Virus record (IMG/VR): IMGVR_UViG_3300028800_000001
Span: 248,001-312,000 of that record
Length of the DNA stretch: 64,000 nt
Direction: 5' to 3' (one strand)
Position numbers and translations under genes: made by a program. The notes beneath the pieces were generated by a model that was not told where the DNA came from, ran no database searches, and saw only the letters and a list, made by a program, of their open reading frames with translations. This document shows positions 1 to 64,000 of this stretch, piece after piece. The first letter of the stretch is position 1; each line of letters starts with the position of its first letter.

Positions 1-46
1 GCAAGCAAAGATCACCATCAGGCAAGAAAATGCCAAAGTAAAAACC

Positions 47-1285
47 GTGGAGGAAGGTGTTGCAACCCTCTGGCAGCAGTTTCTTGATGGTGATCTTATT
101 CTTGATCCTGATTTCCAGCGAGAATTTGTGTGGGATCGCAAAAAGAGCAGTCTTTTTATTGATTCGCTTGTTTCTGGTTATCCCACACAATCACTCTACT
201 TTTCTCGTGAGGCTGACAACCGGCGCATTGTGATTGATGGACGCCAGCGGCTCACAGCACTCTTCAACTACCTGAGTAAGGTGTGGAGTCCAGATGGCTC
301 TGTCTTCCGTCTCTCACGTGATCTGGATGACAGTAGGTTGCGTGGACGTGCTTTTGATCAATTGGACGGCGTCACAGCGCGTGCCATTATGGGCGCATCA
401 CTTGCGGTCTCAACGGTAGATGAGCCACTACGACCAGATATTAAGCGTATCATCTTTATGCGGCTCAATGATAAGCCAACGCCACTTGACCCACAGCAAT
501 TCCGCAATGCCTTGTACTATGGGCCATTTATGCACTTTGTGCGTGATCTGACCAAATTTGAGAAGTTTCGTGAACTGGCACATCCTAGTCGTAAAACCAA
601 AGAGTCACAATATCAGGAGATGATCTTGCGCTTCCTGGCACTGGACACGCATGATGTCAATTCGTTTCGTGGCTCACTGCGTGACCTCTTAGATGCCACT
701 TGCCAAACCTATCAACATGAGAAGCAACAGGAGATTTATGATACCATGCGTGGCCGCTTTCAAGAGGCTGTCTTGCGCAATGAAGTGCTCTTTGGTGATC
801 AGACCTTCACGCGCTTCAATCTGGGAAAGCGGCTGGTCAATCCCAATGGATTTTGGACAAGCAAATTTATTAACAAAAACATTTATGAACTCATGATGTG
901 GGGCGTCTTGCGTATTCAGGAAGAAGAGTTTTTGCTGTACCGTGACTCTCTTCGAGAGAGCATACTGCATTTCTTTGCCACCAATCAAATGATCAAAATC
1001 CACCTGGAGGGTGGACACAGCAATGGTAAGAATGCAGCCGTCAAGGAACGCTTTGCTTTGTTTCAGGCACGCCTGAACGCCACACTACAACAGATGCGTG
1101 AGGTGAATGAACCATTTACGTATGAGTGGAAATGGAGCCAGTTTCATTTGACAGATCGTTGTGCTGTCTGCGACAAGCCAATCTTGGAGCGTGACGATTC
1201 AGCCGTCTATGAGCACAGTGATTACTGGGCAGAACGTCCAAAAGAAAAAGTGAACTTTGCGCACCGCTGTTGTGTCAACTACTAA
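47..1285 (+). CDS. DUF262 (GmrS/ParB-Srx-like) protein with C-terminal degenerate HNH-like Cys/His motif; probably 5'-partial
   Basis: PDFQREFVW, IDSLVSGYP, VIDGRQRLTAL, IFMRLN motifs; C-terminal CAVCDKPI...EH...NFAHRCC; frame is open back to the window edge. Confidence 0.85.
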   Translation: MEEGVATLWQQFLDGDLILDPDFQREFVWDRKKSSLFIDSLVSGYPTQSLYFSREADNRRIVIDGRQRLTALFNYLSKVWSPDGSVFRLSRDLDDSRLRGRAFDQLDGVTARAIMGASLAVSTVDEPLRPDIKRIIFMRLNDKPTPLDPQQFRNALYYGPFMHFVRDLTKFEKFRELAHPSRKTKESQYQEMILRFLALDTHDVNSFRGSLRDLLDATCQTYQHEKQQEIYDTMRGRFQEAVLRNEVLFGDQTFTRFNLGKRLVNPNGFWTSKFINKNIYELMMWGVLRIQEEEFLLYRDSLRESILHFFATNQMIKIHLEGGHSNGKNAAVKERFALFQARLNATLQQMREVNEPFTYEWKWSQFHLTDRCAVCDKPILERDDSAVYEHSDYWAERPKEKVNFAHRCCVNY

Positions 1286-1292
1286 AAAACAC

Positions 1293-1314
1293 GGGAATCT
1301 GGGAATCTGGGAAT
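1293..1314 (+). repeat. Triple 8-bp direct repeat GGGAATnT, copy 1 of 3
   Basis: GGGAATCT GGGAATCT GGGAAT; same unit at 14104-14125 and 51936-51957. Confidence 0.7.
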
Positions 1315-1501
1315 GATGATTCCCGCAAAAAAGGGAAAAGACGATGTGGAATCCATTTAAGAAGAAAAAAGAGAAACCATTTGTGCCCATTATTGAACGG
1401 GGGCTTATGCCTGGACGGTATCCAACGAAGGTACCACCACTCAAAGCCATCACGGGAACCGTTGGTCAGCCTCGTCCTAATCGACATCTTTTGGAGGACT
1501 A

Positions 1502-1888
1502 GTGGAACATCAGTTTGAGCCATATAAAGAGGTTTATTATCAGTGTGCGCGCTGTCACTTGATTGTGCGCACCACAAACTTTACAGGGGGCAATGCCTTT
1601 GTGCAGGAGCTTGCTGTGTGTCAGGAGCAGCCTGTCTATCAGACCATTCCGAAAGAGCTTGCCAATAAATCCTGGTTTACAAAGCAGGCGCTAGAAACCA
1701 CCGCAGAAATTGTGGGCTACTATGTCAATCCTACACATGTGCGACCTGCTTTTATTGGGCTCTATCCAAAGAACACAGCGCGCCCCAAAGCAAAGAAGCG
1801 TCCAACTGATGCAACCTATCGTCGTGCTGCACGTGCTGTTGGCATAGTGATTAAAGATGAGGAGAAGAAATCATGGGGAAAAAGCTAG
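1502..1888 (+). CDS. hypothetical protein (CxxC, basic C-terminus)
   Basis: GGAGG SD before GTG start; 128 aa; overlaps next gene. Confidence 0.55.
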   Translation: MEHQFEPYKEVYYQCARCHLIVRTTNFTGGNAFVQELAVCQEQPVYQTIPKELANKSWFTKQALETTAEIVGYYVNPTHVRPAFIGLYPKNTARPKAKKRPTDATYRRAARAVGIVIKDEEKKSWGKS

Positions 1889-2427
1889 CCTTTCTTTTCC
1901 TGCTACTTCTTCTGCTTGCAGGGTGTGGAAGTGTGCAAGCATCTGCTTCACCAAAAGCCATCACATTTCCAAAGGACACACCACACTTTGCAGGGCCACT
2001 GTATTACTTTTCACAGCACTACGGTGTACCCAACAATCACAGTGATCCGAAGAGCAATACGTTTGCCTTTGGGCGCTACGCAGGCACACAAAAAGATGCA
2101 GTGGTGCTACGCACCGCAGGAGATAATCCACAGGTCAGTGCACAGCATGTCTTCTATCTAGTGTTGTACTCGTATCAGGTTGGTTGGGCAAGAACGCAGG
2201 CATTGAACATCTGTAGGGCACTCTTACCGTCTGATGCACATCCACTTCGTCACTTTGCCTATTCATGGAATAGCAATTTTGAAGAAATGTATACCTCTGC
2301 TTCACTTAAACCATTGTTTCCAAATTATGACTATTCAGGGGCCGCACCAGGAACCATCTCCATCTATTATGTCTTGCGCGATGATGGTAGTGTGGATCGG
2401 TGTTTGTTCCTTTTAGGAGTGGAGTGA
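1873..2427 (+). CDS. putative lipoprotein
   Basis: MGKK + hydrophobic stretch + LAGC lipobox; GGAG SD. Confidence 0.75.
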   Translation: MGKKLAFLFLLLLLLAGCGSVQASASPKAITFPKDTPHFAGPLYYFSQHYGVPNNHSDPKSNTFAFGRYAGTQKDAVVLRTAGDNPQVSAQHVFYLVLYSYQVGWARTQALNICRALLPSDAHPLRHFAYSWNSNFEEMYTSASLKPLFPNYDYSGAAPGTISIYYVLRDDGSVDRCLFLLGVE

Positions 2428-2550
2428 GGAAAGGACAGACGAGCGATCATAGCCAGAGATAACGTTGAAACAGTCCAGCGTGCTAGCGAGAGTTCGTCCC
2501 TTCCTCACGGCTTCCAATGTGCATCTTCTCAGTGCACTCTTGTCAACCTG
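2424..2550 (-). ncRNA. candidate small RNA (divergent unit of sRNA cluster)
   Basis: Minus-strand TG-G-TATACT at 2564-2556, short GTGCA hairpin, then 12-bp stem GTGAGGAAGGGA/TCCTTTCCTCAC; no credible ORF. Confidence 0.35.
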
Positions 2551-2578
2551 GAAAAAGTATACCATAAAAAGAGGTATG

Positions 2579-2637
2579 AATTAATTAATTTTTAAAAAAG
2601 AATTTCTTGCGCAAGAAGAAAAAATAATTAATTAATT
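2579..2637. promoter_or_regulatory. paired AATTAATT motif, copy 1 of 6
   Basis: Two AATTAATT blocks about 43 bp apart between divergent sRNA promoters. Confidence 0.55.
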
Positions 2638-2699
2638 TCACTCTCTACCCATTTTTCCTAGTTGCTGGAGTCTTTTCGCAAAGCTGTGCTACAGTGATC

Positions 2700-2839
2700 A
2701 GGCAGTAGTCGGTTGAAAAACCGAGGGAAAAGGCAGTGCAAAGAGTTATCTCTTTAGGGAGGAAAGAAGTCAGCTTTGGTGAGCGTTTCGCTGGGCTTCT
2801 TTTTGAAGAGGTATCACCACTCTTTGCATTGCCTTTTTT
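2700..2839 (+). ncRNA. candidate small RNA unit 1
   Basis: Extended -10 TGCTACAGT 2687-2695; GAAA-tetraloop hairpin 2709-2724; 19-bp basal stem 2728-2746/2819-2837 with further inner stems; U tract. Confidence 0.6.
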
Positions 2840-2862
2840 CTGAAAATCTGCTATACTTTTTA

Positions 2863-2963
2863 TGCGGTATCCTCTTTCTATAGGATCGCACTCAAGCAGA
2901 AATGGAACCTTGCTTTCTTTCCCAGGCGACAAGGAAAGGGAGCGCGTAAGAGGTTCCATTTTT
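2863..2963 (+). ncRNA. candidate small RNA unit 2
   Basis: TTGCCT-17-TATACT (2829-2857); 5' hairpin 2863-2890; long bulged hairpin 2900-2961 with G-U pairs on + strand; U tract. Confidence 0.6.
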
Positions 2964-2989
2964 GTTGTGCTTTTTGCTATGCTAGAGAG

Positions 2990-3061
2990 GTAGTGTGAAA
3001 GCAGCAGGGGGCAAGTGGCATTCGGTATGCGTCGGAAGTACTTGTCTTGTGCTGCTTTCTT
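2990..3061 (+). ncRNA. candidate small RNA unit 3
   Basis: Extended -10 TGCTATGCT 2975-2983; stems 2997-3006/3050-3059 and 3008-3016/3040-3048. Confidence 0.5.
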
Positions 3062-3094
3062 GACAGTATTTTTCCCTCCATGCTACACTTGGCT

Positions 3095-3201
3095 GTGTAG
3101 TGGAAACGCTATGCTTTGGTTTTCAAGAAAGAGGAAAGATACCTTCTTCCACAGAAAATTGGGTACTGTGTGCGTTTTTCTGTCGGTATCTTTCCTCTTT
3201 T
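3095..3201 (+). ncRNA. candidate small RNA unit 4
   Basis: TTGACA-18-TACACT with TG extension (3060-3089); GAAA-tetraloop hairpin 3095-3114; perfect 16-bp stem 3128-3143/3185-3200 plus inner 8-bp stem. Confidence 0.6.
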
Positions 3202-3205
3202 CCCA

Positions 3206-4141
3206 TTACAGCGGCCAGAGCTGTGCATTCGTAAAGGTAACGGTTGCAGCGACATTGCCAGGGGTAAGCTGCATTCCTACAAAGCCATGACTACTCTCTG
3301 TATCGGTATAGGTGCCCAGGTCATGCCCATTGAGCTGCACTGTGATTGTTGCATCAACGACGCGCACGTTGAGCACATTTGCCATTCCACGTAAAAAGTA
3401 GGGGGATGCACCAGGGCTTCGATAGAGATAATCGGTTGCAGAGTTGAGTGACCAGCCACCACTCTGGTTAAAGGACAATTGATAGCCTGCATCCACATCA
3501 TTGACACGAAAGAGCAGTCCAACCCCTGATTGTCCATCAGTTACCCCTTGTTGAATAGTCATGGTGACTTGATACACAAAATTGTGAAAATCGCCAGCAG
3601 CGCTCTCAGTATTGCAGCCAATTCCCTGCGTCTTTGCTACAGCAGTGAGGGTATACGCTCCCTGATGAAAATCACAGGAACCACTTTTGACACTATTTTG
3701 TCCTGTATCCCAGCTATAGGTTTGCCCATTATTCGCAAAAAGATCAATGGGCGTGCCTATAACAGGAGGAATGGTAGGTGCTGTAGTGGGATGAGGTGTT
3801 GCCGGAGGCAGAGTAGAAAGAGCCGTGGGTGCTGTCTCACTACTGCGGTGTGAATAGAAGTAATTATAGCCGCCAAGTCCTAAAGAGGCCAGCAATAACA
3901 GAGTGCCAATGAGTTGCAAGCCAATCTCTTTACTTTTCAGGATGAAAGTAAATGCATTCTTATTTATTTGCAAAATTGAGAGTGGAACAGCAACGAGTGC
4001 CAGCAAAAAAGCCATAAGCGCTGTGATCAGGTCTACTTTGGCAACAATGCCAATTACTCCAGCAATCAGGGAAGCTGCAAAGAGGAGAATACCAAACCAC
4101 TGTAAGAGAAGGACGCTTTTTCTCACAGGAGGAGGTGCCAT
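3206..4141 (-). CDS. membrane protein with Pro/Thr linker and extracellular DUF1080/LamG-like beta-sandwich domain
   Basis: 3 TM segments, PT-rich linker, NFVYQVTMTI/GVGLLFR/VQLNGHDLG/GFVGM pattern; start moved to ATG 4141 (AAGGAG SD). Confidence 0.65.
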   Translation of the reverse strand: MAPPPVRKSVLLLQWFGILLFAASLIAGVIGIVAKVDLITALMAFLLALVAVPLSILQINKNAFTFILKSKEIGLQLIGTLLLLASLGLGGYNYFYSHRSSETAPTALSTLPPATPHPTTAPTIPPVIGTPIDLFANNGQTYSWDTGQNSVKSGSCDFHQGAYTLTAVAKTQGIGCNTESAAGDFHNFVYQVTMTIQQGVTDGQSGVGLLFRVNDVDAGYQLSFNQSGGWSLNSATDYLYRSPGASPYFLRGMANVLNVRVVDATITVQLNGHDLGTYTDTESSHGFVGMQLTPGNVAATVTFTNAQLWPL

Positions 4142-4448
4142 AGTGTGCTCCTTATCTATAGGGGCCGCACCTACACCAAAAAAGATGCTTGCATCTTCAG
4201 AATGCCTTTGTAGACGCATTGAGAAGGGTAAGGGACATATTTGCCAGAAAAAGCCCTATCAACATACGTCTCACGCAGCGCGCCCTCAGATTTGCTTCTC
4301 CTTGGCAAAGGTTTTGTGATGAACATTTCTTTTCTAGTGCTTGTACGAAATATTTGTGCACTCTGTTGCATTTTTACCAAAAGGTCCGGTGGAACGTCCT
4401 TCTTGTATGCGCAATACCAAGACAAAAGAAAGAAATGAGGAAAAAAGA

Positions 4449-4880
4449 ATGCATGCATGTTGTTATCGAGTTGTTGGAGCTCTGATCTGGCAGGGAGACC
4501 GGCTACTCATGTTTGAACGTAATACGCCTCCAAAGGGCATAGCCTGTCCGGCTGGACATATGGATACTGCACTCTCACCGTATGCAGCCATGTGTAAAGA
4601 AGTGTATGAAGAGGTAGGGCTCACAGTCACCAGTGCTAAGCTGCTTTTACATCCGATTCATCTGTTGCCACCGTGTCGCCGCCAACAGGCAGCACAAGAG
4701 AATTATGGACATCTCTGGTTTGTCTATCAGGCAGAGGTGGAGGACTATGAAGTGAAACATAGTGAGCGAGAAGCCCAAAACCCACAGTGGTACACCGTAG
4801 AGGAAATACGTGAGCTTGCTCGTGCTGGTCGCCTTGAGGCTGATTGGGTCAGCATCTTTACCAAACTCTTCTTGCTCTGA
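4449..4880 (+). CDS. NUDIX hydrolase
   Basis: PAGHMD...AMCKEVYEEVGL Nudix box. Confidence 0.85.
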   Translation: MHACCYRVVGALIWQGDRLLMFERNTPPKGIACPAGHMDTALSPYAAMCKEVYEEVGLTVTSAKLLLHPIHLLPPCRRQQAAQENYGHLWFVYQAEVEDYEVKHSEREAQNPQWYTVEEIRELARAGRLEADWVSIFTKLFLL

Positions 4881-4899
4881 AAATAACAAGAAAAAAGTC

Positions 4900-4928
4900 T
4901 TGTCCTTCTCCTTTTTCTGGTCTATACT
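4900..4928 (+). promoter_or_regulatory. sigma70-type promoter
   Basis: TTGTCC-17-TATACT upstream of AAGGAG SD and ATG 4951. Confidence 0.65.
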
Positions 4929-4950
4929 TGCAAGAAAAAGGAGAAGTTCT

Positions 4951-5499
4951 ATGACGCTTATCTCTATCTCTTTGAGCATAACCTCTTTCAAGTATCATGA
5001 GATCACCATACGCTGCGATGCCTCAATGACACTGACGCAACAGGAATATATTCGCCGCGCCTTTGGCGTCTATCATTTACTTGCGGGGCCACTGCATGAC
5101 CTCAAAACATATCAGGCAAGAGTGCTACATGCAACGAGTCAAGACCTTTGCCCCATAGAACTACTTTCATTTTCTCCTAGCACAAAAGTAGTGGCACTTT
5201 TTGGACAAAGAATGTCTCTCTTTGACGGTTTTGTCTATAAAAATATTCGTGCAAGCACGATGGATTTGACGGTTTCCTTCCCCTCTCAGGTAAAGCAACC
5301 ACTCAATGAAGCAAAGCGCTGGTTGCAGGCAAAGAGCCGTGGAGAGGTCTTGCTTGCAGCGTGTAATTTGGCACTCTATCTTTCAGATCTCAAGCAGGAA
5401 TATTCAACACTCATTATTCGAGAGCGTGCTACAAATACACTGGTGAGTGCAGTACACCTGGATTCGCTGCTCAGTTTTCCACTTGAAAGTTACTTGTAG
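4951..5499 (+). CDS. tandem paralog 1 of 3; putative double ribbon-helix-helix-like protein
   Basis: EYIRRAFGVYHLLAGPL, WLQAKSRGEVLLAACN, LDSLLSF shared with the next two genes. Confidence 0.6.
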   Translation: MTLISISLSITSFKYHEITIRCDASMTLTQQEYIRRAFGVYHLLAGPLHDLKTYQARVLHATSQDLCPIELLSFSPSTKVVALFGQRMSLFDGFVYKNIRASTMDLTVSFPSQVKQPLNEAKRWLQAKSRGEVLLAACNLALYLSDLKQEYSTLIIRERATNTLVSAVHLDSLLSFPLESYL

Positions 5500-5512
5500 A
5501 AAGAGAAAAAGA

Positions 5513-6070
5513 ATGAATTTTAAAAGTTCTGCTACACATATGTATGTGACATCACAGAAATATTCTGAAATAAATTTGGCCTCAGTCTCAAAAGCAAATG
5601 GCATTTTTACTCCAGAAGAGTATATTCGGCGTGCCTTTGGTACCTATCATTTCTTCGCAGGGCCACTGCAAGACTCTGACAGCTACATTGGACGATTGTA
5701 TCATGCCAGAAGTGGGACAGGTTATCCACTTGAGATGATGATATATGGCAATGATAAAAGAGTATTGATTTTTCGAGATCACGTCATGGATCTTTTAGAG
5801 GGAGAGGCAGGCAAGATTGGTGCAGGCAATATACAAGTGCCTGTTTCTTTGCCGAAAGGAGCAAGGCAGCTTTTAAGTAAGGAGCAAAATTGGCTGGAGG
5901 TCAATAGTTATGGAGAGGTATTGCTTGCAGCCTGCAACTTTGTGTACTATCTTACGCTCTTTAAAGATGATTACACTGCCCTTACCATTCAAGATAAATT
6001 GCTTGGAAGAATCTGGTATGCAATGCGCCTGGACTCGCTCTTCACGTTGTCGCTTAATGAGTATGTGTAG
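5513..6070 (+). CDS. tandem paralog 2 of 3
   Basis: EYIRRAFGTYHFFAGPL, WLEVNSYGEVLLAACNF, LDSLFTL. Confidence 0.6.
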   Translation: MNFKSSATHMYVTSQKYSEINLASVSKANGIFTPEEYIRRAFGTYHFFAGPLQDSDSYIGRLYHARSGTGYPLEMMIYGNDKRVLIFRDHVMDLLEGEAGKIGAGNIQVPVSLPKGARQLLSKEQNWLEVNSYGEVLLAACNFVYYLTLFKDDYTALTIQDKLLGRIWYAMRLDSLFTLSLNEYV

Positions 6071-6084
6071 GAAAGAAGGAATCA

Positions 6085-6630
6085 ATGGCACGTAAAACAG
6101 GAGTGTTTCACATTGACCTCTATACCACACAACTCAAACGCCAGGAGATAGCACTGCTAGCAGGAACCTATCAGATTACCATTGGTGAACTGATACGCCG
6201 CTCCTTGACGCTCTACCGGTTGCTGGCAGCACCCTTGCAAGCAGAGACGTATCGTGGTGGCCTGCGTAGCAATCTGAGCATGATTACCTTTCCATTAGTA
6301 CTCAAGAAGATGCCAAGCGAGATTCATGTGGCCTCTTTTCGTGGTGCTCAGGGTGTGCTCTTAAATGGAGAAATGCAGGCAAAAAGGCATGGAGGTGTGC
6401 ACATTGATATTGTCTTTACCGAGAACGCCAAGCAAGACATTGATGAAGAGAAGCCCTGGTTAGGGGTGGACACCCGTGGAAAAGTCTTGCTCGCTGCCTT
6501 TAATTTTGCTCAGTTTTTGCGCTCCCATGCCCATGATTATGACATTTTGAAAATCGAAGAAGAGTACAGTGGAGAAACCGTAACGCTGCTTCGCATGGAT
6601 TCTCTGCTCTCTTTTTCTGAATATTCATAG
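6085..6630 (+). CDS. tandem paralog 3 of 3
   Basis: ELIRRSLTLYRLLAAPL, WLGVDTRGKVLLAAFNF, MDSLLSF. Confidence 0.6.
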   Translation: MARKTGVFHIDLYTTQLKRQEIALLAGTYQITIGELIRRSLTLYRLLAAPLQAETYRGGLRSNLSMITFPLVLKKMPSEIHVASFRGAQGVLLNGEMQAKRHGGVHIDIVFTENAKQDIDEEKPWLGVDTRGKVLLAAFNFAQFLRSHAHDYDILKIEEEYSGETVTLLRMDSLLSFSEYS

Positions 6631-6639
6631 AAGAAATGC

Positions 6640-6668
6640 TTGTCTTTTCTCCTGCATTAGGGTATACT
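6640..6668 (+). promoter_or_regulatory. sigma70-type promoter
   Basis: TTGTCT-17-TATACT, then TTCAAGGAGA SD. Confidence 0.7.
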
Positions 6669-6704
6669 TAGGGTAAGAAAGAAATATTCAAGGAGAAAAG
6701 AAGC

Positions 6705-6956
6705 ATGAAATTACAACACAAAAATACTCAAAAACACATTTTTATCTCGAAAGCAAAATTCGAGCGAGACGGCTATCGTATGGGCAAGACCTTGCGTCAC
6801 GGTCATCCTGGTCTCAATGAGCGCCAAGCACGCATCATTGCGGCAGCACTCACTGCAAATTACATCAAAGGTGTTGATCCGCGCTTCCACTGCAACGGTG
6901 GACATAAGTTGGGCTTCTTCCTGGGTGTGCTGCTCGGATACGGCTATTACGTGTAA
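6705..6956 (+). CDS. hypothetical protein
   Basis: Own promoter, AAGGAG SD and downstream terminator. Confidence 0.65.
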   Translation: MKLQHKNTQKHIFISKAKFERDGYRMGKTLRHGHPGLNERQARIIAAALTANYIKGVDPRFHCNGGHKLGFFLGVLLGYGYYV

Positions 6957-6971
6957 CCACTATGCCGCTTT

Positions 6972-7000
6972 ACCGTTTTCACGGTAGAACGGTTTTTTTT
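6972..7000 (+). terminator. intrinsic terminator
   Basis: ACCGTTTT/AGAACGGT stem followed by T-run. Confidence 0.65.
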
Positions 7001-7036
7001 ATTGAAGAAGATTTTCAAGAAAGAAGAAAAAGAATA

Positions 7037-7339
7037 ATGTCAAAAAGGATTGATATGATTCAGTGGTGTCTGAGCAATGCGCCCAAAGGCACACGCATCC
7101 TCTCAGTGGCTCACGCCCCACAAAAAGATACCTACACGGTCATCCTGGTGCGCCTCTTTAACGGCGAGGTCTACTATACTGAAATGAACAGCATTTTAGC
7201 TGCAATGGGTATTGGACAACTCAATGCAGTAGGGCAGCTCTTTTACGTGTGTAGTGGCGATAGTGCTTCTTCTCTTGCAAGAGAGCTTGGCACCGCCGTC
7301 TGGAATGATGAAAATGCTTATCAGTCGCATCAGGTATAG
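7037..7339 (+). CDS. hypothetical protein, paralog of 7349-7681
   Basis: APKGTRI, YTVILVR, MNSILAAMGIGQL, LGTAVW. Confidence 0.6.
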   Translation: MSKRIDMIQWCLSNAPKGTRILSVAHAPQKDTYTVILVRLFNGEVYYTEMNSILAAMGIGQLNAVGQLFYVCSGDSASSLARELGTAVWNDENAYQSHQV

Positions 7340-7348
7340 GAGAGGATC

Positions 7349-7681
7349 ATGGAAATAGCAAAAACGCTGGCACTGGACTTTTGTCATGTCAGTGCCCCCA
7401 AAGGGGCAACACTCTTTTGTATCTATCATCACAGTCTGGAACCCAATTGCTTTTGTGAAGAAAAGAGCTACACGGTGACGGTGCTGGTGGCACGCATGAT
7501 AAAGGGTGCGATTTATCACTGCAATATCAATGCAGTGCTTGCAGCATTGAACATTGGACGGCTGGACAAACAGGGCCACCTTGTTTACAGGGCAAAAGGT
7601 TCTGTGATTACAGATATTGCTAGCCGTCTTGGTGCACTGGTCTGGGACGATATAGATGCGTACCGAACAACACAGATTTAG
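7349..7681 (+). CDS. hypothetical protein, paralog of 7037-7339
   Basis: APKGATL, YTVTVLV, INAVLAALNIGRL, LGALVW; GAGG SD. Confidence 0.6.
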   Translation: MEIAKTLALDFCHVSAPKGATLFCIYHHSLEPNCFCEEKSYTVTVLVARMIKGAIYHCNINAVLAALNIGRLDKQGHLVYRAKGSVITDIASRLGALVWDDIDAYRTTQI

Positions 7682-7943
7682 GAGCATAGCTTTGGAAGAA
7701 TTATACATAATTTACCACAGTTGGATGCTGGCTACACAGGCCATAGAAGATTTGCTTGCTGATGCACTACGTGACTTTCTTGATGCACGCATCTCTAGCA
7801 AAATGGAAATAAAGCAGGAAAGAGCAGAGCAGTGTTTTTTAGCACCATTTGATGAAATCATCGCGCTTTTGGAAACACAGCAAAAGAAGATTGCCAAACA
7901 GTGTGCAGTTTCCTGGGAACGCTATAGTAAAGGAGAAAAATAA
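7656..7943 (+). CDS. small helical hypothetical protein (start uncertain)
   Basis: Fills gap in a co-oriented run; stop overlaps next ATG. Confidence 0.45.
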   Translation: MRTEQHRFRSIALEELYIIYHSWMLATQAIEDLLADALRDFLDARISSKMEIKQERAEQCFLAPFDEIIALLETQQKKIAKQCAVSWERYSKGEK

Positions 7944-8254
7944 TGCAAGAGATTTTTGATCTCTATGAAAAATGGAATGCAATGTTGCATAAGTATGAGG
8001 CAACACGCCAAAGAGCAGTGACAAATCGTCAGGAATGCTTGCAAATGGTTGAGACGGAATTTGCACCGCTCTCACAAGAAGAAAGAAATGCCATAGCGAA
8101 GCTCCTCCTGGTTGATATCAATACTACCATTCAAGAACTTGACCAACACATCCAAGACCTTCAGACGATCCGTGATGAAGCCTGGGAAGATTGCCAAAAG
8201 GCAATTATTATCCATGAAAAGTTTTCAGCGCTTCGAGAAGCAGGAAATATATAA
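7943..8254 (+). CDS. small coiled-coil hypothetical protein
   Basis: AAGGAG SD, TAATG coupling. Confidence 0.6.
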   Translation: MQEIFDLYEKWNAMLHKYEATRQRAVTNRQECLQMVETEFAPLSQEERNAIAKLLLVDINTTIQELDQHIQDLQTIRDEAWEDCQKAIIIHEKFSALREAGNI

Positions 8255-8544
8255 TGGCAACCACTGAAAAAAGTGCAGAACTGTATCGTATCTTTCTTGA
8301 GTCACAGCAGCAAATCAAGCGTGCAGAGGCCGCACTTGAGGCACTGAAAAAGGCACATGATCGTATTGCAAGGCGCGCAAGTGGTTCTTTGAAATCACTA
8401 CCACGCGAAGAGCGGTTGCGTTATCGCACCATTGCTCTTGGGCCACTAGAAGAATTGCTTGATGAACAGCGTGATCTGCTTGCAAACTTGCGAAAAGATT
8501 CTGATATCGCCTGGGACAACTATGAGCAAGAACACCTTCGATAA
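8254..8544 (+). CDS. small coiled-coil hypothetical protein
   Basis: TAATG coupling; heptad pattern. Confidence 0.6.
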   Translation: MATTEKSAELYRIFLESQQQIKRAEAALEALKKAHDRIARRASGSLKSLPREERLRYRTIALGPLEELLDEQRDLLANLRKDSDIAWDNYEQEHLR

Positions 8545-8611
8545 GTATCTGACGAAAAGACTGCTTGCTCTCACACAAGAGGGCAGGAAAACACCAGTAA
8601 GGAGAATACCA

Positions 8612-8938
8612 ATGGATTTCACACAAGAAAAGCGGCGCGTTGAGCTGCTTGAGCAGACCTATAATCGCCTGTGCCAGGAACGCTGTGATGTAACGAAGTT
8701 ATTAGAGGGGCTGGACCATGATCGAACACAGCTCATTGCAGAACGGCGTCTAAGCGGTACGGCTGAAGAGCTGCGCAAAGCACTGCACAGCATGTTGTTC
8801 CAGAATACTGCACAAATCATCGCTACCAATGAACTCTATGATCTGGTAGACAGTGAGGCAACTGCGGCCTATCAAATTTACAGTGAGGCTGAAAGCAAAC
8901 TACGTGCAAAGAAGAAAGCAGCCGGAAATGCCAACTGA
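8612..8938 (+). CDS. small coiled-coil hypothetical protein
   Basis: AAGGAG SD before ATG 8612. Confidence 0.55.
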   Translation: MDFTQEKRRVELLEQTYNRLCQERCDVTKLLEGLDHDRTQLIAERRLSGTAEELRKALHSMLFQNTAQIIATNELYDLVDSEATAAYQIYSEAESKLRAKKKAAGNAN

Positions 8939-9233
8939 GGAAGAACGAGAGGTACTGCGAGCACAAGAGTGCATCCAGCGTGATGAGTATGAAGACATTG
9001 CCAAGGCTGCACAGCGCGATTCGCAAGATGGGCAAATTCTGCTTGAAGCCCTGCAACAAAAACGTCGTGAGCTCTTGCTTAAAACATCCTTTACAGGCAC
9101 CGCAGCCGAGCGTCTACTCAAACTGCATCTCACAGTGCGTGAAAGTGATGAGGATATTGCACAAACGCGACTGCTTATTCACAATGCAGAAAAAACAGTC
9201 GAAGAAATTCGTAAGAAACTTTATGGAGGATAA
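8928..9233 (+). CDS. small coiled-coil hypothetical protein
   Basis: Overlaps upstream stop; shares GTAxE motif with previous gene. Confidence 0.55.
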   Translation: MPTEEEREVLRAQECIQRDEYEDIAKAAQRDSQDGQILLEALQQKRRELLLKTSFTGTAAERLLKLHLTVRESDEDIAQTRLLIHNAEKTVEEIRKKLYGG

Positions 9234-9236
9234 TCT

Positions 9237-9398
9237 ATGTGGACGATTTTAGGTCTTTTTATTGCAGTTGTTCTTACCATCCTTTTAGTCTTCTGGCTCT
9301 ACATCTGGATATGGTACACCAGACGTGGTGGCGTTGAAGGGCCATCCGAAGCCATTTCTGAGTGGATCAATGTGTGGATCGAATCTCACTCCAATTAA
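9237..9398 (+). CDS. 53-aa single-pass membrane protein (below ORF-track cutoff)
   Basis: GGAGG SD; MWTILGLFIAVVLTILLVFWLYIWIWY. Confidence 0.55.
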   Translation: MWTILGLFIAVVLTILLVFWLYIWIWYTRRGGVEGPSEAISEWINVWIESHSN

Positions 9399-9407
9399 CA
9401 CGCATTC

Positions 9408-9441
9408 CCCCGTTTCCTTTTTTGGAGCGGGGTTTTATTTT
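9408..9441 (+). terminator. intrinsic terminator
   Basis: CCCCGTTTCC/GGAGCGGGG stem + T-rich tail. Confidence 0.6.
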
Positions 9442-9465
9442 TCTGAAAATACAATGTAAAAACCC

Positions 9466-9545
9466 TTGACGGTAGTATCTTCTTACGGTATCATTCGTGT
9501 ATAAGAAATAAACGAAAACGTTATTTGAAAACTATTCAAGGAGAA
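9466..9545 (+). promoter_or_regulatory. sigma70-type promoter with conserved leader AGAAATAAACGAAAA
   Basis: TTGACG-17-TATCAT; leader motif 9504-9518; TCAAGGAGAA SD. Confidence 0.7.
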
Positions 9546-9551
9546 AAAGAA

Positions 9552-9779
9552 ATGAAGCTTTCACTGAGCCGCAAACCTTCCAACAATCAGGTACTTGCTT
9601 CTGCTGTTGAGTATGCAAACGAGCTGTACGCACAAAATAAGGTGGTGGATAATGAAACCCTTACGACTGTTGTGGCTGGTCTTGCAACGTTGTACGCCTC
9701 AGAACATAAAGGAGTAAATCAAGAGCAGCTTAATTTGTTCATGAGTGCACTCATTCATACGTACCGCTCTCAGCAATAA
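9552..9779 (+). CDS. hypothetical protein
   Basis: Own promoter, SD and terminator (9789-9813). Confidence 0.65.
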   Translation: MKLSLSRKPSNNQVLASAVEYANELYAQNKVVDNETLTTVVAGLATLYASEHKGVNQEQLNLFMSALIHTYRSQQ

Positions 9780-9855
9780 AACCCCTTCACCCGCTTTTTT
9801 GAAGCGGGTTTTTCTTGTTCTGAAAATAGCCTAAAGATATTTAAGGAGAGAACTA

Positions 9856-10242
9856 ATGCAAACTTCTTTCATCTATACACGAACCGAAAAGACTGGCAAG
9901 ACGCGCAAGACCACGTATCCTGATTTTTTAGCAGCCTCTTCACAAGCGTTGCGCGACAGCAAAAACGGATGGGCAACAGGCGTCAGTATTGCACGCACTG
10001 ATACTGGAAAGATCTGGAACGAGCTGGGAGAGATTGAAGCAACCACACGCATGATCCGCAAGGCCATCCTGCACGAACAGCTTGCGTTCACCAAATATGA
10101 TTTCCAAACAGCGGTCATTCAAGGCAGGTTTGAAAAGCTGGAGAGCACACCATTGGTTGTGGCCTGGGCACAGCATCCCTGGTGCAAGGAAAGCTACACC
10201 CGTTGTTATAACATTTTACTGCTGGATCGTGAAGTCTTTTAA
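9856..10242 (+). CDS. hypothetical protein
   Basis: AAGGAG SD; 128 aa. Confidence 0.6.
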   Translation: MQTSFIYTRTEKTGKTRKTTYPDFLAASSQALRDSKNGWATGVSIARTDTGKIWNELGEIEATTRMIRKAILHEQLAFTKYDFQTAVIQGRFEKLESTPLVVAWAQHPWCKESYTRCYNILLLDREVF

Positions 10243-10253
10243 GGAGCAAAATA

Positions 10254-10454
10254 ATGCAGAACAAAGACAACAACAAACAGGTTTCCCTCATTGGTTCAGC
10301 CTTACTCATCCTGGTGTGCAGCTTTCTTCTTATTCATCTCCTGGCCTGGGGTGCATCGCTCTTTGACATAGAACTTTCACAGGGCATTGATTTCATCTTG
10401 ATTTGTATCATGCTTGCCCTTTCTGGAGAGGTCAACGTCTGGTATACGCTCTAA
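10254..10454 (+). CDS. small two-TM membrane protein
   Basis: AAGGAG SD; two hydrophobic segments. Confidence 0.55.
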   Translation: MQNKDNNKQVSLIGSALLILVCSFLLIHLLAWGASLFDIELSQGIDFILICIMLALSGEVNVWYTL

Positions 10455-10471
10455 GGTTAGAACGGTATTGC

Positions 10472-10512
10472 CGTTCTACCACTATACAGTTTTGGTGGTA
10501 GAACGGTATTTT
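10472..10512. terminator. terminator between convergent genes
   Basis: CCGTTCTACCA/TGGTAGAACGG stem + T-run. Confidence 0.6.
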
Positions 10513-10519
10513 TATTGCT

Positions 10520-11386
10520 TCACATCCATACGGCCACGCTTGTTTTAGGATACCAGTGGCATATTCCACCAGACCAGTTTTGTGCTCTTACTGCAACACC
10601 GCGTGTATCTACTGTGTCATATTCTGGAGTAAGAGGAATACCACGGAACCTTCCTGCCAGCCGCTCTGGCCCATAGGCACTTTTAAAGATACCGCTATCA
10701 CGGGCTGGTAGCGTGCCATAAATTGCCACAAAGTATTTCTCCATGCTGTTATAGAGATCAACAATCATCTGGTTGGTGGTATCGGTCATTTTTGCTTCTC
10801 CTTGAGGTAATGCCGTGGTAGGACGCTCCATCCAGGGCGGAACAACAACGGTTGCGGAAACAAGTAAAAGGGCATGACTACTGTAGGTTCTGGGACCAGG
10901 GCGCAGGGAACCAGGATCAAAGAGATCAGTACAATTGGCACTATCGCGCACCAGATAGTTCCCGTTGCTTTCTCCTGAGAGCACAATAATGTGATTGCCG
11001 CTGGGAGTCCAGGGATATGGATTGTGCCCTAAGTCCTCATCGTAAACAGAGGCTTCCGCCACAGCGACCAGAACTGGATAGCCAACAGCAAGCCAGGAGA
11101 GGCAGGCAGCAGTGGTTGTTTCTGTTGCTTGGTAATGCAGCCCTACCTCTTTAAGCAAGGCGTATTCTTGCTCTAGGGTCATGCCAGCCGTATTGTCGCT
11201 GCTAGTCGAGCCATCATAGGTCTCATACGCTGTTTCAGCACGACTAATAACTTCTGCTGCGGAAAGTGTAGGCAAATGACCACAGGGGGCCATAGAGAGG
11301 CACATCATGACGGCAAAAAAGCCACACTCAAATTCTGATTTTGCAGGCTGAAATTGATCGGCCTGCATAAAGCTGGCAACTTCCAT
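10520..11386 (-). CDS. peptidase C39-like (papain-fold) protein with C-terminal LGFP-like segment; possible lysis enzyme
   Basis: ECGFFAVMM (Cys), GYPVLV, GNHIIVLSG (His), YLVRDS (Asp); FRGIPLTPEY...QNWSGG tail. Confidence 0.65.
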   Translation of the reverse strand: MEVASFMQADQFQPAKSEFECGFFAVMMCLSMAPCGHLPTLSAAEVISRAETAYETYDGSTSSDNTAGMTLEQEYALLKEVGLHYQATETTTAACLSWLAVGYPVLVAVAEASVYDEDLGHNPYPWTPSGNHIIVLSGESNGNYLVRDSANCTDLFDPGSLRPGPRTYSSHALLLVSATVVVPPWMERPTTALPQGEAKMTDTTNQMIVDLYNSMEKYFVAIYGTLPARDSGIFKSAYGPERLAGRFRGIPLTPEYDTVDTRGVAVRAQNWSGGICHWYPKTSVAVWM

Positions 11387-11397
11387 GTGAGTACTCC

Positions 11398-11970
11398 TTA
11401 TGGTTTAAAAATGGCGACAAGAATAGAAGCACTGGCAATGATCACTAAGATGATGCTGATACCGATGGTGATCATTGCCCTGGCATCAGTGGTATTTTGT
11501 TGTGCGGTCGCAGTCCCTTCTTTTGTACCAAGCTTTGAGGCTTCGATAGCGACAATACGACTTTTTAAATCATCGATTTTATCGTCACTGGCGCGGGTTG
11601 AGGCCGAGAGCAAGGTTTCAACAGCTTTAATGCGTTCAATAGTAGCCGTCTCGGATTTCGTGATTGATTTCTCACTAGAAGCTGTTTGCGCGGCCACTGC
11701 CTCTTTTTGTGCTGCAAGGGCTGCGTTTAGAGCGTTTGTAGTATCTTGTTTTTGCTCAGCCGTTCTGGCATCAAGCATAGAGAATTGCGTCATAAAATGA
11801 GTAGCCGTGGCAGAAAGGCGTTCTCTAAAAAGTTCATCGATGTGTCTGGTTTCTGCTCGTATCAAATTCCTCAGCGTTGCTTCTAAACGATCAGAAGCAG
11901 CGGTGGTAAGCGTCGTAGGATCGGGAACAGGCCGTACATCGTTACGCGTTCCGTCTTTCGTTTCATCCAT
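11398..11970 (-). CDS. coiled-coil protein with C-terminal TM anchor, paralog of 11982-12563
   Basis: AQKEAVAAQTASSEKSITKSETAT; C-terminal hydrophobic helix. Confidence 0.65.
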   Translation of the reverse strand: MDETKDGTRNDVRPVPDPTTLTTAASDRLEATLRNLIRAETRHIDELFRERLSATATHFMTQFSMLDARTAEQKQDTTNALNAALAAQKEAVAAQTASSEKSITKSETATIERIKAVETLLSASTRASDDKIDDLKSRIVAIEASKLGTKEGTATAQQNTTDARAMITIGISIILVIIASASILVAIFKP

Positions 11971-11981
11971 AGAGAGTTCCT

Positions 11982-12563
11982 TTATGTTGCAAAGTGGAAG
12001 ATGATTGCAAAGATCACGCTTGCGGTGGCAACCAGAATGCCAGAGGCCGCAATGATGTAGCTCCAGAGTTGGGATGCCCCTAGACTTCTCCCAACGGCTG
12101 AACTGTGTGAAGCACGCAAGTCATTGACCTGTCGTTGGAGCTCTTCATGACGTGTTTCATAGGCAGAAAGAGAAAGCAATTGTGTCATAGCAAGGCGCAA
12201 ATCAGCTTCAGCTTGACTGTGGGCATCCGAATTTTTCTCGATCAGTTTTCGTAAGGCTTCTATTTTTCCTTCAAGAGAGGTGGTAAGTGCTAATACTTCA
12301 TTGCGTGGAATATAGGTCTTGGTTTGATCAGCCATTGCTGCGCGAAAACCATTCATGGCCTCAAAGCGCTTGTCGGTTGCGGTTTCCGCTTTTAAAATGG
12401 CCTTTTCAGAAGAGGTAAAAGCAATGATCATTGCTTCTTTTTGAGCTGTATGAGAAGCGTCCATTGCAGCCTGCAAAGCATGAAAACGCTCTTCATAGTT
12501 TTTCTGTCGCTCTTCAAGAATGCGTTCAAAGAACGTCTTGAGATCAATGTTCATCTTCACCAA
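11982..12563 (-). CDS. coiled-coil protein with C-terminal TM anchor
   Basis: AQKEAMIIAFTSSEKAILKAETAT; C-terminal hydrophobic helix. Confidence 0.65.
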   Translation of the reverse strand: MVKMNIDLKTFFERILEERQKNYEERFHALQAAMDASHTAQKEAMIIAFTSSEKAILKAETATDKRFEAMNGFRAAMADQTKTYIPRNEVLALTTSLEGKIEALRKLIEKNSDAHSQAEADLRLAMTQLLSLSAYETRHEELQRQVNDLRASHSSAVGRSLGASQLWSYIIAASGILVATASVIFAIIFHFAT

Positions 12564-14134
12564 TCCTCAAAGATGCCACGCTCCATTGCGCCGCCATTTT
12601 GTTCAGTACTCTCGAAAGGTTTCTCAGGAAGTATCTCTTCTGTACTTTCTTCACCTAAAAGCCGCATATTCGGTTGATTAGGATTGAAAAGCACCTCGCA
12701 ACCACGACTCACAGTGTCCACGACATCATCATGCGCCCCTTTGGGGAAGTTGAGCAGTTCTTTCTCCATAATCGTGAGGTATTCAGCAAACTGGAGATGA
12801 TAGACTTGACCAGCTTCGTAAAAGACACTGGCAGAAATAGCACGTGACACTTTATCTTTGTGTGGTGTAAACGGACGTACTGGGATGCCCCAACGGACAA
12901 TAAGCTCTTGAGTCATCGTGAGCTGAAAAGCGGTCGCCTCGATTTCCACAAAATTATGCCGATACCGCTGGTAGCAGAGGGCAATTGCTCGTTGTATCTC
13001 AGGGCCGGTCATATGATCACGTTGCTGCTCTACTAAGAGCAGTTCATTATCAGGGGTTGCAGCCCAGGTGGAGATCACGGTGTAGTCAGCCGTTGTCTTG
13101 AGACTCGCTGCAAGGTCAACGGTGGCAAAGAGCCAACACTTTGCACGTGCCACATTTTTGTCACCATAGCGGGTATGCAGGGTATAGTGATTTTCATGAA
13201 TCGTGAAGTAGACAAAGTGCTCTTGTTTGAAAATATCGCCACCAAGAGGGGAAGGACTTTGCTGATACTGTGCTGCGTAGGCTGAAGAGCCCAAAGCAAC
13301 TTTTAACTTCTCCAGCTCTCGGTGTCCAACTTGTGCAGGCCAGAGCAATTGTCCTTCTTCAGTGCGCGGGTCTTCCCAGCCAATTTCGGTGTAGCAGCGG
13401 CGAGACGGCTCATACTCGGCTGGTAAGCAGAGATGCGTATAGCCACCTTGTTCAAGCACATGACCTGAGAGATCACGCTCGTGGATGCGCTGCATGATAA
13501 TGACTTTTGATCCCTTCTTCGGATCATTGAGACGCGAAGACATCGTCGTGTCCCACCATAACAGTGCTTCTTCGCGTTTTGTATCAGAATAGGCTTCAAG
13601 CACGTTATGCGGATCATCCACTAGTAGGGCGTCGCCACCTTCACCAGTTGCCGCTGAACCTACGGAAACTGCCATACGGTAGCCTCTGTGATTGTTCTCA
13701 AATCTTCCCTTGGCTTTTTGGTCTTTAGAGAGATAGAAGCAATTACCATAGCGTGCCTGAAACCAGTCTGATTCGATGAGGATCTTGCACTTGCGGTTGT
13801 CTCGAATAGCCAGCGACAGTGCGTAGGAGGAGCAGAGCCAGCGCTTAGCGGGGGTATCGATCCAACTCCACATCGGCCAAAAGACACTCACAATCAGGCT
13901 CTTCGCGTGTCGAGGAGGAATGTTGATCAGCAGGTTACGGATATCGCCTCTATTGACTGCCTCCAGGTGATCAATGAGTGCATCAATGTGCCAACCAGGA
14001 ACATACGGTGTGGTTGGCTCAATGACGTGCCATGCCTGCTTTACAAATTCACGCAGGTCACGGCGTCCTTGTTCTGCTTTCACCCGTTCTAATAAAGAAA
14101 GTGGGGAATGTGGGAATGTGGGAATCGCCACCAT
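12557..14134 (-). CDS. terL: terminase large subunit
   Basis: INIPPRHAKS Walker A, ATGEGGDALLVDDPH Walker B, IMQRIHERDLSG, AQYQQSP, TVDLA and HDDVVD RNase H-like nuclease motifs. Confidence 0.95.
   Translation of the reverse strand: MVAIPTFPHSPLSLLERVKAEQGRRDLREFVKQAWHVIEPTTPYVPGWHIDALIDHLEAVNRGDIRNLLINIPPRHAKSLIVSVFWPMWSWIDTPAKRWLCSSYALSLAIRDNRKCKILIESDWFQARYGNCFYLSKDQKAKGRFENNHRGYRMAVSVGSAATGEGGDALLVDDPHNVLEAYSDTKREEALLWWDTTMSSRLNDPKKGSKVIIMQRIHERDLSGHVLEQGGYTHLCLPAEYEPSRRCYTEIGWEDPRTEEGQLLWPAQVGHRELEKLKVALGSSAYAAQYQQSPSPLGGDIFKQEHFVYFTIHENHYTLHTRYGDKNVARAKCWLFATVDLAASLKTTADYTVISTWAATPDNELLLVEQQRDHMTGPEIQRAIALCYQRYRHNFVEIEATAFQLTMTQELIVRWGIPVRPFTPHKDKVSRAISASVFYEAGQVYHLQFAEYLTIMEKELLNFPKGAHDDVVDTVSRGCEVLFNPNQPNMRLLGEESTEEILPEKPFESTEQNGGAMERGIFEDW
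14104..14125 (+). repeat. Triple 8-bp direct repeat GGGAATnT, copy 2 (inside 5' end of terL)
   Basis: GGGAATGT GGGAATGT GGGAAT. Confidence 0.7.
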
Positions 14135-14139
14135 AGAAA

Positions 14140-14205
14140 AAATCCTTCATTGTGCACACAAAATTTAAGAAAGGATTTGCATTTGTGTTTTTCAATGAAG
14201 GATTT
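14140..14205 (-). promoter_or_regulatory. hairpin occluding terL ribosome-binding site
   Basis: 13-bp inverted repeat 14140-14152/14193-14205 covering GAAGGA upstream of ATG 14134. Confidence 0.55.
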
Positions 14206-14224
14206 AAAAGATGGTTCTTCTGCT

Positions 14225-15205
14225 TTAAATCTTGGGGGAACCAGTGTAGGGCTTAATGCTTGGATTGTTGCCAATATGCATCTTGCTCACTTCACTAAAG
14301 AAGTCTTGCACTGTTGTCGTCTTTGCGAGCCCTCGCTTTTTGAAGGTACTGACGCTGTTACTCAATTGATCAAAACGCTTTGAGATCGTGGCAAGGTCTT
14401 GCTTGGAGGTATAAGGCTCTGCTGCTTTGATTGCCTCTTTACTTTTCTCCACGATTTTTTTGATCGCATCAAGACCAGCATGTGTAATCGGCTCATCCTT
14501 TTTCTTCTTCAGGAGAAAGTTGTTGTCTGGCATCTTTGTGTCATCAATGGGATTTTTTGCATTGGGGCCATGATGAATATTCGTGTGTGAGACGGTGCCA
14601 TCTTGTTCCACCCGAATATTATTGCCATCTTTGCGGTCGCCCAGGCCGGTGACGTATTGCACTGCAAGGTTGCGCAGAGCATCATCCCCACTCATTTTAT
14701 CCACGCCTTTCACCCCTTCTTCTGACCCAGGCATGTGTGCACCAGTTGTATTGATGCCGTCTTCCACCAGATAGCTTGTTCCTTTGTCGTCTTTGGCAAC
14801 AGCAGCAGGGTGGATAATATCAGAGGCTCCAATAGCTTTTGCCATAGAGCTTGCACGCATTGCATTATTCTCTACTTCTTGTGCGGTGTAATTCTCTGTC
14901 TTGGTGCGCAGCGGCTCAATTTGGGTTGCACGATACTTTGTGCCATTAGAAGCGGTCATTGCAAACTGATGTGGATTGGCACGTAACTCTACACCACCGC
15001 CAAAGGAGACGACATCTCCAGCGGAAGTTTTTAGTGGAGCAAAGGTTGCCCCTTTGCCAAAGCTTTCAGGGAGTTTGCCACCCGCACCCGTTGAGGTGCC
15101 AGAAATAAATTGCCCATTGGCCGTGGAGTGATTCGTATTTCCTTTATAGTCTAAGACGGTTTCACGTAACTGCTGCATTGCTGCAACAAATTGATACTCT
15201 TCCAC
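14225..15205 (-). CDS. tagged effector with degenerate HipA/PI3K-like kinase domain
   Basis: N-terminal KGNTNHSTANGQF tag; MAKAIGASDIIHP, QYVTGLGDRKDGN, but no DxG motif; GAGGAG SD. Confidence 0.55.
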   Translation of the reverse strand: MEEYQFVAAMQQLRETVLDYKGNTNHSTANGQFISGTSTGAGGKLPESFGKGATFAPLKTSAGDVVSFGGGVELRANPHQFAMTASNGTKYRATQIEPLRTKTENYTAQEVENNAMRASSMAKAIGASDIIHPAAVAKDDKGTSYLVEDGINTTGAHMPGSEEGVKGVDKMSGDDALRNLAVQYVTGLGDRKDGNNIRVEQDGTVSHTNIHHGPNAKNPIDDTKMPDNNFLLKKKKDEPITHAGLDAIKKIVEKSKEAIKAAEPYTSKQDLATISKRFDQLSNSVSTFKKRGLAKTTTVQDFFSEVSKMHIGNNPSIKPYTGSPKI

Positions 15206-15281
15206 TGGGACTCCTCGCGCAAAAAAATCCTTCAGTCGTTGTATTTTTGTTGACTGAAGGATTTGGGAGTGCGTCTCTATT

Positions 15282-15515
15282 CTACCCTATGTGGCGACTT
15301 TCGCGCAACCATTTTTCTAGTGCATTTTGATTGCCTTGATATGCTTTCCAGGCATCTCTGGCACACAGAGAAATTAAGGGCATTGCTGGATAGAGTGTTT
15401 TCGTCTGCCGATCAAGCACCCGACCGCACGGAAGGTTTTGCCAACGTGGATGATTCTTCTCTTCATCATCCACCAGATACACATTTTCGTTTCTGAGATA
15501 TCCTATAATTTTCAT
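15282..15515 (-). CDS. small paralogous protein (putative immunity family) copy 1
   Basis: GRVLDRQTKTLYP...LISLCARDAWKAYQG...LEKWL. Confidence 0.65.
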   Translation of the reverse strand: MKIIGYLRNENVYLVDDEEKNHPRWQNLPCGRVLDRQTKTLYPAMPLISLCARDAWKAYQGNQNALEKWLRESRHIG

Positions 15516-15535
15516 ATTTCTTTCTTCTTTCTTTT

Positions 15536-16324
15536 TTAACAATTGTGGAAGCGATACGGGATCGAAGCCGCATCTAGCTTATCAGTGATTGCTTTGGTTG
15601 CATACTTACGCTCCATGAAGACCACTTCTTCAATGTGCTTCACGCGTAACCCCTTGTGATACTGCACCTCTGGATAGGAACGCACCTGCTGCACACTGGT
15701 ATAGGAGAGGACGGTGTTGAGGTAACTGGTATCCACTGCTCGGTGATCAGGCGCGGCTACTGGCATTGCCACCAGTTCCATATAGCCACCAAGAGATGCC
15801 TTTCCCAGGCTGTCATCAAACGTAAAGGTCGCTTTACGAGCCACTACATCACGCTTGAACTTTACGGCGATTTGGCCGTACATGCCAACGCTATCACGGC
15901 TTCCTCCCAGCTCACCGTCTGGACTATTGGTCATATATCCGTAGACCGGACGTTTGGTTGGCTCCATATCTTCTGGATAGGAGAACATTGCCAGCTCAAA
16001 CCTTGCGCGTCCGTCAGGATGATACGAGCCACAAGAGTTCCCTGTTTCAAACTGTGATTTGAAGCGTCCTTCCTCAAGAATCTTTTCGAAGGCCGTAGAA
16101 CGAACACGCATCCAAAGACCACTTTCGTCTACCAGCTTTTTGACGTGGGCGTCTACCAGCTTTAAAAAAGCTTCAGCCGTGATGCCACGATAATTTGCAT
16201 GATATTTGACGGTATTCTCAGCATCCTTGTCATAGACGGCCAACATCTTGTCAGAAGGGCGAACATCTTTCAGACGATTGGATGCACCAGGAAAGCGTTT
16301 TGTCGTTGCAACAGCGGTACCCAT
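15536..16324 (-). CDS. DUF3626-like domain protein (putative ADP-ribosyltransferase), no KYN tag
   Basis: WMRVR, GRFKSQFETG, RPVYGY, YGQIAVKFK, TFTFDDSL, YPEVQYHKGL. Confidence 0.7.
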   Translation of the reverse strand: MGTAVATTKRFPGASNRLKDVRPSDKMLAVYDKDAENTVKYHANYRGITAEAFLKLVDAHVKKLVDESGLWMRVRSTAFEKILEEGRFKSQFETGNSCGSYHPDGRARFELAMFSYPEDMEPTKRPVYGYMTNSPDGELGGSRDSVGMYGQIAVKFKRDVVARKATFTFDDSLGKASLGGYMELVAMPVAAPDHRAVDTSYLNTVLSYTSVQQVRSYPEVQYHKGLRVKHIEEVVFMERKYATKAITDKLDAASIPYRFHNC

Positions 16325-16337
16325 AATAATCTCCTTG

Positions 16338-16413
16338 AATTAATTATTTTTTTATTTTCCCGCGTAAATCTCTTTACAAAATTAATTATATGCCACTAGT
16401 ATGTAAAAGACAA
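16338..16413 (-). promoter_or_regulatory. sigma70 promoter overlapped by paired AATTAATT motif
   Basis: TTGTCT(16413-16408)-17-TATAAT(16390-16385); AATTAATT at 16338 and 16380. Confidence 0.75.
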
Positions 16414-16456
16414 GCTTTTCTTCTATGAATATTCAGAAATACAGAAAAGTGGTACT

Positions 16457-17398
16457 TTACGCATGTGGGTTTTTTGCACGATAGGGAATGCCCAATGCTT
16501 TCAGCTTTTTTACGACTGCGGGTTTGATGTCAGAGCCGTTCTCAAAGACGACTTCAGCAATGTGAGACGTGTTGACGCCACCATGATATTGTGCTTCAGG
16601 GTACGTAGGAACTTCAGCAAGACTGGCATACTTGAGAGGGCTGTCATATTTGAGTGCTGCGAAGCCTGTATGATCTGGCTTTGAGAGTGCAGAAGGCAGC
16701 AAATAGCCAGCAGAAGAGAGTGAATCGTTGCCTGTCCAGGTTGTGTTGTCTTTTATACTCTCTTTTAAGCGTACGGAGACAGAGCCGTACATATCAACGG
16801 TGTCACCCCAACCGGCCTTTGTGGGATCAGCACTTTTGAGGCGTCCATCGCCGTCAGCCGAGAGATAGCCGTATATCGGACGATCTTCATCTTCAGTTTT
16901 CATTTGGTCGTAGCCAAAAAGGTCTTCTTCCACACTAGCGCGATGCCAAACATCCAATAATCCGCCAGATTTACCGGTTTCATGTTGTGATTTGAAGCGA
17001 CCATCTGTCAACACCTTGCCGAGTATTTGTGGACGCACTCGTATCCAGGGCTGTGCATCCTTAAAGAGATCAACTGCTTTTTGATCAAGCGCTTTGGTGT
17101 AGTCTTCAACGCTCATGCCAGCTTTGGCTGCTTTAAATGCAAAGACCGTGGCCTTATTGTTGTTATACTTATCAATGATTGCTTGTGGTGGTTTGAGCTT
17201 TTGTAAAATCTTAGGCACAAGGTTATTGGGATGCAGTGGATTCTTCGGTCCTGGCGTTCTGGTGCCATCGCGTGCCACAATCAGGTGCGCTTCTCCTGCG
17301 GTAGAAAAGCGTCCAAGATGATCATGATGTGGGTTGTACTTCTCTTGAAGTTGCAGCACAAGACGTTTAATCAGCCGAATGTCTTTTTGAAAATACAT
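16457..17398 (-). CDS. KYN-tagged DUF3626-like protein
   Basis: EKYNPHHDHLGRFST; WIRVRP, GRFKSQHETG, RPIYGYL, YPEAQYHGGV. Confidence 0.7.
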   Translation of the reverse strand: MYFQKDIRLIKRLVLQLQEKYNPHHDHLGRFSTAGEAHLIVARDGTRTPGPKNPLHPNNLVPKILQKLKPPQAIIDKYNNNKATVFAFKAAKAGMSVEDYTKALDQKAVDLFKDAQPWIRVRPQILGKVLTDGRFKSQHETGKSGGLLDVWHRASVEEDLFGYDQMKTEDEDRPIYGYLSADGDGRLKSADPTKAGWGDTVDMYGSVSVRLKESIKDNTTWTGNDSLSSAGYLLPSALSKPDHTGFAALKYDSPLKYASLAEVPTYPEAQYHGGVNTSHIAEVVFENGSDIKPAVVKKLKALGIPYRAKNPHA

Positions 17399-17466
17399 AC
17401 AAATCTCCAGGCAGAAAAAAGTGTGGTTGCTTTTTATTTTGTGTGAAGATTTGTATGAACGAAGTT

Positions 17467-17715
17467 TTACGAAGCAGGAATGATTTTGACACCTTTGAGC
17501 AATTCTTCTAGCTTGTTTTGGTCACCATCATACTTTTGCCAGGGATCACGTGCTCCCAGCGATACTAAGGGAAGGGGTGGATACAGTGTTTTACTATTGA
17601 GATCTAACACACACCCATATTTCAGGTCTTTGTTTCCGTGTTCTGGCACGTCGGCTGAGAGGACATAAAGATTGGGATCGTCAGGATGCGATGCAATGAT
17701 TGTTTGTTTTCCCAT
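17467..17715 (-). CDS. small paralogous protein (putative immunity family) copy 2
   Basis: GCVLDLNSKTLYPPLPLVSLGARDPWQKYDG; AAGGAG SD. Confidence 0.65.
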   Translation of the reverse strand: MGKQTIIASHPDDPNLYVLSADVPEHGNKDLKYGCVLDLNSKTLYPPLPLVSLGARDPWQKYDGDQNKLEELLKGVKIIPAS

Positions 17716-17731
17716 TGGGGGTTTCTCCTTA

Positions 17732-18178
17732 CTATGCAACTTTCTTTACTACTACTAATAACAAATTTTTGAGTGCCAAAATTTCTGCATCCTGTGCTTC
17801 AAGATGCTTTTTTAGCTCTTCATTTTCATGAAAGATCTTGAGCGTGGTTTGATACGTTTCTTCCGCTTGCAATTGCTGATGTCTTCCTAACACGTCTTGC
17901 CCGACCGATAAAATTGATAAGGCAACTAATTGGATGAATGTCTGGCTTGTCCACTGCACATACTGATTGGCGGTTGCATGAAAACCAGGAAAGCCAAGGA
18001 TGGCAAGAAATACAAAGAAGTAAGCACACCACATGTTGCTGAGCACATTGGTTACAAAAACCGCCACACGTTGATTGAAGCCACCTGCTTTGCGTTCTAA
18101 TGCTTGCAACACATTGACGTTACGCACTTTGTGTGGGTGTTCTTTGTGTTCATATAAAGTTACTTTGTGATCACTCAT
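17732..18178 (-). CDS. DUF1003-like membrane protein
   Basis: FNQRVAVFVT...MWCAYFF, WTSQTFIQLVALSILSVGQ, coiled-coil tail. Confidence 0.55.
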   Translation of the reverse strand: MSDHKVTLYEHKEHPHKVRNVNVLQALERKAGGFNQRVAVFVTNVLSNMWCAYFFVFLAILGFPGFHATANQYVQWTSQTFIQLVALSILSVGQDVLGRHQQLQAEETYQTTLKIFHENEELKKHLEAQDAEILALKNLLLVVVKKVA

Positions 18179-18191
18179 CGCTTCCTACTTC

Positions 18192-19529
18192 TTACGAATA
18201 ATAAAAGGTCACACCAGGGCAGTTGGCTACCCCATTGGAAACAATGCCTACGGAAGCACGACCACCTCCACCAATGCTATAAATGCTGCCAACTGTAGCA
18301 TTGGCTGGAATAGAAAGCAGCTTTGTTCCACTATTGGTGGTGGCATTGTCATAGATATCAAGCTGCGCGGTTCCGGTCGTTGTCACTACTGCACTCCAAA
18401 GATAGCCAGGAGTGCCTTTGACCACCACATTACCTGCGGTATTGGCAGCTTGCGCAGCGTTCGCCGTCGCTCCAGCCGTGAGCCATGGATTCGTATTTTG
18501 TGTATTTCCAGGCTGCACTGTCCAGGTTCCTGCTTGCGCACTTTGCATCCCACCAGGAGCAGAACTACTGGTGTAGAGCTCTAGTGTCGCGTTTGCGGTG
18601 CCGCTGGTATACGCCGTCATGCGCACACGAAAGTAGCGAAACGTCACCGCTCGTTCATAGATGACACTCACTGTATTGGTAGTAGTTGAGAGTAGTGAGC
18701 CACTGGTAACATTGGTCATGAGCACATTGACAAAAGCAGCGCCATCATTAGAACCTTGAAATGTGAGTGTTCCTGAATAGGCACTAGAACTAATATGAAT
18801 ACTCAGCCATTTATACGCACTGACATCTGTAGAGGGAACCAGATCAGCATTGAGTGATGCGGCGCTCAGCCCTGTTTGTTCAGTAAAGTTTCCTCGTACT
18901 GCCTGTGAACCAGCGGCGTCTATCATTGCTTTATTTGTGCCAGCGCTATCAACCACAGTGACTCCACCGACAAGATTGCTTCCAGCAGGAAGGCTAGAGA
19001 GCAAACTAATATCACCGGTTGCAGCGCTTGCATTTAAGGTTACCGTGAGTGTTTCTGTACTTCCAAGCACACTTGCACGCACACGTATCTTTGTCAGCCC
19101 TGCACAATTTCCTCCTAGCTCCAACGGGCCAGGGCCAACAATGCTTTGCACTGATGTGCTGGTCAAAGAGCCGCCCACTTTTATCCCTTTGGCGATCCAG
19201 TTTGTGCCATCGACACTGCCATCGACCACGATTGTTGTTGCAGAAGTAAAAGTGCTCAGTGCCACAATTTCTGCTTTCCAGCTTCCTTGACCAGCACCAA
19301 GAGAAAGGACAACGGTGCCACCAGCAATCGGTGTTTGCTGCGTGCTTTGTGCAGCAGTAATCGTACCGCTTACGCTGAGATCGCTCGTGCTACTGTAAAG
19401 TGGGTTGACAGCAACTCCCAACGCATTATCAGACGTATCCACAAGCACTGTTGGGTGCACAATCATTACCGTACTGTTCGGGCCGGTGTCCACGCCTGGG
19501 ACGGTTGGCTCTGTTTGATTAATAGGCAT
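18192..19529 (-). CDS. Ser/Thr/Gly-rich beta-repeat protein, probable virion appendage
   Basis: GSVDGTNW and QGSNDG...RYFRVR repeats; N-terminal 45 aa nearly identical to 20665-21117. Confidence 0.55.
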   Translation of the reverse strand: MPINQTEPTVPGVDTGPNSTVMIVHPTVLVDTSDNALGVAVNPLYSSTSDLSVSGTITAAQSTQQTPIAGGTVVLSLGAGQGSWKAEIVALSTFTSATTIVVDGSVDGTNWIAKGIKVGGSLTSTSVQSIVGPGPLELGGNCAGLTKIRVRASVLGSTETLTVTLNASAATGDISLLSSLPAGSNLVGGVTVVDSAGTNKAMIDAAGSQAVRGNFTEQTGLSAASLNADLVPSTDVSAYKWLSIHISSSAYSGTLTFQGSNDGAAFVNVLMTNVTSGSLLSTTTNTVSVIYERAVTFRYFRVRMTAYTSGTANATLELYTSSSAPGGMQSAQAGTWTVQPGNTQNTNPWLTAGATANAAQAANTAGNVVVKGTPGYLWSAVVTTTGTAQLDIYDNATTNSGTKLLSIPANATVGSIYSIGGGGRASVGIVSNGVANCPGVTFYYS

Positions 19530-20663
19530 CTATTGTATCCTTCCACTGGTGTGCCGCATTTCCCTGATATAAGGAGAGCCCACCACTGCTTTATAGAGTG
19601 AGTTGAGAAAGAAGTTCAGCCAGAGATTTTGATAGGCTACGTAGCCTGCGGGAAGTGTGGGATGAATATTGTCCACATCAATTAAGCTTTGATGCGTAGA
19701 AAAATACGCATAGAGATCAGGGCCAAGAATGATGGACGGAAAACTGGCTTTGAGTGTCAAGATCTTGGTATTAATTGTAGGCGCATTCGCCAGTAAATTC
19801 GTCGTATTGCCCCAACAAATTGTCTTTGGTAATACCACCGTTTTCCCAGCACCAATCACGGCATTGATCATGGTGGTCATGTTACTGATAAAATTCGTGA
19901 CGTACGTTCCGCCCTGGTTTGCATCATTGGTACCGTAGAGGAGTCCCACATATTTACCAGGAAAGAGTGCAAGCCACGTCGCAATATTGGCCGCGCCTTC
20001 GACTGCCGTAAACCCACCAATGCCGCCATCCTCCATCAAAGGAAAATTGCTGACCTGGGCATTGATTTGTGCAGGGAGTGTGGTATCGGTGTGCAAAAAA
20101 CCTTGTTGCGCAATAGAGTCGCCATAAAAGATCCAATCATCAGCCAGCCCATTTGCTTTATGCACATCCATATTGATCTGCACATTATTGTTAGAAACCG
20201 ATCCATTGATTGCAGTGATGCGAATGCGCACCCATTTGTACCCAGTGAGATTCACACTATGCTGACGGCTGTGATAGACGTTTCCGGTTACCGTCGCAAG
20301 CGTTATCCATCCACTTGAGGGTAAACTTCCACCGGCTGCACTATTGGCATCAATCGTGTAAGCAGCAGGAACGTTATAGGAATTATTGCTAATCAAGGTC
20401 GGATCATAGGCACCCGTTGAGGGATCGTTATACCAGACCACAACAGCCGTCGTGAGACTACTCACACCAGAAAGATCATAGGCCAGATACACGGCTTGCG
20501 TCAGCGTGCCACTGTCTGTATTTCCTGTGGGTGCTGTGAGGCAACGCCAATAATTGCCATACGTGCTGTCGTTGGCTTGCGAGGCTGGAAACGCACCTGA
20601 AAAGTCATCATTGGTATAGGCAGGCACACCACGTGAGATCAGGGGCATTGGAGCTATCGTCAT
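19530..20663 (-). CDS. SGNH/GDSL hydrolase with N-terminal carbohydrate-binding-like domain
   Basis: FYGDSI, GIGG, YGTNDA, DNIHP blocks. Confidence 0.8.
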   Translation of the reverse strand: MTIAPMPLISRGVPAYTNDDFSGAFPASQANDSTYGNYWRCLTAPTGNTDSGTLTQAVYLAYDLSGVSSLTTAVVVWYNDPSTGAYDPTLISNNSYNVPAAYTIDANSAAGGSLPSSGWITLATVTGNVYHSRQHSVNLTGYKWVRIRITAINGSVSNNNVQINMDVHKANGLADDWIFYGDSIAQQGFLHTDTTLPAQINAQVSNFPLMEDGGIGGFTAVEGAANIATWLALFPGKYVGLLYGTNDANQGGTYVTNFISNMTTMINAVIGAGKTVVLPKTICWGNTTNLLANAPTINTKILTLKASFPSIILGPDLYAYFSTHQSLIDVDNIHPTLPAGYVAYQNLWLNFFLNSLYKAVVGSPYIREMRHTSGRIQ

Positions 20664-20664
20664 A

Positions 20665-21117
20665 TTAATTCCAAGCCCTGACTACAATATTGCTCGCGCT
20701 TGTTCCATTGACGTTGCTAATGCCTGGAGTATAGAGATGCAGCGCTGTTACCTGCACATCCAAAAATAGCGTTTGTCCAGCAGCGAGTACTGGGCTTCCT
20801 GCGGTAGCTGTAACATCTAAGTCCCATTGGATATTGCTAGCCGTGTTATTTTGCACCATCAAATGTGAGATAACGGTGGTGCCAGCGGCTCCCCATTTAA
20901 AACTATAATCAGTGGTAGCCGCCGTTGCCGCGCCATTAGAGGCGTAGGCTGCAACGTAGCCTGATTGGACGGTTTGTTCAACAAAGAGAGGGTTGGCAAC
21001 AATCCCAAAGGCATTATCAGAGGTATCTACAAGCACGCTTGGATGCACAATCATCGTGGTGCTATTGGGGCCAGTATCGACACCAGGAACGGTTGGTTCA
21101 GTTTGGTTGAGTGGCAT
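20665..21117 (-). CDS. small beta-rich protein, probable virion accessory
   Basis: MPLNQTEPTVPGVDTGPNST leader shared with 18192-19529. Confidence 0.55.
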   Translation of the reverse strand: MPLNQTEPTVPGVDTGPNSTTMIVHPSVLVDTSDNAFGIVANPLFVEQTVQSGYVAAYASNGAATAATTDYSFKWGAAGTTVISHLMVQNNTASNIQWDLDVTATAGSPVLAAGQTLFLDVQVTALHLYTPGISNVNGTSASNIVVRAWN

Positions 21118-21191
21118 TGTTTTCTCCAGTACAAATCATTGCAACAGAAATGCTATTTTTGTTTGTACTGAAGAATTTAGGAGAAATACAG

Positions 21192-22109
21192 TTATTTTTG
21201 TTCGTGGCCTTGCAGGGCAAATGCAGTGCGATCTTCCCCAATGCAGAGCCAGAGATTTTCAAACAAGAGTGCTTCGGCAGGAACACTCATTGTTGGAAAA
21301 GCAGCATCTTTGTCAATATACGCTAAAGTGCAGTGTGGTGTAAAGCCATGTGTGTTGTCAATAGGAACAGGCAGAGACGTTCGAAGCTGTTCACGCCACT
21401 CTGCTATCCCTGGAAGGTCTACAGAGGCGTAAAACGGCAGCGTAGCGCTCTCTGTGGGGGTGTTTGTGAAGCACCCGATCCCTGAGACAATGCCATGTAC
21501 CGGAACCGCGTTTGTCGCATAGTCACCGATTGCTTTTTTGAGCTGTGCGGAAAGGGCATCAGGAACATTCTCAGCGCTTCCTAGTATCATCAAAGTGACA
21601 TGCAGCTCTTGTGGCTCACATTTCCCTTCACAGTCCAGTGCTATTTTTTGTGCGGCATCTGGCTCCAGATAAAATGCCACCATGATTGGCAAGGCCGACA
21701 CAGGTTTAGGTTGCTCTGGTGTTTCTTCTTTGCGTAGCCACAGCGTCTTTAAAAAAGAAACATGCTCTTCGTTGGCGCGAAAGATTGGCGTCTGCAAAAA
21801 GTCTTTGACAGCTATATCGTGTGCTGCAAGATAGCCAATTAATTGTTCTTCATTCTTGACAGGCAACGTCCATGTCGTCTCTTCAAAGATGCTTTTCTTC
21901 TTTGCAGGTTCTTCATCTGAAAGGGTTGCGCGCTCCTCTTCTGGGAGATCATCAAGATTTTCACAAGGCAGCACACGATTCAAAAAATCTTCACGTGCTT
22001 CATCAGTCAATTGGTGCCGTTGCAAAAACTTGGCAACGCGGCGTGAGAGATCAGGTGACATATTGTCAGGTACACTGCTTTTTGCACTATCGTCTTTGAG
22101 TATTTTCAC
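21192..22109 (-). CDS. 2H phosphoesterase (Acb1/2'-5' RNA ligase-like) with N-terminal helical modules
   Basis: Two HxT motifs: ELHVTL and FTPHCTLAY. Confidence 0.8.
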   Translation of the reverse strand: MKILKDDSAKSSVPDNMSPDLSRRVAKFLQRHQLTDEAREDFLNRVLPCENLDDLPEEERATLSDEEPAKKKSIFEETTWTLPVKNEEQLIGYLAAHDIAVKDFLQTPIFRANEEHVSFLKTLWLRKEETPEQPKPVSALPIMVAFYLEPDAAQKIALDCEGKCEPQELHVTLMILGSAENVPDALSAQLKKAIGDYATNAVPVHGIVSGIGCFTNTPTESATLPFYASVDLPGIAEWREQLRTSLPVPIDNTHGFTPHCTLAYIDKDAAFPTMSVPAEALLFENLWLCIGEDRTAFALQGHEQK

Positions 22110-25100
22110 AAAGTGTCTCCATTCAAAATGGTTTTGCCTACACGGGTTGCTGTTCTATTTAAAACTACCAGAAAGTCAGCACGTTTATTGATCGAATCTA
22201 CATGAGAGCGATCAACATAAATGGCATCATAGCCCTTCATTGCGGCGTAGCGACCAGGATCGTTGGCAAGATCAAAGAGCCGATCAATGCGGCGTGACTC
22301 CGTATACTTCCCAGCATCATCCAAGGCTTTGCCCCGTGTACGCAAATCATTCTTGTAGTCAATCCACTCATTGATTAAACGTCCCTTCTCAATTGCGGTG
22401 GTATTTTTGAGTACGGACATATGCAGCACATCATCGCCATAAGTAGCGGCCACATGAGACGCACTATATCGGTCAGATACTCCTTCTGTGGTAAGCGCGG
22501 TATAGGTTCCGTTGCCATAGACGCCAAGTCCTGCAAAATAGTGCCCACTTTGATAGCTTGCAGCATAGCCCAGGCCGTCAGAGGGATCACCACCATCATC
22601 CACACCGCGATAGAGCTCAGCCTCACCGTCTTTAATGTGCTGCGCAAGCACATTATCTTCAACCACATGTGGAGGGCCATCAAACCCCTGTGCTTTATAG
22701 ATTTCCTGTAAGCAGGCGTCGGCATCCGTGGCGCTACTGCTTCCTGGGATTGGGCCTTTGCCTGTATCCATATAGTTTTTGACGTAGGGAATATCTTCAG
22801 GGTTGCTATATTTGGCTTCCGTCTTCTGAAATTCCTGGTTATCAGGGTGTTTCGGTCCTTTCTCGCGGGTACCATCAGCATGCACAAGCAGGTGTGCATT
22901 TTCTGTCGTGGTAAATTTCCCTACGTGATCATGCGCAGGGTTGTACTTTTCTTCAAACTGCTCAACACTTTTTGTTCCTGAGACGCGGTAAGAAATGCCT
23001 TTGGCTTTGAGTTGTGCCTCAAGCGGTGGTGTAAGCTCATAATCATTATGAAACACAATTTCTGCAATAGTTGAGGTGTTTAGACCACCATGAAATTGTG
23101 CCTCTGGATAGCCGCGTACATCACTCACGTTTTGGTAGGTCAGTGGATCTGGACCATGCACACTAAAATTGGTATGATCAGGATGCAGCATGCTTCCTGG
23201 CAAGAGATAGCCACCCATACCAAGTGAGTCATCACCTGTCCAGGTGGTTTTTTGCTTCACCTCTGGTTTGAAGCGAACCGCAACGCCTCCATATTCATCA
23301 ACAGAGTCGAACATGCCATGCCGCGTCTGTCTCAGGCTTGCGCCGTCAGGATGATCGCTTAGATAGCCGTAAAGTGGACGCTGCTCTTTGGCAAGATCGT
23401 CTGGATAGCCAAAGAGATCATGTTCTGCTTCAGAACGTGAATCGTGATCCATAATTCCCGCAGAGGTATTGGTTTCAAATTGCGACTTGAAGCGTTCATC
23501 ATCCAATATCTTTGAAAGAATTGTTGGGCGTACCCGCATCCAAGGTTCTGCATTCTTGAGCAGTTCCACGGCTTTGTCATCAACGGCTTTGTTGTACTCT
23601 TCAGCCGTCATGTTATGCGTCTGCGCATGCTTTTCAGCGAACGCTGCACCTTGTATGTCATATTTTTTGAGGACGGCGTCTGGTGGACGCACCTGTTCTA
23701 AGATATCTTTTTTCTGATTATCAGGATGCGCCGGTCCTTTTTCAGTGGTACCATCACGATGCACTAAAAGGTGGGCATTTTCGGTGGTCGTAAATTGTCC
23801 ATTGTGCCCGTGGGCTGGATTATATTTCGCTTCGCCTGTGAGCAGCTCTTGATCACGTGCGGATAAATCTTCTAGCGATTGCACACCCATCAAACGATTG
23901 AAAAAGTCCTGACGCTCTGCGAGTGTCCAAGAGGCCGCAACAGGGCCAGCAAGAAACTTTTCTACCAGTGGTACTAGATCAGGGGCAAGCGTATCAGGGA
24001 TTGTGTTAATGGCTTGATTTTCTGCATCAGTGATTTGATCTTTATGTTCTGGGGTATCATCATCTATTTCCTCGTCATTTTGCTTCTCCTCTGGTAAATA
24101 CAATGAAAGATCAAGTGGTTCATGCATCTTGCCGTGGCTGCGATGCCCTGGCTTTTTGCGCGGCACAGGGATAACGCCATGAGCAGGTTTGCCGTGAGGA
24201 GCCGCATGTGGTTTTGCAGCAGGTGCGCCGTGAGCAGCAGCAGGTTTCTTGAGTGGCTTCACGCTCGTTGGCACTGCTGGATGCTTTGGTGGCATTCCAC
24301 CGGTTTGTGACTCAGGGTGTGCCGTAATCTTGAAAAAGTCTTCCCAGGTGGGATTCTTCATTCCAGCTAGCTGATGCAAAATCTCAAAACGTTTTGCGAA
24401 ACCTAACGCTGCTTCATCATTGGCTGCATACTCTTTTGAGAGGATCAGGGCTTTGGTTTCTTTGGTGAGAAACTTTCCCAGGATGCCATGATCAATGCTG
24501 TTGCGCAGAAAACTTTTTCCAATGACTTTCATCAGAAAGCTATGCGACTGGATTGCAATATCTTTTTTGACGAGTGCCGAAGAAAGTTGTGTCAGGTTAA
24601 TCTTGCCGGTCTTTTGATTGAGGGTATAGTGTCCAGATTGATCTTGTTTCATGCCAAGAATATATTCCAACATGCCGACTTTGGTCACCTGATCAGGGGG
24701 CATTTTCTCCATTGCCTCGGTTGCCGTCTTATCATCCAGGGGAGTGCTTTTTACATCCTCAGAGACCACTACGGGCTCTTTGTCCACTGTTCCACTGTGG
24801 ACTACAGGCACCGTATCAGAGGCTCCTACCAGATCTGCAATGCGGCTTGCACCGGTCTGTGAAAAGGCAATGCGCGTGCTACCAGTGGGCACAATACGAT
24901 ACGTCTTGCCATTAATGTTGGCGGTATAGACGCCGTCAGCCCCTCTGGTCATTGCCCCTTTGTCGGAGAGGGCTTTCGCAATGTGGGCAGGCATGGTGGT
25001 GAGCACATCAGCGTGCACACCGCCTGCGCCATCATCAGCACCGATGAATTGTCCGGTCGTAGTGCTGTGATTACGGTTATATTTTTCTTCAGGAAGATAG

Positions 25101-25165
25101 AGTGTAAGGTCAGGTTTCTCCTGTTCTTCTATCTCTTTACGAAAGAGAGCATAATGATACTTCAT
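22106..25165 (-). CDS. 1019-aa multidomain effector polyprotein: degenerate kinase + helical module + DUF3626-like + ART-like C-terminal domain
   Basis: Three KYNxxH tags; RFKSQFET/RPLYGYL/YPEAQFHGGL; C-terminal QGFDGPP, LYRGV, GVYGNGTYT, GYDAI, VVLNRT. Confidence 0.7.
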   Translation of the reverse strand: MKYHYALFRKEIEEQEKPDLTLYLPEEKYNRNHSTTTGQFIGADDGAGGVHADVLTTMPAHIAKALSDKGAMTRGADGVYTANINGKTYRIVPTGSTRIAFSQTGASRIADLVGASDTVPVVHSGTVDKEPVVVSEDVKSTPLDDKTATEAMEKMPPDQVTKVGMLEYILGMKQDQSGHYTLNQKTGKINLTQLSSALVKKDIAIQSHSFLMKVIGKSFLRNSIDHGILGKFLTKETKALILSKEYAANDEAALGFAKRFEILHQLAGMKNPTWEDFFKITAHPESQTGGMPPKHPAVPTSVKPLKKPAAAHGAPAAKPHAAPHGKPAHGVIPVPRKKPGHRSHGKMHEPLDLSLYLPEEKQNDEEIDDDTPEHKDQITDAENQAINTIPDTLAPDLVPLVEKFLAGPVAASWTLAERQDFFNRLMGVQSLEDLSARDQELLTGEAKYNPAHGHNGQFTTTENAHLLVHRDGTTEKGPAHPDNQKKDILEQVRPPDAVLKKYDIQGAAFAEKHAQTHNMTAEEYNKAVDDKAVELLKNAEPWMRVRPTILSKILDDERFKSQFETNTSAGIMDHDSRSEAEHDLFGYPDDLAKEQRPLYGYLSDHPDGASLRQTRHGMFDSVDEYGGVAVRFKPEVKQKTTWTGDDSLGMGGYLLPGSMLHPDHTNFSVHGPDPLTYQNVSDVRGYPEAQFHGGLNTSTIAEIVFHNDYELTPPLEAQLKAKGISYRVSGTKSVEQFEEKYNPAHDHVGKFTTTENAHLLVHADGTREKGPKHPDNQEFQKTEAKYSNPEDIPYVKNYMDTGKGPIPGSSSATDADACLQEIYKAQGFDGPPHVVEDNVLAQHIKDGEAELYRGVDDGGDPSDGLGYAASYQSGHYFAGLGVYGNGTYTALTTEGVSDRYSASHVAATYGDDVLHMSVLKNTTAIEKGRLINEWIDYKNDLRTRGKALDDAGKYTESRRIDRLFDLANDPGRYAAMKGYDAIYVDRSHVDSINKRADFLVVLNRTATRVGKTILNGDTL

Positions 25166-25788
25166 TCGGACTCCTCAACTTCAGCCAGAACGCGCTCCAG
25201 CGCAATTAATTGTTCATTGGAAAGTTTTTCCAGATCAATTGTTAGCTTGTTATGGGTGACGCTTTCTGAGAGCCCTGGAATGTTCTCCATCGCAATTTGT
25301 TCCGTTGCTGCACCACGTGCCACACGCTCCAGGGAGGAAGCTTCTTTAAAGAGCATGACAGCAGCAGTGGCTCCAAAACGTTTCTCTTTAATCAGATCAG
25401 TGATTTGCTGTGCTGCTTTAATTGCCATACCAGAGCCGAGTGTGGCATGATTCTCATTCATCTTCTCAATTTCAGCATCACGCTTGCGCTTTTTCTCTTC
25501 TAATTGCTCTTTATCATAGCTACGCACCTGCTCTTGCCAGCCATAGGCACTGCTCCAAATGCCTATTTGCTTATGTGAAGAGCTAATTAATTTTTCTCTC
25601 TTCTCGTCCGTGACCTGTGGTGGAAAAACGCCACTGGCTAGCAGCCGTTCTTGTTCAGCACGCAGCCGCTCCTCCACCAATTGTTCAGCAAGCCTGCGCA
25701 AGCTTCTGGTGTAGCCTTGTTGTTTATAAAGTTCTAATGCATAGAGTGAACGGGTGGTTTCTTCACCCTTTGGCAGTTTACGCGCCAT
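25162..25788 (-). CDS. probable terminase small subunit
   Basis: ELYKQQGYTRSLRRLAEQL...WSSAYGWQEQVRSYD HTH pattern; C-terminal IDLEKLSNEQL. Confidence 0.6.
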   Translation of the reverse strand: MARKLPKGEETTRSLYALELYKQQGYTRSLRRLAEQLVEERLRAEQERLLASGVFPPQVTDEKREKLISSSHKQIGIWSSAYGWQEQVRSYDKEQLEEKKRKRDAEIEKMNENHATLGSGMAIKAAQQITDLIKEKRFGATAAVMLFKEASSLERVARGAATEQIAMENIPGLSESVTHNKLTIDLEKLSNEQLIALERVLAEVEESE

Positions 25789-25905
25789 ACTTGTCTCCCC
25801 AAGAGATAGTTTTCTTTTTCGTATTTGGTATTTCTCTTTGAGAAGATTTGGAGATTTGATGGGGGATTAATTTTTGAGGTTGTTTCTTTTTCTAAGTATT
25901 TTTTA

Positions 25906-26145
25906 TTACATGGTCTCAATAGAGAGTTCGTTGTCCTTTTTTTTAATTTCTTTTGCCCATAAGACACTGGTGAGCGTTTGCAACAAATAGAGGAGAATCT
26001 TTTCATCAGGAAGATGTGTTTCCTCTTTTGCACCAGCAATAACGTTGCGTAATTCTTCCTGTTTTTCTCCTGTATAGGTAAACACCGATGCAGCAAAAGA
26101 AATAGTTCCGTATACCGTTGGCCCGTAGCCAATTTCTAGCGTCAT
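25906..26145 (-). CDS. small protein downstream of kinase; candidate kinase immunity
   Basis: AAGGAG SD; 79 aa; directly follows kinase gene. Confidence 0.5.
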   Translation of the reverse strand: MTLEIGYGPTVYGTISFAASVFTYTGEKQEELRNVIAGAKEETHLPDEKILLYLLQTLTSVLWAKEIKKKDNELSIETM

Positions 26146-26160
26146 ATCATCTCCTTTTTT

Positions 26161-27111
26161 TTAATCAGTAAAGAAGGAAGCAGGTTTTCTTTTTTTGGCG
26201 TCCCTACTCTCCCATGGAATTGTTGCAATGACCGCATTCAATGCATTCATCGTCGGATCTTTTTTGCTTTTACTCAGTAGTGCAATTGCATGCAAACGTA
26301 ACTCCAATGCTTTGATCGTACGATCATTCGCTCCAGTGTAACGTGCCATCCGTACAATTTCGTCAGCATGCTCTACAAAAGATCTGAGTACTTTTTTATT
26401 AAATGGCTTCTCGTTTGGATCAGTAGAGCGGGTACCTGTCGCATCTTTAAAAGGGGGCGTGGTGTAATTCGTTGCAATCTTTGACTCAAAGTCATTGGTA
26501 ATTTCATCAGTGCGCAAAGCAAGTCCCATATCGATAAGTTTTAATCCCTTCTCGCCTTTTTGTGTTGAATCAACTAAATAGTTCCCTAAATGACGATCAC
26601 GATCATGAACGACATACTCATAGAGACGAAGTTTCGCATAATTCTCTATACTTAATTTGCTCACCGCAGCCACGCGCTGTTCTTTTGAGAGTGCAAGCAT
26701 TGGTGTTCCCTCAACCCACGGCTGGACAGTAACATCTTGTCCATTACGTGCCATTTTTTGCACTGGAAGAGTAAAGTCGCTCACTCCAAGCACGTCAGCC
26801 GTCTTCGATGAAAAAACTGCACGTTCTTCCTGATTGGAAATGCCCATTGCGTCTGCTTCATCGCTGTTCTTTTTTACCAAATAGTTTTTTCCAGCAATGG
26901 TTGTCTTGTAGGTTGCATTCAAACTATCGCCACGCCCAAATTGCTGCAATGATGCTGTTTGAAGTTGCCCCTGGCTAGGAAAGCGTTTATCACTATTTGG
27001 AGTCATATCTAGAGCCGAAGGCGATGACGCAAATCGACCATCTTCCTCATCGTGATAATAATTGTACTTGCGCTGATAGGCATATCTTCGTAACCGTACG
27101 GCTCGCGGCAT
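26161..27111 (-). CDS. KYN-tagged HipA/PI3K-PI4K-like kinase
   Basis: RKYNYYHDEEDGRF; YLVKK, VQPWVEG, YVVHDRDRHLGNYL, LIDMGLAL. Confidence 0.8.
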   Translation of the reverse strand: MPRAVRLRRYAYQRKYNYYHDEEDGRFASSPSALDMTPNSDKRFPSQGQLQTASLQQFGRGDSLNATYKTTIAGKNYLVKKNSDEADAMGISNQEERAVFSSKTADVLGVSDFTLPVQKMARNGQDVTVQPWVEGTPMLALSKEQRVAAVSKLSIENYAKLRLYEYVVHDRDRHLGNYLVDSTQKGEKGLKLIDMGLALRTDEITNDFESKIATNYTTPPFKDATGTRSTDPNEKPFNKKVLRSFVEHADEIVRMARYTGANDRTIKALELRLHAIALLSKSKKDPTMNALNAVIATIPWESRDAKKRKPASFFTD

Positions 27112-27138
27112 CTTACATCTCTCCTGATACAAAAGGAT

Positions 27139-27188
27139 AATTAATTATTTATTTTGTGAGTGCGAGACATTTCTTTTTAAAATTAATT
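27139..27188. promoter_or_regulatory. paired AATTAATT motif
   Basis: AATTAATT at 27139 and 27181 (42 bp apart). Confidence 0.55.
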
Positions 27189-27190
27189 AT

Positions 27191-27469
27191 TTACATCGTT
27201 TCGATATCATGTCTATCTTCTTTTTTCTCAGCCAAACTATCGGCAACAGGGGTTGCATCCTTTAGCCATTCTTGTAGTACGTCTTGAGAGTCGGTGTAAG
27301 GTTCCCACTCTTGTCTGCTTTGCAGTGTCGCAAGGGCATTGACTGGATACAGTTTTTTCTCATCACTGTAGTAGATTTGCCCCAGGTGTTGTGTACGTCC
27401 ATAGAGCATTCCTGTGCCCAGGTCAAGCAGGTAATACCCATCTTCGTCACGTCCAAGTATTTTTTTCAT
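27191..27469 (-). CDS. small paralogous protein (putative immunity family) copy 3
   Basis: GQIYYSDEKKLYPVNALATLQSRQEWEPYTD...LQEWL. Confidence 0.65.
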   Translation of the reverse strand: MKKILGRDEDGYYLLDLGTGMLYGRTQHLGQIYYSDEKKLYPVNALATLQSRQEWEPYTDSQDVLQEWLKDATPVADSLAEKKEDRHDIETM

Positions 27470-27482
27470 TTTCTTTTCTCCT

Positions 27483-28301
27483 TTAAAGCTTTACCGTAAA
27501 TGGAATGCCTGCGCTGTTCAGTGCCTTTTTTATAGGGGCTGTTGGTGCTTTCCCATGAAAGGTAACACTTTTGATATCGCTTGTTGAGACTCCACCATGC
27601 ACCTGTGCTTCCATATATTCATTTGCCAGATCACGTGGTCGCAAGGGATCAATACCGTTATAGAGTGGATAAATGCGACTATCAGGATGCGTCACTGGTT
27701 GTGGAATGACGCTTTCGTAGTGTCCACCAGAGGTCATTGCCAGTGAATCACCATAGGTCATAGTAGCACGATCTCGTGTTTCTGGCTTTAGTTCAACAGC
27801 TACGTTCCCATATTGAGAAACATCTGCATCAGTATTGTCTCCATGAGTATCTTTTGAGAGATATCCATAAATGGGACGGTTCTCCACCCCTGCTTTTGCT
27901 TCATCAAATCCAAAGGCACCAGATTCTAGTTTATCTCTTGAATCTTTGGCAACGCTTCCGCCACTCTTGTTTGTCTCGAATTGACTTTTGAAGCGACCGC
28001 CATCCAATATTTTTTGGAGTGCTGACGGTTTTACTCGTACAAAGAGTCCAGTATCTTTGACTGCATCTTGCGCTTGCTTATCAAGCGTTGCTTTGTAGGC
28101 ATCAGGTGAGAGACCATGACGCTCCCCAAAGATTTCGTAACGCAGATGGGTGTTGTCAGCAAACTCAGAGGCCCAGTGCTCTGTAGGATGTACTCCCAGG
28201 CTTTCTAGTGTCTTGCCGGAACCACCCTCAGAAATAAATTCACCATTTGCATCGCTATGCGCATGATTGTATTTCCTTTGGACTGCGTAGCGAAACCGCA
28301 T
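27483..28301 (-). CDS. KYN-tagged DUF3626-like protein
   Basis: Start moved to ATG 28301 (GGAG SD); RKYNHAHSDANGEF; GRFKSQFET, RPIYGYL, YMEAQVHGGV. Confidence 0.7.
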   Translation of the reverse strand: MRFRYAVQRKYNHAHSDANGEFISEGGSGKTLESLGVHPTEHWASEFADNTHLRYEIFGERHGLSPDAYKATLDKQAQDAVKDTGLFVRVKPSALQKILDGGRFKSQFETNKSGGSVAKDSRDKLESGAFGFDEAKAGVENRPIYGYLSKDTHGDNTDADVSQYGNVAVELKPETRDRATMTYGDSLAMTSGGHYESVIPQPVTHPDSRIYPLYNGIDPLRPRDLANEYMEAQVHGGVSTSDIKSVTFHGKAPTAPIKKALNSAGIPFTVKL

Positions 28302-28302
28302 A

Positions 28303-28515
28303 TTACTCTCCAACCTTCTTTGCCGTCTTGAGCCACTCATTGACTTTTTCTTGTACACCATCATAGGGCTCCCAGGCAGTTCCACGCGTGAGCATCGTGG
28401 CAATGGATTGTGGTGGATACAAGAGATGTTTCTCTTGATCATAAATCTGGCCCATTTTTTCATCTTCAGTCAGGATGAAGCGTACTCCATCATCAGAGAC
28501 AGCAAATATTTTCAT
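28303..28515 (-). CDS. small paralogous protein (putative immunity family) copy 4
   Basis: GQIYDQEKHLLYPPQSIATMLTRGTAWEPYDG...VNEWL. Confidence 0.65.
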   Translation of the reverse strand: MKIFAVSDDGVRFILTEDEKMGQIYDQEKHLLYPPQSIATMLTRGTAWEPYDGVQEKVNEWLKTAKKVGE

Positions 28516-28517
28516 GG

Positions 28518-29465
28518 CTATGATGCTCCTGCTACGCTATACGGAATATTTTCTCGTTGTAATAATTTAGTCAGCGCCGCGCTTGGTGCTTTACTATGAA
28601 AGACAACGTGTGCAATGTGACTTTTTGAGACACCGCCATGCATTTGTGTTTCGGTGTACACATCTTTGATGAGTGAGGTATTTCCTTCTGGACTGTTATA
28701 ATTGCTTGCTGCGGTCCCTGTTGGCTTGAGTACTGGATTAGGGAGCATTCGTGGTGCATCCTCACTTCCTCCTTCGTCAAGCGAATCGCCAAGTGTAAAC
28801 GTACTTTTTGCCCTCACTTCAGGTTTGAAGCGGATTGCCACATCACCGTAAGCTGAGGCAAAGTTTTGTTCGCCATTTGCACCATCACTTAAATACCCGT
28901 AAATTGGTCGATCTTCTGACTTGGTCTTTTGATCATAGCCAAACATCTGCTCTTCTTGTTCAGCTCGACTCTCAAGATAGTTGGTCAGTTTGATCTTATT
29001 GGCTCCAATAGCCGCGCCGGTCTTATTGGTTTCGAAGGCACTCTTAAAACGACCATCAGTAAGAATGCCTTGCAGTCCTTTGCTTGATGTTCGTGTCCAT
29101 AACTCTCCAGGCGTTACCAGGGCAACAATGTGTGCATCTTCGCGTGCTTTGAGTGCATCAGCCGTGATAGGTTTTCCTAAATCCGTCCATGAGTCAGCAA
29201 AGTTCTTGAGTCGCTGATTGTACGTAGCTTCAAAATTCTTTGTCCAGGCGGCACTCGGATGCACATTTTTCAGCACCGGATCAAGTTGATTGTCAGGATG
29301 CTTTGGCCCCAGCGTTCGCGTTCCATCACGTGCGACAGAGATATGAGCTTCGCCAGCCGTTGAGAACTGTCCCAAATGATTGTGATGTGGGTTATATTTT
29401 TGTGCCCAGGCATGTGCCAACATCCGCATCCGTTTCATACGATCATAGAGAAAAATGTCTTCCAT
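28518..29465 (-). CDS. KYN-tagged DUF3626-like protein
   Basis: QKYNPHHNHLGQFST; GRFKSAFET, RPIYGYL, YTETQMHGGV. Confidence 0.7.
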   Translation of the reverse strand: MEDIFLYDRMKRMRMLAHAWAQKYNPHHNHLGQFSTAGEAHISVARDGTRTLGPKHPDNQLDPVLKNVHPSAAWTKNFEATYNQRLKNFADSWTDLGKPITADALKAREDAHIVALVTPGELWTRTSSKGLQGILTDGRFKSAFETNKTGAAIGANKIKLTNYLESRAEQEEQMFGYDQKTKSEDRPIYGYLSDGANGEQNFASAYGDVAIRFKPEVRAKSTFTLGDSLDEGGSEDAPRMLPNPVLKPTGTAASNYNSPEGNTSLIKDVYTETQMHGGVSKSHIAHVVFHSKAPSAALTKLLQRENIPYSVAGAS

Positions 29466-29477
29466 CAGAGCTCCTTG

Positions 29478-29753
29478 CTATTTACTCGCATTTTTTCTTT
29501 TTGTTCGCATGTACGCTAATCGTTTTTCAAATTCTTCAGCAATAAGTTTATTGGTTTGATAAGTCAGATGCGGATGCCATCCTCCAGCTTCAGGAAGGCC
29601 ATTGACAATACGTAAGATATCTTCAATCATTTTCATACGTTCGTGGCGAATAGCCTGATCAATGCTACGCAGTGTGACAAAGATACCAAACAGCAAGATC
29701 AGGAGGAAACAGCCAAGACTGATCAGGCCATGAGCCACGATCCATTGGCTCAC
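29478..29753 (-). CDS. small membrane protein
   Basis: N-terminal TM helix; AAGGAG SD. Confidence 0.5.
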   Translation of the reverse strand: MSQWIVAHGLISLGCFLLILLFGIFVTLRSIDQAIRHERMKMIEDILRIVNGLPEAGGWHPHLTYQTNKLIAEEFEKRLAYMRTKRKNASK

Positions 29754-29861
29754 GTAAAGCGCTCCTTTCGAAAGAAAAGCACAAAGTAGTGTTTGGAGGA
29801 TTTTGTATTGGTGAAGAATTTGGAAGGATGTGTCTAGTATACCGCAGCGCGTGACAAAAGG

Positions 29862-30305
29862 CTATACTTTGTTGAGGGCTGTTGTGACTGCAATAGAAAC
29901 GCCAGCCGCCGCGCCAATAATAAGAAACGTTTGACCATAGGCTTTGAGGATTCCAAGGCTACTCACACGTGCTTGCGCAATGAGCACTCCAAGTGCACAG
30001 GTGATGAGCGCACATAAGAGCAACGCAAGTGGTTTGGGCGCAAAAGCAAAAGGTAACGAAGGGAGCAGTATGCCAATACAAGAAGCAACACCGATCACCA
30101 GGGCATACTTGACGGTGTTCACATTCGTCACATCAGAGAGATATGCCCCGCCTGTCATCGAAATACCAGAGGCCAGGGCCAATCCAACGGCTGAGAGTAC
30201 TAATGCATGTGTATCACCGATGATGTATCCGGCTGCAATCACGCCAAGAATGCAGGTCATCCCATCAAAACTACCAAAGATGGCCTTACTGACGATTTCC
30301 TTCAT
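29862..30305 (-). CDS. VIT1/CCC1-family membrane protein
   Basis: IFGSFDGMTCILGVIAAG, ASGISMTGGAYLS; 5 TM segments. Confidence 0.75.
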   Translation of the reverse strand: MKEIVSKAIFGSFDGMTCILGVIAAGYIIGDTHALVLSAVGLALASGISMTGGAYLSDVTNVNTVKYALVIGVASCIGILLPSLPFAFAPKPLALLLCALITCALGVLIAQARVSSLGILKAYGQTFLIIGAAAGVSIAVTTALNKV

Positions 30306-30681
30306 AATGCTGCTCCTTTAAGAGTTCTAGGATTTGGAGTTGTTGATGATTGATCTTCAGTAAAAGTGCATTTGTCTCATACATCTTTTCAACCTCTGCG
30401 GCTTCAATGGTGTCACGGGCACGATCTTTTCCAGCCTGTCTATTTTGACTCATGAGAATGAGCGGCGAGCTAAACGCTGCTTCTGCTGACATAAAGAGAT
30501 TGCACAGAGTAAAGGGGTAACTGTCCCAATGATAGAACCAACCAACACTGTTGAGTAAAAACCAGAGAAAGAGCAACGCTGCCTGAATCAAGATAAAGTT
30601 CCAATTACCTAACGCTTTGACCGCACCATCAGCCAGCCGATCACCCGCGTCATGCGGAAGATGTATATTCATACGCTTCAC
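30286..30681 (-). CDS. DUF1003 membrane protein
   Basis: GDRLAD...GNWNFI, WDSYPFTLCNLFMSAEAAFSSPLILMSQNRQ. Confidence 0.85.
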   Translation of the reverse strand: MKRMNIHLPHDAGDRLADGAVKALGNWNFILIQAALLFLWFLLNSVGWFYHWDSYPFTLCNLFMSAEAAFSSPLILMSQNRQAGKDRARDTIEAAEVEKMYETNALLLKINHQQLQILELLKEQHYEGNRQ

Positions 30682-31055
30682 GCATCTGCTCCAAATTCTG
30701 AGAGTGCTAACTTTGCTTCGTGTTCCTCCACCATGCGTTCAAGTTCTGCGGTCTCAATGCCATGTTCACGTAACATCTCAACCGCATACGTGACCAGAAA
30801 GAAGGCACTATCTAACAGCTTTTTGAGTTGCTCAAGATCATTGTCCATCAAGCGTTCCTCTCTTGACATGAATCCGAACTTTTGTGCATGTTCTGTTCCA
30901 TCTTCTCCACGCAACCAGGAAAGAAGAAGTCCAGAAAAATCCTTGACTTCTCCCAGCCCGTAGGGTGGATCAGTGACACACAAATCGATAGAGTTTGTCT
31001 GAAGGTGACGTAAGACTTCTAAGCAATCGCCATGAATGACCGTATCAAGCATCAT
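30678..31055 (-). pseudogene. truncated N6/N4 DNA methyltransferase N-terminus fused to an unrelated short ORF
   Basis: IHGDCLEVL...SIDLCVTDPPYG present, but no SAM-binding DPFxGxG motif; only 125 aa. Confidence 0.6.
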
Positions 31056-31921
31056 TTTGTCCTTCTGGTCTTTTTGGTGGGATCAAACCTTTCTCCGGTT
31101 AACTGGCGTTGCATGCGTTCTTCTTCGCGTTCTAAGCGAAAGCGCTGAATACGTTCTATCTCATCACGTGGTGGCAAACATTTCCACATCTGCTGCATAC
31201 TGTAGTACACAATAGAATAGCGAAACGAATCCTGTTCCAACTGTGTAATGGGCGTCACACCATGCAAAATGTTTTGGCCGTCAAACATGAGCAGCGAATT
31301 ATTACGCAGTTCAAAGCCCAGGCCGTATTCAGGCACCGCAAGATAGCCACCAAGCACGTTGCGTTTAAGCACAATCATGTTTGACCACACATCACGAAAG
31401 TTGCCTGCATCAAAGTGATAAGGGAGAGGATTATTTTTGTTCACGATGCCAGAGGTGAAGACGGATTCGTCAATCTTCCAATTTTCTAGCACTTTTTCGG
31501 TCATCTCCATGTGTTGTTGATAGAGCAGCGGCGCAAATTCTTGGTAGTAGTGCGCAACTTTGGCCGCATAACTCACAATGATGTCATGCTCATCAGGATG
31601 TTCTACATAACAACTCGTGGCAGTGCAGTAATCACGACGCAGCGTGTTGCGTGGCAAAAAGCCAACGGTGCGTGATTGAGCCATCATGCCACCTGTGCGT
31701 ATCTCCAGCTTGTAGTCAATCGTTTGCAGTGCTTTGATCAGCGCGCTGTTATCTTCTTGTAAGAGGAGATAGACAATCTTTGGCTCAGCATTCCCTGGCT
31801 CATAGATCACTGTTGGTTCGCTGATCAGCGTGTCATAGTCTTCGTCTTGCGCATGACGCAATTTGTACTGCGAAAGATCAAGTTGCTTTTTTGTTGCAAT
31901 CCTAGTGTAAAGATCTGCCAT
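31052..31921 (-). CDS. TET/JBP-family 2OG-Fe(II) dioxygenase, copy 1
   Basis: FTSGIVNKNNPLPYHFDAGN (HxD), GGYLAVPEY, LHGVTPI, RYSIVYY. Confidence 0.85.
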   Translation of the reverse strand: MADLYTRIATKKQLDLSQYKLRHAQDEDYDTLISEPTVIYEPGNAEPKIVYLLLQEDNSALIKALQTIDYKLEIRTGGMMAQSRTVGFLPRNTLRRDYCTATSCYVEHPDEHDIIVSYAAKVAHYYQEFAPLLYQQHMEMTEKVLENWKIDESVFTSGIVNKNNPLPYHFDAGNFRDVWSNMIVLKRNVLGGYLAVPEYGLGFELRNNSLLMFDGQNILHGVTPITQLEQDSFRYSIVYYSMQQMWKCLPPRDEIERIQRFRLEREEERMQRQLTGERFDPTKKTRRTK

Positions 31922-32735
31922 ACGCACCTTCCCTGTACGGGTTTTCCATCCCCAAATCAATGCCCTGCTCTTCTAAGTAGCGCGCCAAAAAGAATGCGAG
32001 CACATCTGGATTTGCTTTGATCTCTTCACGGGCGCGTACTTCGCGCAGGCCACTCACCATCCAGGCAAATTCGGAAGGGGAACAAATGAGCACAATTTGC
32101 CGAATAAGCCCATTTTCAAATTGCTCACGATTTTTGCTTGGAACACCTCGATAGACCGGTGGTGGAATATCTTCAACGACCCGTGGCAAATAGGGGGCCA
32201 GTGGTGCTTCTTCACCATCATCCTCGTCTTCTTGCTCTTCTGAAATCACAGAGAGATAGGAAGGTGTCACAGCAGGACGTACCATTTCAGGCAGCGCTTC
32301 AACAGTTTTTGGAATACTTGCGAGCAAGGTTTGCAACTCTTGTTCTGAAGAGCCCAGTGCATTCAGATCAAAACCGGCTTCATTTTGTTCACGAAGTAAT
32401 TGCAAAAACATCGTTTGGTCTACGTTTTGCTCATTATGAAGTCGGTTATCGGCCACTAGATAGGCTTCCACTTCACGCGGTGACCAGTTCTTCGGCAAAA
32501 TGTCGGCACGTAACTCATCCCACTGGAGATAGAGTGCCGCCTCGACCACACCATGACCGGCAACCAGCAAATAGCGCTCATCGTCTTGCTCCTGGCACAC
32601 AATAGAGCGTACCTGTCCGAAGCGCTTGAGACTGGCTGCAAGGCGCACAATATCCGCATTGGTATGGATTTTATAGTTTTTAGGATGTGCTCGCACTGCG
32701 GCAAGCGGAACAATCTTATTCGTTTTGAAGTGCAT
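31902..32735 (-). CDS. ParB N-terminal (ParBc/Srx) domain protein
   Basis: HPKNYKIH, SLKRFGQVRSIV, LVAGHG, LVADNRL. Confidence 0.85.
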   Translation of the reverse strand: MHFKTNKIVPLAAVRAHPKNYKIHTNADIVRLAASLKRFGQVRSIVCQEQDDERYLLVAGHGVVEAALYLQWDELRADILPKNWSPREVEAYLVADNRLHNEQNVDQTMFLQLLREQNEAGFDLNALGSSEQELQTLLASIPKTVEALPEMVRPAVTPSYLSVISEEQEDEDDGEEAPLAPYLPRVVEDIPPPVYRGVPSKNREQFENGLIRQIVLICSPSEFAWMVSGLREVRAREEIKANPDVLAFFLARYLEEQGIDLGMENPYREGAYGRSLH

Positions 32736-32758
32736 CTTCTCTTCCTCGGTGCGCAGTG

Positions 32759-32808
32759 AATTAATTATTTTTTCACGCTCTTCTCTTTTTTATTTTTTAA
32801 AAATAATT
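32759..32808. promoter_or_regulatory. paired AATTAATT motif (one mismatch)
   Basis: AATTAATT at 32759 and AAATAATT at 32801. Confidence 0.5.
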
Positions 32809-32810
32809 AT

Positions 32811-33008
32811 TTATTTCTTTTCGCATTTACACTGTTGGAAGAAGGGGAAGCGCAACTCAGACTGCGAAACAAAGCTATGAAATACCAGTGCCCCGCCACA
32901 GCGTGTACAGATCAGGGCACACCAACCATGTGCAACATAGAAGAGCCGATCCCCTTGATGATAAATTCTGACTTCGCTATGCTTTTCGGTCAGTTCTCGC
33001 ATACTCAT
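32811..33008 (-). CDS. small Cys-containing hypothetical protein
   Basis: ATGA overlap with upstream ParB; CTRC and CKC. Confidence 0.45.
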   Translation of the reverse strand: MSMRELTEKHSEVRIYHQGDRLFYVAHGWCALICTRCGGALVFHSFVSQSELRFPFFQQCKCEKK

Positions 33009-33601
33009 CCTAGCCTCGTGATATCCACCAATGATAAGAGGACACGAAAACGCTCTGTGTCATCGGGCGCAACAATATGGCGCATGAGCCGTTCATAGCG
33101 TTCTTTTATTTCTGGTGTAACACGCAAACGAATATACACTTCTTCTTTGGTTTCAAAAAAGATTTCCTGCTGTTCTAGCTTTGGCATACGGCTATTTTGT
33201 AACAGCTTTTGTAGCTCACCATCATCGTAGCCTACAGAGAAGAGGTCAAACCCTTGCTGCTCTTGCAAGAGGTCAAGGAGCGCTACTTCATCATCTTCTG
33301 CCAGTTGGCTCAGGCGATTATCTGCTACCATGATTGCATTGATTTCAGTCGGTGCAAGATCTGGTGGCAAAATATCGATGTGTACCTCCTGTGCCCCTTC
33401 AGCACGCATTGCCTCCACCATTCCGTGTCCAGCTACAATAAGGTAGGTATTGGGCGCGCCTTGCTGCACAACAATACTACGGAATTGTCCAAAACGCCGG
33501 TAACTGGCTTGTAAGTGTTTCATCTGTTTGGCTGGATGATGGCGATAATTGCCAGGGTGCGGATGTAGTTGCGTGAGGGCAACCCGTTTATTGGTGATCA
33601 T
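33005..33601 (-). CDS. ParB N-terminal domain protein with RHH-like C-terminus
   Basis: HPGNYRHH, SYRRFGQFRSIV, IVAGHG, MVADNRL; start moved to ATG 33601. Confidence 0.8.
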   Translation of the reverse strand: MITNKRVALTQLHPHPGNYRHHPAKQMKHLQASYRRFGQFRSIVVQQGAPNTYLIVAGHGMVEAMRAEGAQEVHIDILPPDLAPTEINAIMVADNRLSQLAEDDEVALLDLLQEQQGFDLFSVGYDDGELQKLLQNSRMPKLEQQEIFFETKEEVYIRLRVTPEIKERYERLMRHIVAPDDTERFRVLLSLVDITRLG

Positions 33602-34436
33602 GTTGCACCTTCTCAATGGTACTTTGTAATCGTTTTTCCTCACGCTCGGTACGCTTCTGGCGAATGCGTTGCATTTCTTGCCCAAGAGGCAAACATTTCC
33701 ACATACTTTGCAGTGAATAGTACACAATAGAGTAGCGATAGCCATCAGGGCGCGTTTGTGCAATAGGGGTTACCCCATGCAACAGGTTTTGTCCATCGAA
33801 CATGACCAGTGAATTATTTTTAACAGCAATGCCAAAGTTATATTCAGGAACCGACAAAAGACCACCACTGGTTCCTGCGCGAAAGACCAGCATATTTGAC
33901 CAGACGTGTTTGAAGTTTCCTGCATCAAAGTGATACGCCAGTGGGTTGTTTTTATTAATAATGCCAGAAGTAAAGACAGAGCGCTCAAGTGTCCAGTCTG
34001 GCAACACTTTTTCCACCTGCTGTTCGTGGTAACTATAGAGCTCTGGATTGTAGCGCTCGTAATAGGTTGCAACACGCTTTGCGTAGGACGTAATCAGGGC
34101 ATGCGCCTGCGCACTATCGCGAGCCAGAGAAGAAACGGTACAAAAATCATCACGAATGGTGATGCGTGGACGAAAACCAAAGATACGACTTCGCGTCTTC
34201 ATTCCACTGGTGCGCTCTTGCTCACGATACTCAATGCGCTTCAGGCAGTCAGTGATTGCACGACAATCATCATCGAGCTCTAGGTAGACAATAGAGACGC
34301 GTCCACTTTCTGCGTCGCGCACCACTGTAGACGTTTCAATGCGTTCTGCAAAGTCGGCTTCTGTGGCACTACGGAAGCGATAGGATTGCAAATCAATGAC
34401 ACCGCGTGTGCGTGTCATCACCTGTGGCTCTTGCAT
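33588..34436 (-). CDS. TET/JBP-family 2OG-Fe(II) dioxygenase, copy 2
   Basis: FTSGIINKNNPLAYHFDAGN, GGLLSVPEY, LHGVTPI, RYSIVYY. Confidence 0.85.
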   Translation of the reverse strand: MQEPQVMTRTRGVIDLQSYRFRSATEADFAERIETSTVVRDAESGRVSIVYLELDDDCRAITDCLKRIEYREQERTSGMKTRSRIFGFRPRITIRDDFCTVSSLARDSAQAHALITSYAKRVATYYERYNPELYSYHEQQVEKVLPDWTLERSVFTSGIINKNNPLAYHFDAGNFKHVWSNMLVFRAGTSGGLLSVPEYNFGIAVKNNSLVMFDGQNLLHGVTPIAQTRPDGYRYSIVYYSLQSMWKCLPLGQEMQRIRQKRTEREEKRLQSTIEKVQHDHQ

Positions 34437-35290
34437 TACGCCTCCACTGGCATTGGCTCAAGGGCATGTTCTTTGGCATAGAGCCGTAAGAACTCAGTAA
34501 AGACATCCGTATTGGTATCCAGTTGCCATTTTGCCCTGGCCTGTGAAAGGACATTCATCACCCAAATATATTCCTCTTGTGAATAAATCAGCACAATCTG
34601 GCGAATAGTTGTGGTGTTATAGGTATGTAAGAAGTCTTGTGGAGTGGTGCCAATAATTTGTTCGGGGGCCGCAAAGACGGTGGTTCCTTTTTCGTCAGAA
34701 GTGGCAACGGTTCCTGGTGCATACACAGGGCTATAAGGTGCTGGCGTAAAAAGTGGATTATGCGGGGCTGGAGGACCATCATCCTCTTCCTCAATATATT
34801 CTTGATTGACACGCATGGACTCACGAATAGCGCTTTGCGCTTCTTCTTGTCCACCAAAGGCCATTTCCTCTAGCATACGTGCCATATCTTGCTCAGAAGT
34901 TCCTAGCGACAAAAGGTCAGCACCAATGGTAGCTTGCTCACGGAGTAGCGCGAGTAACTTCTCTTGATCATCGTGGCCTGCGTCGCTGAGCTTATTGTCA
35001 GCAACCAGATAGCCAGAGACCATGCTGTCGTCCCAGGACGCAGGCAAGAGATCCGCACGTAGCTCTTGATAACCTAAACGGCGTGCCGCTTCGAAGACGC
35101 CATGACCAGCGACCAGCAAATAGGTACCATCAGGCTGTTCTTGACACACGATACTTCTGCCTTGTCCAAAGCGGGTGAGGCTAGAAGCAATATTGCGTAG
35201 TTGTGTTTCGGTATGGACACGATAATTCTTGGGATTTGGACGCACCGCAGAGAGGGCAATGCGATGGTTTTCTTTCAGCATTTCTATCAT
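34436..35290 (-). CDS. ParB N-terminal domain protein
   Basis: NPKNYRVH, SLTRFGQGRSIV, LVAGHG, LVADNKL; C-terminal IRQIVLI shared with 31902-32735. Confidence 0.85.
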   Translation of the reverse strand: MIEMLKENHRIALSAVRPNPKNYRVHTETQLRNIASSLTRFGQGRSIVCQEQPDGTYLLVAGHGVFEAARRLGYQELRADLLPASWDDSMVSGYLVADNKLSDAGHDDQEKLLALLREQATIGADLLSLGTSEQDMARMLEEMAFGGQEEAQSAIRESMRVNQEYIEEEDDGPPAPHNPLFTPAPYSPVYAPGTVATSDEKGTTVFAAPEQIIGTTPQDFLHTYNTTTIRQIVLIYSQEEYIWVMNVLSQARAKWQLDTNTDVFTEFLRLYAKEHALEPMPVEA

Positions 35291-35391
35291 AAAAACTCCT
35301 CAAAATGACAAAGCCAGAGATAAGTGGATGTTTTTCTCTACTGAAAATTTGAGGAATTTTGTATAGGAGGATTGCTGCTAGTATAGCATAC

Positions 35392-35952
35392 CTAAGAAAT
35401 AAACAAAAGAGAAAGAAGTGTTTCTACATTGCGCCGCAACTGTGTTGGAGTATCATTACGCAGGTGATAGCTTGGAATGGTGTGCTGATAGGCGAGAAAG
35501 ACGTTGTTGATTTGGGTCTGGATACCTTTCACCCAACTCTCACTCTGGTTCCCTCTGGCCTTTCTCCGCAGCAATGCGGCCTCGCTACACAGTTCCACGA
35601 GCGTCACTTTCCCAGGAAAATTGGTTGAGAATAATTCAATACAAGAGCGCGTAAAGATGCGGCTTCCTTCAGCCAGCAACGTGTACTCTTCGAAAAAAGG
35701 ATGCTGTAGCTTCTCGCACAGCGCTGGAATATCGCACAGCAGCGCGGTCGAGAGACGATCTGTCCCTGCAAAGACTTCGTTCTCTGCGTAGAGCCCAAGA
35801 AGAAGTACACGCGTCGAGGGATAGAGCTGCCCACGAACTGTACCACAACGAAACTGTGTACTGGCACAGGGGCCAAGGGCCGGAAGCAAACTGCGCACTG
35901 TGGTGGTTTTGCCAACTCCAGGCGCGCCGCCAAGAAAAACAAACGCTTTCAC
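35392..35952 (-). CDS. P-loop kinase, probable 5-hydroxymethyluracil DNA kinase
   Basis: GGAPGVGKTT, FAGTDRLS, EGSRI, RKARGNQSESWVKG; GTG start 35952 with GGAG SD. Confidence 0.75.
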   Translation of the reverse strand: MKAFVFLGGAPGVGKTTTVRSLLPALGPCASTQFRCGTVRGQLYPSTRVLLLGLYAENEVFAGTDRLSTALLCDIPALCEKLQHPFFEEYTLLAEGSRIFTRSCIELFSTNFPGKVTLVELCSEAALLRRKARGNQSESWVKGIQTQINNVFLAYQHTIPSYHLRNDTPTQLRRNVETLLSLLFIS

Positions 35953-36276
35953 AAAAAACTCCAAGAAGAAGATAGATGTTTGGTGTTTTTTGTGAAGATG
36001 AATATTTTTTTCTCTAACCCCTCTATAGGACCAGTCTTATACAAGAGTAATAACAATCTAAGAAGATATATTACTTCTCTCAGTCTTACTCATATACCAG
36101 TCTTTAGAAGAGTAAGTAAGTATAGTAATAACTATATATCTTCTATAGTATATAGTCTTTCTTTTTTTTCGGCGCTCTATAAGCTATATTCTCCAAAAAT
36201 CAGGACTTTATAAGAAAATCGAGACCAATTTTCACCAGTTTTGGGCGCATTTTCAAAACTCTCAGGAAAGTCGCAT

Positions 36277-36708
36277 CTAGTCCTCCCAACGTAATTTCCA
36301 AACGTTCATACGACTTTTCTTTCCTTGTACCGTGGCCGAAAGGACAAAGCCCTGCGCACGATAGAATTTGTTGGCGTCAATGGTTTCAATCGCTTTGAGA
36401 CTCACACAATGTTTTCCTGCCTGATGCGCGGCAAGAACGGTACGTGCTACCAGCATGTTTCCAATACCTTTGCGACGAGTATTTTGATCGACACAAAGAT
36501 AGGAAAGCGTGGTTTGTTCGTCACGACGATGGTGAAAGAGCACAAAGCCCACCAGTTTTTCTTCTTCCCAGGCCGTAATAAGACTTTCATGCTTTATTGC
36601 TTCAAAGTATTGTGGGTAGAGAATAAAGCCAAGCTCTTTTTTACTGGCAGAAGCAAGACGCGCAAGCAAAGGAACGTCTTCGTCACACGCGGGGCGTAGC
36701 GCAATCAT
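36277..36708 (-). CDS. GNAT acetyltransferase
   Basis: LCVDQNTRRKGIGNML, ANKFYRAQGF. Confidence 0.85.
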   Translation of the reverse strand: MIALRPACDEDVPLLARLASASKKELGFILYPQYFEAIKHESLITAWEEEKLVGFVLFHHRRDEQTTLSYLCVDQNTRRKGIGNMLVARTVLAAHQAGKHCVSLKAIETIDANKFYRAQGFVLSATVQGKKSRMNVWKLRWED

Positions 36709-37583
36709 ATGAGACTCCTCAATTGACTACAGAGCAGCGGTGCCATGCGTACTCCAGAGCCACCCATCGCAGGAGCATAATAGATGTCATCTTGTTTGTA
36801 GAGTTGTTTTTTGAGTGCCATTGCTGGCCTCCATCCTTCTATCAGGGGTTGCTCTTCTTCCGCAACCAGGACAAGATCACCGGTAAGCCGCGCAAAAAGT
36901 TCTTTCCAAAGCGCATACTTTGGCTCCATGCTGTAGCCTTTCAGTTTCTTTTGCGAGAGGGTAGAACTGCCTGCATAGTGATAGGGGGTATTCGGCACAA
37001 GATTGGCATAGGCAAACTGAAAACGATTCTCTCGTAAATAAAAGGTTGGCCGCGCTGGTGAGGCAATAAGCACTTCTTCAGAGACCAATAACTTTACTTT
37101 GCGTGACCAGCCCCATACATAGTGATCGGCAATGCGAAAGCCATGTGAAATGATCTGTTGTGCGCCAGTAGGCACATCGTCAGTGCGCCGTTCGGCAAAA
37201 AAGAGCCGACTTTGCTCAACAAAGCGCTGAACATTGAAGTGATAACTTGGATACGCACCAAGATAGAGAGGTCCGATATGGGTGAGAATATCATATTTGG
37301 CTCCATGTGGCGGATGTTTACTGGAAAACCAGAATGCGCCATTTTCACTCAGGCGTCCCAGGTGTGCCGTCCAGGGTGCGCCTCGCTGGTGCCACTTTGA
37401 CCAGCCATGGTAGGCTCGCATCTCTTCTGGCTCTCCGCTTGGATAGATGAGCCCTGTACTGGCTTTCCAGGCAACATGTTCCGCATCGATATCGTTCCAG
37501 GTAAATGCTTTTTTTGCGGCGAAGAGTTCCCAGGCAAAAAAGGCACCAAGAACGCCCATGCCATGTAAATGATAGTGTGTCAT
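36705..37583 (-). CDS. FAD-dependent oxidoreductase/lyase-like protein
   Basis: LHGMGVLG Rossmann motif, AWKASTGL, EGWRP, GGSGVRMAP. Confidence 0.7.
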   Translation of the reverse strand: MTHYHLHGMGVLGAFFAWELFAAKKAFTWNDIDAEHVAWKASTGLIYPSGEPEEMRAYHGWSKWHQRGAPWTAHLGRLSENGAFWFSSKHPPHGAKYDILTHIGPLYLGAYPSYHFNVQRFVEQSRLFFAERRTDDVPTGAQQIISHGFRIADHYVWGWSRKVKLLVSEEVLIASPARPTFYLRENRFQFAYANLVPNTPYHYAGSSTLSQKKLKGYSMEPKYALWKELFARLTGDLVLVAEEEQPLIEGWRPAMALKKQLYKQDDIYYAPAMGGSGVRMAPLLCSQLRSLI

Positions 37584-38485
37584 CGAAGAAGTAAGACTCC
37601 TGTCTTTTTATAGAGTGTTTTGCGCACGCGGTCTGGCCCATTCCAGCCATGCACTTCTCCCAGGTAGGCATCAGGGAACAACTCAGCGCGTAAACTAAAA
37701 AGTTCTTTAGCTTCTAGTGGAGAAAGCGTGTAAAGTTGCGCAAGCATTTGATCAATATCATGACCGATATAATAGCGTCCTTCATAGACGGCGTGAAAGT
37801 CACAGAGCATTGTTTCCAATTGTGCAATATGCAGCACGATATCATGTTTGTGTACACGGCGTAACAAATCTTCTCCTTGCTCGTCAAGTATGCGTACTGC
37901 CTGTGGGGTGTTACCAACAACGGTGGGATAAAAGAGAGCAAGTCCTTGTCGTGGGCCACTAGAAAACTCATTGCCCATATTGGGTGCAACGAGCGGATAG
38001 TGATGCACACTCATGAGTATTTCACAGGTCTTATATGCAGCCCAGCGGCCATTGCCCCAAAAGCGTTGCAGGCGATCTGTGAGCGTTTGCCAGTTTGCAT
38101 AGGGATCGCTACGGGACAATCCTTCTTGAAAAAAGGCCGTGAGACTTTCATAGGGGCGCGTGATTTCCTGCACAGAGAGCAGGTGCTTGCTGATAGTGCC
38201 GCCACGAAAGCCACGCCGTTCGGTCGCACAGGAGAGCCGCGCAAACTGCGCAGGCAGCGCACTGCGCACAGGAGTGTGAGGGTAGACGCGTGTTACAGAA
38301 CCAAGATGATAATAGCTGACGTAGAGTAGCGTATGCCAGAGCGCTTCTTCAGGAGTGAAGTGGCTGTAGAGTCGTTCAAGAAGTGGGTACACCGGATCAA
38401 CATCTTTGGTAAGCAACTGGGCATGACAAAAGGAAAGGAAATCTTGAAAAAGTTTATCTTCTGAAAAGAACATTGGATATTTCAC
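37580..38485 (-). CDS. amino acid:DNA transferase (aGPT-Pplase2 clade, HhH-glycosylase-like)
   Basis: DVDPVY, TERRGFRG, GNGRWAAYK, SSGPRQGL, LETMLCDF, YYIGHDID. Confidence 0.8.
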   Translation of the reverse strand: MKYPMFFSEDKLFQDFLSFCHAQLLTKDVDPVYPLLERLYSHFTPEEALWHTLLYVSYYHLGSVTRVYPHTPVRSALPAQFARLSCATERRGFRGGTISKHLLSVQEITRPYESLTAFFQEGLSRSDPYANWQTLTDRLQRFWGNGRWAAYKTCEILMSVHHYPLVAPNMGNEFSSGPRQGLALFYPTVVGNTPQAVRILDEQGEDLLRRVHKHDIVLHIAQLETMLCDFHAVYEGRYYIGHDIDQMLAQLYTLSPLEAKELFSLRAELFPDAYLGEVHGWNGPDRVRKTLYKKTGVLLLR

Positions 38486-38577
38486 TTTCTAGCAGCGCGG
38501 AGAAGAGCGTAGCAGGGTTTGCCCACCATCGCCTGAGTATTTCACGCTTTGAAGAGGACAAACCCTGAAAACGCTTC

Positions 38578-38943
38578 TTATTGTGAAGGAAGCTGTACCG
38601 CAGGAGGATTGCCTGGAACACTAGGGATCACTCCTGTTGTGCCACTAGGCAGTGTTCCCTTGCCACCCACATCTTTCCAGAAACGTTGCTCGGCTGTTTC
38701 TACAACGGGCTCTGCGGCAATGATAACTGGAGTTGCGTCAGGGACATTGACTCGCAGGTAATGCAGCGCGCCATTGATAAAGGAGAAAACAGCAAGCGTT
38801 GCGCCTTGCGTGACAATCAGTTTGATATCGTTGCTGTTTGGGGCAAGCAGGAGTGTTCCAATGGCCTCCAAGAAAACGATAGCAGCGCTGATAGCAAGCT
38901 GTAAAAATGTGTGGATGAGTGCGGCCTTTTGAGCAGAAGACAT
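38578..38943 (-). CDS. holin-like two-TM membrane protein
   Basis: KAALIHTFLQ followed by two TM helices; start uncertain (38943-38961). Confidence 0.45.
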   Translation of the reverse strand: MSSAQKAALIHTFLQLAISAAIVFLEAIGTLLLAPNSNDIKLIVTQGATLAVFSFINGALHYLRVNVPDATPVIIAAEPVVETAEQRFWKDVGGKGTLPSGTTGVIPSVPGNPPAVQLPSQ

Positions 38944-39049
38944 ATGCATCCCTTTCTTCATACAAATGAAAAAGTATCATGTTTTTTCTATGAAGATTTA
39001 GGATATGTTCCTCAGTATACCGGACTTCAAGAAGAGGTGCAAGAGTGGG

Positions 39050-39253
39050 TCAAAAACCATGCTCTTTTGCTTGGCGCACATCCTCTTCGCTATAAACAAA
39101 GGTTCCGGTAATTGTTGGATGCTGTTCACTATACTTTTTCATCAGCCGATCCATCGCTTTGCGTGCGATTTTATATGCTCTTGGTGTCGCGCCAGGATCA
39201 TATAAGACTTTTCGCAATCGTGCCTGTTCTTCAAGAAATTCACGGTCGTTCAT
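39050..39253 (-). CDS. hypothetical protein
   Basis: GAGGAG SD; 67 aa. Confidence 0.45.
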   Translation of the reverse strand: MNDREFLEEQARLRKVLYDPGATPRAYKIARKAMDRLMKKYSEQHPTITGTFVYSEEDVRQAKEHGF

Positions 39254-39420
39254 CAGGTTCTCCTCTTTTTAGTACTTTTTGTTTTGAGTATAGCAGCCGT
39301 GTCCTCCATCCCAGTTTTGAGTTTTCTCCAAAGTGGCTCTGATTTTATAATAGGATGGAAATTGGACAATATAGTAAATGAGATACGAAAAAAGTGCTAA
39401 AAAAAGAAAGTGAGACGGCT

Positions 39421-39924
39421 GTGAGCTGTACTGAAATTTACGTTGAACGAAAAAATGGAGATGTTGAACACTACGGTGATGCCCATAACGCCTGGGGTGG
39501 AGCGATGCATATCTGGATGACACTTAAAGAGCACTACGCCATCAGTGGTCGTGATCTCTTTGGTGGCTTTGAAGCGCTCTGGAGTCGCATTCAGGAATAC
39601 GCACCAATGGATCAGTGGGTGCTGGCCTCCACCTTTGATGGAATGATCATTCCTGTCGAGACACTGGGCATTTTCCTTGGGCATCTCAAGAACTTCATCA
39701 AAGCGCATCCAACGGACACCTTAAAAGAAGAGTTGAGCATTCTCACGCGAGCGCTTAGTGACACAGAGGTGGTAGGCGTGTGCTTCAATCAGACCAGTGT
39801 CAATAGTAATCCCTGGTATGTCTACAATTCTGAAGAAGACGAAGGACGACCATACAATACGCAGCAGGACAGCGACCATCAGCGTTTAACGCCGGACTAC
39901 TTTACTACTTCTGAAAATACCTAG
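39421..39924 (+). CDS. hypothetical phage protein
   Basis: NAWGGAMHIW, VCFNQTSV; start uncertain. Confidence 0.6.
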   Translation: MSCTEIYVERKNGDVEHYGDAHNAWGGAMHIWMTLKEHYAISGRDLFGGFEALWSRIQEYAPMDQWVLASTFDGMIIPVETLGIFLGHLKNFIKAHPTDTLKEELSILTRALSDTEVVGVCFNQTSVNSNPWYVYNSEEDEGRPYNTQQDSDHQRLTPDYFTTSENT

Positions 39925-39931
39925 AAAATTA

Positions 39932-39960
39932 TTGACTTTTCCCGTGAAAACGGGTATACT
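39932..39960 (+). promoter_or_regulatory. sigma70-type promoter
   Basis: TTGACT-17-TATACT followed by a 10-bp leader hairpin 39961-39986. Confidence 0.7.
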
Positions 39961-40008
39961 GAGAGTACGGTGAGTGCTGTACTCTCCAGGTTGCAAGAGA
40001 GAAAAAAG

Positions 40009-40560
40009 ATGTTTGAAAGCAATATGCACAGAGTGTACGGCGATGCCTACACCATCAGCGCCTCCTACCAATTGCAGGAAGATGGTCTCTATGTACATGA
40101 TCTGGACAAAGATGGCATACGACTCCTTTCTAGTGTGGAGATATCCACCATCAATACCTATCTGGATACGCATGTACGCGCCAAAGATTCTGTCAACGAC
40201 ATCGCTTTTATGGGAAACCTTTCAGGCTACGCATATCAGAAACTTCGCTTAGAGCAGACGCAAGCAGACATGCCAGAGGTTGTAGCGGGGCGCTGGATTG
40301 TGACGTGGCCGTATCTTACCAGAACTCCCACGTCAGGCAGTCTTGCGGTGCGCCACGATCTTTTTTACGATTGGGTATGTGTACTCAAAGCCAGCAAGCC
40401 ACAAGAAATTTTAGAGTATCTTGCAACGCATCTCTTACTCGATGAGCTGATTACCTTTCAGGAAGAGGAGGACGCCGTCTACGATTACCCGTCATTTCAC
40501 AAAGAGATACGAAGCAGGGAAAGAGAACGGCGCGTACAACGAAACGGCACTATCTTATGA
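40009..40560 (+). CDS. hypothetical protein
   Basis: Downstream of promoter; ATGA overlap with next gene. Confidence 0.55.
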   Translation: MFESNMHRVYGDAYTISASYQLQEDGLYVHDLDKDGIRLLSSVEISTINTYLDTHVRAKDSVNDIAFMGNLSGYAYQKLRLEQTQADMPEVVAGRWIVTWPYLTRTPTSGSLAVRHDLFYDWVCVLKASKPQEILEYLATHLLLDELITFQEEEDAVYDYPSFHKEIRSRERERRVQRNGTIL

Positions 40561-40892
40561 GTGATTACTACAACGAGTGCCTGGAGACGGTGAAGAACCG
40601 TTTTCCCGAATTGCTCTTTGAGCTCTATGACCGACGTGATCCGGTGTATCTGCGCAGCAATTTTGATACCATCGTACAGGGGATTGAGCATCTGATGCCG
40701 GTTGGTGCTCAGGTCTGGACGCTCACCCTCGCAGAGGCGCAAAGCGTCACCGCAATTGGCTATCTAGAACTGATCAAGCGCAGCGACGAAACCGTTAAGA
40801 TTGCTTTTATGGATGTTCCAGCACAGTATAAGCAACCAATTCTTGAGAGTCTTGCCCTGTTCTTTAGTATTCAGGAGTTGGAGAAACTATGA
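40557..40892 (+). CDS. hypothetical protein
   Basis: ATGA overlaps on both sides. Confidence 0.55.
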   Translation: MSDYYNECLETVKNRFPELLFELYDRRDPVYLRSNFDTIVQGIEHLMPVGAQVWTLTLAEAQSVTAIGYLELIKRSDETVKIAFMDVPAQYKQPILESLALFFSIQELEKL

Positions 40893-41191
40893 GCGTGTAC
40901 GTTGATCCGCTTTTTACTACCACGCCAAAGGCGAATTGGGCGTATAAAAAAGCATGCCATATGACGGCTGACACTGAAGAAGAACTGCACGCAATGGCAG
41001 AGCGTCTGGGACTCAAACGCTCCTGGTTTCAAAATCATCATCCACGCGCCGTCTTCTGGCATTACGATTTAACCGTAAACAAACGCAGGCAGGCCATTGA
41101 TTACGGAGCTGTTCCCATCACAGGGCAGCAAGTATTGGCACGTGTTCTGGCATACAACGAACGAGAACGAAAAGAGAAAGAAACGAATTAA
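40889..41191 (+). CDS. DUF4031 family protein
   Basis: VYVD, CHMTADTEEELHAMAERLGLKRSWFQ, HYDL. Confidence 0.85.
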   Translation: MSVYVDPLFTTTPKANWAYKKACHMTADTEEELHAMAERLGLKRSWFQNHHPRAVFWHYDLTVNKRRQAIDYGAVPITGQQVLARVLAYNERERKEKETN

Positions 41192-41236
41192 TTAATTTTT
41201 CAACCTTCTTTTTATAAAAATAAAAAATAATTAATT
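41186..41236. promoter_or_regulatory. paired AATTAATT motif upstream of helicase
   Basis: AATTAATT at 41186 and 41229. Confidence 0.55.
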
Positions 41237-41278
41237 ATTTATTTCCAATCTTACTATGAGAAGGAGGATCTTTTTTTT

Positions 41279-43855
41279 ATGGCACTAGCACTCGCACCGC
41301 GACCATATCAGCAAGAAGCATTTGATGCGATTATGGCACAGAATATCAAAGCATTGGTGAAGCTCCCGACAGGGTGCGGGAAAACTTTGTTGTTCCCGAT
41401 GTTGGCAAGGCATAAACGTTTTAGCAAAAAGATAACGCTTATTCTGGCAGAGCACGAAGAACTGTTAGAACAGGCCCGTGATAAGATTTTGCGCATGTAC
41501 CCCAATGCTGACGTTGGTATTGTGGGCTTTGGGAAAGCGGAGTGGGACCATCGGATAATTCTAGGGGGCGTGGATACGCTTTCCTATTCAAAGCGCTTAG
41601 AGAAATTGGCAACGCTGGATATCGGGTTAGTTATCTGTGACGAGTGTTTTCCGGCAGGAACACTTGTTGACGGGCGTCCTATTGAGACGTTGAAAGTTGG
41701 TGATACTGTCACGGCGTTTGATGAGAAAACGCAGACGTTTGCACAAAGACGTATCACTTCTGTCTCTCAGAAGTCGGCAGTAAGACTTTTAAAAATTATA
41801 GTAAATGGTGCATCGGTAGTATGCACGCCAAACCATCCATTTTACACTGAATCTGGATGGAAATATGCTGAGAACATTTTGGTAGGAGAGAGAATACTGT
41901 ATGCAAATCTTACTAGCAACGTGCCCGATTTGCGAGCAACAATTTCCGGTGTTGGAAAGTCACAAGCGAATCAAGTTCAGGAAAGGAATTCCAGTGTTTT
42001 GCTCACCAACATGCACAAAGATTGCAGTCTCAAAGATGAATTCAGAGAGAATGGCGAAGACAAACAAGAAATATGCTTCGCAGCGTATGAGAAGAAACAA
42101 TCCGATGCGCAACGAATCTTCGAGAAAGAAAATGAGATCAACTTTGGTGGCAATGGGACATGTTCCGAAGATTCGTGGGGGCAACGGAAAAGGATTAACA
42201 GTTCCGCAGCGGCTTTTGTTCGAGAGACTTGGTTGGGAACCGAAAGAAACTATTGTGAGAACGAACATAGTGAAAGCGGAGAATCTAGAGCGGTATCCAA
42301 CACATTACAAGGTGGACATTGGCAACGAAGCGCTGATGATAGCTATAGAAATCGATGGGGGGTCTCATTATTCGATAATGAGGAGAAAACAGGACGCGAA
42401 GAAAACGAAGTTTCTTGTTGGAAGAGGGTGGACGGTATTGAGGTTTACGAACCAGGAAGTGATGGAACATTTGGAGGATTGTGTCCAGGCGGTTCAGTCT
42501 ACAATTTTGAAGTCGAAGACCTCCATACCTATACAGCAAATGGCTTCGTAGTTCATAACTGCCATCATGCGGTCACCAAGAGCTATCTAGATATCTTTGC
42601 GGCCTGCAAAAATGCTTTTTTGTATGGCAATACTGCAACGGTGGATCGCCATGATCAGCGTGACATTACGGCTATCTTTGGCCCACCGGTTTACAGTAAA
42701 TCTATTAATGAAATGATTGATGCCGAATATCTTTGTGGCATCGTTCCTTTTACTATTCGAACACAGAACACCATCAATGTTGCGGTTTCTGCAACCTCTG
42801 GTGATTATAGTGAAGCGCGGCTGGAGCAGGCCGTCAATCGAAAGGATCGTAATGATTGCATCGTTCGGGCGTGTTGTGAAGAAAAGTATGGTGGACCTGA
42901 TTTGCCTACTGTTGTCTTTTGTGCTGGTACGCAGCATGCGAAAGAGCAGGCTTTGGCATATGTTCGAGCAGGAATACCTGCCGCGCATATTACGATGGAT
43001 GTTCCCAAAGAAATTCGTGAACAGCATTATGCTGATTTTGCTACCGGCGCAATTAAAGTCCTCACCAATGTCCAAATTCTTACTGAAGGATGGGACGCGG
43101 ATGTACGAAGGATTGTGTTTGCCCGTCCTACAAAAAGTCGCCCTCTCTTCACTCAAATGCTGGGGCGCGGGACTCGTATCGCTCCTGGTAAGGAAGCTTG
43201 TATTCTCTTAGATTTTACCGACAATTATCTTGACCATGATCTTGAGCCCTGCACACTAGAAGATGTTCTTGGTGTACCAGTACGCGAAGGGGTGGATTGC
43301 CGAGAGGTTATTCGTAAAGAGAAGGAGGCCAGTGGTGGCGCGGTTCCTGAAGACGGTGAAGAGAAGAAAAAGCGTGAGAAGCAGGAAATTGACGAGCGCA
43401 ACAAACTGGTTGAGAAGCAGCTCACGTTCCGCTACAAGTGGCAGCAGGTGCAAGGTGGCGCATACATTGCCACCGTTGGCGATAAGCGTGCCGGAGGCGA
43501 TTTGATCCTCTACCCATCAAAAGCCGGTGGTTATATCGTCGGGGTCTCCTATAAAGAAACACCAATGGCAAAGCAACCAAAAGAGGTGGTGGTTGCAAGA
43601 AACGTGCCGCTTTCCTGGGCTCAATCAATTGCAGAGCAGCAAGGGAAAAACTTGCAACTGGGCAATTATCAATTTATTGATCCTGATGCTCCCTGGCGGA
43701 AAAGTAAGCCATCGCAGGCGCAACTTGACCAAATCAAAATGCTTTCAAAAGCAACTTATGGGAAAATTCTTCCAAAGAAGAATATGACCAAGGGTGAAGC
43801 TTCAGAACTGATCTCTAAAGGGTTTGCGCTCTTGCAGCAAAAAGGGAGAAAGTAA
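41279..43855 (+). CDS. SF2 DEAD/DEAH-box helicase (ResIII/IRC3-like) interrupted by an intein
   Basis: PRPYQ, PTGCGKT, DE|CHH after splicing, TAT, LTEGWD, QMLGRGTR. Confidence 0.9.
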   Translation: MALALAPRPYQQEAFDAIMAQNIKALVKLPTGCGKTLLFPMLARHKRFSKKITLILAEHEELLEQARDKILRMYPNADVGIVGFGKAEWDHRIILGGVDTLSYSKRLEKLATLDIGLVICDECFPAGTLVDGRPIETLKVGDTVTAFDEKTQTFAQRRITSVSQKSAVRLLKIIVNGASVVCTPNHPFYTESGWKYAENILVGERILYANLTSNVPDLRATISGVGKSQANQVQERNSSVLLTNMHKDCSLKDEFRENGEDKQEICFAAYEKKQSDAQRIFEKENEINFGGNGTCSEDSWGQRKRINSSAAAFVRETWLGTERNYCENEHSESGESRAVSNTLQGGHWQRSADDSYRNRWGVSLFDNEEKTGREENEVSCWKRVDGIEVYEPGSDGTFGGLCPGGSVYNFEVEDLHTYTANGFVVHNCHHAVTKSYLDIFAACKNAFLYGNTATVDRHDQRDITAIFGPPVYSKSINEMIDAEYLCGIVPFTIRTQNTINVAVSATSGDYSEARLEQAVNRKDRNDCIVRACCEEKYGGPDLPTVVFCAGTQHAKEQALAYVRAGIPAAHITMDVPKEIREQHYADFATGAIKVLTNVQILTEGWDADVRRIVFARPTKSRPLFTQMLGRGTRIAPGKEACILLDFTDNYLDHDLEPCTLEDVLGVPVREGVDCREVIRKEKEASGGAVPEDGEEKKKREKQEIDERNKLVEKQLTFRYKWQQVQGGAYIATVGDKRAGGDLILYPSKAGGYIVGVSYKETPMAKQPKEVVVARNVPLSWAQSIAEQQGKNLQLGNYQFIDPDAPWRKSKPSQAQLDQIKMLSKATYGKILPKKNMTKGEASELISKGFALLQQKGRK
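41645..42559 (+). mobile_element. 305-aa intein in helicase motif II
   Basis: Block A CFPAGTLV, block B CTPNHPF, block F VYNFEV, block G VVHN followed by Cys +1. Confidence 0.92.
41901..42551 (+). CDS. DUF559/Vsr-like endonuclease nested in the +1 frame of the intein
   Basis: CPIC...FCSPTC Zn motif, NNPM...RKKMR NUMOD3-like, YKVDIG, IAIEIDGGSH, QDAKKTKFLVGRGWTVLRFTN; AGGAG at 41884-41888. Confidence 0.85.
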   Translation: MQILLATCPICEQQFPVLESHKRIKFRKGIPVFCSPTCTKIAVSKMNSERMAKTNKKYASQRMRRNNPMRNESSRKKMRSTLVAMGHVPKIRGGNGKGLTVPQRLLFERLGWEPKETIVRTNIVKAENLERYPTHYKVDIGNEALMIAIEIDGGSHYSIMRRKQDAKKTKFLVGRGWTVLRFTNQEVMEHLEDCVQAVQSTILKSKTSIPIQQMAS

Positions 43856-44161
43856 ATGCTTATTGGAATGTATCCAACGCTACTCAATACACAGGGGCTT
43901 CCGGTTTCGGTGTCCCTGTTCGAGTTCCTTGCCAGTGATTCGCTAGAGGAATTGAAACCATTTGCTGTACAGGAGGCGCAAGAGAAGAACAAACGTCAGT
44001 TCATTGCGCTACTTGGAGGTCGTTACGTCCTCATTGATACCCATTGGCGCGCAAGCGAGTACTTTCAAGCGTGTCCCATAGTAGCGCAATTTGCAAAAAG
44101 TGGCAAAGAGACCACACGAAAGAAGAAAAATCATGAGAATAAAAATTACCAAGTGGCTTGA
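43856..44161 (+). CDS. hypothetical protein
   Basis: Abuts helicase stop. Confidence 0.45.
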   Translation: MLIGMYPTLLNTQGLPVSVSLFEFLASDSLEELKPFAVQEAQEKNKRQFIALLGGRYVLIDTHWRASEYFQACPIVAQFAKSGKETTRKKKNHENKNYQVA

Positions 44162-44645
44162 AGTGAACATGACCGTAGAGGTGGAGGATGAAGAGGAAGC
44201 AGCGCAACTAGCAGGAGAAATCAGCGCACAGTCGCCAGTATTGGAGGAAATGCACTTACTTGCGTTTAACTATAAAACGGTTCCGCACACAACAGCATTT
44301 ACGAGAGAACTGGTACTGGAGGCAAACGAAGCACACATGGATAAGACAGTGCGATTACCTGGGATGGTGATGACACCGCCCATTGATAGCAGTTATTGGC
44401 TCTTTCGGGTGCAGCTCTATAAAGATCAGGCCATCGTAGGCTTCAAGAAATTTGGCACCATCGGCATTGGGTTTGCAAGAGAAGAAGATTGGAATACGAA
44501 CTTTCCTTGTAGTTGCTCAGTTGAAGAAATTTATGATCATATTGAGCACAACAAAGAATACGAAGAGATCAGCAAAGAGGAAGTGCTAGAGGCGATCACA
44601 TTGGTGCGTGATGCGGCTCTGGAGTATCAGAAACAGGAATGCTAG
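44133..44645 (+). CDS. hypothetical phage protein
   Basis: YWLFRV, KFGTIGIGFAREEDWNTNFP, IYDHIEHNK. Confidence 0.6.
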   Translation: MRIKITKWLEVNMTVEVEDEEEAAQLAGEISAQSPVLEEMHLLAFNYKTVPHTTAFTRELVLEANEAHMDKTVRLPGMVMTPPIDSSYWLFRVQLYKDQAIVGFKKFGTIGIGFAREEDWNTNFPCSCSVEEIYDHIEHNKEYEEISKEEVLEAITLVRDAALEYQKQEC

Positions 44646-44944
44646 AGAGAGAAGATTTCACCTATGCGGAACGTTATGCGCTGCTTTCTCGTGAGGCCAA
44701 CGCACTGCTTAGCACCTGGATGGATAGCCACGGCGACTTCATTCATACAGAAACGATAACCTGCTGGCATCTTTTGTGCTTTTTGGAGGACCATCATAAG
44801 AGTGAGACGTGGTCCTTTGGCTACAATGGCGTGTACTGGTTTGTAGGGACAGAGGGGAGCGGCTTCTCAGGCCGCACACCATTTACGGCACTGTGGAGCG
44901 CTCTGGTGCTTATCCTTGAGAAAGAATTACGGGGAAATACATGA
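44639..44944 (+). CDS. hypothetical protein
   Basis: Overlaps neighbours at both ends. Confidence 0.5.
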   Translation: MLEREDFTYAERYALLSREANALLSTWMDSHGDFIHTETITCWHLLCFLEDHHKSETWSFGYNGVYWFVGTEGSGFSGRTPFTALWSALVLILEKELRGNT

Positions 44945-45219
44945 CAGATATACATAATGCAACAAAAATACAAGAAGTAATGGAAGAAGAATACGAACGC
45001 GATTACGAAAATGGGCGCAAAACTTTTGCACGCGCTTACGCAGAATCGTCAGCACTCGGAGATTTTGAGACGGCGCTCACCACGGCCAAGCTTTCCGCAG
45101 AACTGCGCTATCGCAATTATCCGCATTGTAAAGAAACGATGGAGCGCATGTTGGCGTACGTCATGGGCCGCATGATGGGATGGAAAGAAACACAAGAGGA
45201 AAAGAATGAAAGAATTTAA
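44941..45219 (+). CDS. hypothetical protein, related to C-terminus of next gene
   Basis: EEEYERDYENGR...YVMGRM. Confidence 0.55.
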   Translation: MTDIHNATKIQEVMEEEYERDYENGRKTFARAYAESSALGDFETALTTAKLSAELRYRNYPHCKETMERMLAYVMGRMMGWKETQEEKNERI

Positions 45220-45679
45220 ATATTATCAAACTACTTGTTTTTTTTGCGATGAACAGGAAACAGTGCGTGTCGTTTCAGTAAGACAACGTGGTACTGGTGC
45301 TGCACTGGCAACTGATGTACCACTAAGTATAAATGGTTTTGGGCTGACTGATACGTACGATGAGCAGACGCGCTGTAGTAGTTGCGGCCACGAAGCAGAA
45401 CTTGAACTGTATGAGGTCTCAGGGCTGCGCATCCTGGTGGAAGAAGAGTATCTCAAAGACTATCAAAATGGACGCCATGAGTTCGAGACTGATTACGGCC
45501 ATGAATTAGAACTGACAGAGTATCCAACGCTCGGTGACTATTCCGCAGCATTTCCGGCAGGAAGAGTTGCCACCTTTCAGATCTATGAACACCAATCGCC
45601 ATCACTCGAATCGCTCTCGCGTGCACTCTGGTTTTTTACTGGCTGGATGCAACGTTGGACTGAAGTGGCAGAGGGGTAA
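45206..45679 (+). CDS. Zn-ribbon hypothetical protein
   Basis: CFFC, CSSC; EEEYLKDYQNGR...FFTGWM. Confidence 0.55.
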   Translation: MKEFKYYQTTCFFCDEQETVRVVSVRQRGTGAALATDVPLSINGFGLTDTYDEQTRCSSCGHEAELELYEVSGLRILVEEEYLKDYQNGRHEFETDYGHELELTEYPTLGDYSAAFPAGRVATFQIYEHQSPSLESLSRALWFFTGWMQRWTEVAEG

Positions 45680-45753
45680 AATCTTCTGCCACTATTATTT
45701 TTCGCAAGCCTTTTTTGCGAGAAAGAAAAAGATACACAGAAAGAGAAAAAGAA

Positions 45754-46071
45754 ATGAACTTCCTCGAACAATGTTTAGTAACCAATGGTCTTTTTAGTAT
45801 GCCCCAGGAAATGATCCTCTGTCAGCGCCACGCACAGTTTCGTCGCATGCAAGGTGAACAAGTTATGGCACAATGCCGTCTTCAGGGCGGTATGTGCAAT
45901 GACTGCATGCAACAGGGCATGATGAATAACAACGGCGGCTTCGGTATGATGAACAACGGTTTCAATCAGGGCTTTGGCGGTGGTGACACCATCATCGAAG
46001 AGACTGTTATTCAAGAGACCGTGATTGAGGCCGATCCTTTTAATGATCCCTTCAACAATAACGGCTGGTAA
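45754..46071 (+). CDS. small protein with Cys/His motif and Gly/Asn/Met low-complexity tail
   Basis: CQRH, CNDC, GMMNN repeats; followed by terminator 46081-46117. Confidence 0.55.
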   Translation: MNFLEQCLVTNGLFSMPQEMILCQRHAQFRRMQGEQVMAQCRLQGGMCNDCMQQGMMNNNGGFGMMNNGFNQGFGGGDTIIEETVIQETVIEADPFNDPFNNNGW

Positions 46072-46130
46072 TTCTTACCTGGAGTGAGGCGATTCTTCGC
46101 TTTCACTCCCTTTTTTTAAGAAGGGGAACG

Positions 46131-46373
46131 ATGAGTATTCTTCATTTTTGTGAACTTCAGTGGATGATCGACCAGCTTGAGATATGTGGGTATAAAGATT
46201 GTACTGAGCAGGTAAAACCTTATTATCAGGGAGAGTACCAGTACCTCTGTACGTTTGATCGACCGTTTGCAGAGCAGGACGCGGGGCCAATCTATTGCCA
46301 GACGGTCAAAGATCTGGTAGAACTATACCGCAGTGTGATCGTACAAAAAGAAGTAAAAAAAGAAAAAGAATGA
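46131..46373 (+). CDS. hypothetical protein
   Basis: AGGGG SD. Confidence 0.45.
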   Translation: MSILHFCELQWMIDQLEICGYKDCTEQVKPYYQGEYQYLCTFDRPFAEQDAGPIYCQTVKDLVELYRSVIVQKEVKKEKE

Positions 46374-46382
46374 GAAAAATAT

Positions 46383-46706
46383 ATGCCCAATCGAGAATTA
46401 ATGGTTTCTCTTACCGATAGCGAATGGATGTCGCTGATTGACAAAGAGCGCGGTGGACTACCACCTTGTTGCGCGAATATTAGTGAACTTCGTGATCAAA
46501 TTATTCTCCTGGCACGTGAGGGCGGCAATCTTCCACCCTGGAATGGTATGGCCTATCTCAGAGCGTATCGGGTGTGCCTGGATGGTCATCCTTTTACTGA
46601 GACACATTTTCCAGAACTATTAAAGTTGACGAAGGATGTTGCACGTAGTATGGGCGTAACACTTGAAGAGCTCGGTGCGTTTCCGCATGAGGGCAACGGC
46701 GAATGA
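46383..46706 (+). CDS. hypothetical protein
   Basis: ATGA overlap with next gene. Confidence 0.5.
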   Translation: MPNRELMVSLTDSEWMSLIDKERGGLPPCCANISELRDQIILLAREGGNLPPWNGMAYLRAYRVCLDGHPFTETHFPELLKLTKDVARSMGVTLEELGAFPHEGNGE

Positions 46707-47095
46707 CGACCATCATCCTTGGGCAGATCAGCAAGCGAAAGTATTATGAAGCCCACTACGGGCCTCTTTCTTGTTACACCATGACGGTGAAGTCGCTCCC
46801 AGGTATAGAAAACATCGCCTGCCTCACCCCCACGAAGGAACTTGTCTATGGGCACAAGGGCTATCAAGGCTACGAGCCGCTAGACGATGATGCGTACACG
46901 GAGCGCTATATAGGACGCCTGAACGCACATATGCGCCAGATTCGTCTGTGGTATCGTGCCCTGGCTGCGCAAGAAACAGTGCTTCTGTGTTGCTTTTGTC
47001 GCAAGGGGGCATTTTGTCATCGCAAGATTGTGTATGCGCTCTTTGGTTGGCTCAACAGCCGTCTTGATCTTTCCTATACGCTTATCTTGGAGTAG
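46703..47095 (+). CDS. DUF488-like protein
   Basis: LTPTKELV, YTERY, VLLCCFC...FCHR. Confidence 0.55.
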   Translation: MTTIILGQISKRKYYEAHYGPLSCYTMTVKSLPGIENIACLTPTKELVYGHKGYQGYEPLDDDAYTERYIGRLNAHMRQIRLWYRALAAQETVLLCCFCRKGAFCHRKIVYALFGWLNSRLDLSYTLILE

Positions 47096-48826
47096 TTGGT
47101 TATGGCAGCACATTTTCTTCTTCCCAAAAACCGTGAAGAGATTCGTCTTTTTGGCGCGGGGATGGCATTTCATCTCGCGCTGACGGAATACATCAAAGAG
47201 GAACCAAAGACCATTGAGGAGTTACAAAAGGCCGCAGAATATGCTTACGGCGTCTTAGAGCAGAGCGCTACACGCGTTGGAAAAACGCTGAGCAATGATG
47301 ATGCAAGCGCTAAAGCGTTACTTCTTGAGGCATTCTTTTGGGGTTATCATCATTGTACACGTATGCTCAATGAAGAAGGTTCGAAGTGGGCCAATCTGGT
47401 CAATCATGTCAAGAACACGAAAACAGAAGTAGCGCTGGATATTATTTTTACACAGCTACGTGCTGACTGGGAAATACTTTCTGCGACACTTCCACGCAAA
47501 GATGATGAGTATACCTGTGCCTATTCGGGGTGTCATGATCCGATTGTGGCGATTGTACGCACCATCACGCTTAAAAATGAACAGGGCAGACCGTTTACCT
47601 TTAAGCTTGGCGGCTGCAATGCGCATCTGGACGCACTTGCGGCGCAACTACGTGATAACGGGAAACTTCAAGTGCTCTTAGAAGAGATGGCTCCTGAGAT
47701 CTTTTTGACAAAAAAGATACTTGCGGCGCGCAAAGAGAAGTTGCTCATTGATCGCTTTCGCATTGCGCAGCGCTGGGACGAGAGTAGCGCTGAATATCGT
47801 GGAATGCAGCAACAATTTGGGGAACGCGGTGTGCAGTTCTCTTTTGCCTTTGTTGATGCCTACGTGGATATTGCGAAGAAGTATGAGCTGACACCATCAG
47901 CCGGTGCTTTTGTCCTCAGTCTGCCACCCATTCCTTTTTATAGAGCGATTGCCGAAGCTGTGGACTTTGCAGAGCGTGTCTTCATTACGTTTGAAGAGCC
48001 GATAGAATCGCCCTATGGCGCATGTTCTGGCTACTCCTTTGGTGTAAAATCATTAGAGAATCTTCTCTATGCAAACCGCATTGTACCGCATTCTAAAGGG
48101 CAGTTAGAGAAGATGCGCGCTATTATGTTGCAAGAAAACAGCACGACGGTTGGAATTGATGCCTTTGCGGAAAGTGGGCTGGCGATCTGGACACTCTCGT
48201 TAGAGCTTCCTCGTACCATCGTTCCTGGTGCACCACTTCAACCCATTTACTTTATGACGCAAAGCTGGCAGCAGTGTACGAGCGGCGAGTGTGGCGACGG
48301 TAAACCGGTGTGTGCAGCCTGTACAGCTATCAACGCGTGGTATTATTCACTTTACAGCAATATTTTACGGCTTATTGCTGGCGACTACGCAATGGAAGAA
48401 GAATCGTCAGGTCAGTTCCCAATAAAGAGTCGCACCTCCAAGCGAAGGCAACCCGATAAAGAGAAGTATTGGAAGATACGCGACGTGGAGGTGACATATG
48501 AGTACCATGTAGTGAGTATGGACGCGTTACTCAAGAAGAGTAGTGTGGAAGCCCTGCCAATAAAGCAACATCGTGGTTCCTGGCTGGAGAAACTTGATCC
48601 TGAACACATCGTGTATGTACGCAAAAGAATTAGTCTCAAGAAGGGGAGAACACTCAAAGATCCCCGTTACCATAAATACATTTTGGCACACGGGGGTAAT
48701 CCTGAAGAAGGATACACGATTGCGGTCAAAGACCATGAGAAACGCATACCAATGAAGCTTGAGACGCTGACAAAACTGGTAGAACGTGTGGAGGTCAAGG
48801 GGCCAACATTCTTGAAGAGGGAATAA
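47096..48826 (+). CDS. large hypothetical protein with Cys clusters
   Basis: 576-aa ORF; start probably ATG 47102. Confidence 0.65.
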   Translation: MVMAAHFLLPKNREEIRLFGAGMAFHLALTEYIKEEPKTIEELQKAAEYAYGVLEQSATRVGKTLSNDDASAKALLLEAFFWGYHHCTRMLNEEGSKWANLVNHVKNTKTEVALDIIFTQLRADWEILSATLPRKDDEYTCAYSGCHDPIVAIVRTITLKNEQGRPFTFKLGGCNAHLDALAAQLRDNGKLQVLLEEMAPEIFLTKKILAARKEKLLIDRFRIAQRWDESSAEYRGMQQQFGERGVQFSFAFVDAYVDIAKKYELTPSAGAFVLSLPPIPFYRAIAEAVDFAERVFITFEEPIESPYGACSGYSFGVKSLENLLYANRIVPHSKGQLEKMRAIMLQENSTTVGIDAFAESGLAIWTLSLELPRTIVPGAPLQPIYFMTQSWQQCTSGECGDGKPVCAACTAINAWYYSLYSNILRLIAGDYAMEEESSGQFPIKSRTSKRRQPDKEKYWKIRDVEVTYEYHVVSMDALLKKSSVEALPIKQHRGSWLEKLDPEHIVYVRKRISLKKGRTLKDPRYHKYILAHGGNPEEGYTIAVKDHEKRIPMKLETLTKLVERVEVKGPTFLKRE

Positions 48827-48943
48827 TTTCATCAACATTTAACAAAAGTACTTGTTTTTTCCTTGATTTTTGGGTACGCTTAACAAGCATTCGCTTTTGT
48901 AGCGCGTCCTTGAACTGTGAACAAATACTCAAGGGAGTTTTGT

Positions 48944-51292
48944 ATGCGCCACCTCAAAACATCTGTGACTCTTTTTGCATTATTCTTTGTAGTCTTCTTT
49001 TTGAGTACCTCCACTGTAGCCGCGAAACCTGTAGCTGGTCCTGTCGTACTTTCTGGGGACATCCTTCCTGGTATGAAACCAGTGAGCGGGGCAGTGGTCA
49101 ATTTACAAACGTCTATCCCGATAGAGTTATCCCTGTCAGTGCAAAATCAGCCAGGGCTCAATACATTGCTTGCAGAAATCTACAATCCGCAGTCCACAGA
49201 GTACCATCACTATCTAGCAAAAGGGCAATTTGCTACGATGTTTGGGTCGTCACCTGCGCAACAAACACAAATCAAACAGTTTCTTACCCGTAATGGCCTG
49301 ACATTTGATAACTTTGCCAATAGCAACTTATTGGTGCATGCGCATGGTTCACTTGCGGCCATTGATCAGGCGTTTGCCGTGAGCATGCAAACGGAACAGA
49401 TCAAAGGCACGAAGTTCCTGGCGAATACTGTAGAGCCATCGGTGCCAGCAGCAATAGCTCCACTCGTAACAGGTGTGCAGTTAGAACAAGCGCCACAATC
49501 GCTCTTCGTCAAGCCGCAAGGAAGAACAACTGGTCAACGTTTTCTCACGCCATCAGGGTATGGCCCTGCCGATATTAAGACGGCCTTTAGTGGCACGTCT
49601 TATCTTGGGACTGGAAGTGGACAAAAGATAGGGGTTGTCGGGTTCGATGTACTTGCAGCTAGTGACATTACTGCCTATGAACGGCAGTACGGTGTCATTT
49701 GTGGCACCTGTAATGTGAGTATAACTACTGTCACTACAGGAAACACCGCAACTGATGTCGATATTGAACAGGCATTAGATTTCGAGCAAATTATCGCACT
49801 CGCGCCATCAGCCACGTATTACTTCTATGACGAGGAAAGAAACGACTTTACTGGATTTCAGGATAATATTGCAACTGTTGCAAGTGCCGACGTGGTGAAC
49901 ACTGCTAGCTTGAGTTGGGGATGGGATTGTGAACAAGCGCCAGGTTCTACCATAAAATCATCTGTGAATACCTCCCTGGCTACCATGTCCAGTCAAGGGC
50001 AGTCATTCACAGATGCTTCTGGTGACGATGGTTCTGCGCAAGCAGATGTCTGTGGAGGTGGTGTACCTAATGTTGATTACCCTGGAACAGAACCGAATGC
50101 GCTCACAACTGGTGCGGTTCATGTTTCTGCAACGAGCCCACTTGCGCAGACGAATTGGTACGATGTTTCTGATCCCACTCCTGGTTTTCAGTGCAGTTCT
50201 GATCCGGTCTGTGAAAGTGGAGGTGGCGTAAGTACCTACTATGCAGCCCCCGCCTGGCAAACGGGCACAGGAGTCACTGAAGCTACATATAGCCAAACAG
50301 GAACGTATTGTGGACAGAGTACAGGTGTGCATTGTCGAGAGATGCCTGATGTTTCCGGCGATGGAGGCACAGATGGCAGTCTAGTTGGTGATCTTGCACT
50401 TTATGATAGTGGAACATGGGGATTAGTTTTTGGGACAAGTGCCTGTGCGCCGCAATGGGCAGCATTCATCGCCGATTTCAATGCTAGTTCAGGAACCACT
50501 ATTGGGACGCCAATGACTAGCCTCTACGGCTTTTGGAACGCGACCCAGAATGTTGGGTACAACGGTTTTACTGACGTAACCACTGGTTCTTCAGATTATT
50601 ATCCTGTTGGAACTGGATATGATATGGCAACAGGGCTTGGCACCCCGCGCCTTGACCAACTCCTTTGGGACTACGAAGGCTTTTTAGGTTGGGATAAATT
50701 TGGAAATCGTAACACGATTAGTAGTGGATGGAACGGCACAAAGAACGCGCAGGACGGTCAGGCGTGGGCTGGCGATCCTGTATCCAATGCTGCTTTTAGC
50801 GTACCTGTTGCAGGCGGTGAGGGTGATATCGCGCCTTCTGCCAATACGAACTTCAATGGACAGCTTGGACCATCTAGTAGCGATGATGAGCAAGTCGTAA
50901 TTGAGGCGCAGGCGTCTTCATGGACCAGTACCAATCTCGGCGCAGTAGCGAGATGGAGTTCCAACTCGAACTGGTACAGAGCCTACATCAATGGCACAAA
51001 TTTAAAAATTGATAAGCTGGTCGCAGGAACAGCGACCAATCTTGCTACCTTTGGCTTTACCGCATCAACCAGTACAAAATACTGGATTAAGTTCAAAGTC
51101 GTAGGGACCACGCTAGAAGCAAAAGTTTGGGTAGAAGGAGGTTCTGAGCCTGGAAGTTGGCAGGCAACGGTTACTGATTCTAGTTTCTCATCTGGGAAAG
51201 AAGGTATTCGCTTTGGAGTGGGGAATGGAGTGACCGCGAATCTCTTCGCGTTCTATGGAGGCAGTGGTTTGAAGTTTAAGCCAGTAGCATAA
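48944..51292 (+). CDS. secreted S53 (sedolisin/kumamolisin) peptidase with pro-domain and C-terminal beta-sandwich
   Basis: Signal peptide; YNPQSTEYHHYL pro-domain; EQALD, ASGDDGS, PDVS, GTSACAPQWAA, GYDMATGLGTP. Confidence 0.9.
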   Translation: MRHLKTSVTLFALFFVVFFLSTSTVAAKPVAGPVVLSGDILPGMKPVSGAVVNLQTSIPIELSLSVQNQPGLNTLLAEIYNPQSTEYHHYLAKGQFATMFGSSPAQQTQIKQFLTRNGLTFDNFANSNLLVHAHGSLAAIDQAFAVSMQTEQIKGTKFLANTVEPSVPAAIAPLVTGVQLEQAPQSLFVKPQGRTTGQRFLTPSGYGPADIKTAFSGTSYLGTGSGQKIGVVGFDVLAASDITAYERQYGVICGTCNVSITTVTTGNTATDVDIEQALDFEQIIALAPSATYYFYDEERNDFTGFQDNIATVASADVVNTASLSWGWDCEQAPGSTIKSSVNTSLATMSSQGQSFTDASGDDGSAQADVCGGGVPNVDYPGTEPNALTTGAVHVSATSPLAQTNWYDVSDPTPGFQCSSDPVCESGGGVSTYYAAPAWQTGTGVTEATYSQTGTYCGQSTGVHCREMPDVSGDGGTDGSLVGDLALYDSGTWGLVFGTSACAPQWAAFIADFNASSGTTIGTPMTSLYGFWNATQNVGYNGFTDVTTGSSDYYPVGTGYDMATGLGTPRLDQLLWDYEGFLGWDKFGNRNTISSGWNGTKNAQDGQAWAGDPVSNAAFSVPVAGGEGDIAPSANTNFNGQLGPSSSDDEQVVIEAQASSWTSTNLGAVARWSSNSNWYRAYINGTNLKIDKLVAGTATNLATFGFTASTSTKYWIKFKVVGTTLEAKVWVEGGSEPGSWQATVTDSSFSSGKEGIRFGVGNGVTANLFAFYGGSGLKFKPVA

Positions 51293-51295
51293 CAA

Positions 51296-51337
51296 AAAAA
51301 GAGTGGAGAAAGTTTTTCTTCTTTCTCCACTCTTTTT
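51296..51337. terminator. bidirectional intrinsic terminator
   Basis: 17-bp inverted repeat with A/T tails between convergent genes. Confidence 0.8.
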
Positions 51338-51345
51338 CTAGATTT

Positions 51346-51771
51346 TTACGAATGCGATTGCAGCATCCAGCCGCGCAACTGAGCATCTAGCTTTTGATTG
51401 TCAACCAGTGTTGCGAAGACCTTATGGCTATCAACGACATTTCCTTGATGGTAGAGTACGTACAGTGTCTCTTTTTGTTTAGCAGTGGAATGTGAGACGC
51501 ATACCCTCCAACTACCAGGAAGGATAAGATCGCCAAGGGAGAGCATTTCGTAGGCTTCAACGAAGTTTCTCGGCATACTCCCATTTTTATACTTGGGCTG
51601 CATGGCAAGATCGTCAATATCGCTCGCGTCGTACGACCGGTCTTCATTCGGGCACTGTTCTACAATGCCATTGATGACATAGAGAAGCGCATCCTCAATC
51701 TTTTCATCGTTGCCGCTGGCAAACGCAATCTCCAAACTTTTTCGAATATTGGGAAATCTACTCATTTTCAT
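51346..51771 (-). CDS. hypothetical protein
   Basis: GGAG SD; overlaps upstream gene. Confidence 0.5.
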   Translation of the reverse strand: MKMSRFPNIRKSLEIAFASGNDEKIEDALLYVINGIVEQCPNEDRSYDASDIDDLAMQPKYKNGSMPRNFVEAYEMLSLGDLILPGSWRVCVSHSTAKQKETLYVLYHQGNVVDSHKVFATLVDNQKLDAQLRGWMLQSHS

Positions 51772-52210
51772 CTATCTCCATATTGGGGCATCCACACCAG
51801 TAGAGCCCTTCGTCTAATTGTTCGGCTTCGTAAATGTTGACTTCGTGTTCACAAAAATTGCAGATGACCGTCTGTTTTGGGCCATCCGTTATCTCTTCAA
51901 AATCTTCTTCAAAATCGTATACATCCGCAATTGTGGGGAATCTGGGAATATGGGAATGGCGCGCATTGAGAATTTGCTTTCCCTCCGTGGCCTGGGCTAA
52001 CTTTTGCAACAGGCGGATAAAGTGTTGAATCTTCTGGTTATAAGGTGCGAACTCTGTTGCCTCTACTGTGCCATTTTTGCACAGTAACATCGTGCGTAAC
52101 TGTAAAATGAAGGGAACTGCTCGCTCAGGTTGTATGAGCGCTTCGAACTGTTCAAAGGCTTCTAACCCCTCTTCGATATGCTGCTGTAGCACTTTGTCAT
52201 TGATTTCCAT
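51758..52210 (-). CDS. hypothetical protein with C-terminal Cys motif
   Basis: CNFC...WCGC. Confidence 0.5.
   Translation of the reverse strand: MEINDKVLQQHIEEGLEAFEQFEALIQPERAVPFILQLRTMLLCKNGTVEATEFAPYNQKIQHFIRLLQKLAQATEGKQILNARHSHIPRFPTIADVYDFEEDFEEITDGPKQTVICNFCEHEVNIYEAEQLDEGLYWCGCPNMEIDENE
51936..51957 (+). repeat. Triple 8-bp direct repeat GGGAATnT, copy 3
   Basis: GGGAATCT GGGAATAT GGGAAT. Confidence 0.7.
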
Positions 52211-52222
52211 GAAAACTACTTT

Positions 52223-52429
52223 CTATGAGAAAATTTCTAACTGTGGATTGGCAGGCAATAAAACTTTTTTCACGCCTGGATAGGACGGATACTGTGCGAT
52301 AAATTCACTGGGCACGATGATATTGTTCTGCTGTAGGAACGTTTTGTATGCCGTGTAGGTAATCTCTTGCTCAACGGTTCGCCAGAGGACGCGATCCTCT
52401 TGCTCAGCGCGTAGCAGTGTCGGAATCAC
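52223..52429 (-). CDS. short paralog of the C-terminus of 52614-53297
   Basis: IPTLLRAEQEDRVLWRT vs IPAVLQAEQEGRILWRT. Confidence 0.45.
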   Translation of the reverse strand: MIPTLLRAEQEDRVLWRTVEQEITYTAYKTFLQQNNIIVPSEFIAQYPSYPGVKKVLLPANPQLEIFS

Positions 52430-52626
52430 AATTTCTTTCCAGGCCGTTCGATAGGCTTCTTGATTGCGGCTTTTCCTAGCTTTTCAATACAGAAGTTCAC
52501 CGCTTCTTGTTCGTGCATATTATAGTGCGTGAAGCCATCAACGATATCGCTAAAACGAGCGAGGAGCCCGTTTGGCTGTTGCAAAATTCTCCAGGCCATC
52601 TTTGTCTTCCTTTCTACGCAATCCAT
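52426..52626 (-). CDS. small phage protein
   Basis: WRILQQPNGLLARFSDIVDGFTHYNM. Confidence 0.55.
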   Translation of the reverse strand: MDCVERKTKMAWRILQQPNGLLARFSDIVDGFTHYNMHEQEAVNFCIEKLGKAAIKKPIERPGKKL

Positions 52627-53297
52627 ACCAGGACGCGTCTATTCAACTTTTCTAAGGCTTCTCGAATGGCTTGGAGCCCTGGATAGCCATTCAACTTTTC
52701 TGGCAGATGCACATCGTGGTGTGCAAAAAATTCTCTGTATTCCTCGTAAGGCGTACCATCATTCGTGCGCCAGAGGATACGTCCCTCCTGCTCGGCTTGC
52801 AGCACTGCGGGGATCAAAATGTTTTTCCATGCGCGTCTCTGTATTTCTTGGTCGTCAAGCATCAGTTCTAGTTGAGAGTCTGCGCCAAGCATATCAACAA
52901 CAAGCCGACGCCGCGCATTAAAAGTGAAGAGGCCAGTGCGCAGTGCTTGTTCTGGAATGGCGCTACTGGCAATCATAGGTATAAGAAAACTGAAAGATGG
53001 GAAGACGTGGAGTGCCTCTGGTTCTTGCGGCCACTCGTACGCCATAATCGGTCTCCAGCTCTGGTAGTTCTCGCCATAGGCTTTTTCACCAATTTCTTCT
53101 TCGAGACGCCTCTTTGGTGCTTTGAGTAGGATCTTTTTGCCACGTATCCAGAGGGTATATTGATCTTCAGACCAGGACTCAGGATCGCCTGCGTAGTGAT
53201 GAATAACGTGTCGCTCAACAAACATATCAGGGGCAAGAAAAAAGATATCGTCCTCGCCGTATTCTTCTTTGAGCCATTGTTCAAATGTTGTGTTCAT
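52614..53297 (-). CDS. hypothetical protein
   Basis: 227-aa ORF in co-oriented run. Confidence 0.55.
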   Translation of the reverse strand: MNTTFEQWLKEEYGEDDIFFLAPDMFVERHVIHHYAGDPESWSEDQYTLWIRGKKILLKAPKRRLEEEIGEKAYGENYQSWRPIMAYEWPQEPEALHVFPSFSFLIPMIASSAIPEQALRTGLFTFNARRRLVVDMLGADSQLELMLDDQEIQRRAWKNILIPAVLQAEQEGRILWRTNDGTPYEEYREFFAHHDVHLPEKLNGYPGLQAIREALEKLNRRVLVWIA

Positions 53298-53309
53298 TTT
53301 TCTTCTTTC

Positions 53310-53660
53310 TTATCTTCGTTGTCTTCGCTGGCGTGTTGCCAGCGGCAACTTGGCGCGAATGCTATCAGGGTATGCTACGTCAAGTACTCTGACAGTCTCT
53401 AGTCCAAATTCTTCAATCAAAGGCTGCATCGCTAACTCCAGCATGAGATCGCCATGCTTGCCTTCAGGCACAAAGATATCAAAGTAGCAATCCGGTCCTT
53501 TGACGCCAGTGTATTTCGCTTTGTACTCAAACGTGAGCGCGTGCATAACGGTGCGTATATTTTCCCAACATTTTCCATGCTCTGCTTCTGGACTCCCCCA
53601 TGGACTCGGATAGAATTCGATCACTACGATGGGCGTTTCTTCGCCAGGAGTAATGGTCAT
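53310..53660 (-). CDS. hypothetical protein
   Basis: AAGGA SD. Confidence 0.5.
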   Translation of the reverse strand: MTITPGEETPIVVIEFYPSPWGSPEAEHGKCWENIRTVMHALTFEYKAKYTGVKGPDCYFDIFVPEGKHGDLMLELAMQPLIEEFGLETVRVLDVAYPDSIRAKLPLATRQRRQRR

Positions 53661-53695
53661 TCACTTTTTCCTTTTTTGCAAAAAATGGGAGTGGC

Positions 53696-54883
53696 TTACG
53701 CCACTCCAGTTTTAACGGTGTCAAGCACCGCACAGTAGTAGAGAATAGTGGTTTGGATGCCTCTAAAGCTATCATCGTGCTTTTTAACTTTACCTTTGAT
53801 GACGTAACTCTCACCTTCAATCAGTAGGTCTTTCGGAGTGAACCATGTGTATTGGTTCCCTTCTGCATCCTCCAGGTGATAAATGTTATTGACAGAGCCG
53901 CGTTTAAAGCCAGGGCAATAGTTGACGCGTACCAGCGTCAACGTACGCGTGATTTCCTCGTCTACGTTTCCTTGAAATTGGCTCACCTTTTTCTCGGTGC
54001 GCCGCGAAATCTTATGCGCAAGATCATAGGCTACAAAGAGGGAAGCGACCGTTCCACAGAATTTCCAGGGGATACTGTCGCTCTTGCAGGCCACCCACAG
54101 ATTATGATGATAATCACTCGTGCTTTCGTTGATGACCAGTTCGCGTATCCAGGTGAGTGCCGTTTGTACGCGCTTTTCGTCTTCGTTGTTTGGTCGCGGC
54201 GCATCTTGATCTTTTCGCACATCGTCAATCATGAAGAGCGCGGTCTGTGACGTTTTTGCCAGTGGCTCGTAGCTTTCGTGCACCATCTTGGCGGAAACCC
54301 ACCCGTAGGTACGGATTGCGAGGGCCACCCAACGCAGGTAACTTTCAGTGCCGATTCCATCAATACGACCAGCGCATCCCTCCTCGTAGGCACCACAGGA
54401 GTCGCCTGCCAGTGACAACAGCTCTGCGTATGAGGCCATCGCCTCTGGGCTTTTGTGTCCTAAAAAGTCTTTTAAGCAGGTGCGACCAACCTGTTTGTAA
54501 ACGCCGGTTGCGTTTTGACGCAGAATAAAGGTGTTGTCGCGTCTGCGATTGGTGTTACACTGTTCGCACTGCTGGGGAACATGGCGAAACTGGACAAGCT
54601 CGCCTTCGTGGGTCATTGTTGGTACAGAGCGTAAAATATTGCCGTCTTCGGTGTGATCGACAATCGAGATGAAGCTCCATCCGTTGATAATAGGAGAATC
54701 GCCTGTGATCTCAATCTCAAAGTGGCACAAATCGATGCCACCGAGCTCTTCAACCTTGATCATCTGTGTACCAACAACAGAGAGCACAATAGGAGCGCAT
54801 TTTAAGCGTTTCGCCTTGCGGTTGAGGACATTAATCTTCTCTTGAAGTTTATCCATGTTGGGCTGTGGAATGAGGTAGGTCAT
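53696..54883 (-). CDS. conserved large-phage protein with Zn-binding motif and C-terminal OB-fold-like domain
   Basis: CEQCNTNRRR, QVGRTCLKDFLG, IKGKVKKH; own promoter and SD. Confidence 0.7.
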   Translation of the reverse strand: MTYLIPQPNMDKLQEKINVLNRKAKRLKCAPIVLSVVGTQMIKVEELGGIDLCHFEIEITGDSPIINGWSFISIVDHTEDGNILRSVPTMTHEGELVQFRHVPQQCEQCNTNRRRDNTFILRQNATGVYKQVGRTCLKDFLGHKSPEAMASYAELLSLAGDSCGAYEEGCAGRIDGIGTESYLRWVALAIRTYGWVSAKMVHESYEPLAKTSQTALFMIDDVRKDQDAPRPNNEDEKRVQTALTWIRELVINESTSDYHHNLWVACKSDSIPWKFCGTVASLFVAYDLAHKISRRTEKKVSQFQGNVDEEITRTLTLVRVNYCPGFKRGSVNNIYHLEDAEGNQYTWFTPKDLLIEGESYVIKGKVKKHDDSFRGIQTTILYYCAVLDTVKTGVA

Positions 54884-54898
54884 CGATTTTTCTCCTTG

Positions 54899-54976
54899 AA
54901 TTAATTATTTTATTTTTTCGTTTTCACAAAATCATTTTCTAAAATTAATTATAGGCCAGAACGGGTTAAAAGACAA
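54899..54976 (-). promoter_or_regulatory. sigma70 promoter overlapped by paired AATTAATT motif
   Basis: TTGTCT(54976-54971)-17-TATAAT(54953-54948); AATTAATT at 54899 and 54943. Confidence 0.75.
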
Positions 54977-55049
54977 GCATTTTTTCACTGTATTTTCAGA
55001 ATATAAATAAAAACCGCTCAAACTTCTTCAAGATGAGCGGTATGCGAGG

Positions 55050-55325
55050 TTAGGGAAGCAGGGCTGTTTGTGCATCAATGAGGTGCTGTAAGTTTTCTAC
55101 AAAGGCGAGACTAAGAGTGATTTGCTCTTTGACTCTGTTCACTTCTCCTTGCGCGGCTGCAATAAATTCGCGCTGTTTGGCGTAGAGCCCCTGCTTTACT
55201 TGTCTGATTTCATCTTCAATAGCGGGGCGCTCTTCGTCTGAAGAGGCGATGAGTCTTTGCCTGAGTGTTTCAATGGTGGTGTAGTGTTCGGTAAGTTGCG
55301 CGTCTAGCATTTGTAAATGTTCCAA
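55050..55325 (-). CDS. small coiled-coil protein (start uncertain)
   Basis: AAGGAG SD before TTG 55325. Confidence 0.45.
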   Translation of the reverse strand: MEHLQMLDAQLTEHYTTIETLRQRLIASSDEERPAIEDEIRQVKQGLYAKQREFIAAAQGEVNRVKEQITLSLAFVENLQHLIDAQTALLP

Positions 55326-55341
55326 AGAGGTCTCCTTTTTA

Positions 55342-55644
55342 TTAGAAACTAAAACCGCGCTTATGCGCGTACTGTTTACTGTGCAGATACAGGGTTGGCA
55401 CAATGCCCAGGTCAAGAAATTCGTCGAGGATATTGCAGATCCCACCAAGTGCCTCTTCGTCAGAGACAACTTTCATGAACGGATTCTTTTTGCTGTACTG
55501 CTCAAAATAGAAGTTTAGTTTGTTCAATTTCTTGAGTAGCGCTTTATCCTCTCTTGCCATGCGCAACATGTTCAGGCGGGTGCGCTCATCAATGACGGTT
55601 TCTTGGAGTCTTTTGACGACTGCGAGCATTTCATCGGTGTTCAT
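55342..55644 (-). CDS. hypothetical protein
   Basis: Own promoter and TCAAGGAGAA SD. Confidence 0.65.
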   Translation of the reverse strand: MNTDEMLAVVKRLQETVIDERTRLNMLRMAREDKALLKKLNKLNFYFEQYSKKNPFMKVVSDEEALGGICNILDEFLDLGIVPTLYLHSKQYAHKRGFSF

Positions 55645-55649
55645 TGTGC

Positions 55650-55715
55650 TTCTCCTTGATTTTTCGTTTATTTCTTCTATACGAGAAGTATACGCCAGGA
55701 AAAGGACAAAGACAA
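55650..55715 (-). promoter_or_regulatory. sigma70 promoter with conserved leader AGAAATAAACGAAAA
   Basis: TTGTCT-17-TATACT (55715-55687); leader 55675-55661. Confidence 0.7.
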
Positions 55716-55759
55716 GGGTTTTTTCATCGCATTGTCAGAGATGAAAAAACCCTTGAGAA

Positions 55760-56653
55760 CTACTTACTTTGGAACGGGTTGAGGAGAATATTACTGCCAT
55801 TGGTTGAAAGGGTGCTCGGCAGGTGTCCGTCCCATTTCTGTTGGTACATCTGAATTAAGAGGTACTGCAAGTATTGTGGTGACTTTGAGAGCTCAGCATT
55901 AATGATCTGAATTTGCTGTGCCTGTGACTGCGCTTGTATCTTGGCCGCGTCAGCCGTGTACTGTGCCTTCAGTTTTAAGAATTGCGCCTGTGTGGCATCT
56001 TGCTGGGCTTGCTGTATCGCATCAATACTGGTTTGCTGCGCTTTACTGTAGTGCGGCTGTCCAAGTGAGATTTGTTCAATTGTGACGCCATACTTATTCA
56101 TAATGGGGGTGAGTTGCCCCATCATTGCGGTCTCAATGGAGTTGCCGTGTGAACTGACATCTTGCCACTGATAAGCTCCACCGACCTGATTGAGAGCATG
56201 AATGACGCTTTGGCGAATAAGCTTGGTGCTGACATCGTTATTGAAGCTACCATCCAGCGGTACTCCAGGCATCAGAAAGTAGAGCTTGGCTGGATCGGTC
56301 ACGCGCCACTGCGTTGTGATATCAACCTTGAGTGGAATACCGTTTAAGGTGACAAAGGTGACACTGTCATCACCGCCTTGCTGGCCTTCGGCAGGATTGG
56401 CGACCATTGCCAATGTTTGCAAGGCGACAGGATATTCAAAAACCGCTTGTCCGTTCCACGAGTTGTACCAATTGAAGGTACTCTGTGGCAGGATGGTCAC
56501 ATTGGGTTGCCCATTGGCACTTCGCTGTGTGTAGTTGATTAAGAGCCCTACTTGCCCCGCGTTCACGCGGTAGGTAAAGCTACTCATAATAAAGACAATC
56601 AGAAGAATAAAGAGCACGAGCGCGGCTCCTACGCTGATAAGAAATTTGGTCAT
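55760..56653 (-). CDS. SPFH/Band 7/prohibitin family protein
   Basis: N-terminal TM, RVNAGQVG, VDITTQWRV, C-terminal A/Q coiled coil, QKWDGHLP. Confidence 0.85.
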   Translation of the reverse strand: MTKFLISVGAALVLFILLIVFIMSSFTYRVNAGQVGLLINYTQRSANGQPNVTILPQSTFNWYNSWNGQAVFEYPVALQTLAMVANPAEGQQGGDDSVTFVTLNGIPLKVDITTQWRVTDPAKLYFLMPGVPLDGSFNNDVSTKLIRQSVIHALNQVGGAYQWQDVSSHGNSIETAMMGQLTPIMNKYGVTIEQISLGQPHYSKAQQTSIDAIQQAQQDATQAQFLKLKAQYTADAAKIQAQSQAQQIQIINAELSKSPQYLQYLLIQMYQQKWDGHLPSTLSTNGSNILLNPFQSK

Positions 56654-56854
56654 TGGTTACTCCTCACGCCATGTCTGGCGAATAGTTGTTTTGGTTGTTC
56701 GAAAATTTTTGCGTATCCAGAGTGCAATTCTGGTAAGTTGTTTCGCAAAGAGTGCGATGCACACGGTGATCACGCTGAGTGCACCAAGTACAGGAAAGAC
56801 AATCCATTGCCACATTGATAGTTTCCTTTCATAAGAAGAAGAACGAAAAAGTTT

Positions 56855-57178
56855 TTAAACAATAAAAAAGCCATAGTTTTTGGCTTCCTCTAACCAGATG
56901 AGTAAATCCACTACACGCTTCTCGTAGAGTGTTCCCCACGGCTCTTCGCGCTCCTGTGCGAGGTATTCTTTGGTCAGCCGGTGAAGTCTGGCCGCAAGGC
57001 GCTTACTCACATAGTGCCCATCATTGGCATAGTAGTATTCTTCTTTCCCTTTGGTCAGATAGCCACGTGCTTCAGCCATGCGTATAATATCGCCCCAGGC
57101 TACAGAAGAAGGGAGGAAGTTTTCAAGCTCCACTCCCTCTGGTATGGCGTTGCGTTTGGCTGCAAGTTCATATCCCAT
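56855..57178 (-). CDS. hypothetical protein
   Basis: Start moved to ATG 57178 (GGAG SD); NDGHYVS motif. Confidence 0.5.
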   Translation of the reverse strand: MGYELAAKRNAIPEGVELENFLPSSVAWGDIIRMAEARGYLTKGKEEYYYANDGHYVSKRLAARLHRLTKEYLAQEREEPWGTLYEKRVVDLLIWLEEAKNYGFFIV

Positions 57179-57182
57179 TACT

Positions 57183-57542
57183 TTACTCCCACGGATAATC
57201 GGCAGGGCTTGCTGCCTGTTCAACGATTGCATCGAGCGCTTCACGTGAGCGCATTGCACCAGCCCAGGCAGCACGTAGATAGGTCTGCCCATGCCGCTTG
57301 TTTTCCTCCAGGTACGCTTCACGGATCTTGTCATGCTGCGCTTTGTTGGACGCAAGTGCTTCGCGTGCACTCTCCAGCGTAAATCCTTCTTTTTCGAGAA
57401 GGGCAATTCGCTCTTGTATGCCTTGAAAGACACCACCATCAGCTCTGGCCTCGCCGGAGGCGATTAAGCGCTCACAGTAGGTGATGAGGCGCACCGTTTG
57501 GTGCAGTGCGCTGTAGTGTTCGTAACTCGTAATTCCCTGCAT
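57183..57542 (-). CDS. hypothetical helical protein
   Basis: Start moved to ATG 57542. Confidence 0.5.
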   Translation of the reverse strand: MQGITSYEHYSALHQTVRLITYCERLIASGEARADGGVFQGIQERIALLEKEGFTLESAREALASNKAQHDKIREAYLEENKRHGQTYLRAAWAGAMRSREALDAIVEQAASPADYPWE

Positions 57543-57556
57543 TTTTCTTTTCCTTT

Positions 57557-58444
57557 TTAATAGTTCATTGGCGCACGCCAGTAATCGCAGTGATCTATCG
57601 TGCCGAGCGATTGACTGCTGAACCATCCGCCGTCGCCGTTATGCTTGCAGCGCACCAGGACGCCGTTGCCATCTTGCCAGAAGGTTTCCCATGGTTTTGA
57701 ACTGTCAGAGGTAACCGCTTCTAATTGTGGGTTAACCAGTCCTGGCGGGAATAAACTGCCATCAAAGGCCGGTAACTTTTTGCACTGTGTCGCAACACCA
57801 AAGCCGTCTTTGGCAAACCAGCTCCCGTCATTCGGTTTGGTATGCAGACACACGCTTCCATCGCTCCAGAAGCTTTGCGCATCAATATTTTGTCCAGCGT
57901 TAATGGAAACCAGCACCGCAGAAGGATCAACCCATTGCGGATGTGCAAATGGTTTACAACCGGTGACCGATGTTGCGGTATTGCCCCAAAAGGTATTATC
58001 ATGATTGCAAATGCTCATCTTGCCGTTCGGTAACAACCAGACGGATTGTGTGAGCTCGTTGTAGCCCATATTGATTGCGGCAAACGTTGCGGTACTTGGC
58101 AGTTGCGCTGGGACGGCAAAATGATCGCAATCTGACGGATCAGCAGTAAGATTATCCCAATCATTATCGTGGTAGCAGCGAATAACGTAGCCAGCGCGAG
58201 TCGGGTCATACCAATACGACTCTGTGGTTTTACTATACTTTCCCGCACCCGCAGAGGTGACATCAGCCAACAGCAACTTTGAGGTCGCTTCCTGCTTTGT
58301 GGGTTGCTGCGTTGCGTTATGAATACAGGAACCGACACCAAAGAGCAAGAAGCCAATAACGAGACTTACCAGTATTGTGCTTATTGCTGTTTGACAGCCT
58401 TCGCCGCTACTTGACGAGCGACGACGACCATAACGATCTTCCAT
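57557..58444 (-). CDS. membrane-anchored extracellular protein with three Cys/Trp repeats
   Basis: TM helix; repeats ESYW..RCYH..W..C, QSVW..ICNH..W..C, ETFW..RCKH..W..C. Confidence 0.65.
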   Translation of the reverse strand: MEDRYGRRRSSSSGEGCQTAISTILVSLVIGFLLFGVGSCIHNATQQPTKQEATSKLLLADVTSAGAGKYSKTTESYWYDPTRAGYVIRCYHDNDWDNLTADPSDCDHFAVPAQLPSTATFAAINMGYNELTQSVWLLPNGKMSICNHDNTFWGNTATSVTGCKPFAHPQWVDPSAVLVSINAGQNIDAQSFWSDGSVCLHTKPNDGSWFAKDGFGVATQCKKLPAFDGSLFPPGLVNPQLEAVTSDSSKPWETFWQDGNGVLVRCKHNGDGGWFSSQSLGTIDHCDYWRAPMNY

Positions 58445-58513
58445 AAAATCTATCCTTTTTTCAAGAGAGTATTCTTTACTTTCTTCAACGTATAATCAGA
58501 TCAAAGATCAAAT

Positions 58514-58978
58514 TTAAGAATCAAAGTAAATGTGCAGTGTTGGCTCTTTGGTAAGCATGAGTGATGCCTCTTTACAGATAAAGTGCATCCAGGCGAGAAT
58601 GGCTTTTTGCCGCTCCGCTGCACCTTTTTGCTGACTGTAATACGCGACTGCATCAGGGTAATCCTCATCGCAGCCTGCGATGATTTCGTTAAGCAGCGTG
58701 AGAAATTTGGGAGTGATCGCAAGGAATACGTTGTTCGTAGCCTCTTCCCACGGACCACCGTAGATGTAATCTTCCAGGCTTTTCCCTTTTGCATTTTCAA
58801 CCATGAGCACATCGCCCATTTCGTGCTCCAAGATGTTGATTTCGTTTTCTTTTCCAGCGAAGATTGAAAATCCTAACTCTTTGGTTTTTGTGCAGGACAT
58901 AGGTTCGATAACGCTCTGACGATGATTGTCCGTAGTTTCTAAAACAAGGTTGCCAACGCTGATCGTGACAAGGCTCAT
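58514..58978 (-). CDS. hypothetical protein
   Basis: AAGGAG SD; ATGA overlap. Confidence 0.55.
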   Translation of the reverse strand: MSLVTISVGNLVLETTDNHRQSVIEPMSCTKTKELGFSIFAGKENEINILEHEMGDVLMVENAKGKSLEDYIYGGPWEEATNNVFLAITPKFLTLLNEIIAGCDEDYPDAVAYYSQQKGAAERQKAILAWMHFICKEASLMLTKEPTLHIYFDS

Positions 58979-59703
58979 AGCTGTACTCCTTTATTATTTG
59001 CTGTGCGCACTCGTACTAAAAAATCCTCTAAAGTCTTTTTCGTCTCTTGCGCGGTGAAATCTGGCAGGCTGCTCAGCGCCTTGCATTCTTCTAGATAGTT
59101 ATAGAAGTGCTCAAGCGTGCGTTCATGTTCCCAACATGCCTGTTTTTCTATCCCCTCTATCCCTTCTTTGCGATACGCAAGTAGCGTTTGTATTGTGGGC
59201 ACATCATATTCTTCTGCGAGCGTTGGGAGGCAATACTCAAGGGAACCAGAGCGCATCAGGTGAACGGCCATCAGTAGACAGCGATAGCAATGCAACAACT
59301 TCTTCACGTCGTTGAGCTGCATACGTTTCTGTTGATTAAATGCCATGCCCCGATAATGATCAGCGCAGCGCTTCGAAAAACAACCAACAGCCAATTTTTT
59401 GAGTTCCTGGTGCGCAGCTCCACTCACCAGTGGATCAGGTGTATAGAGGTCTTCGAGCGCGCTTCCGTTTCCTTTGATGAGTAAAAGCAGGTGTTTCTTC
59501 AGGTCGTGGGTCACCACTTCTAGATTCTCTTCTGGACGCTTTATCTCGATAGTATCGCCACCAGAAGGGAAGCCAAGTACATGCTCTAATGGAAGGCAAT
59601 GCACGCCGTGAAAGTCTTGATCGGAAAACGATCCTTGCATGCCATAGAGGTGTGAACCGGAAAGCCCTAAGAATAAAATGGGGTATGGGTGGTCTAACTT
59701 CAT
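58975..59703 (-). CDS. Pol-beta superfamily nucleotidyltransferase (YcgL/RlaP-like)
   Basis: SGSHLYG...SDQDFHGVH, HDLKK, KGN, YRGMA, KKLLHCYRCLL. Confidence 0.85.
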   Translation of the reverse strand: MKLDHPYPILFLGLSGSHLYGMQGSFSDQDFHGVHCLPLEHVLGFPSGGDTIEIKRPEENLEVVTHDLKKHLLLLIKGNGSALEDLYTPDPLVSGAAHQELKKLAVGCFSKRCADHYRGMAFNQQKRMQLNDVKKLLHCYRCLLMAVHLMRSGSLEYCLPTLAEEYDVPTIQTLLAYRKEGIEGIEKQACWEHERTLEHFYNYLEECKALSSLPDFTAQETKKTLEDFLVRVRTANNKGVQL

Positions 59704-59713
59704 AAAAGATCTC

Positions 59714-60046
59714 CTACAAAAAGTATTCAATATTACATTCACCTTGATGAAAGGTGAACTCCATCGGGCCAGCCTCATCATCCAGGGTCAGCTTGCTGCC
59801 CTCTTGGACGTAAGGGGCAAGAAGAATGAAAAAGAGCTCAAGAAATGCCCCGTTACCATTGTGGCCTTGCACCGTCAGTTTATTTTTATGGACGGCAAAG
59901 GTGAAGTCCCAGGCCGTGAAGAAGTCTTCAACAGTCCTGGCCTGAGACAGCGCAGTATTGGTGCGGTGAAACTGTGTAAAGAGTTTTTGCTCAATCGCGT
60001 CACGTTCGTCAAGATTGAGCAAAAAAGCATTGGTCGCAATGTTCAT
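59714..60046 (-). CDS. hypothetical protein, paralog of 60046-60399
   Basis: EDFFTAW, FFILLAPYVQ, PMEFTFHQGE. Confidence 0.6.
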   Translation of the reverse strand: MNIATNAFLLNLDERDAIEQKLFTQFHRTNTALSQARTVEDFFTAWDFTFAVHKNKLTVQGHNGNGAFLELFFILLAPYVQEGSKLTLDDEAGPMEFTFHQGECNIEYFL

Positions 60047-60399
60047 TAAAAGTATCTCTTTTCCAGGGTGAGATACGCCATCGTCACTTCGCCGTCACGA
60101 AATTCGATACGCATTGGCGTTTCGTCTTTTGCCCATACCAGTAAGAAACAGTTTTGCACATAAGGGGCAAGTACTTCGAAGAAGGTGCGCAGTCCACTGC
60201 CGTATTGGTCTTTTATTTCGGTGATATAGACGTTATTTTCAAGAATCACCGTCTTGATTCCGTAGAAAGTGAAAAAGTCAGCAATGGTATCCTTATGCTT
60301 TGGCTCATGCGAGAGTCTACGTGCGTAAGCTAAAAGTGCAAGATATAATTCTGGGAAACGCTCGTTACTGAGTACGAAAGTATTCTGTAGTAAAATCAT
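60046..60399 (-). CDS. hypothetical protein, paralog of 59714-60046
   Basis: ADFFTFY, FFEVLAPYVQ, PMRIEFRDGE. Confidence 0.6.
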   Translation of the reverse strand: MILLQNTFVLSNERFPELYLALLAYARRLSHEPKHKDTIADFFTFYGIKTVILENNVYITEIKDQYGSGLRTFFEVLAPYVQNCFLLVWAKDETPMRIEFRDGEVTMAYLTLEKRYF

Positions 60400-61115
60400 A
60401 GATTTAATTCCTTTAGTTTTTCTTCAAACAGCGTGTTGCGCTCTGCCGTCAGTCCAATAACTTGATAGCCTCCAAGGTCTTCGTCAGGTTCCAAAAGTGC
60501 CACTGCGTTTCCGTAAGGTGGATCATCAGGCGTACACAACCGGTAATGATAGACGCCGTATTCAACACCATCAACGGTGACATCAATTGTGTCTTTCCCC
60601 CAGATACAGAGCTCCACCGTATGCTTTGGGTTGTCAAAGCGGAGTGTGCGTGCTGCGTCTTCTCGCAGGGCGTTAAGATGCTCTTCAACGTCTTCGAGAT
60701 AAGGTTGTGGGTCAACAGGATAGCGCGCTAAGAGTGTTCTCGCCTGTTCTACTGAAGTACACCAGAAGAGGTTCGCCTCAGTGACCGTTCCGTTATCGCT
60801 CACACGGATTAAAACATTGCGTTCATCATCGCTATCTTCATCAACGACCACAAGCAACTGCTCGTCATCACGGCAGGCCAGTAAGCGTTCACGTGCATCG
60901 CTGTAGTTGCGCTCTGCCATCCAACCAAGTTTGCTTGCCTCTTGGAGTGTTCTCGGTGGTGTCGCATTCTTAATAGGATTGCGAAGCAAAAATGCGCGTG
61001 CTTCACGCTCCCAGTGAGCAGAAAATGTTTGTTGGCTCAGCCAGTGCACATAATTGCGTGGCACCGCGCTCAGCCCTTTGCCTTTGTGTTTTCCAAACGG
61101 AAGTAGTTCTTCCAT
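60396..61115 (-). CDS. protein with N-terminal DUF3820-like (PFGKHKG) domain
   Basis: LPFGKHKGKGLSAVPRNYVHWL. Confidence 0.65.
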   Translation of the reverse strand: MEELLPFGKHKGKGLSAVPRNYVHWLSQQTFSAHWEREARAFLLRNPIKNATPPRTLQEASKLGWMAERNYSDARERLLACRDDEQLLVVVDEDSDDERNVLIRVSDNGTVTEANLFWCTSVEQARTLLARYPVDPQPYLEDVEEHLNALREDAARTLRFDNPKHTVELCIWGKDTIDVTVDGVEYGVYHYRLCTPDDPPYGNAVALLEPDEDLGGYQVIGLTAERNTLFEEKLKELNL

Positions 61116-61124
61116 ACGACTCCT

Positions 61125-61586
61125 TTAGAGAAAAATGAGATCAGTCTCGGTCACGCTTTCTGATTGCATAACAGTTAAGCGAGCGAGATCAAACGCTGGG
61201 TCTTTATACCCATCAAACATCGCAAAACGGCGTACCACGCGGTTGTCGTACGCCATCTCTGGCACGAGCTCCAGGTACAGGATGCAATCGTCGTAGGCGT
61301 ATGGTACCCACAGCCAGACGTAGCCGACGAGCTTGCCGTTGATGACGAGCGGATACTGTGTGTCTTCTTCGTACACCTTTGGACTAGTGGGGAGCGCATC
61401 GATTTTTCTAAAGTAGCGCTCTTCTTCAATGGTTAACCGCGCTACCACCTGACGACCTGTCCAGGCCCAAGGGAACGAACCGTCGCTGTTGCGTTTGTAC
61501 TTTGCGGTGTTCTTCATGAGACGCGCACAAGAATTGGCGAACGTTTGGATAATTCTTTCGGAAACGGCGCTATCGGTTGTAAACAT
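61125..61586 (-). CDS. hypothetical protein
   Basis: AGGAGG SD. Confidence 0.6.
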   Translation of the reverse strand: MFTTDSAVSERIIQTFANSCARLMKNTAKYKRNSDGSFPWAWTGRQVVARLTIEEERYFRKIDALPTSPKVYEEDTQYPLVINGKLVGYVWLWVPYAYDDCILYLELVPEMAYDNRVVRRFAMFDGYKDPAFDLARLTVMQSESVTETDLIFL

Positions 61587-61587
61587 G

Positions 61588-61887
61588 CTAGACCTCCTGG
61601 TTGTACTGGTTGAAATAACCGTTAATTTTTTCGAGAGAAGAAAACCAGAGATATGCGGCGTTTTGGCCGTCGATCTGTGCTTTTCTACAGAAGGTTGGAG
61701 CGAGCGCTTTGACTACATCCACCTGAACGTTTAACTGCATCACACGGTACAGACGCTCTTGCTCGTGCCAGTAGTAGGCGCTTCCGTCTTCTTCCTGCCA
61801 GACCTGTATCTTAAACTGACGCATGATCAGGTGTGCGGTCGCGGTCATATCCTCTGGTGCTTGTGCGTTCTTTGGAAGTTTATTCAT
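61588..61887 (-). CDS. hypothetical protein
   Basis: Start moved to ATG 61887; own promoter and SD. Confidence 0.6.
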   Translation of the reverse strand: MNKLPKNAQAPEDMTATAHLIMRQFKIQVWQEEDGSAYYWHEQERLYRVMQLNVQVDVVKALAPTFCRKAQIDGQNAAYLWFSSLEKINGYFNQYNQEV

Positions 61888-61894
61888 TGCTCTT

Positions 61895-61961
61895 TTTCTC
61901 CTTGAATGTTTTCGTTTATTTCTTATACAGGAAGTATAGCTGAAAGGCGCTTCTACGTCAA
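61895..61961 (-). promoter_or_regulatory. sigma70 promoter with conserved leader AGAAATAAACGAAAA
   Basis: TTGACG-17-TATACT (61961-61933); leader 61923-61909. Confidence 0.7.
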
Positions 61962-61994
61962 GTATTTTTACCATGTATTTTCAGAAAAAAGAGG

Positions 61995-62023
61995 TTGACA
62001 GCCAAAAAAGTCTCTGCTATACT
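61995..62023 (+). promoter_or_regulatory. near-consensus sigma70 promoter
   Basis: TTGACA-17-TATACT with TG extension. Confidence 0.8.
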
Positions 62024-62029
62024 AAGGAC

Positions 62030-62311
62030 TCAAGACTGGTGGCTAAGGCTCTTGCGGGTTGCTTCCCAATAAGAGAGTTGAAGGTGCGAAGAGATAGAAC
62101 GGTAGGGACTGTTTCTGCGGGGGTCGAAATGGAAACTATCAACGCGGAGCCACTCTCTTCCGTAGTAGGGCAGATGGTGTTTTTCTTGAAGACGGACAGC
62201 AGGCGTTGAGAGAGAAATATCTTTGTTCCCAGGCACCGACCTGGAAAACGGTAGAGCAAAAAGCTTGCTCGGCAGAAAAGAACCTATAAATTATAGGTTC
62301 TTTTCTTTTTT
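62030..62311 (+). ncRNA. candidate ~280-nt structured noncoding RNA
   Basis: Between strong promoter and terminator; no ORF of 60 aa or more starts inside; multiple hairpins. Confidence 0.55.
62274..62311. terminator. intrinsic terminator, likely bidirectional
   Basis: AGAAAAGAACCTATAA/TTATAGGTTCTTTTCT + T-run. Confidence 0.7.
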
Positions 62312-62635
62312 GCCAGCGTAGTACGCACCATCACGCAACATTGTGCGTACTACTTTTTGGCAGGCAGTGCATTGATGCTTGCGCACGAGTATCACATGTG
62401 GTGTTATGACACCGCTGGCATTTATGCTATTTTGATCCCACTGCTCTTCTGCAAGAAAAACAAATTCGTGCGGTCCTTTCCCTTTCTTGCAGAAATCTTT
62501 GGGATACTTTGCTGGGTGCCTTGGCAATTCTTCAGCCATCATGGAAACGAGTATATCATTTTTTGGGTGGCTTTGCTTTGGGAGCGGTTTTATCACGATT
62601 ATCAATCGTGCCATATTTTTCTTTATTAGGGGCAA
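62291..62635 (-). CDS. basic Zn-finger-like hypothetical protein (start uncertain)
   Basis: FCKKGKGPH...CTACQK. Confidence 0.45.
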   Translation of the reverse strand: MPLIKKNMARLIIVIKPLPKQSHPKNDILVSMMAEELPRHPAKYPKDFCKKGKGPHEFVFLAEEQWDQNSINASGVITPHVILVRKHQCTACQKVVRTMLRDGAYYAGKKEKNL

Positions 62636-62859
62636 GACGCATATCGGGCGCGGTTGCCTTTTTGGGTTTTCCCATAATAATCCTCCTTATGCTTTCGCGC
62701 CAAGCGCATAAATGATAGCGGCAACGAGTGCGAGCACTGCGACGATACCATAGATGATTGCGTGCACGTATTGGCGTGCCATTCCGGCAGTGATCGCGAT
62801 ATCACCGCAGCGAACAGTAATAAAGACAAGCATGACAAAAAGTGGTTGTACGAGCATGA

Positions 62860-63999
62860 TTAGTTTCCTGTAAACTCTGAAGGGACGACATTTTGTGTTG
62901 ATTTGAGTAATTCTTCCAGGTAACTGAGCACTTCGGTTGAGGTGATCTTTTGCGTTGTCGGCTGATTCGCCTGTAATGCACTCAGTTCTTTGGAAAGTGC
63001 GGTTGCGTTGGCGATAGCTGCGTCACGCTGTTGTTGCAAAATAACCATTTGTTTGCTCGTATCAGTCAGTGTTTGCTGGAGTGTTGCTGCTTGCTTTTGA
63101 AAGTTGGCCGCTTCTTCGGCTTCCTTAAAGAGATTGTCAATATGCGTCATATAGCAGTTGCTTGCCCCTGGAGGACTATCAAGCAGGTGGGAAGGGTCAT
63201 AACTGATTTCACCGCGTTCAAAACGCTGTCGCGTTGCAGTACGGCCCTGATGATCAACAACAGAATGTCCAACATTGTCGAGTGCTTTCTCTTCGTTGCT
63301 TATTGGCAGGCCAAGGAGCGTAATGCCGTTGAGGCCAATATTGCCGACGTTTTGATAAAAGGCGAGAATATCGCCTCCAAGAAAGCAGCCATTCTTTTTG
63401 CATTGCCAGCGATTTGTGCCAACCAACTTAAAATAATTGGCAACAACAGGATTTCCGATATCAAGCATGGTATTTGCTCCTAAGAAGGTGAAGAGGCCGT
63501 CCCACGGGTACGTACCTGGGCAGTCGCGTCTGCTGACAGGATCGATAGAAAAGTGGCCGGTGATACCGCCTGTGGCGTCGGCTTTACGCGTCGGAATATT
63601 CCAGCGCTGACAAATATGTTTAATGAGTGTAAAACTTGCCTGCTGCTGTTGTGGGGTGAGTGCGAGGCCATTGGTGACGTTATTGACGTGTTCAATAGAG
63701 ATAGTAACTAAGTTAGGATTGATTGACCACCAGGAATCCGCGCCTGCGGTAATCACCCCGTTTGCCCATGCCGCGTCATGTTCGCTGACGCATTGCACAA
63801 TAATTCCATCACGTCCAACGACGTAGTGAGCTGAGACTTGCGATGCAGGGTTGGCAAAATAGTTGGCAATATTTTGTGCGGTTGGATCGCCTTGTGATCC
63901 GGTACCATGCAAAATAAGATGTGTAGGGCTGTGCCCATAGCGATTCGTCCACATATTTGCTGTTGGTATCCAGAGCGCTCCTGGTTCGTCCATGATCAT
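62860..63999 (-). CDS. N-acetylmuramoyl-L-alanine amidase endolysin with LGFP-like and coiled-coil C-terminus; start may lie beyond window
   Basis: LILHGT, VSAHYVV, AWANG, ISIEH, GHFSID...DCPG; LGLPISNE...QRFERG. Confidence 0.9.
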   Translation of the reverse strand: MIMDEPGALWIPTANMWTNRYGHSPTHLILHGTGSQGDPTAQNIANYFANPASQVSAHYVVGRDGIIVQCVSEHDAAWANGVITAGADSWWSINPNLVTISIEHVNNVTNGLALTPQQQQASFTLIKHICQRWNIPTRKADATGGITGHFSIDPVSRRDCPGTYPWDGLFTFLGANTMLDIGNPVVANYFKLVGTNRWQCKKNGCFLGGDILAFYQNVGNIGLNGITLLGLPISNEEKALDNVGHSVVDHQGRTATRQRFERGEISYDPSHLLDSPPGASNCYMTHIDNLFKEAEEAANFQKQAATLQQTLTDTSKQMVILQQQRDAAIANATALSKELSALQANQPTTQKITSTEVLSYLEELLKSTQNVVPSEFTGN

Positions 64000-64000
64000 T

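What the first reader, a model, noticed from the sequence alone, without database searches (positions are those of the whole stretch)
41645..42559. Intein whose endonuclease is a separate gene hidden in the +1 frame
The intein has complete splicing blocks, but its in-frame middle is hydrophilic with no LAGLIDADG or HNH motif. The same DNA read in +1 (41901-42551) encodes a coherent Zn-motif/NUMOD3-like/DUF559 endonuclease with its own AGGAG and ATG, stopping within the codons of block G. Both frames stay open for 651 nt. Classical inteins carry the homing endonuclease in frame. Inference: a free-standing nuclease invaded a mini-intein and is translated independently; standard annotation would miss it.
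Basis: partly seen in the sequence, partly recalled or inferred. Interest (0 to 1): 0.82.

Follow-up and report, generated by a model that had tools for sequence, protein, structure and literature searches.

The report
Homing nuclease gene nested out-of-frame in intein
A phage helicase gene carries a self-splicing intein whose middle section also encodes, one base out of register, a complete and evolutionarily conserved DNA-cutting enzyme; the layout is real and widespread in phages, but the principle was published in 1998 and again in 2025-2026.

Summary
Window 41279-43855 (+) encodes an SF2 helicase interrupted between DE and CHH of motif II by a 305-aa class-1 intein (41645-42559). A 216-aa ORF (41901-42551) lies in its +1 frame and encodes a zinc ribbon plus a Vsr-like/DUF559 (EDxHD-type) nuclease.

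It is not an assembly artefact. Two independently assembled contigs span the region without indels. The same +1 nesting is present in all 8 GenBank phages examined, 80/80 IMG/VR loci and 5 of 7 genome loci.

Across 62 clusters (80% identity) the host frame has no stops over the nuclease gene. Synonymous permutation predicts 7.9 stops on average, and 11.3 for the window. Substitutions there follow the nuclease frame (46.6% versus 24.8% amino-acid identity). The nuclease models at pLDDT 93; the host-frame product of the same DNA models as a disordered ~160-aa linker between two confident Hint lobes.

Related Vibrio phages carry empty, mini-intein and full alleles. Four free-standing relatives sit directly upstream of intein-less helicase genes.

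Independent translation, cleavage and homing are inferred, not shown. Out-of-frame intein endonucleases are already published, so this is a large, apparently undescribed member of a known but rare kind.

The parts
41279..43855 (+). Helicase precursor ORF (858 aa): N-extein, intein, C-extein. It is an SF2 helicase (ResIII, DEAD, Helicase_C; phrog_16).
41279..41644 (+). N-extein (122 aa), ending in the DE of helicase motif II.
   Evidence: alignment with intein-less P0105/P0106
41645..42559 (+). Class-1 intein, 305 aa: Cys1 (CFPAG), block-B T61/H64, C-terminal VVHN, followed by Cys+1.
41645..41917 (+). Hint N-terminal lobe (intein residues 1-91), block-mean pLDDT 92-98.
41918..42394 (+). Host-frame 'linker' (intein residues 92-250). 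It is predicted disordered, poorly conserved and kept free of stops. This is the read-through of the nuclease gene.
42395..42559 (+). Hint C-terminal lobe (intein residues 251-305, blocks F and G), modelled confidently (pLDDT 88-97 from residue 261).
41884..41888 (+). Shine-Dalgarno-like AGGAG, 12 nt upstream of the nuclease ATG. It lies within the V-G-E codons at the end of the Hint N-lobe.
41901..42551 (+). Nuclease ORF in the +1 frame (216 aa plus TAG). The putative homing endonuclease.
41922..42014 (+). Zinc-ribbon module of the nuclease (C8, C11, C34, C38, nearly invariant); FCS/eL24-like.
42243..42521 (+). Vsr-like/DUF559 catalytic domain of the nuclease (residues ~115-207). Invariant residues D139, E150, D152, H156, D165.
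42477..42548 (+). Doubly constrained stretch: the nuclease C-terminal helix and tail overlap intein blocks F/G. Over 42477-42512 both frames are equally conserved; over 42513-42548 the host frame dominates.
42560..43855 (+). C-extein (431 aa plus stop), starting with the CHH of motif II.

Best explanation
The window comes from a phage in a rhizosphere metagenome. Its SF2 helicase gene carries a mobile intein at motif II (DE|CHH).

Frame 0. Ribosomes reading frame 0 make an 858-aa precursor. The two Hint lobes (intein residues 1-91 and 251-305) are joined by a ~160-aa disordered linker. Protein splicing removes the intein and restores the DECHH helicase.

Frame +1. The DNA that encodes the linker, plus part of the Hint C-lobe, is also a gene in the +1 frame. 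Translation most likely initiates internally at ATG 41901. The product is a 216-aa enzyme: a zinc ribbon, a helical region and a Vsr-like (DUF559/EDxHD-type) nuclease domain.

Proposed function. The enzyme most likely cuts intein-less helicase alleles at or near the motif II codons in co-infecting relatives. Recombinational repair would then copy the intein together with its nested nuclease gene (homing).

Selection. Selection acts on the nuclease frame through the overlap. In the helicase frame it only removes stop codons, so the precursor can still be made and spliced.

Shown here: the two ORFs; their conservation and frame-specific selection; stop avoidance; the folds; the empty, mini and full alleles; the free-standing relatives.

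Inferred: splicing, internal initiation, cleavage specificity and homing.
For: 1. Precise 305-aa insertion relative to intein-less relatives, with all class-1 splicing residues present. Pfam Intein_splicing scores 38.2 bits on the excised intein against a cut-off of 35.8.
2. The +1 ORF hits DUF559 at E=3.9e-12. Its AlphaFold2 model has pLDDT 93. The best PDB fold matches are 3hrl (a DUF559 protein) and 3r3p (the I-Bth0305I homing endonuclease), both at probability 1.00. D139, E150, D152, H156 and D165 are invariant in 50 sequences. H156 and D165 align with H213 and D222 of I-Bth0305I.
3. The same +1 nesting occurs in 8/8 GenBank phages from Vibrio, Pseudomonas and Corynebacterium hosts, in 80/80 IMG/VR loci and in 5/7 genome loci.
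4. In 62 clusters the host frame has 0 stops across the nuclease gene, against a mean of 7.9 after synonymous permutation. The third frame has 14.9 stops against 13.9 expected.
5. In the overlap, nucleotide divergence at nuclease codon positions 1/2/3 is 0.43/0.37/0.61. Amino-acid identity is 46.6% in the nuclease frame and 24.8% in the host frame. Controls in the Hint N-lobe and the C-extein show the host-frame third position as most variable, 0.70-0.71.
6. The host-frame middle is predicted disordered, flanked by confident Hint lobes.
7. Two independently assembled contigs span 41400-42800 with 3-4 substitutions and no gaps.
8. Vibrio phage relatives whose helicases are 77-88% identical carry an empty site, a 150-aa mini-intein, or the full intein with the nuclease.
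9. Four free-standing homologues lie directly upstream of complete, intein-less SF2 helicase genes.
10. A start codon lies just before the zinc ribbon in 61 of 62 clusters, and is ATG in 51.
Against: - There are no expression, proteomic, splicing or cleavage data.
- The AGGAG-to-ATG spacing in the window is long (12 nt), and only about half of the clusters show a recognisable Shine-Dalgarno sequence.
- Promoter-like matches are at chance level (7 found, 4.2 +/- 2.4 expected) and there is no special RNA structure at the start (z = -0.36).
- Of the EDxHD residues, the first Glu (Vsr E25 equivalent) could not be mapped.
- No NUMOD DNA-binding motif was detected.
- One of the four variants seen among metagenome runs changes R92 of the conserved IRGGNG motif to L in the nuclease frame while being silent in the helicase frame (read by hand). 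Some copies may therefore be decaying.
- A non-homing role for the nuclease is not excluded.
Confidence: 0.78

Rival explanations
1. Assembly or sequencing frameshift. The nuclease is really an in-frame intein domain, and two compensating indel errors make it look out of frame.
For: Metagenome assemblies can carry indels.
Against: Contigs from two independent runs span the region with 0 gaps. The same +1 register is found in isolate phage genomes and in 62 diverged clusters. No in-frame version was seen in any locus.
Confidence: 0.01
2. The +1 ORF is an untranslated relic. A nuclease gene once inserted and is now silent, and the frame is open only by inheritance.
For: There is no expression evidence. 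The Shine-Dalgarno signal is weak or absent in about half of the clusters. L044 lacks an obvious start and its first zinc knuckle. An R92L variant occurs in one run.
Against: The +1 frame shows a purifying-selection pattern, with the third codon position most variable. Amino-acid identity is 46.6% across clusters whose third positions differ at about 61% of sites. Catalytic and zinc-binding residues are invariant or nearly so in 50 sequences. A relic would accumulate stops, and none is seen in 62 clusters.
Confidence: 0.06
3. The nuclease is made by programmed +1 ribosomal frameshifting out of the helicase frame, or as a fusion. The product would be N-extein, Hint N-lobe and nuclease in one chain, not an independently initiated protein.
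For: The nuclease start sits exactly at the end of the Hint N-lobe. In L066 the N-extein, Hint N-lobe and nuclease are fused in one 397-aa open frame. Shine-Dalgarno signals are often weak.
Against: An ATG/GTG/TTG start lies just upstream of the zinc ribbon in 61 of 62 clusters. In many loci the +1 frame is closed by a stop only a few codons upstream of that start, including the window, where it opens at 41886. Free-standing relatives work as stand-alone proteins of the same length. No Rfam frameshift element is present.
Confidence: 0.05
4. Fractured gene with a split intein. The helicase frame is not read through; the two halves are translated separately and joined by trans-splicing, as in Dassa et al. 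2009.
For: The nuclease belongs to the same Vsr-like family that Dassa et al. found between split-intein halves (PMC2677866). L066 looks like a broken version.
Against: The host frame is stop-free through the nuclease gene in 62/62 clusters against about 7.9 stops expected. That result only makes sense if read-through is required.
Confidence: 0.03
5. The nuclease is real and expressed but no longer acts in homing. It might be domesticated for phage-phage exclusion, host DNA degradation or regulation of the helicase.
For: The family is old and stably associated with the intein. No in-frame derivatives were seen, which argues against a short-lived transitional state. Homing was not tested.
Against: Empty, mini and full alleles coexist among close relatives. 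The intein occurs in several SF2 helicase subfamilies. Free-standing copies sit beside the same target gene. All three are the classic signatures of active homing elements.
Confidence: 0.07

Closest known systems
Inteins with homing endonucleases encoded out of frame or antisense: the dnaX intein with a +2-frame LAGLIDADG enzyme (Gorbalenya 1998; Phillips et al., bioRxiv 10.64898/2026.09.14.751524), and actinophage inteins with a frame-3 EndoVII-like, antisense LAGLIDADG or antisense VSR-like enzyme (Gosselin et al., bioRxiv 10.1101/2025.01.02.630785)
   Same: The endonuclease ORF occupies the usual endonuclease insertion region between the Hint lobes but is read in another register. The host frame stays open. 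Selection follows the endonuclease frame. Secondary invasion of a mini-intein by a free-standing endonuclease gene is the proposed origin.
   Different: Here the enzyme is a zinc-ribbon plus Vsr-like/DUF559 nuclease on the sense strand in the +1 frame. The host is an SF2 helicase at motif II. The preprint lists DNA polymerase, minor capsid, terminase and thymidylate synthase as hosts of non-canonical endonucleases, and its VSR-like cases are antisense. The family found here spans phages of Vibrio, Pseudomonas and Corynebacterium hosts and 310 viral-contig relatives.
Fractured genes: split inteins with a free-standing GIY-YIG or Vsr-like endonuclease gene between the halves (Dassa et al. 2009, PMC2677866)
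   Same: The same broad Vsr-like endonuclease family associates with phage replication genes and inteins. The endonuclease 3' end overlaps the downstream intein C-part (6-69 bp in Dassa; 8-50 nt before the intein end here).
   Different: The host gene here is one continuous ORF, and its frame is actively kept open through the whole nuclease gene. In fractured genes the host is split into two ORFs that must trans-splice.
[quoted passage not shown] 2011, PMC3239194; PDB 3R3P)
   Same: A Vsr-like catalytic fold (Foldseek probability 1.00, TM 0.63 normalised to the target) with aligned His and Asp catalytic residues. Both have a bipartite layout: an N-terminal DNA-binding part and a C-terminal nuclease.
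   Different: I-Bth0305I sits in a group I intron in recA and uses NUMOD motifs. This protein has a CxxC...CxxxC zinc ribbon, gives no NUMOD hit, and is closer in sequence to the DUF559 protein 3HRL (E=3e-12) than to 3R3P (E=8e-3).
ShiLan-type out-of-frame HNH insertions in phage methylase genes (Arsenault et al. 2025, PMC11855218)
   Same: A homing endonuclease gene is hidden in an alternative frame of an insertion that the host frame reads through without stops.
   Different: ShiLan has no splicing domain, so the insertion stays in the host protein. Here the read-through is removed by a complete intein.
Free-standing phage homing endonucleases beside their target gene, and 'collaborative homing'
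   Same: Four relatives (L089, L090/L091, L101, L102) are stand-alone genes directly upstream of intein-less SF2 helicase genes.
   Different: In the window the nuclease gene lies inside the intein, so the two elements move as one unit.

Membership tests
Class-1 intein (Hint domain, protein splicing) | In-frame insertion that is absent from orthologues and interrupts a conserved host motif | tested here: met
   A 305-aa gap lies exactly between DE and CHH relative to P0105, P0106 and P0108.
Class-1 intein (Hint domain, protein splicing) | Splicing residues: Cys/Ser1, block-B TxxH, C-terminal His-Asn, and Cys/Ser/Thr at +1 | tested here: met
   C1, T61, H64, H304, N305 and C+1 are present. C1, T61, H64 and N305 are invariant and H304 nearly invariant in 32 inteins. 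The junctions are DE|C in 51/58 and HN|CHH in 44/58.
Class-1 intein (Hint domain, protein splicing) | Hint fold | tested here: met
   Pfam Intein_splicing scores 38.2 bits (cut-off 35.8) and PT-HINT 42 bits (cut-off 27.7). In the AlphaFold2 model residues 1-91 have block-mean pLDDT 92-98 and residues 261-305 have 88-97, both as beta-strands. No fold search was run on this model.
Class-1 intein (Hint domain, protein splicing) | Protein splicing activity | not testable with these tools
   Needs expression of the precursor.
Pfam DUF559 / Vsr-like (EDxHD) endonucleases | Sequence match above the curated threshold | tested here: met
   DUF559 scores 46.4 bits against a cut-off of 20.6, E=3.9e-12. 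All 103 database relatives carry PF04480.
Pfam DUF559 / Vsr-like (EDxHD) endonucleases | Vsr-like restriction-endonuclease fold | tested here: met
   The model has pLDDT 93. Foldseek finds 3hrl (TM 0.71, target-normalised) and 3r3p_B (TM 0.63), both at probability 1.00.
Pfam DUF559 / Vsr-like (EDxHD) endonucleases | Catalytic residues E, D, H, D (Vsr E25, D51, H69, D97) | tested here: inconclusive
   D139, E150, D152, H156 and D165 are invariant. H156 and D165 align with H213 and D222 of I-Bth0305I, and E150 with its extra conserved acidic residue. D139 matching D196 is inferred by position only. The Vsr E25 equivalent was not identified.
Pfam DUF559 / Vsr-like (EDxHD) endonucleases | NUMOD-type N-terminal DNA-binding motifs, as in I-Bth0305I | tested here: not met
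   No NUMOD hit at E<=0.1. A zinc ribbon is present instead (zf-FCS E=0.003; eL24 E=0.007).
Pfam DUF559 / Vsr-like (EDxHD) endonucleases | Site-specific cleavage of the element-less allele | not testable with these tools
   Needs a biochemical assay on DE|CHH-containing helicase DNA.
[quoted passage not shown] | The endonuclease ORF lies between the Hint lobes in a frame other than the intein's, while the intein frame stays open | tested here: met
[quoted passage not shown] | Purifying selection on the endonuclease frame and relaxed selection on the overlapped intein frame | tested here: met
   Codon-position divergence and per-frame identity.
Fractured gene / split intein (Dassa 2009) | The host gene is broken into two ORFs, each carrying one intein half | tested here: not met
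   A single uninterrupted ORF is seen in the window and in 61 of 62 clusters. Only L066 is broken.

The most novel reading that the evidence does not exclude
This is not a fleeting intermediate. It may be a large, old and stable family, apparently undescribed, in which a zinc-ribbon/Vsr-like homing endonuclease gene is obligately nested in the +1 frame of a motif II helicase intein.

Supporting observations:
- The register is the same in all 62 clusters, and no in-frame derivative was seen.
- The ribosome-binding site is built into conserved intein codons.
- The C-terminal helix of the nuclease is dual-coded with Hint blocks F/G.
- Lineages have switched between the nested state and a free-standing position upstream of the helicase gene at least twice.

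The family would then be a natural series linking free-standing endonuclease genes, mini-inteins, fractured genes and full inteins. It would also suggest that out-of-frame nesting can be a selected end state, for example by uncoupling nuclease dosage from helicase dosage.
Probability: 0.45. Interest if true: 0.68.

Novelty: new member of a known kind. Interest (0 to 1): 0.58.

Why it matters
Intein evolution. Textbook inteins carry their homing endonuclease in frame. How endonucleases first entered inteins is a long-standing question ('splicing first' models). This family offers many sequenced, cultivable examples, including Vibrio phages CP-T1 and 1.088.O, Pseudomonas phage MR14 and Corynebacterium phage phi673. 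All the stages coexist in it: an empty site, a mini-intein, an intein with a nested out-of-frame nuclease, a broken or fused variant, and a free-standing nuclease beside the target gene. That makes the invasion model directly testable by phage crosses.

Annotation. The nuclease is unannotated in all 8 GenBank records examined. Six-frame checks of 'featureless' intein linkers are therefore worthwhile.

Overlapping genes. It is a clean natural case: one frame is selected for protein function and the other only for the absence of stops. About 24 codons are truly doubly constrained.

Tools. The nuclease may be a compact site-specific enzyme that recognises a conserved helicase motif sequence.

Tried and rejected
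- Assembly-frameshift explanation: rejected. Independent contigs show no gaps and the register is conserved.
- Group I intron or other structured RNA in 41000-44000: no Rfam match at E<=1.
- RBS-sequestering hairpin at the nuclease start: the fold is no better than shuffles, z = -0.36.
- Internal sigma-70 promoter: matches at chance level, 7 found against 4.2 +/- 2.4 expected.
- NUMOD3 claim: no Pfam support.
- Other copies of the nuclease or intein in the 64-kb window: none found with HMMs built from A3 and A4.
- Context of NCBI protein P0003 (Ktedonobacter racemifer): the look-up of encoding contigs had no record.
It was redone with A3 and A4, built from allowed sources.
- The search for related loci with A3 on genome contigs failed for lack of a conserved stretch. 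It was redone with A1. Most of those 25 hits are generic DUF559 domains; only 7 are full-length relatives.
- First run of the permutation test timed out and was rerun with fewer permutations.
- Fractured-gene reading: considered and rejected.
Full report
THE OBSERVATION

The window holds an 858-aa ORF at 41279-43855 (+). A 216-aa ORF lies inside it at 41901-42551, offset by 622 nt, which puts it in the +1 frame.

Pfam identifies the large ORF as an SF2 helicase (ResIII, DEAD, Helicase_C) with Hint/intein-splicing matches. PHROGs files it with phage DNA helicases. The closest intein-less relatives are P0105 (551 aa) and P0106 (548 aa), at 68-69% identity. Aligned to them, the helicase shows a single insertion of exactly 305 residues between DE and CHH of motif II.

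The intein begins with Cys1 (CFPAG), has T61 and H64 of block B, and ends in VVHN followed by Cys+1.

The +1 ORF hits Pfam DUF559 at E=3.9e-12, well above the curated threshold, and a zinc-finger family weakly. An AGGAG sits 12 nt upstream of its ATG.

IS IT AN ARTEFACT OR CHANCE?

Neither.

Independent assemblies. The region is present in several rhizosphere metagenome runs. Contigs from two runs span 41400-42800 with only 3-4 substitutions and no gaps.

Recurrence in isolate phages. A tblastn search of the +1 protein against GenBank phages found 40 records with near-full-length matches at 41-46% identity. All lie under an annotated helicase CDS. I opened eight: Vibrio phages CP-T1, 1.088.O, 159E43-1b, 1.194.O, 104E43.1 and K391, Pseudomonas phage MR14, and Corynebacterium phage phi673. 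In every one the match lies in the +1 frame of an uninterrupted helicase CDS, and none annotates the nuclease.

Recurrence in viral contigs. A scan of IMG/VR found 310 relatives. In all 80 loci fetched the nuclease ORF is nested at +1 inside a long open frame, while the third frame is closed. L009 is the window's own contig, a 327-kb IMG/VR record.

Host genes. The hosts are all SF2 helicases of several subfamilies: ResIII/Helicase_C, SNF2-like, Helicase_C_2 and ERCC3-like. The intein sits at motif II, with junctions DE|C in 51/58 and HN|CHH in 44/58.

WHICH FRAME IS UNDER SELECTION?

I clustered the nucleases at 80% identity, which gave 62 clusters.

Stop avoidance. I permuted the synonymous codons of each nuclease gene, which leaves the protein unchanged. 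This produces on average 7.9 stops in the helicase frame, and 11.3 for the window. The observed number is 0 in all 62 clusters. The third frame behaves as expected, with 14.9 stops observed against 13.9 permuted. The helicase frame is therefore actively kept open.

Codon-position divergence. Across the overlap, pairwise nucleotide divergence at nuclease codon positions 1/2/3 is 0.43/0.37/0.61. That is the signature of a protein-coding frame. Amino-acid identity is 46.6% in the nuclease frame and 24.8% in the helicase frame over the same codons. In the control regions the helicase frame's own third position is the most variable: 0.70 in the Hint N-lobe and 0.71 in the C-extein.

Position along the window. 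The nuclease frame dominates from 41901 to about 42476. Over 42477-42512 both frames are equally conserved (0.50 each) and all three codon positions are constrained. Over 42513-42548 the helicase frame takes over. This last stretch is where the nuclease C-terminal helix and tail overlap intein blocks F and G.

STRUCTURE

With a 50-sequence alignment the nuclease models at mean pLDDT 93. It has a small beta-hairpin zinc module, long helices and an alpha/beta C-terminal domain.

The best PDB fold matches are the DUF559 protein 3HRL and the catalytic domain of the homing endonuclease I-Bth0305I (3R3P), both at probability 1.00. A profile search gives 3HRL at 3e-12 and 3R3P at 8e-3. The N-terminus resembles the eL24 zinc ribbon at 7e-3.

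D139, E150, D152, H156 and D165 are invariant, and C8, C11, C34 and C38 are nearly so. H156 and D165 align with the catalytic H213 and D222 of I-Bth0305I described by Taylor et al..

The same DNA read in the helicase frame behaves very differently. The intein model has confident Hint lobes (residues 1-91, block-mean pLDDT 92-98; residues 261-305, 88-97). Residues 92-250 are almost all below pLDDT 50 and have no secondary structure.

EVIDENCE OF MOBILITY AND ORIGIN

Allele states. Among ~60-kb Vibrio phages whose helicases are 77-88% identical, four states occur at the same site:
- an empty site in 1.285.O (QDE|AHH);
- a 150-aa mini-intein without a nuclease in K389 and K459;
- that mini-intein plus a second, LAGLIDADG-type intein in the P-loop in PS65A.1;
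- the full intein with the nested nuclease in 1.088.O and 24 others.

Free-standing relatives. Four relatives of the nuclease are genuinely free-standing, with the other frames closed: L089, L090/L091, L101 and L102. Each lies directly upstream of a complete, intein-less SF2 helicase gene. Three of these helicases show DEAHH or DESHH at motif II (L089, L101, L102); no such motif was found in the L090 helicase.

Tree. On a maximum-likelihood tree of 71 nucleases the free-standing forms are scattered. The tree needs four changes of state, of which at least two are forced by well-supported branches. The tree is unrooted, bootstrap convergence was incomplete and many branches are weak, so direction cannot be read from it.

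Direction of events. All nested copies share one register and the same relation to blocks F/G. One nesting event followed by spread of the composite element and occasional escapes is therefore at least as parsimonious as repeated invasions. This is inference.

Variants. L066 fuses the N-extein, Hint N-lobe and nuclease into one frame, with the C-terminal half in the other frame. It may be a frameshift error or a natural 'fractured' derivative. In species-representative genomes only 7 full-length relatives were found, all on MAG contigs. The family is mainly phage-borne.

MECHANISM

Shown:
- two overlapping ORFs;
- an intein with all splicing residues;
- a well-folded Vsr-like nuclease under purifying selection;
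- a host frame that is only kept open.

Inferred:
- the precursor is read through and spliced, restoring DECHH;
- the nuclease is initiated internally at ATG 41901;
- it cleaves intein-less helicase alleles at the conserved motif II DNA, and repair copies the intein plus nuclease.

The start codon sits at the end of the Hint N-lobe, at the canonical endonuclease insertion point. In many lineages the Shine-Dalgarno-like GAGG or AGGAG is formed by conserved intein codons (D-E-V, or V-G-E in the window). No special RNA structure, Rfam element or above-chance promoter was found.

WHAT IS KNOWN

Dassa et al. 2009 described 'fractured genes'. These are split inteins with a free-standing GIY-YIG or Vsr-like endonuclease gene between the halves, overlapping the downstream part by 6-69 bp. 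Taylor et al. 2011 characterised I-Bth0305I and named the EDxHD family.

Gosselin, Arsenault and Gogarten (bioRxiv 2025) reported actinophage inteins with endonucleases in a separate frame or strand. These were antisense LAGLIDADG, antisense VSR-like and frame-3 EndoVII-like enzymes, in DNA polymerase, minor capsid, terminase and thymidylate synthase. They proposed invasion of inteins by free-standing endonuclease genes.

Phillips et al. (bioRxiv 2026) showed frame-specific selection for a +2-frame LAGLIDADG enzyme in the cyanobacterial dnaX intein, an idea they trace to Gorbalenya 1998. Arsenault et al. 2025 described out-of-frame HNH insertions without an intein.

I found no report of a sense-strand +1 Vsr-like nuclease nested in a contiguous helicase intein. 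The library does not cover subscription journals.

VERDICT

The principle is already published, so I class it as a new, large and well-populated member of a known but rare kind, and I lower the interest from 0.82 to about 0.58.

Its value lies in three things: the breadth of the family; cultivable model phages that carry every stage of the cycle; and unusually clean evidence for a frame that is maintained only to avoid stops.

Noticed in passing
L066:2320-4583 (IMGVR_UViG_3300010351_001913): In this relative the N-extein, Hint N-lobe and nuclease are fused in one 397-aa open frame, and the first zinc knuckle is lost. The Hint C-lobe and C-extein are open only from 2910 in the other frame. This is either a contig frameshift error or a natural fractured or fused derivative.
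   Followed up: partly
L044:1557-4457 (IMGVR_UViG_3300013426_000013): This helicase carries two inteins: a mini-intein in the P-loop (…TGC|…VHN|SGKT) and the motif II intein with the nested nuclease. The nuclease ORF here has no obvious start codon and lacks the first CxxC, so it may be decaying.
   Followed up: partly
L095:301-3429 (Vibrio phage PS65A.1, MW824434.1): This helicase has a ~350-aa LAGLIDADG-type intein in the Walker A motif (GGGK|C…HN|T) in addition to the nuclease-less 150-aa mini-intein at motif II.
   Followed up: partly
L096:2382-2629 (Vibrio phage K459, OZ196316.1 44477-45775): A gene annotated 'endonuclease' starts at the stop codon of the helicase that carries only the mini-intein. 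It could be a free-standing homing endonuclease of another family serving that mini-intein. It was not examined.
   Followed up: no
window 41710, 41748, 41919, 42175: Four single-base variants occur among metagenome runs. By hand translation, 41919 A>G changes both frames (T7A in the nuclease, N>S in the helicase frame). 42175 G>T, seen in one run, is silent in the helicase frame but changes R92 to L in the conserved IRGGNG motif of the nuclease.
   Followed up: partly
L010, L017, L043 and L092 (intein C-termini): Some inteins of this family end in Ser-Asn instead of His-Asn (…VSN|CHH), a non-canonical penultimate residue.
   Followed up: no
L061, L082, L084 (SNF2-type hosts): In SNF2-like helicases the same intein sits after (D)EAH/EGH and is followed by C-[YFG]-[KV]-[ND], not CHH. 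The element has evidently moved between helicase subfamilies through the shared motif II.
   Followed up: partly
window 12557-14134 (-), 62860-63999 (-), whole window: The window is phage DNA. It has a terminase large subunit (phrog_38, E=3e-89) and an endolysin/amidase-like protein at its right end. It has no tRNA genes and a GC content of 46.6%. The source contig in IMG/VR is 327 kb, so this may be a jumbo phage. Several large ORFs (for example 22106-25165, 1019 aa) have no PHROG match.
   Followed up: partly
A4 alignment, intein residues L221/Q222 (window about 42305-42310): The only strongly conserved residues in the host-frame 'linker' (an LQ pair: Q222 invariant, L221 nearly so) are a shadow of the conserved Y-K of the nuclease's YKxD motif read one base earlier. 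This is a caution against reading such motifs as functional.
   Followed up: yes

Follow-up and report, generated by a model that had tools for sequence, protein, structure and literature searches.

A predicted noncoding RNA gene of a previously undescribed family, with a likely pseudoknotted core, in giant phages of Ktedonobacteria-like hosts

A stretch of 64,000 nucleotides from a giant phage (hereafter the window; bases 248001 to 312000 of a virus record that spans 327,295 bp and carries direct terminal repeats) contains, close to its right end, a strong promoter that fires into a region without an obvious gene. What, if anything, is made from this locus, and how might the product act? An earlier note, written from the sequence of the window, had proposed a structured noncoding transcript of ~280 nt. 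We analyzed this proposal by comparison with related loci, with known RNA classes and with the remainder of the phage genome.

Sequences of this phage were present in ten public runs, all of them rhizosphere metagenomes recorded as probably DNA. In four of these runs, reads over 1,901 letters came from the same phage at low depth and carried zero variants within the RNA, and because of this, the public reads added no covariation. Since the named relatives of the phage endolysin come from Ktedonobacteria (Thermosporothrix, Dictyobacter, and Ktedonobacter), the host probably belongs to this class. The phage is unusually rich in RNA genes. It encodes a Ro60/TROVE protein, and directly upstream of the TROVE gene, 105 kb from the ncRNA studied here, lies a YrlA-like RNA (G000 204970-205083) that scores below threshold (30.7 bits) but has clear T and D arms. 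Adjoining it is a cluster of eleven tRNAs detected by ARAGORN (G000 206-215 kb), and the window itself harbors an array of small transcription units.

The signals that delimit the unit are as follows, in window coordinates.

61995..62000, + strand: -35 hexamer TTGACA, from sequence reading and consensus scan
62015..62023, + strand: extended -10 element TGCTATACT, with TGC at 62015-62017, TATACT at 62018-62023 and a 17-nt spacer
62030..62311, + strand: predicted RNA, ~282 nt, ending in the U-run of the terminator
62274..62311, + strand: intrinsic terminator, a 15-bp stem (62274-62306) followed by T6 (U6 in the RNA)
62321..62355, + strand: second hairpin followed by T5, a possible back-up terminator, in the window phage only
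61933..61961, - strand: divergent promoter TTGACG-17-TATACT, bounding the RNA on the left and lying outside it

The start of the RNA at 62030 was inferred by counting 7 nt (± 2) downstream of the -10 element. Scans recovered the promoter at 61995, which is of the sigma-70 type, as the sole 12/12 site of the window, counting TATACT as a -10 variant, in good agreement with the earlier note, which had called TTGACA-17-TATACT the best-consensus promoter of this stretch. Phage-wide, 47 sites reached at least 11/12, compared to 11.5 ± 3.2 in block-shuffled sequence; their consensus is cTTGAC(g)-17-(c)TATACTtcc, and 38 of them lie on the - strand, where most phage genes are found. The TGCTA extension that had been described as common to an sRNA array could also be traced, as TTGACA-N-TGCTACACT at 3060-3089, within a run of short promoter/terminator units at ~2650-3200. 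The second hairpin (62321-62355) is not maintained in the homologous locus L004 described below, as judged by reading the alignment.

On the left, the divergent promoter (61961-61933) drives a 100-codon - strand gene with a good SD sequence. On the right lies a - strand lysis cassette comprising an Amidase_2 endolysin (62860-63999), a 56-aa hydrophobic protein and small ORFs. The terminator at 62274-62311 is bidirectional and overlaps the end of this convergent cassette, the last ORF of which stops inside it. The ncRNA gene is a lone + strand unit flanked by two - strand operons. Folding of the RNA region gave a minimum free energy of -100.2 kcal/mol, with a z-score of -3.6 against shuffled sequence.

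To seek homologues, we started from the endolysin and retrieved the contigs of its two nearest relatives (81% and 74% identity). On both of them the element occupies the corresponding position and converges on the lysis genes. A covariance model (R1) was then built from the window, L004 and L003 sequences. It found one copy in the window's phage and, in a search covering 151 of 169 Ktedonobacteria genomes, one additional locus, L024 (34.7 bits, E 8e-8). A short-form model (R2) matched all three homologue lineages at 39 to 104 bits. Beyond the window, the family comprises three lineages (L004/L005/L013, L003, and L024/L029), and its members are the following.

62030-62311 of the window, + strand: window RNA, ~282 nt
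L004:7696-7972, - strand: L004 RNA, ~278 nt, with the same sequence in L005 and L013
L003:7445-7668, - strand: L003 RNA, ~223 nt, lacking a 45-nt segment
L024:1427-1615, - strand: L024 RNA, ~189 nt, on the 4.5-kb contig L029

The L004/L005/L013 sequence is ~79% identical to the window over the RNA and 74.5% identical over the whole contiguous block beginning at P1, the first helix described below. A promoter and a terminator are present at all four homologous loci. L004, L003 and L024 each keep a TTGAC(A/C) -35 hexamer at the corresponding site, followed by the -10 elements TGCTAAAAT in L004, TGCTACAGT in L003 and, in L024, TATACT with an 18-nt spacer. The terminators of L003 and L024 stand at the same place and are unrelated in sequence to that of the window; L024 comes with a promoter (TTGACA-18-TATACT) and a terminator of its own. 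It is located just upstream of a tyrosine integrase gene, which begins ~120 nt past the terminator on the same strand of contig L029. Since this integrase shares 46% identity with the only integrase that the window's phage encodes (G000 39541-40659), L029 is most likely a fragment of a related phage that was binned into a MAG. The element is therefore known from two genomic settings: three loci adjoin lysis genes, and the fourth adjoins an integrase gene.

Further searches returned no additional member. This was the case for an exact-pattern search of all 169 Ktedonobacteria genomes, for R1 on the 112 genomes of the taxonomic family, and for R2 on two sets of 150 genomes, one from the class and one from the phylum (Chloroflexota). 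BLASTN with the locus, the L003 form or the L024 form found nothing in GenBank phages. Pattern scans of IMG/VR gave no matches, or only chance or coding ones, and in the scan of one JGI metagenome the real matches were the window's own contig and L013. We rejected seven other metagenome loci as chance matches, L009 and L010 being coding-like and the rest having no or marginal BLAST or R1 scores. The weak model matches L025, L023, L026 and L028 (14.9 to 22.5 bits) were also discarded, L025 lying within coding-like sequence. The RNA was absent near the more distant endolysin relatives P0004, P0005 and P0007, as well as near the relatives of the 153-aa neighbor (P0124 and P0127). The 100-aa neighbor had no relative on record, and a word-based search with the 153-aa neighbor returned only itself. 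A captured host housekeeping RNA was considered and rejected: among the 169 Ktedonobacteria genomes, the RNA was found only on one 4.5-kb phage-like contig, and it was not found in a sample of 150 Chloroflexota genomes. The family is real but rare, with a single copy per phage; it is phage-borne and not a host housekeeping RNA.

With four lineages at hand, we asked whether the transcript could be the mRNA of a small protein. The earlier note had stated that the region holds no SD-led ORF. Strictly, this is incorrect, as GGGGG-N5-ATG at 62119-62131 opens a frame of 26 codons, but the statement holds in the sense that no frame is conserved. The SD-like GGGGG lies 5 nt ahead of the ATG at 62129, within a 45-nt insert; L004 lacks this SD-led ATG, and L003 and L024 have lost the entire segment, so that none of the three homologues has it. 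The other candidate, a frame starting at GTG 62039, is 56 codons long in the window and at least 61 codons long in L024 from the same starting place, which would favor translation; however, it ends after 16 codons in L004 and after 20 in L003, and the predicted peptides have little in common across the lineages. Overall, no reading frame was conserved in start, length and sequence across the four lineages, and the substitutions preserve base pairs rather than amino acids. We consider a small-protein mRNA highly improbable.

We then examined which base pairs are preserved. MAFFT and both covariance models misregistered either the 45-nt insert or, in the short forms, P3, and for this reason, the pair table was anchored by hand: the four sequences were cut at invariant motifs, paired by script and compared with controls in which the register had been slid. 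The elements of the core and of the 3' part are listed below.

62039..62044, + strand: 5' strand of P1, GUGGCU, followed by an invariant AA; pairs with 62148-62153
62048..62078, + strand: hairpin P2, with an outer stem (62048-54/62072-78) and an inner stem (GGG 62056-58/CCC 62065-67)
62088..62093, + strand: 5' strand of P3, GAAGAG; pairs with 62155-62160
62094..62099, + strand: joining strand AUAGAA, identical in all four lineages
62100..62144, + strand: lineage-specific insert of 45 nt (window, L004), in place of which L003 and L024 have 5 nt
62145..62153, + strand: invariant CGG and 3' strand of P1, AGCCAC, the strand itself being 62148-62153
62155..62160, + strand: 3' strand of P3, CUCUUC, one nucleotide past P1
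62161..62234, + strand: variable region, differing among lineages and nearly absent in L024
62235..62252, + strand: hairpin P5, ACCG...CGGU, with a loop that always ends in AAAA
62254..62270, + strand: hairpin P6, with the invariant loop AAAAGCU (62259-62265)

Compensatory changes supported six helices, in a comparison of four lineages of which two are ~80% identical, which amounts to too few independent events for a statistic of the R-scape type. When the register was slid, pairing dropped to about half. P1 paired in all 24 cells of the table in register, compared to 8 to 12 of 24 when slid. In L024 it reads GCGGCU/AGCCGC, a U-A pair having become C-G through changes in both strands, and the flanking pair is G.U, C-G or G.U; most bases of this helix are invariant, and its covariation comprises one internal and one terminal pair. 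P2 paired in 37 of 40 cells (25 of 28 in the outer stem and 12 of 12 in the inner stem), with compensatory changes at 5 pairs and two C.A mismatches in the outer stem of L024; it contains an internal loop, AAUA, and a terminal loop, UUGCUU (62059-64), of which GCUU is invariant. P3 paired in 23 of 24 cells, and four of its six pairs covary. Its GAAGAG/CUCUUC pairing is replaced by GAGAAG/CUUCUU in L003 and by AUCCAC/GUGGAG in L024, where five of six pairs form and where, together with a neighboring A-U, the helix reads UCCACA/UGUGGA. For P5, 15 of 16 pairs were standard, with a C-G to U-A change in L024 and a loop of 4 to 10 nt. The P6 stems covary as GAGCA/UGCUC, GAGUG/CGCUC, GAGA/UCUC and GGGAU/AUCCC, and when the regions were folded individually, the P6 stem and the terminator hairpin formed in all four lineages.

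The strands of P1 and P3 follow each other in the order P1-5', P3-5', P1-3' and P3-3', with the two 3' strands one nucleotide apart. The helices therefore interleave, and both of them covary, which are the two features of the pseudoknot class. The first connecting loop holds the hairpin P2, and the second consists of the invariant AUAGAA, then 5 nt or the 45-nt insert, and then CGG. RNAalifold proposed a nested closing helix instead, GGUGGCU/AGGCACC, which we rejected since it conflicts with the covarying P5 and is not kept in L024; AGGCACC, the alternative partner of P1, does not follow the change of P1 in that lineage. Taken together, the covariation makes it likely that the 5' core is pseudoknotted, P1 crossing P3.

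These results also sort the hairpins that the earlier note had proposed. CTCTT..GGG/CCC..AAGAG corresponds to P2, GAGCAA/TTGCTC to P6, and the possible long-range pair GTGGCT/AGCCAC to P1, all of them kept in the homologues with compensatory changes. Two others did not survive the comparison: the AGAACGGT/ACTGTTTCT hairpin lies in the insert that two lineages lack and is not maintained in L004, and CCAGG/CCTGG is lost in L003 and L024. Because P1 and P3 form a likely pseudoknot, the predicted fold goes beyond a simple series of hairpins. As a predicted unit, the structured transcript of ~280 nt ending at a terminator stands, at ~282 nt and with compensatory changes in the six helices, and the search for homologues and covariation that had been recommended yielded the three additional lineages. 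We conclude that this locus is very probably a real ncRNA gene.

Outside the helices, about forty unpaired bases are invariant, in the stretches UAA, GCUU, GAA, AUAGAA, CGG, AAAA and AAAAGCU, the longest of which is 7 nt. The 45-nt insert and the variable region, on the other hand, appear to be dispensable when the four lineages are compared.

To determine whether the RNA belongs to a known class, we compared it with Rfam 15, as the earlier note had also proposed. At the gathering level, there was no family match in the window, and with E up to 10 on a 601-nt region, the search returned only sub-threshold matches driven by the terminator (62206-62360). Nothing was found in L003/L004, in L024 or in a 156-nt minimal form either. 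The unmatched classes include RNase P, SRP, 6S, riboswitches, ribozymes, pRNA, GOLLD, ROOL, manA and c4, and ARAGORN detected neither tRNA nor tmRNA in the window. The earlier note had been unable to match the RNA by eye to tRNA, tmRNA, RNase P, SRP or 6S, and these searches bear this out.

Classes with diagnostic partners or features were examined individually and rejected. A Y RNA (YrlA) is disfavored by the absence from the RNA of tRNA-like T and D arms, of a Ro-binding terminal stem and of a YrlA match. The ncRNA of a retron (msr-msd), DGR or DRT is excluded by the absence of an RVT_1 match in the 327-kb phage, which also holds no second sequence copy usable as a DGR variable repeat. Neither PF07282 nor PF01548 matched in the phage, as would be needed for an omega-RNA or bridge RNA (TnpB, IscB, and IS110). 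There is no direct-repeat family inside 62030-62311 that could make it a type III antitoxin RNA (ToxI-like). A pRNA of the phi29 type has no match to RF00044 here and no terminal helix, and the loops, although complementary, are invariant. A replication-origin transcript was discarded as well, the cumulative GC-skew minimum lying at 242 kb and not at 310 kb. None of these classes accommodates the ncRNA, and we assign it to a previously undescribed family. As an explanation of the whole, we favor an autonomous ncRNA gene of this undescribed family, carried by phages of Ktedonobacteria-like hosts, with a rough probability of 0.6.

We next considered whether the element acts in cis. A riboswitch or other cis-regulatory leader was rejected, no + strand gene being found downstream in the window, L004 and L003. 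A leader role is unlikely because three of the four loci lack such a gene and because the terminators are strong. More generally, the promoter and terminators might act as an insulator between the early - strand operon and the convergent lysis operon, or read-through, if regulated, might yield an antisense RNA to the lysis genes or, in L029, a sense integrase mRNA, and the RNA product itself would then be of no importance. The convergence of the unit on the lysis cassette in three loci, with a common bidirectional terminator, and the same-strand integrase that follows the terminator in L029 are consistent with this. However, an insulator needs neither a conserved pseudoknot nor invariant loops, and the fold is kept in the different genomic setting of L029. 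Furthermore, the homologues showed no conserved alternative pairing with the terminator that could serve as an anti-terminator, and the terminators are long perfect stems, two of them in tandem in the window phage. A cis-acting element is hence decidedly improbable.

The absence of a following + strand gene, together with the strength of the terminators, suggests that the product acts in trans. Base pairing with a target is one way in which it could do so. An exposed P6 loop (AAAAGCU), the AUAGAA strand or the P2 loop could serve as a short imperfect seed for host or phage mRNAs, the remaining fold being there just for stability. Like typical sRNAs, the RNA has a dedicated promoter and ends in a hairpin followed by a U-tail; its invariant loops sit on covarying stems, and the phage has other sRNA-like units. 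Against this, the invariant unpaired runs do not exceed 7 nt, and complements elsewhere in the 327-kb phage reach 13 nt at most, a length expected by chance. Moreover, some forty invariant unpaired bases scattered over the molecule, together with a conserved pseudoknot, exceed what a seed and its scaffold need. We regard a base-pairing sRNA as unlikely.

Because complementarity to the rest of the phage genome is at chance level and conservation is spread over a tertiary-type fold, we tentatively favor, at somewhat less than even odds, an RNA that acts in trans through its folded structure. The extended -10 consensus promoter suggests that host RNA polymerase would read the gene promptly and strongly, from the start of infection. 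The transcript would fold compactly, and its P2 loop (GCUU) may pair with its P6 loop (AAGC) and thereby lock the fold; both loops are invariant, and they are complementary over 4 to 6 bp. The folded RNA might then bind or sequester a protein or a small ligand, or associate with itself, and it would work neither by long antisense pairing nor as a leader nor as an mRNA.

The same two loops could instead pair between molecules and thereby form dimers, rings or larger particles. Their invariance in all four lineages and a self-complementary AGCU inside the P6 loop speak for such self-association, but the loops do not covary with each other, the pairing could just as well be intramolecular, and Rfam found no match to pRNA, ROOL, GOLLD or manA. 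Self-association by this route is improbable. An elaboration in which the pseudoknotted core presents the loops and an abundant early transcript of this compact particle RNA assembles into rings or cages is, in our view, a long shot of the same order. Just as conceivable as the latter is a variant in which a stand-alone, aptamer-like core would act as an RNA decoy that soaks up a host signaling molecule or protein.

Aptamers and small ribozymes typically contain compact pseudoknots in which the joining strands are invariant and one strand is A-rich. The RNA has these features, and it is a stand-alone unit with predicted strong expression, so one could see in the pseudoknot the catalytic core of a self-cleaving ribozyme or the binding core of a ligand-sensing aptamer (an orphan riboswitch). 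Nevertheless, no ribozyme or riboswitch of Rfam matched even with E up to 10, there is no regulated downstream gene, and no cleavage-site signature was recognizable by sequence. We hold this explanation to be quite improbable and retain, as the tentative preference, a folded RNA acting in trans.

To our knowledge, structured RNAs with a conserved tertiary-type fold of their own are rare, and most known classes are ribozymes, riboswitches or the cores of RNPs. The carriers of this one are giant phages of a soil lineage that has received little study (Ktedonobacteria, Chloroflexota), in which the promoter, RNA and terminator move between genomic settings as a unit, in the manner of a useful accessory gene. 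If the RNA does bind a host factor or self-assemble, it would be an RNA tool for phage take-over or counter-defense. For probing, ligand screens and cryo-EM, the 189-nt minimal form (L024) is a construct of convenient size, and soil metagenomes can now be mined with the covariance model.

Among known systems, the phi29 pRNA (RF00044) is similar in being a phage-encoded, stand-alone structured RNA in the range of 120 to 280 nt with two loops that share a 4-nt complement. It is strongly transcribed, and its inter-loop complement joins the molecules into a ring. Unlike pRNA, the RNA described here has a predicted pseudoknot as its core and lacks a 5'/3' closing helix, a three-way junction and a cmscan match. 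The loop complement covaries in pRNA, whereas the loop complementarity of our ncRNA shows no covariation, and phi29 is a small protein-primed podovirus rather than a 327-kb jumbo phage. GOLLD, ROOL and manA are likewise independent phage or prophage RNA genes with conserved folds and no known biochemical function. Several of them self-assemble (PMC12286853; 10.64898/2026.07.01.735769), and phage-associated RNAs of less than 200 nt have been reported to form cages and oligomers (10.64898/2026.07.01.735769; PMC12286853). The ncRNA differs from these three classes in its architecture, matches them neither in sequence nor in structure, is much smaller than GOLLD and ROOL, and has so far four members in one host lineage.

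The YrlA (RF02553) and other Y RNAs, which associate with Ro60/Rsr, are structured ncRNAs of similar size, and Ro60 (TROVE) is encoded by the same phage; however, our RNA has neither a T/D arm nor a Ro-binding stem, and a separate YrlA-like RNA stands beside the TROVE gene. With SAM-II and preQ1-II it shares a pair of helices that cross, joining strands that are invariant and an A-rich strand positioned to run along a helix groove, but it has no regulated gene, no expression platform and no Rfam match, and P2 is embedded in loop 1. Its short connector joins the two 3' strands, whereas in the classical H-type pseudoknot the connector lies between S2 5' and S1 3'. Finally, prophage sRNAs such as DicF are also small genes of mobile elements with their own promoter and intrinsic terminator. 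They differ from our ncRNA, for which no target complementarity was detectable in the phage genome, in that they conserve a seed and little else, whereas the ncRNA conserves a multi-helix fold that is likely pseudoknotted.

Judged by sequence, the window and the two homologous loci L003 and L004 are related in a mosaic fashion. The endolysin of L003 is closer to that of the window than the endolysin of L004 (81% versus 74% at the amino acid level), and yet its RNA is the more divergent of the two and its left-hand neighbors are different. Because of this, the comparison suggests recombination around the RNA module.

Two minus-strand genes of the window are also of note:

62291-62635, minus strand: ORF terminating inside the bidirectional terminator
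60396-61115, minus strand: gene for a 239-aa protein with a short N-terminal match to PF12843 (E 8e-6)

The similarity of the ORF to a 152-aa gene of L004 extends to 62681, upstream of its first ATG/GTG/TTG. The gene at 62291-62681 may have an unusual start or be damaged in this phage. PF12843 is QSregVF_b, a putative quorum-sensing-regulated virulence factor.

Several minus-strand promoters in the window share an upstream element, and the promoters downstream of it belong to the phage-wide cTTGACg-17-cTATACTtcc family:

61973-61985, 16366-16438 and 54929-55001, minus strand: TTCTGAA(A/T)AT

Possible roles for it are those of an UP element or of a site for a regulator.

What the earlier note called an sRNA array corresponds to a separate run of short units:

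2650-3200, plus strand: three or four units, each with a -10-like box (TGCTAnAnT), hairpins and a T-run

A full TTGACA occurs in one unit (3060-3089, plus strand). The units had no match in Rfam and no similarity to the RNA under study.

Outside the window, the 327-kb phage record encodes a single tyrosine integrase, 46% identical to one beside an RNA homologue on the 4.5-kb contig L029, and for this reason the jumbo phage may be temperate:

Phage record 39541-40659, minus strand: tyrosine integrase
L029 870-2030, minus strand: integrase

The same record holds, also outside the window:

203389-204519, minus strand: Ro60/TROVE gene, within a 639-aa frame
204970-205083 (L037 5970-6083), minus strand: YrlA-like RNA, 30.7 bits, sub-threshold
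206435-215344, all minus strand: cluster of 11 tRNA genes (ARAGORN), adjoining the Ro60 gene

Since the YrlA-like RNA, which has tRNA-like T and D arms, lies directly upstream of the TROVE frame, the jumbo phage carries a predicted Ro-Y RNA pair, of which the YrlA-like member is sub-threshold.
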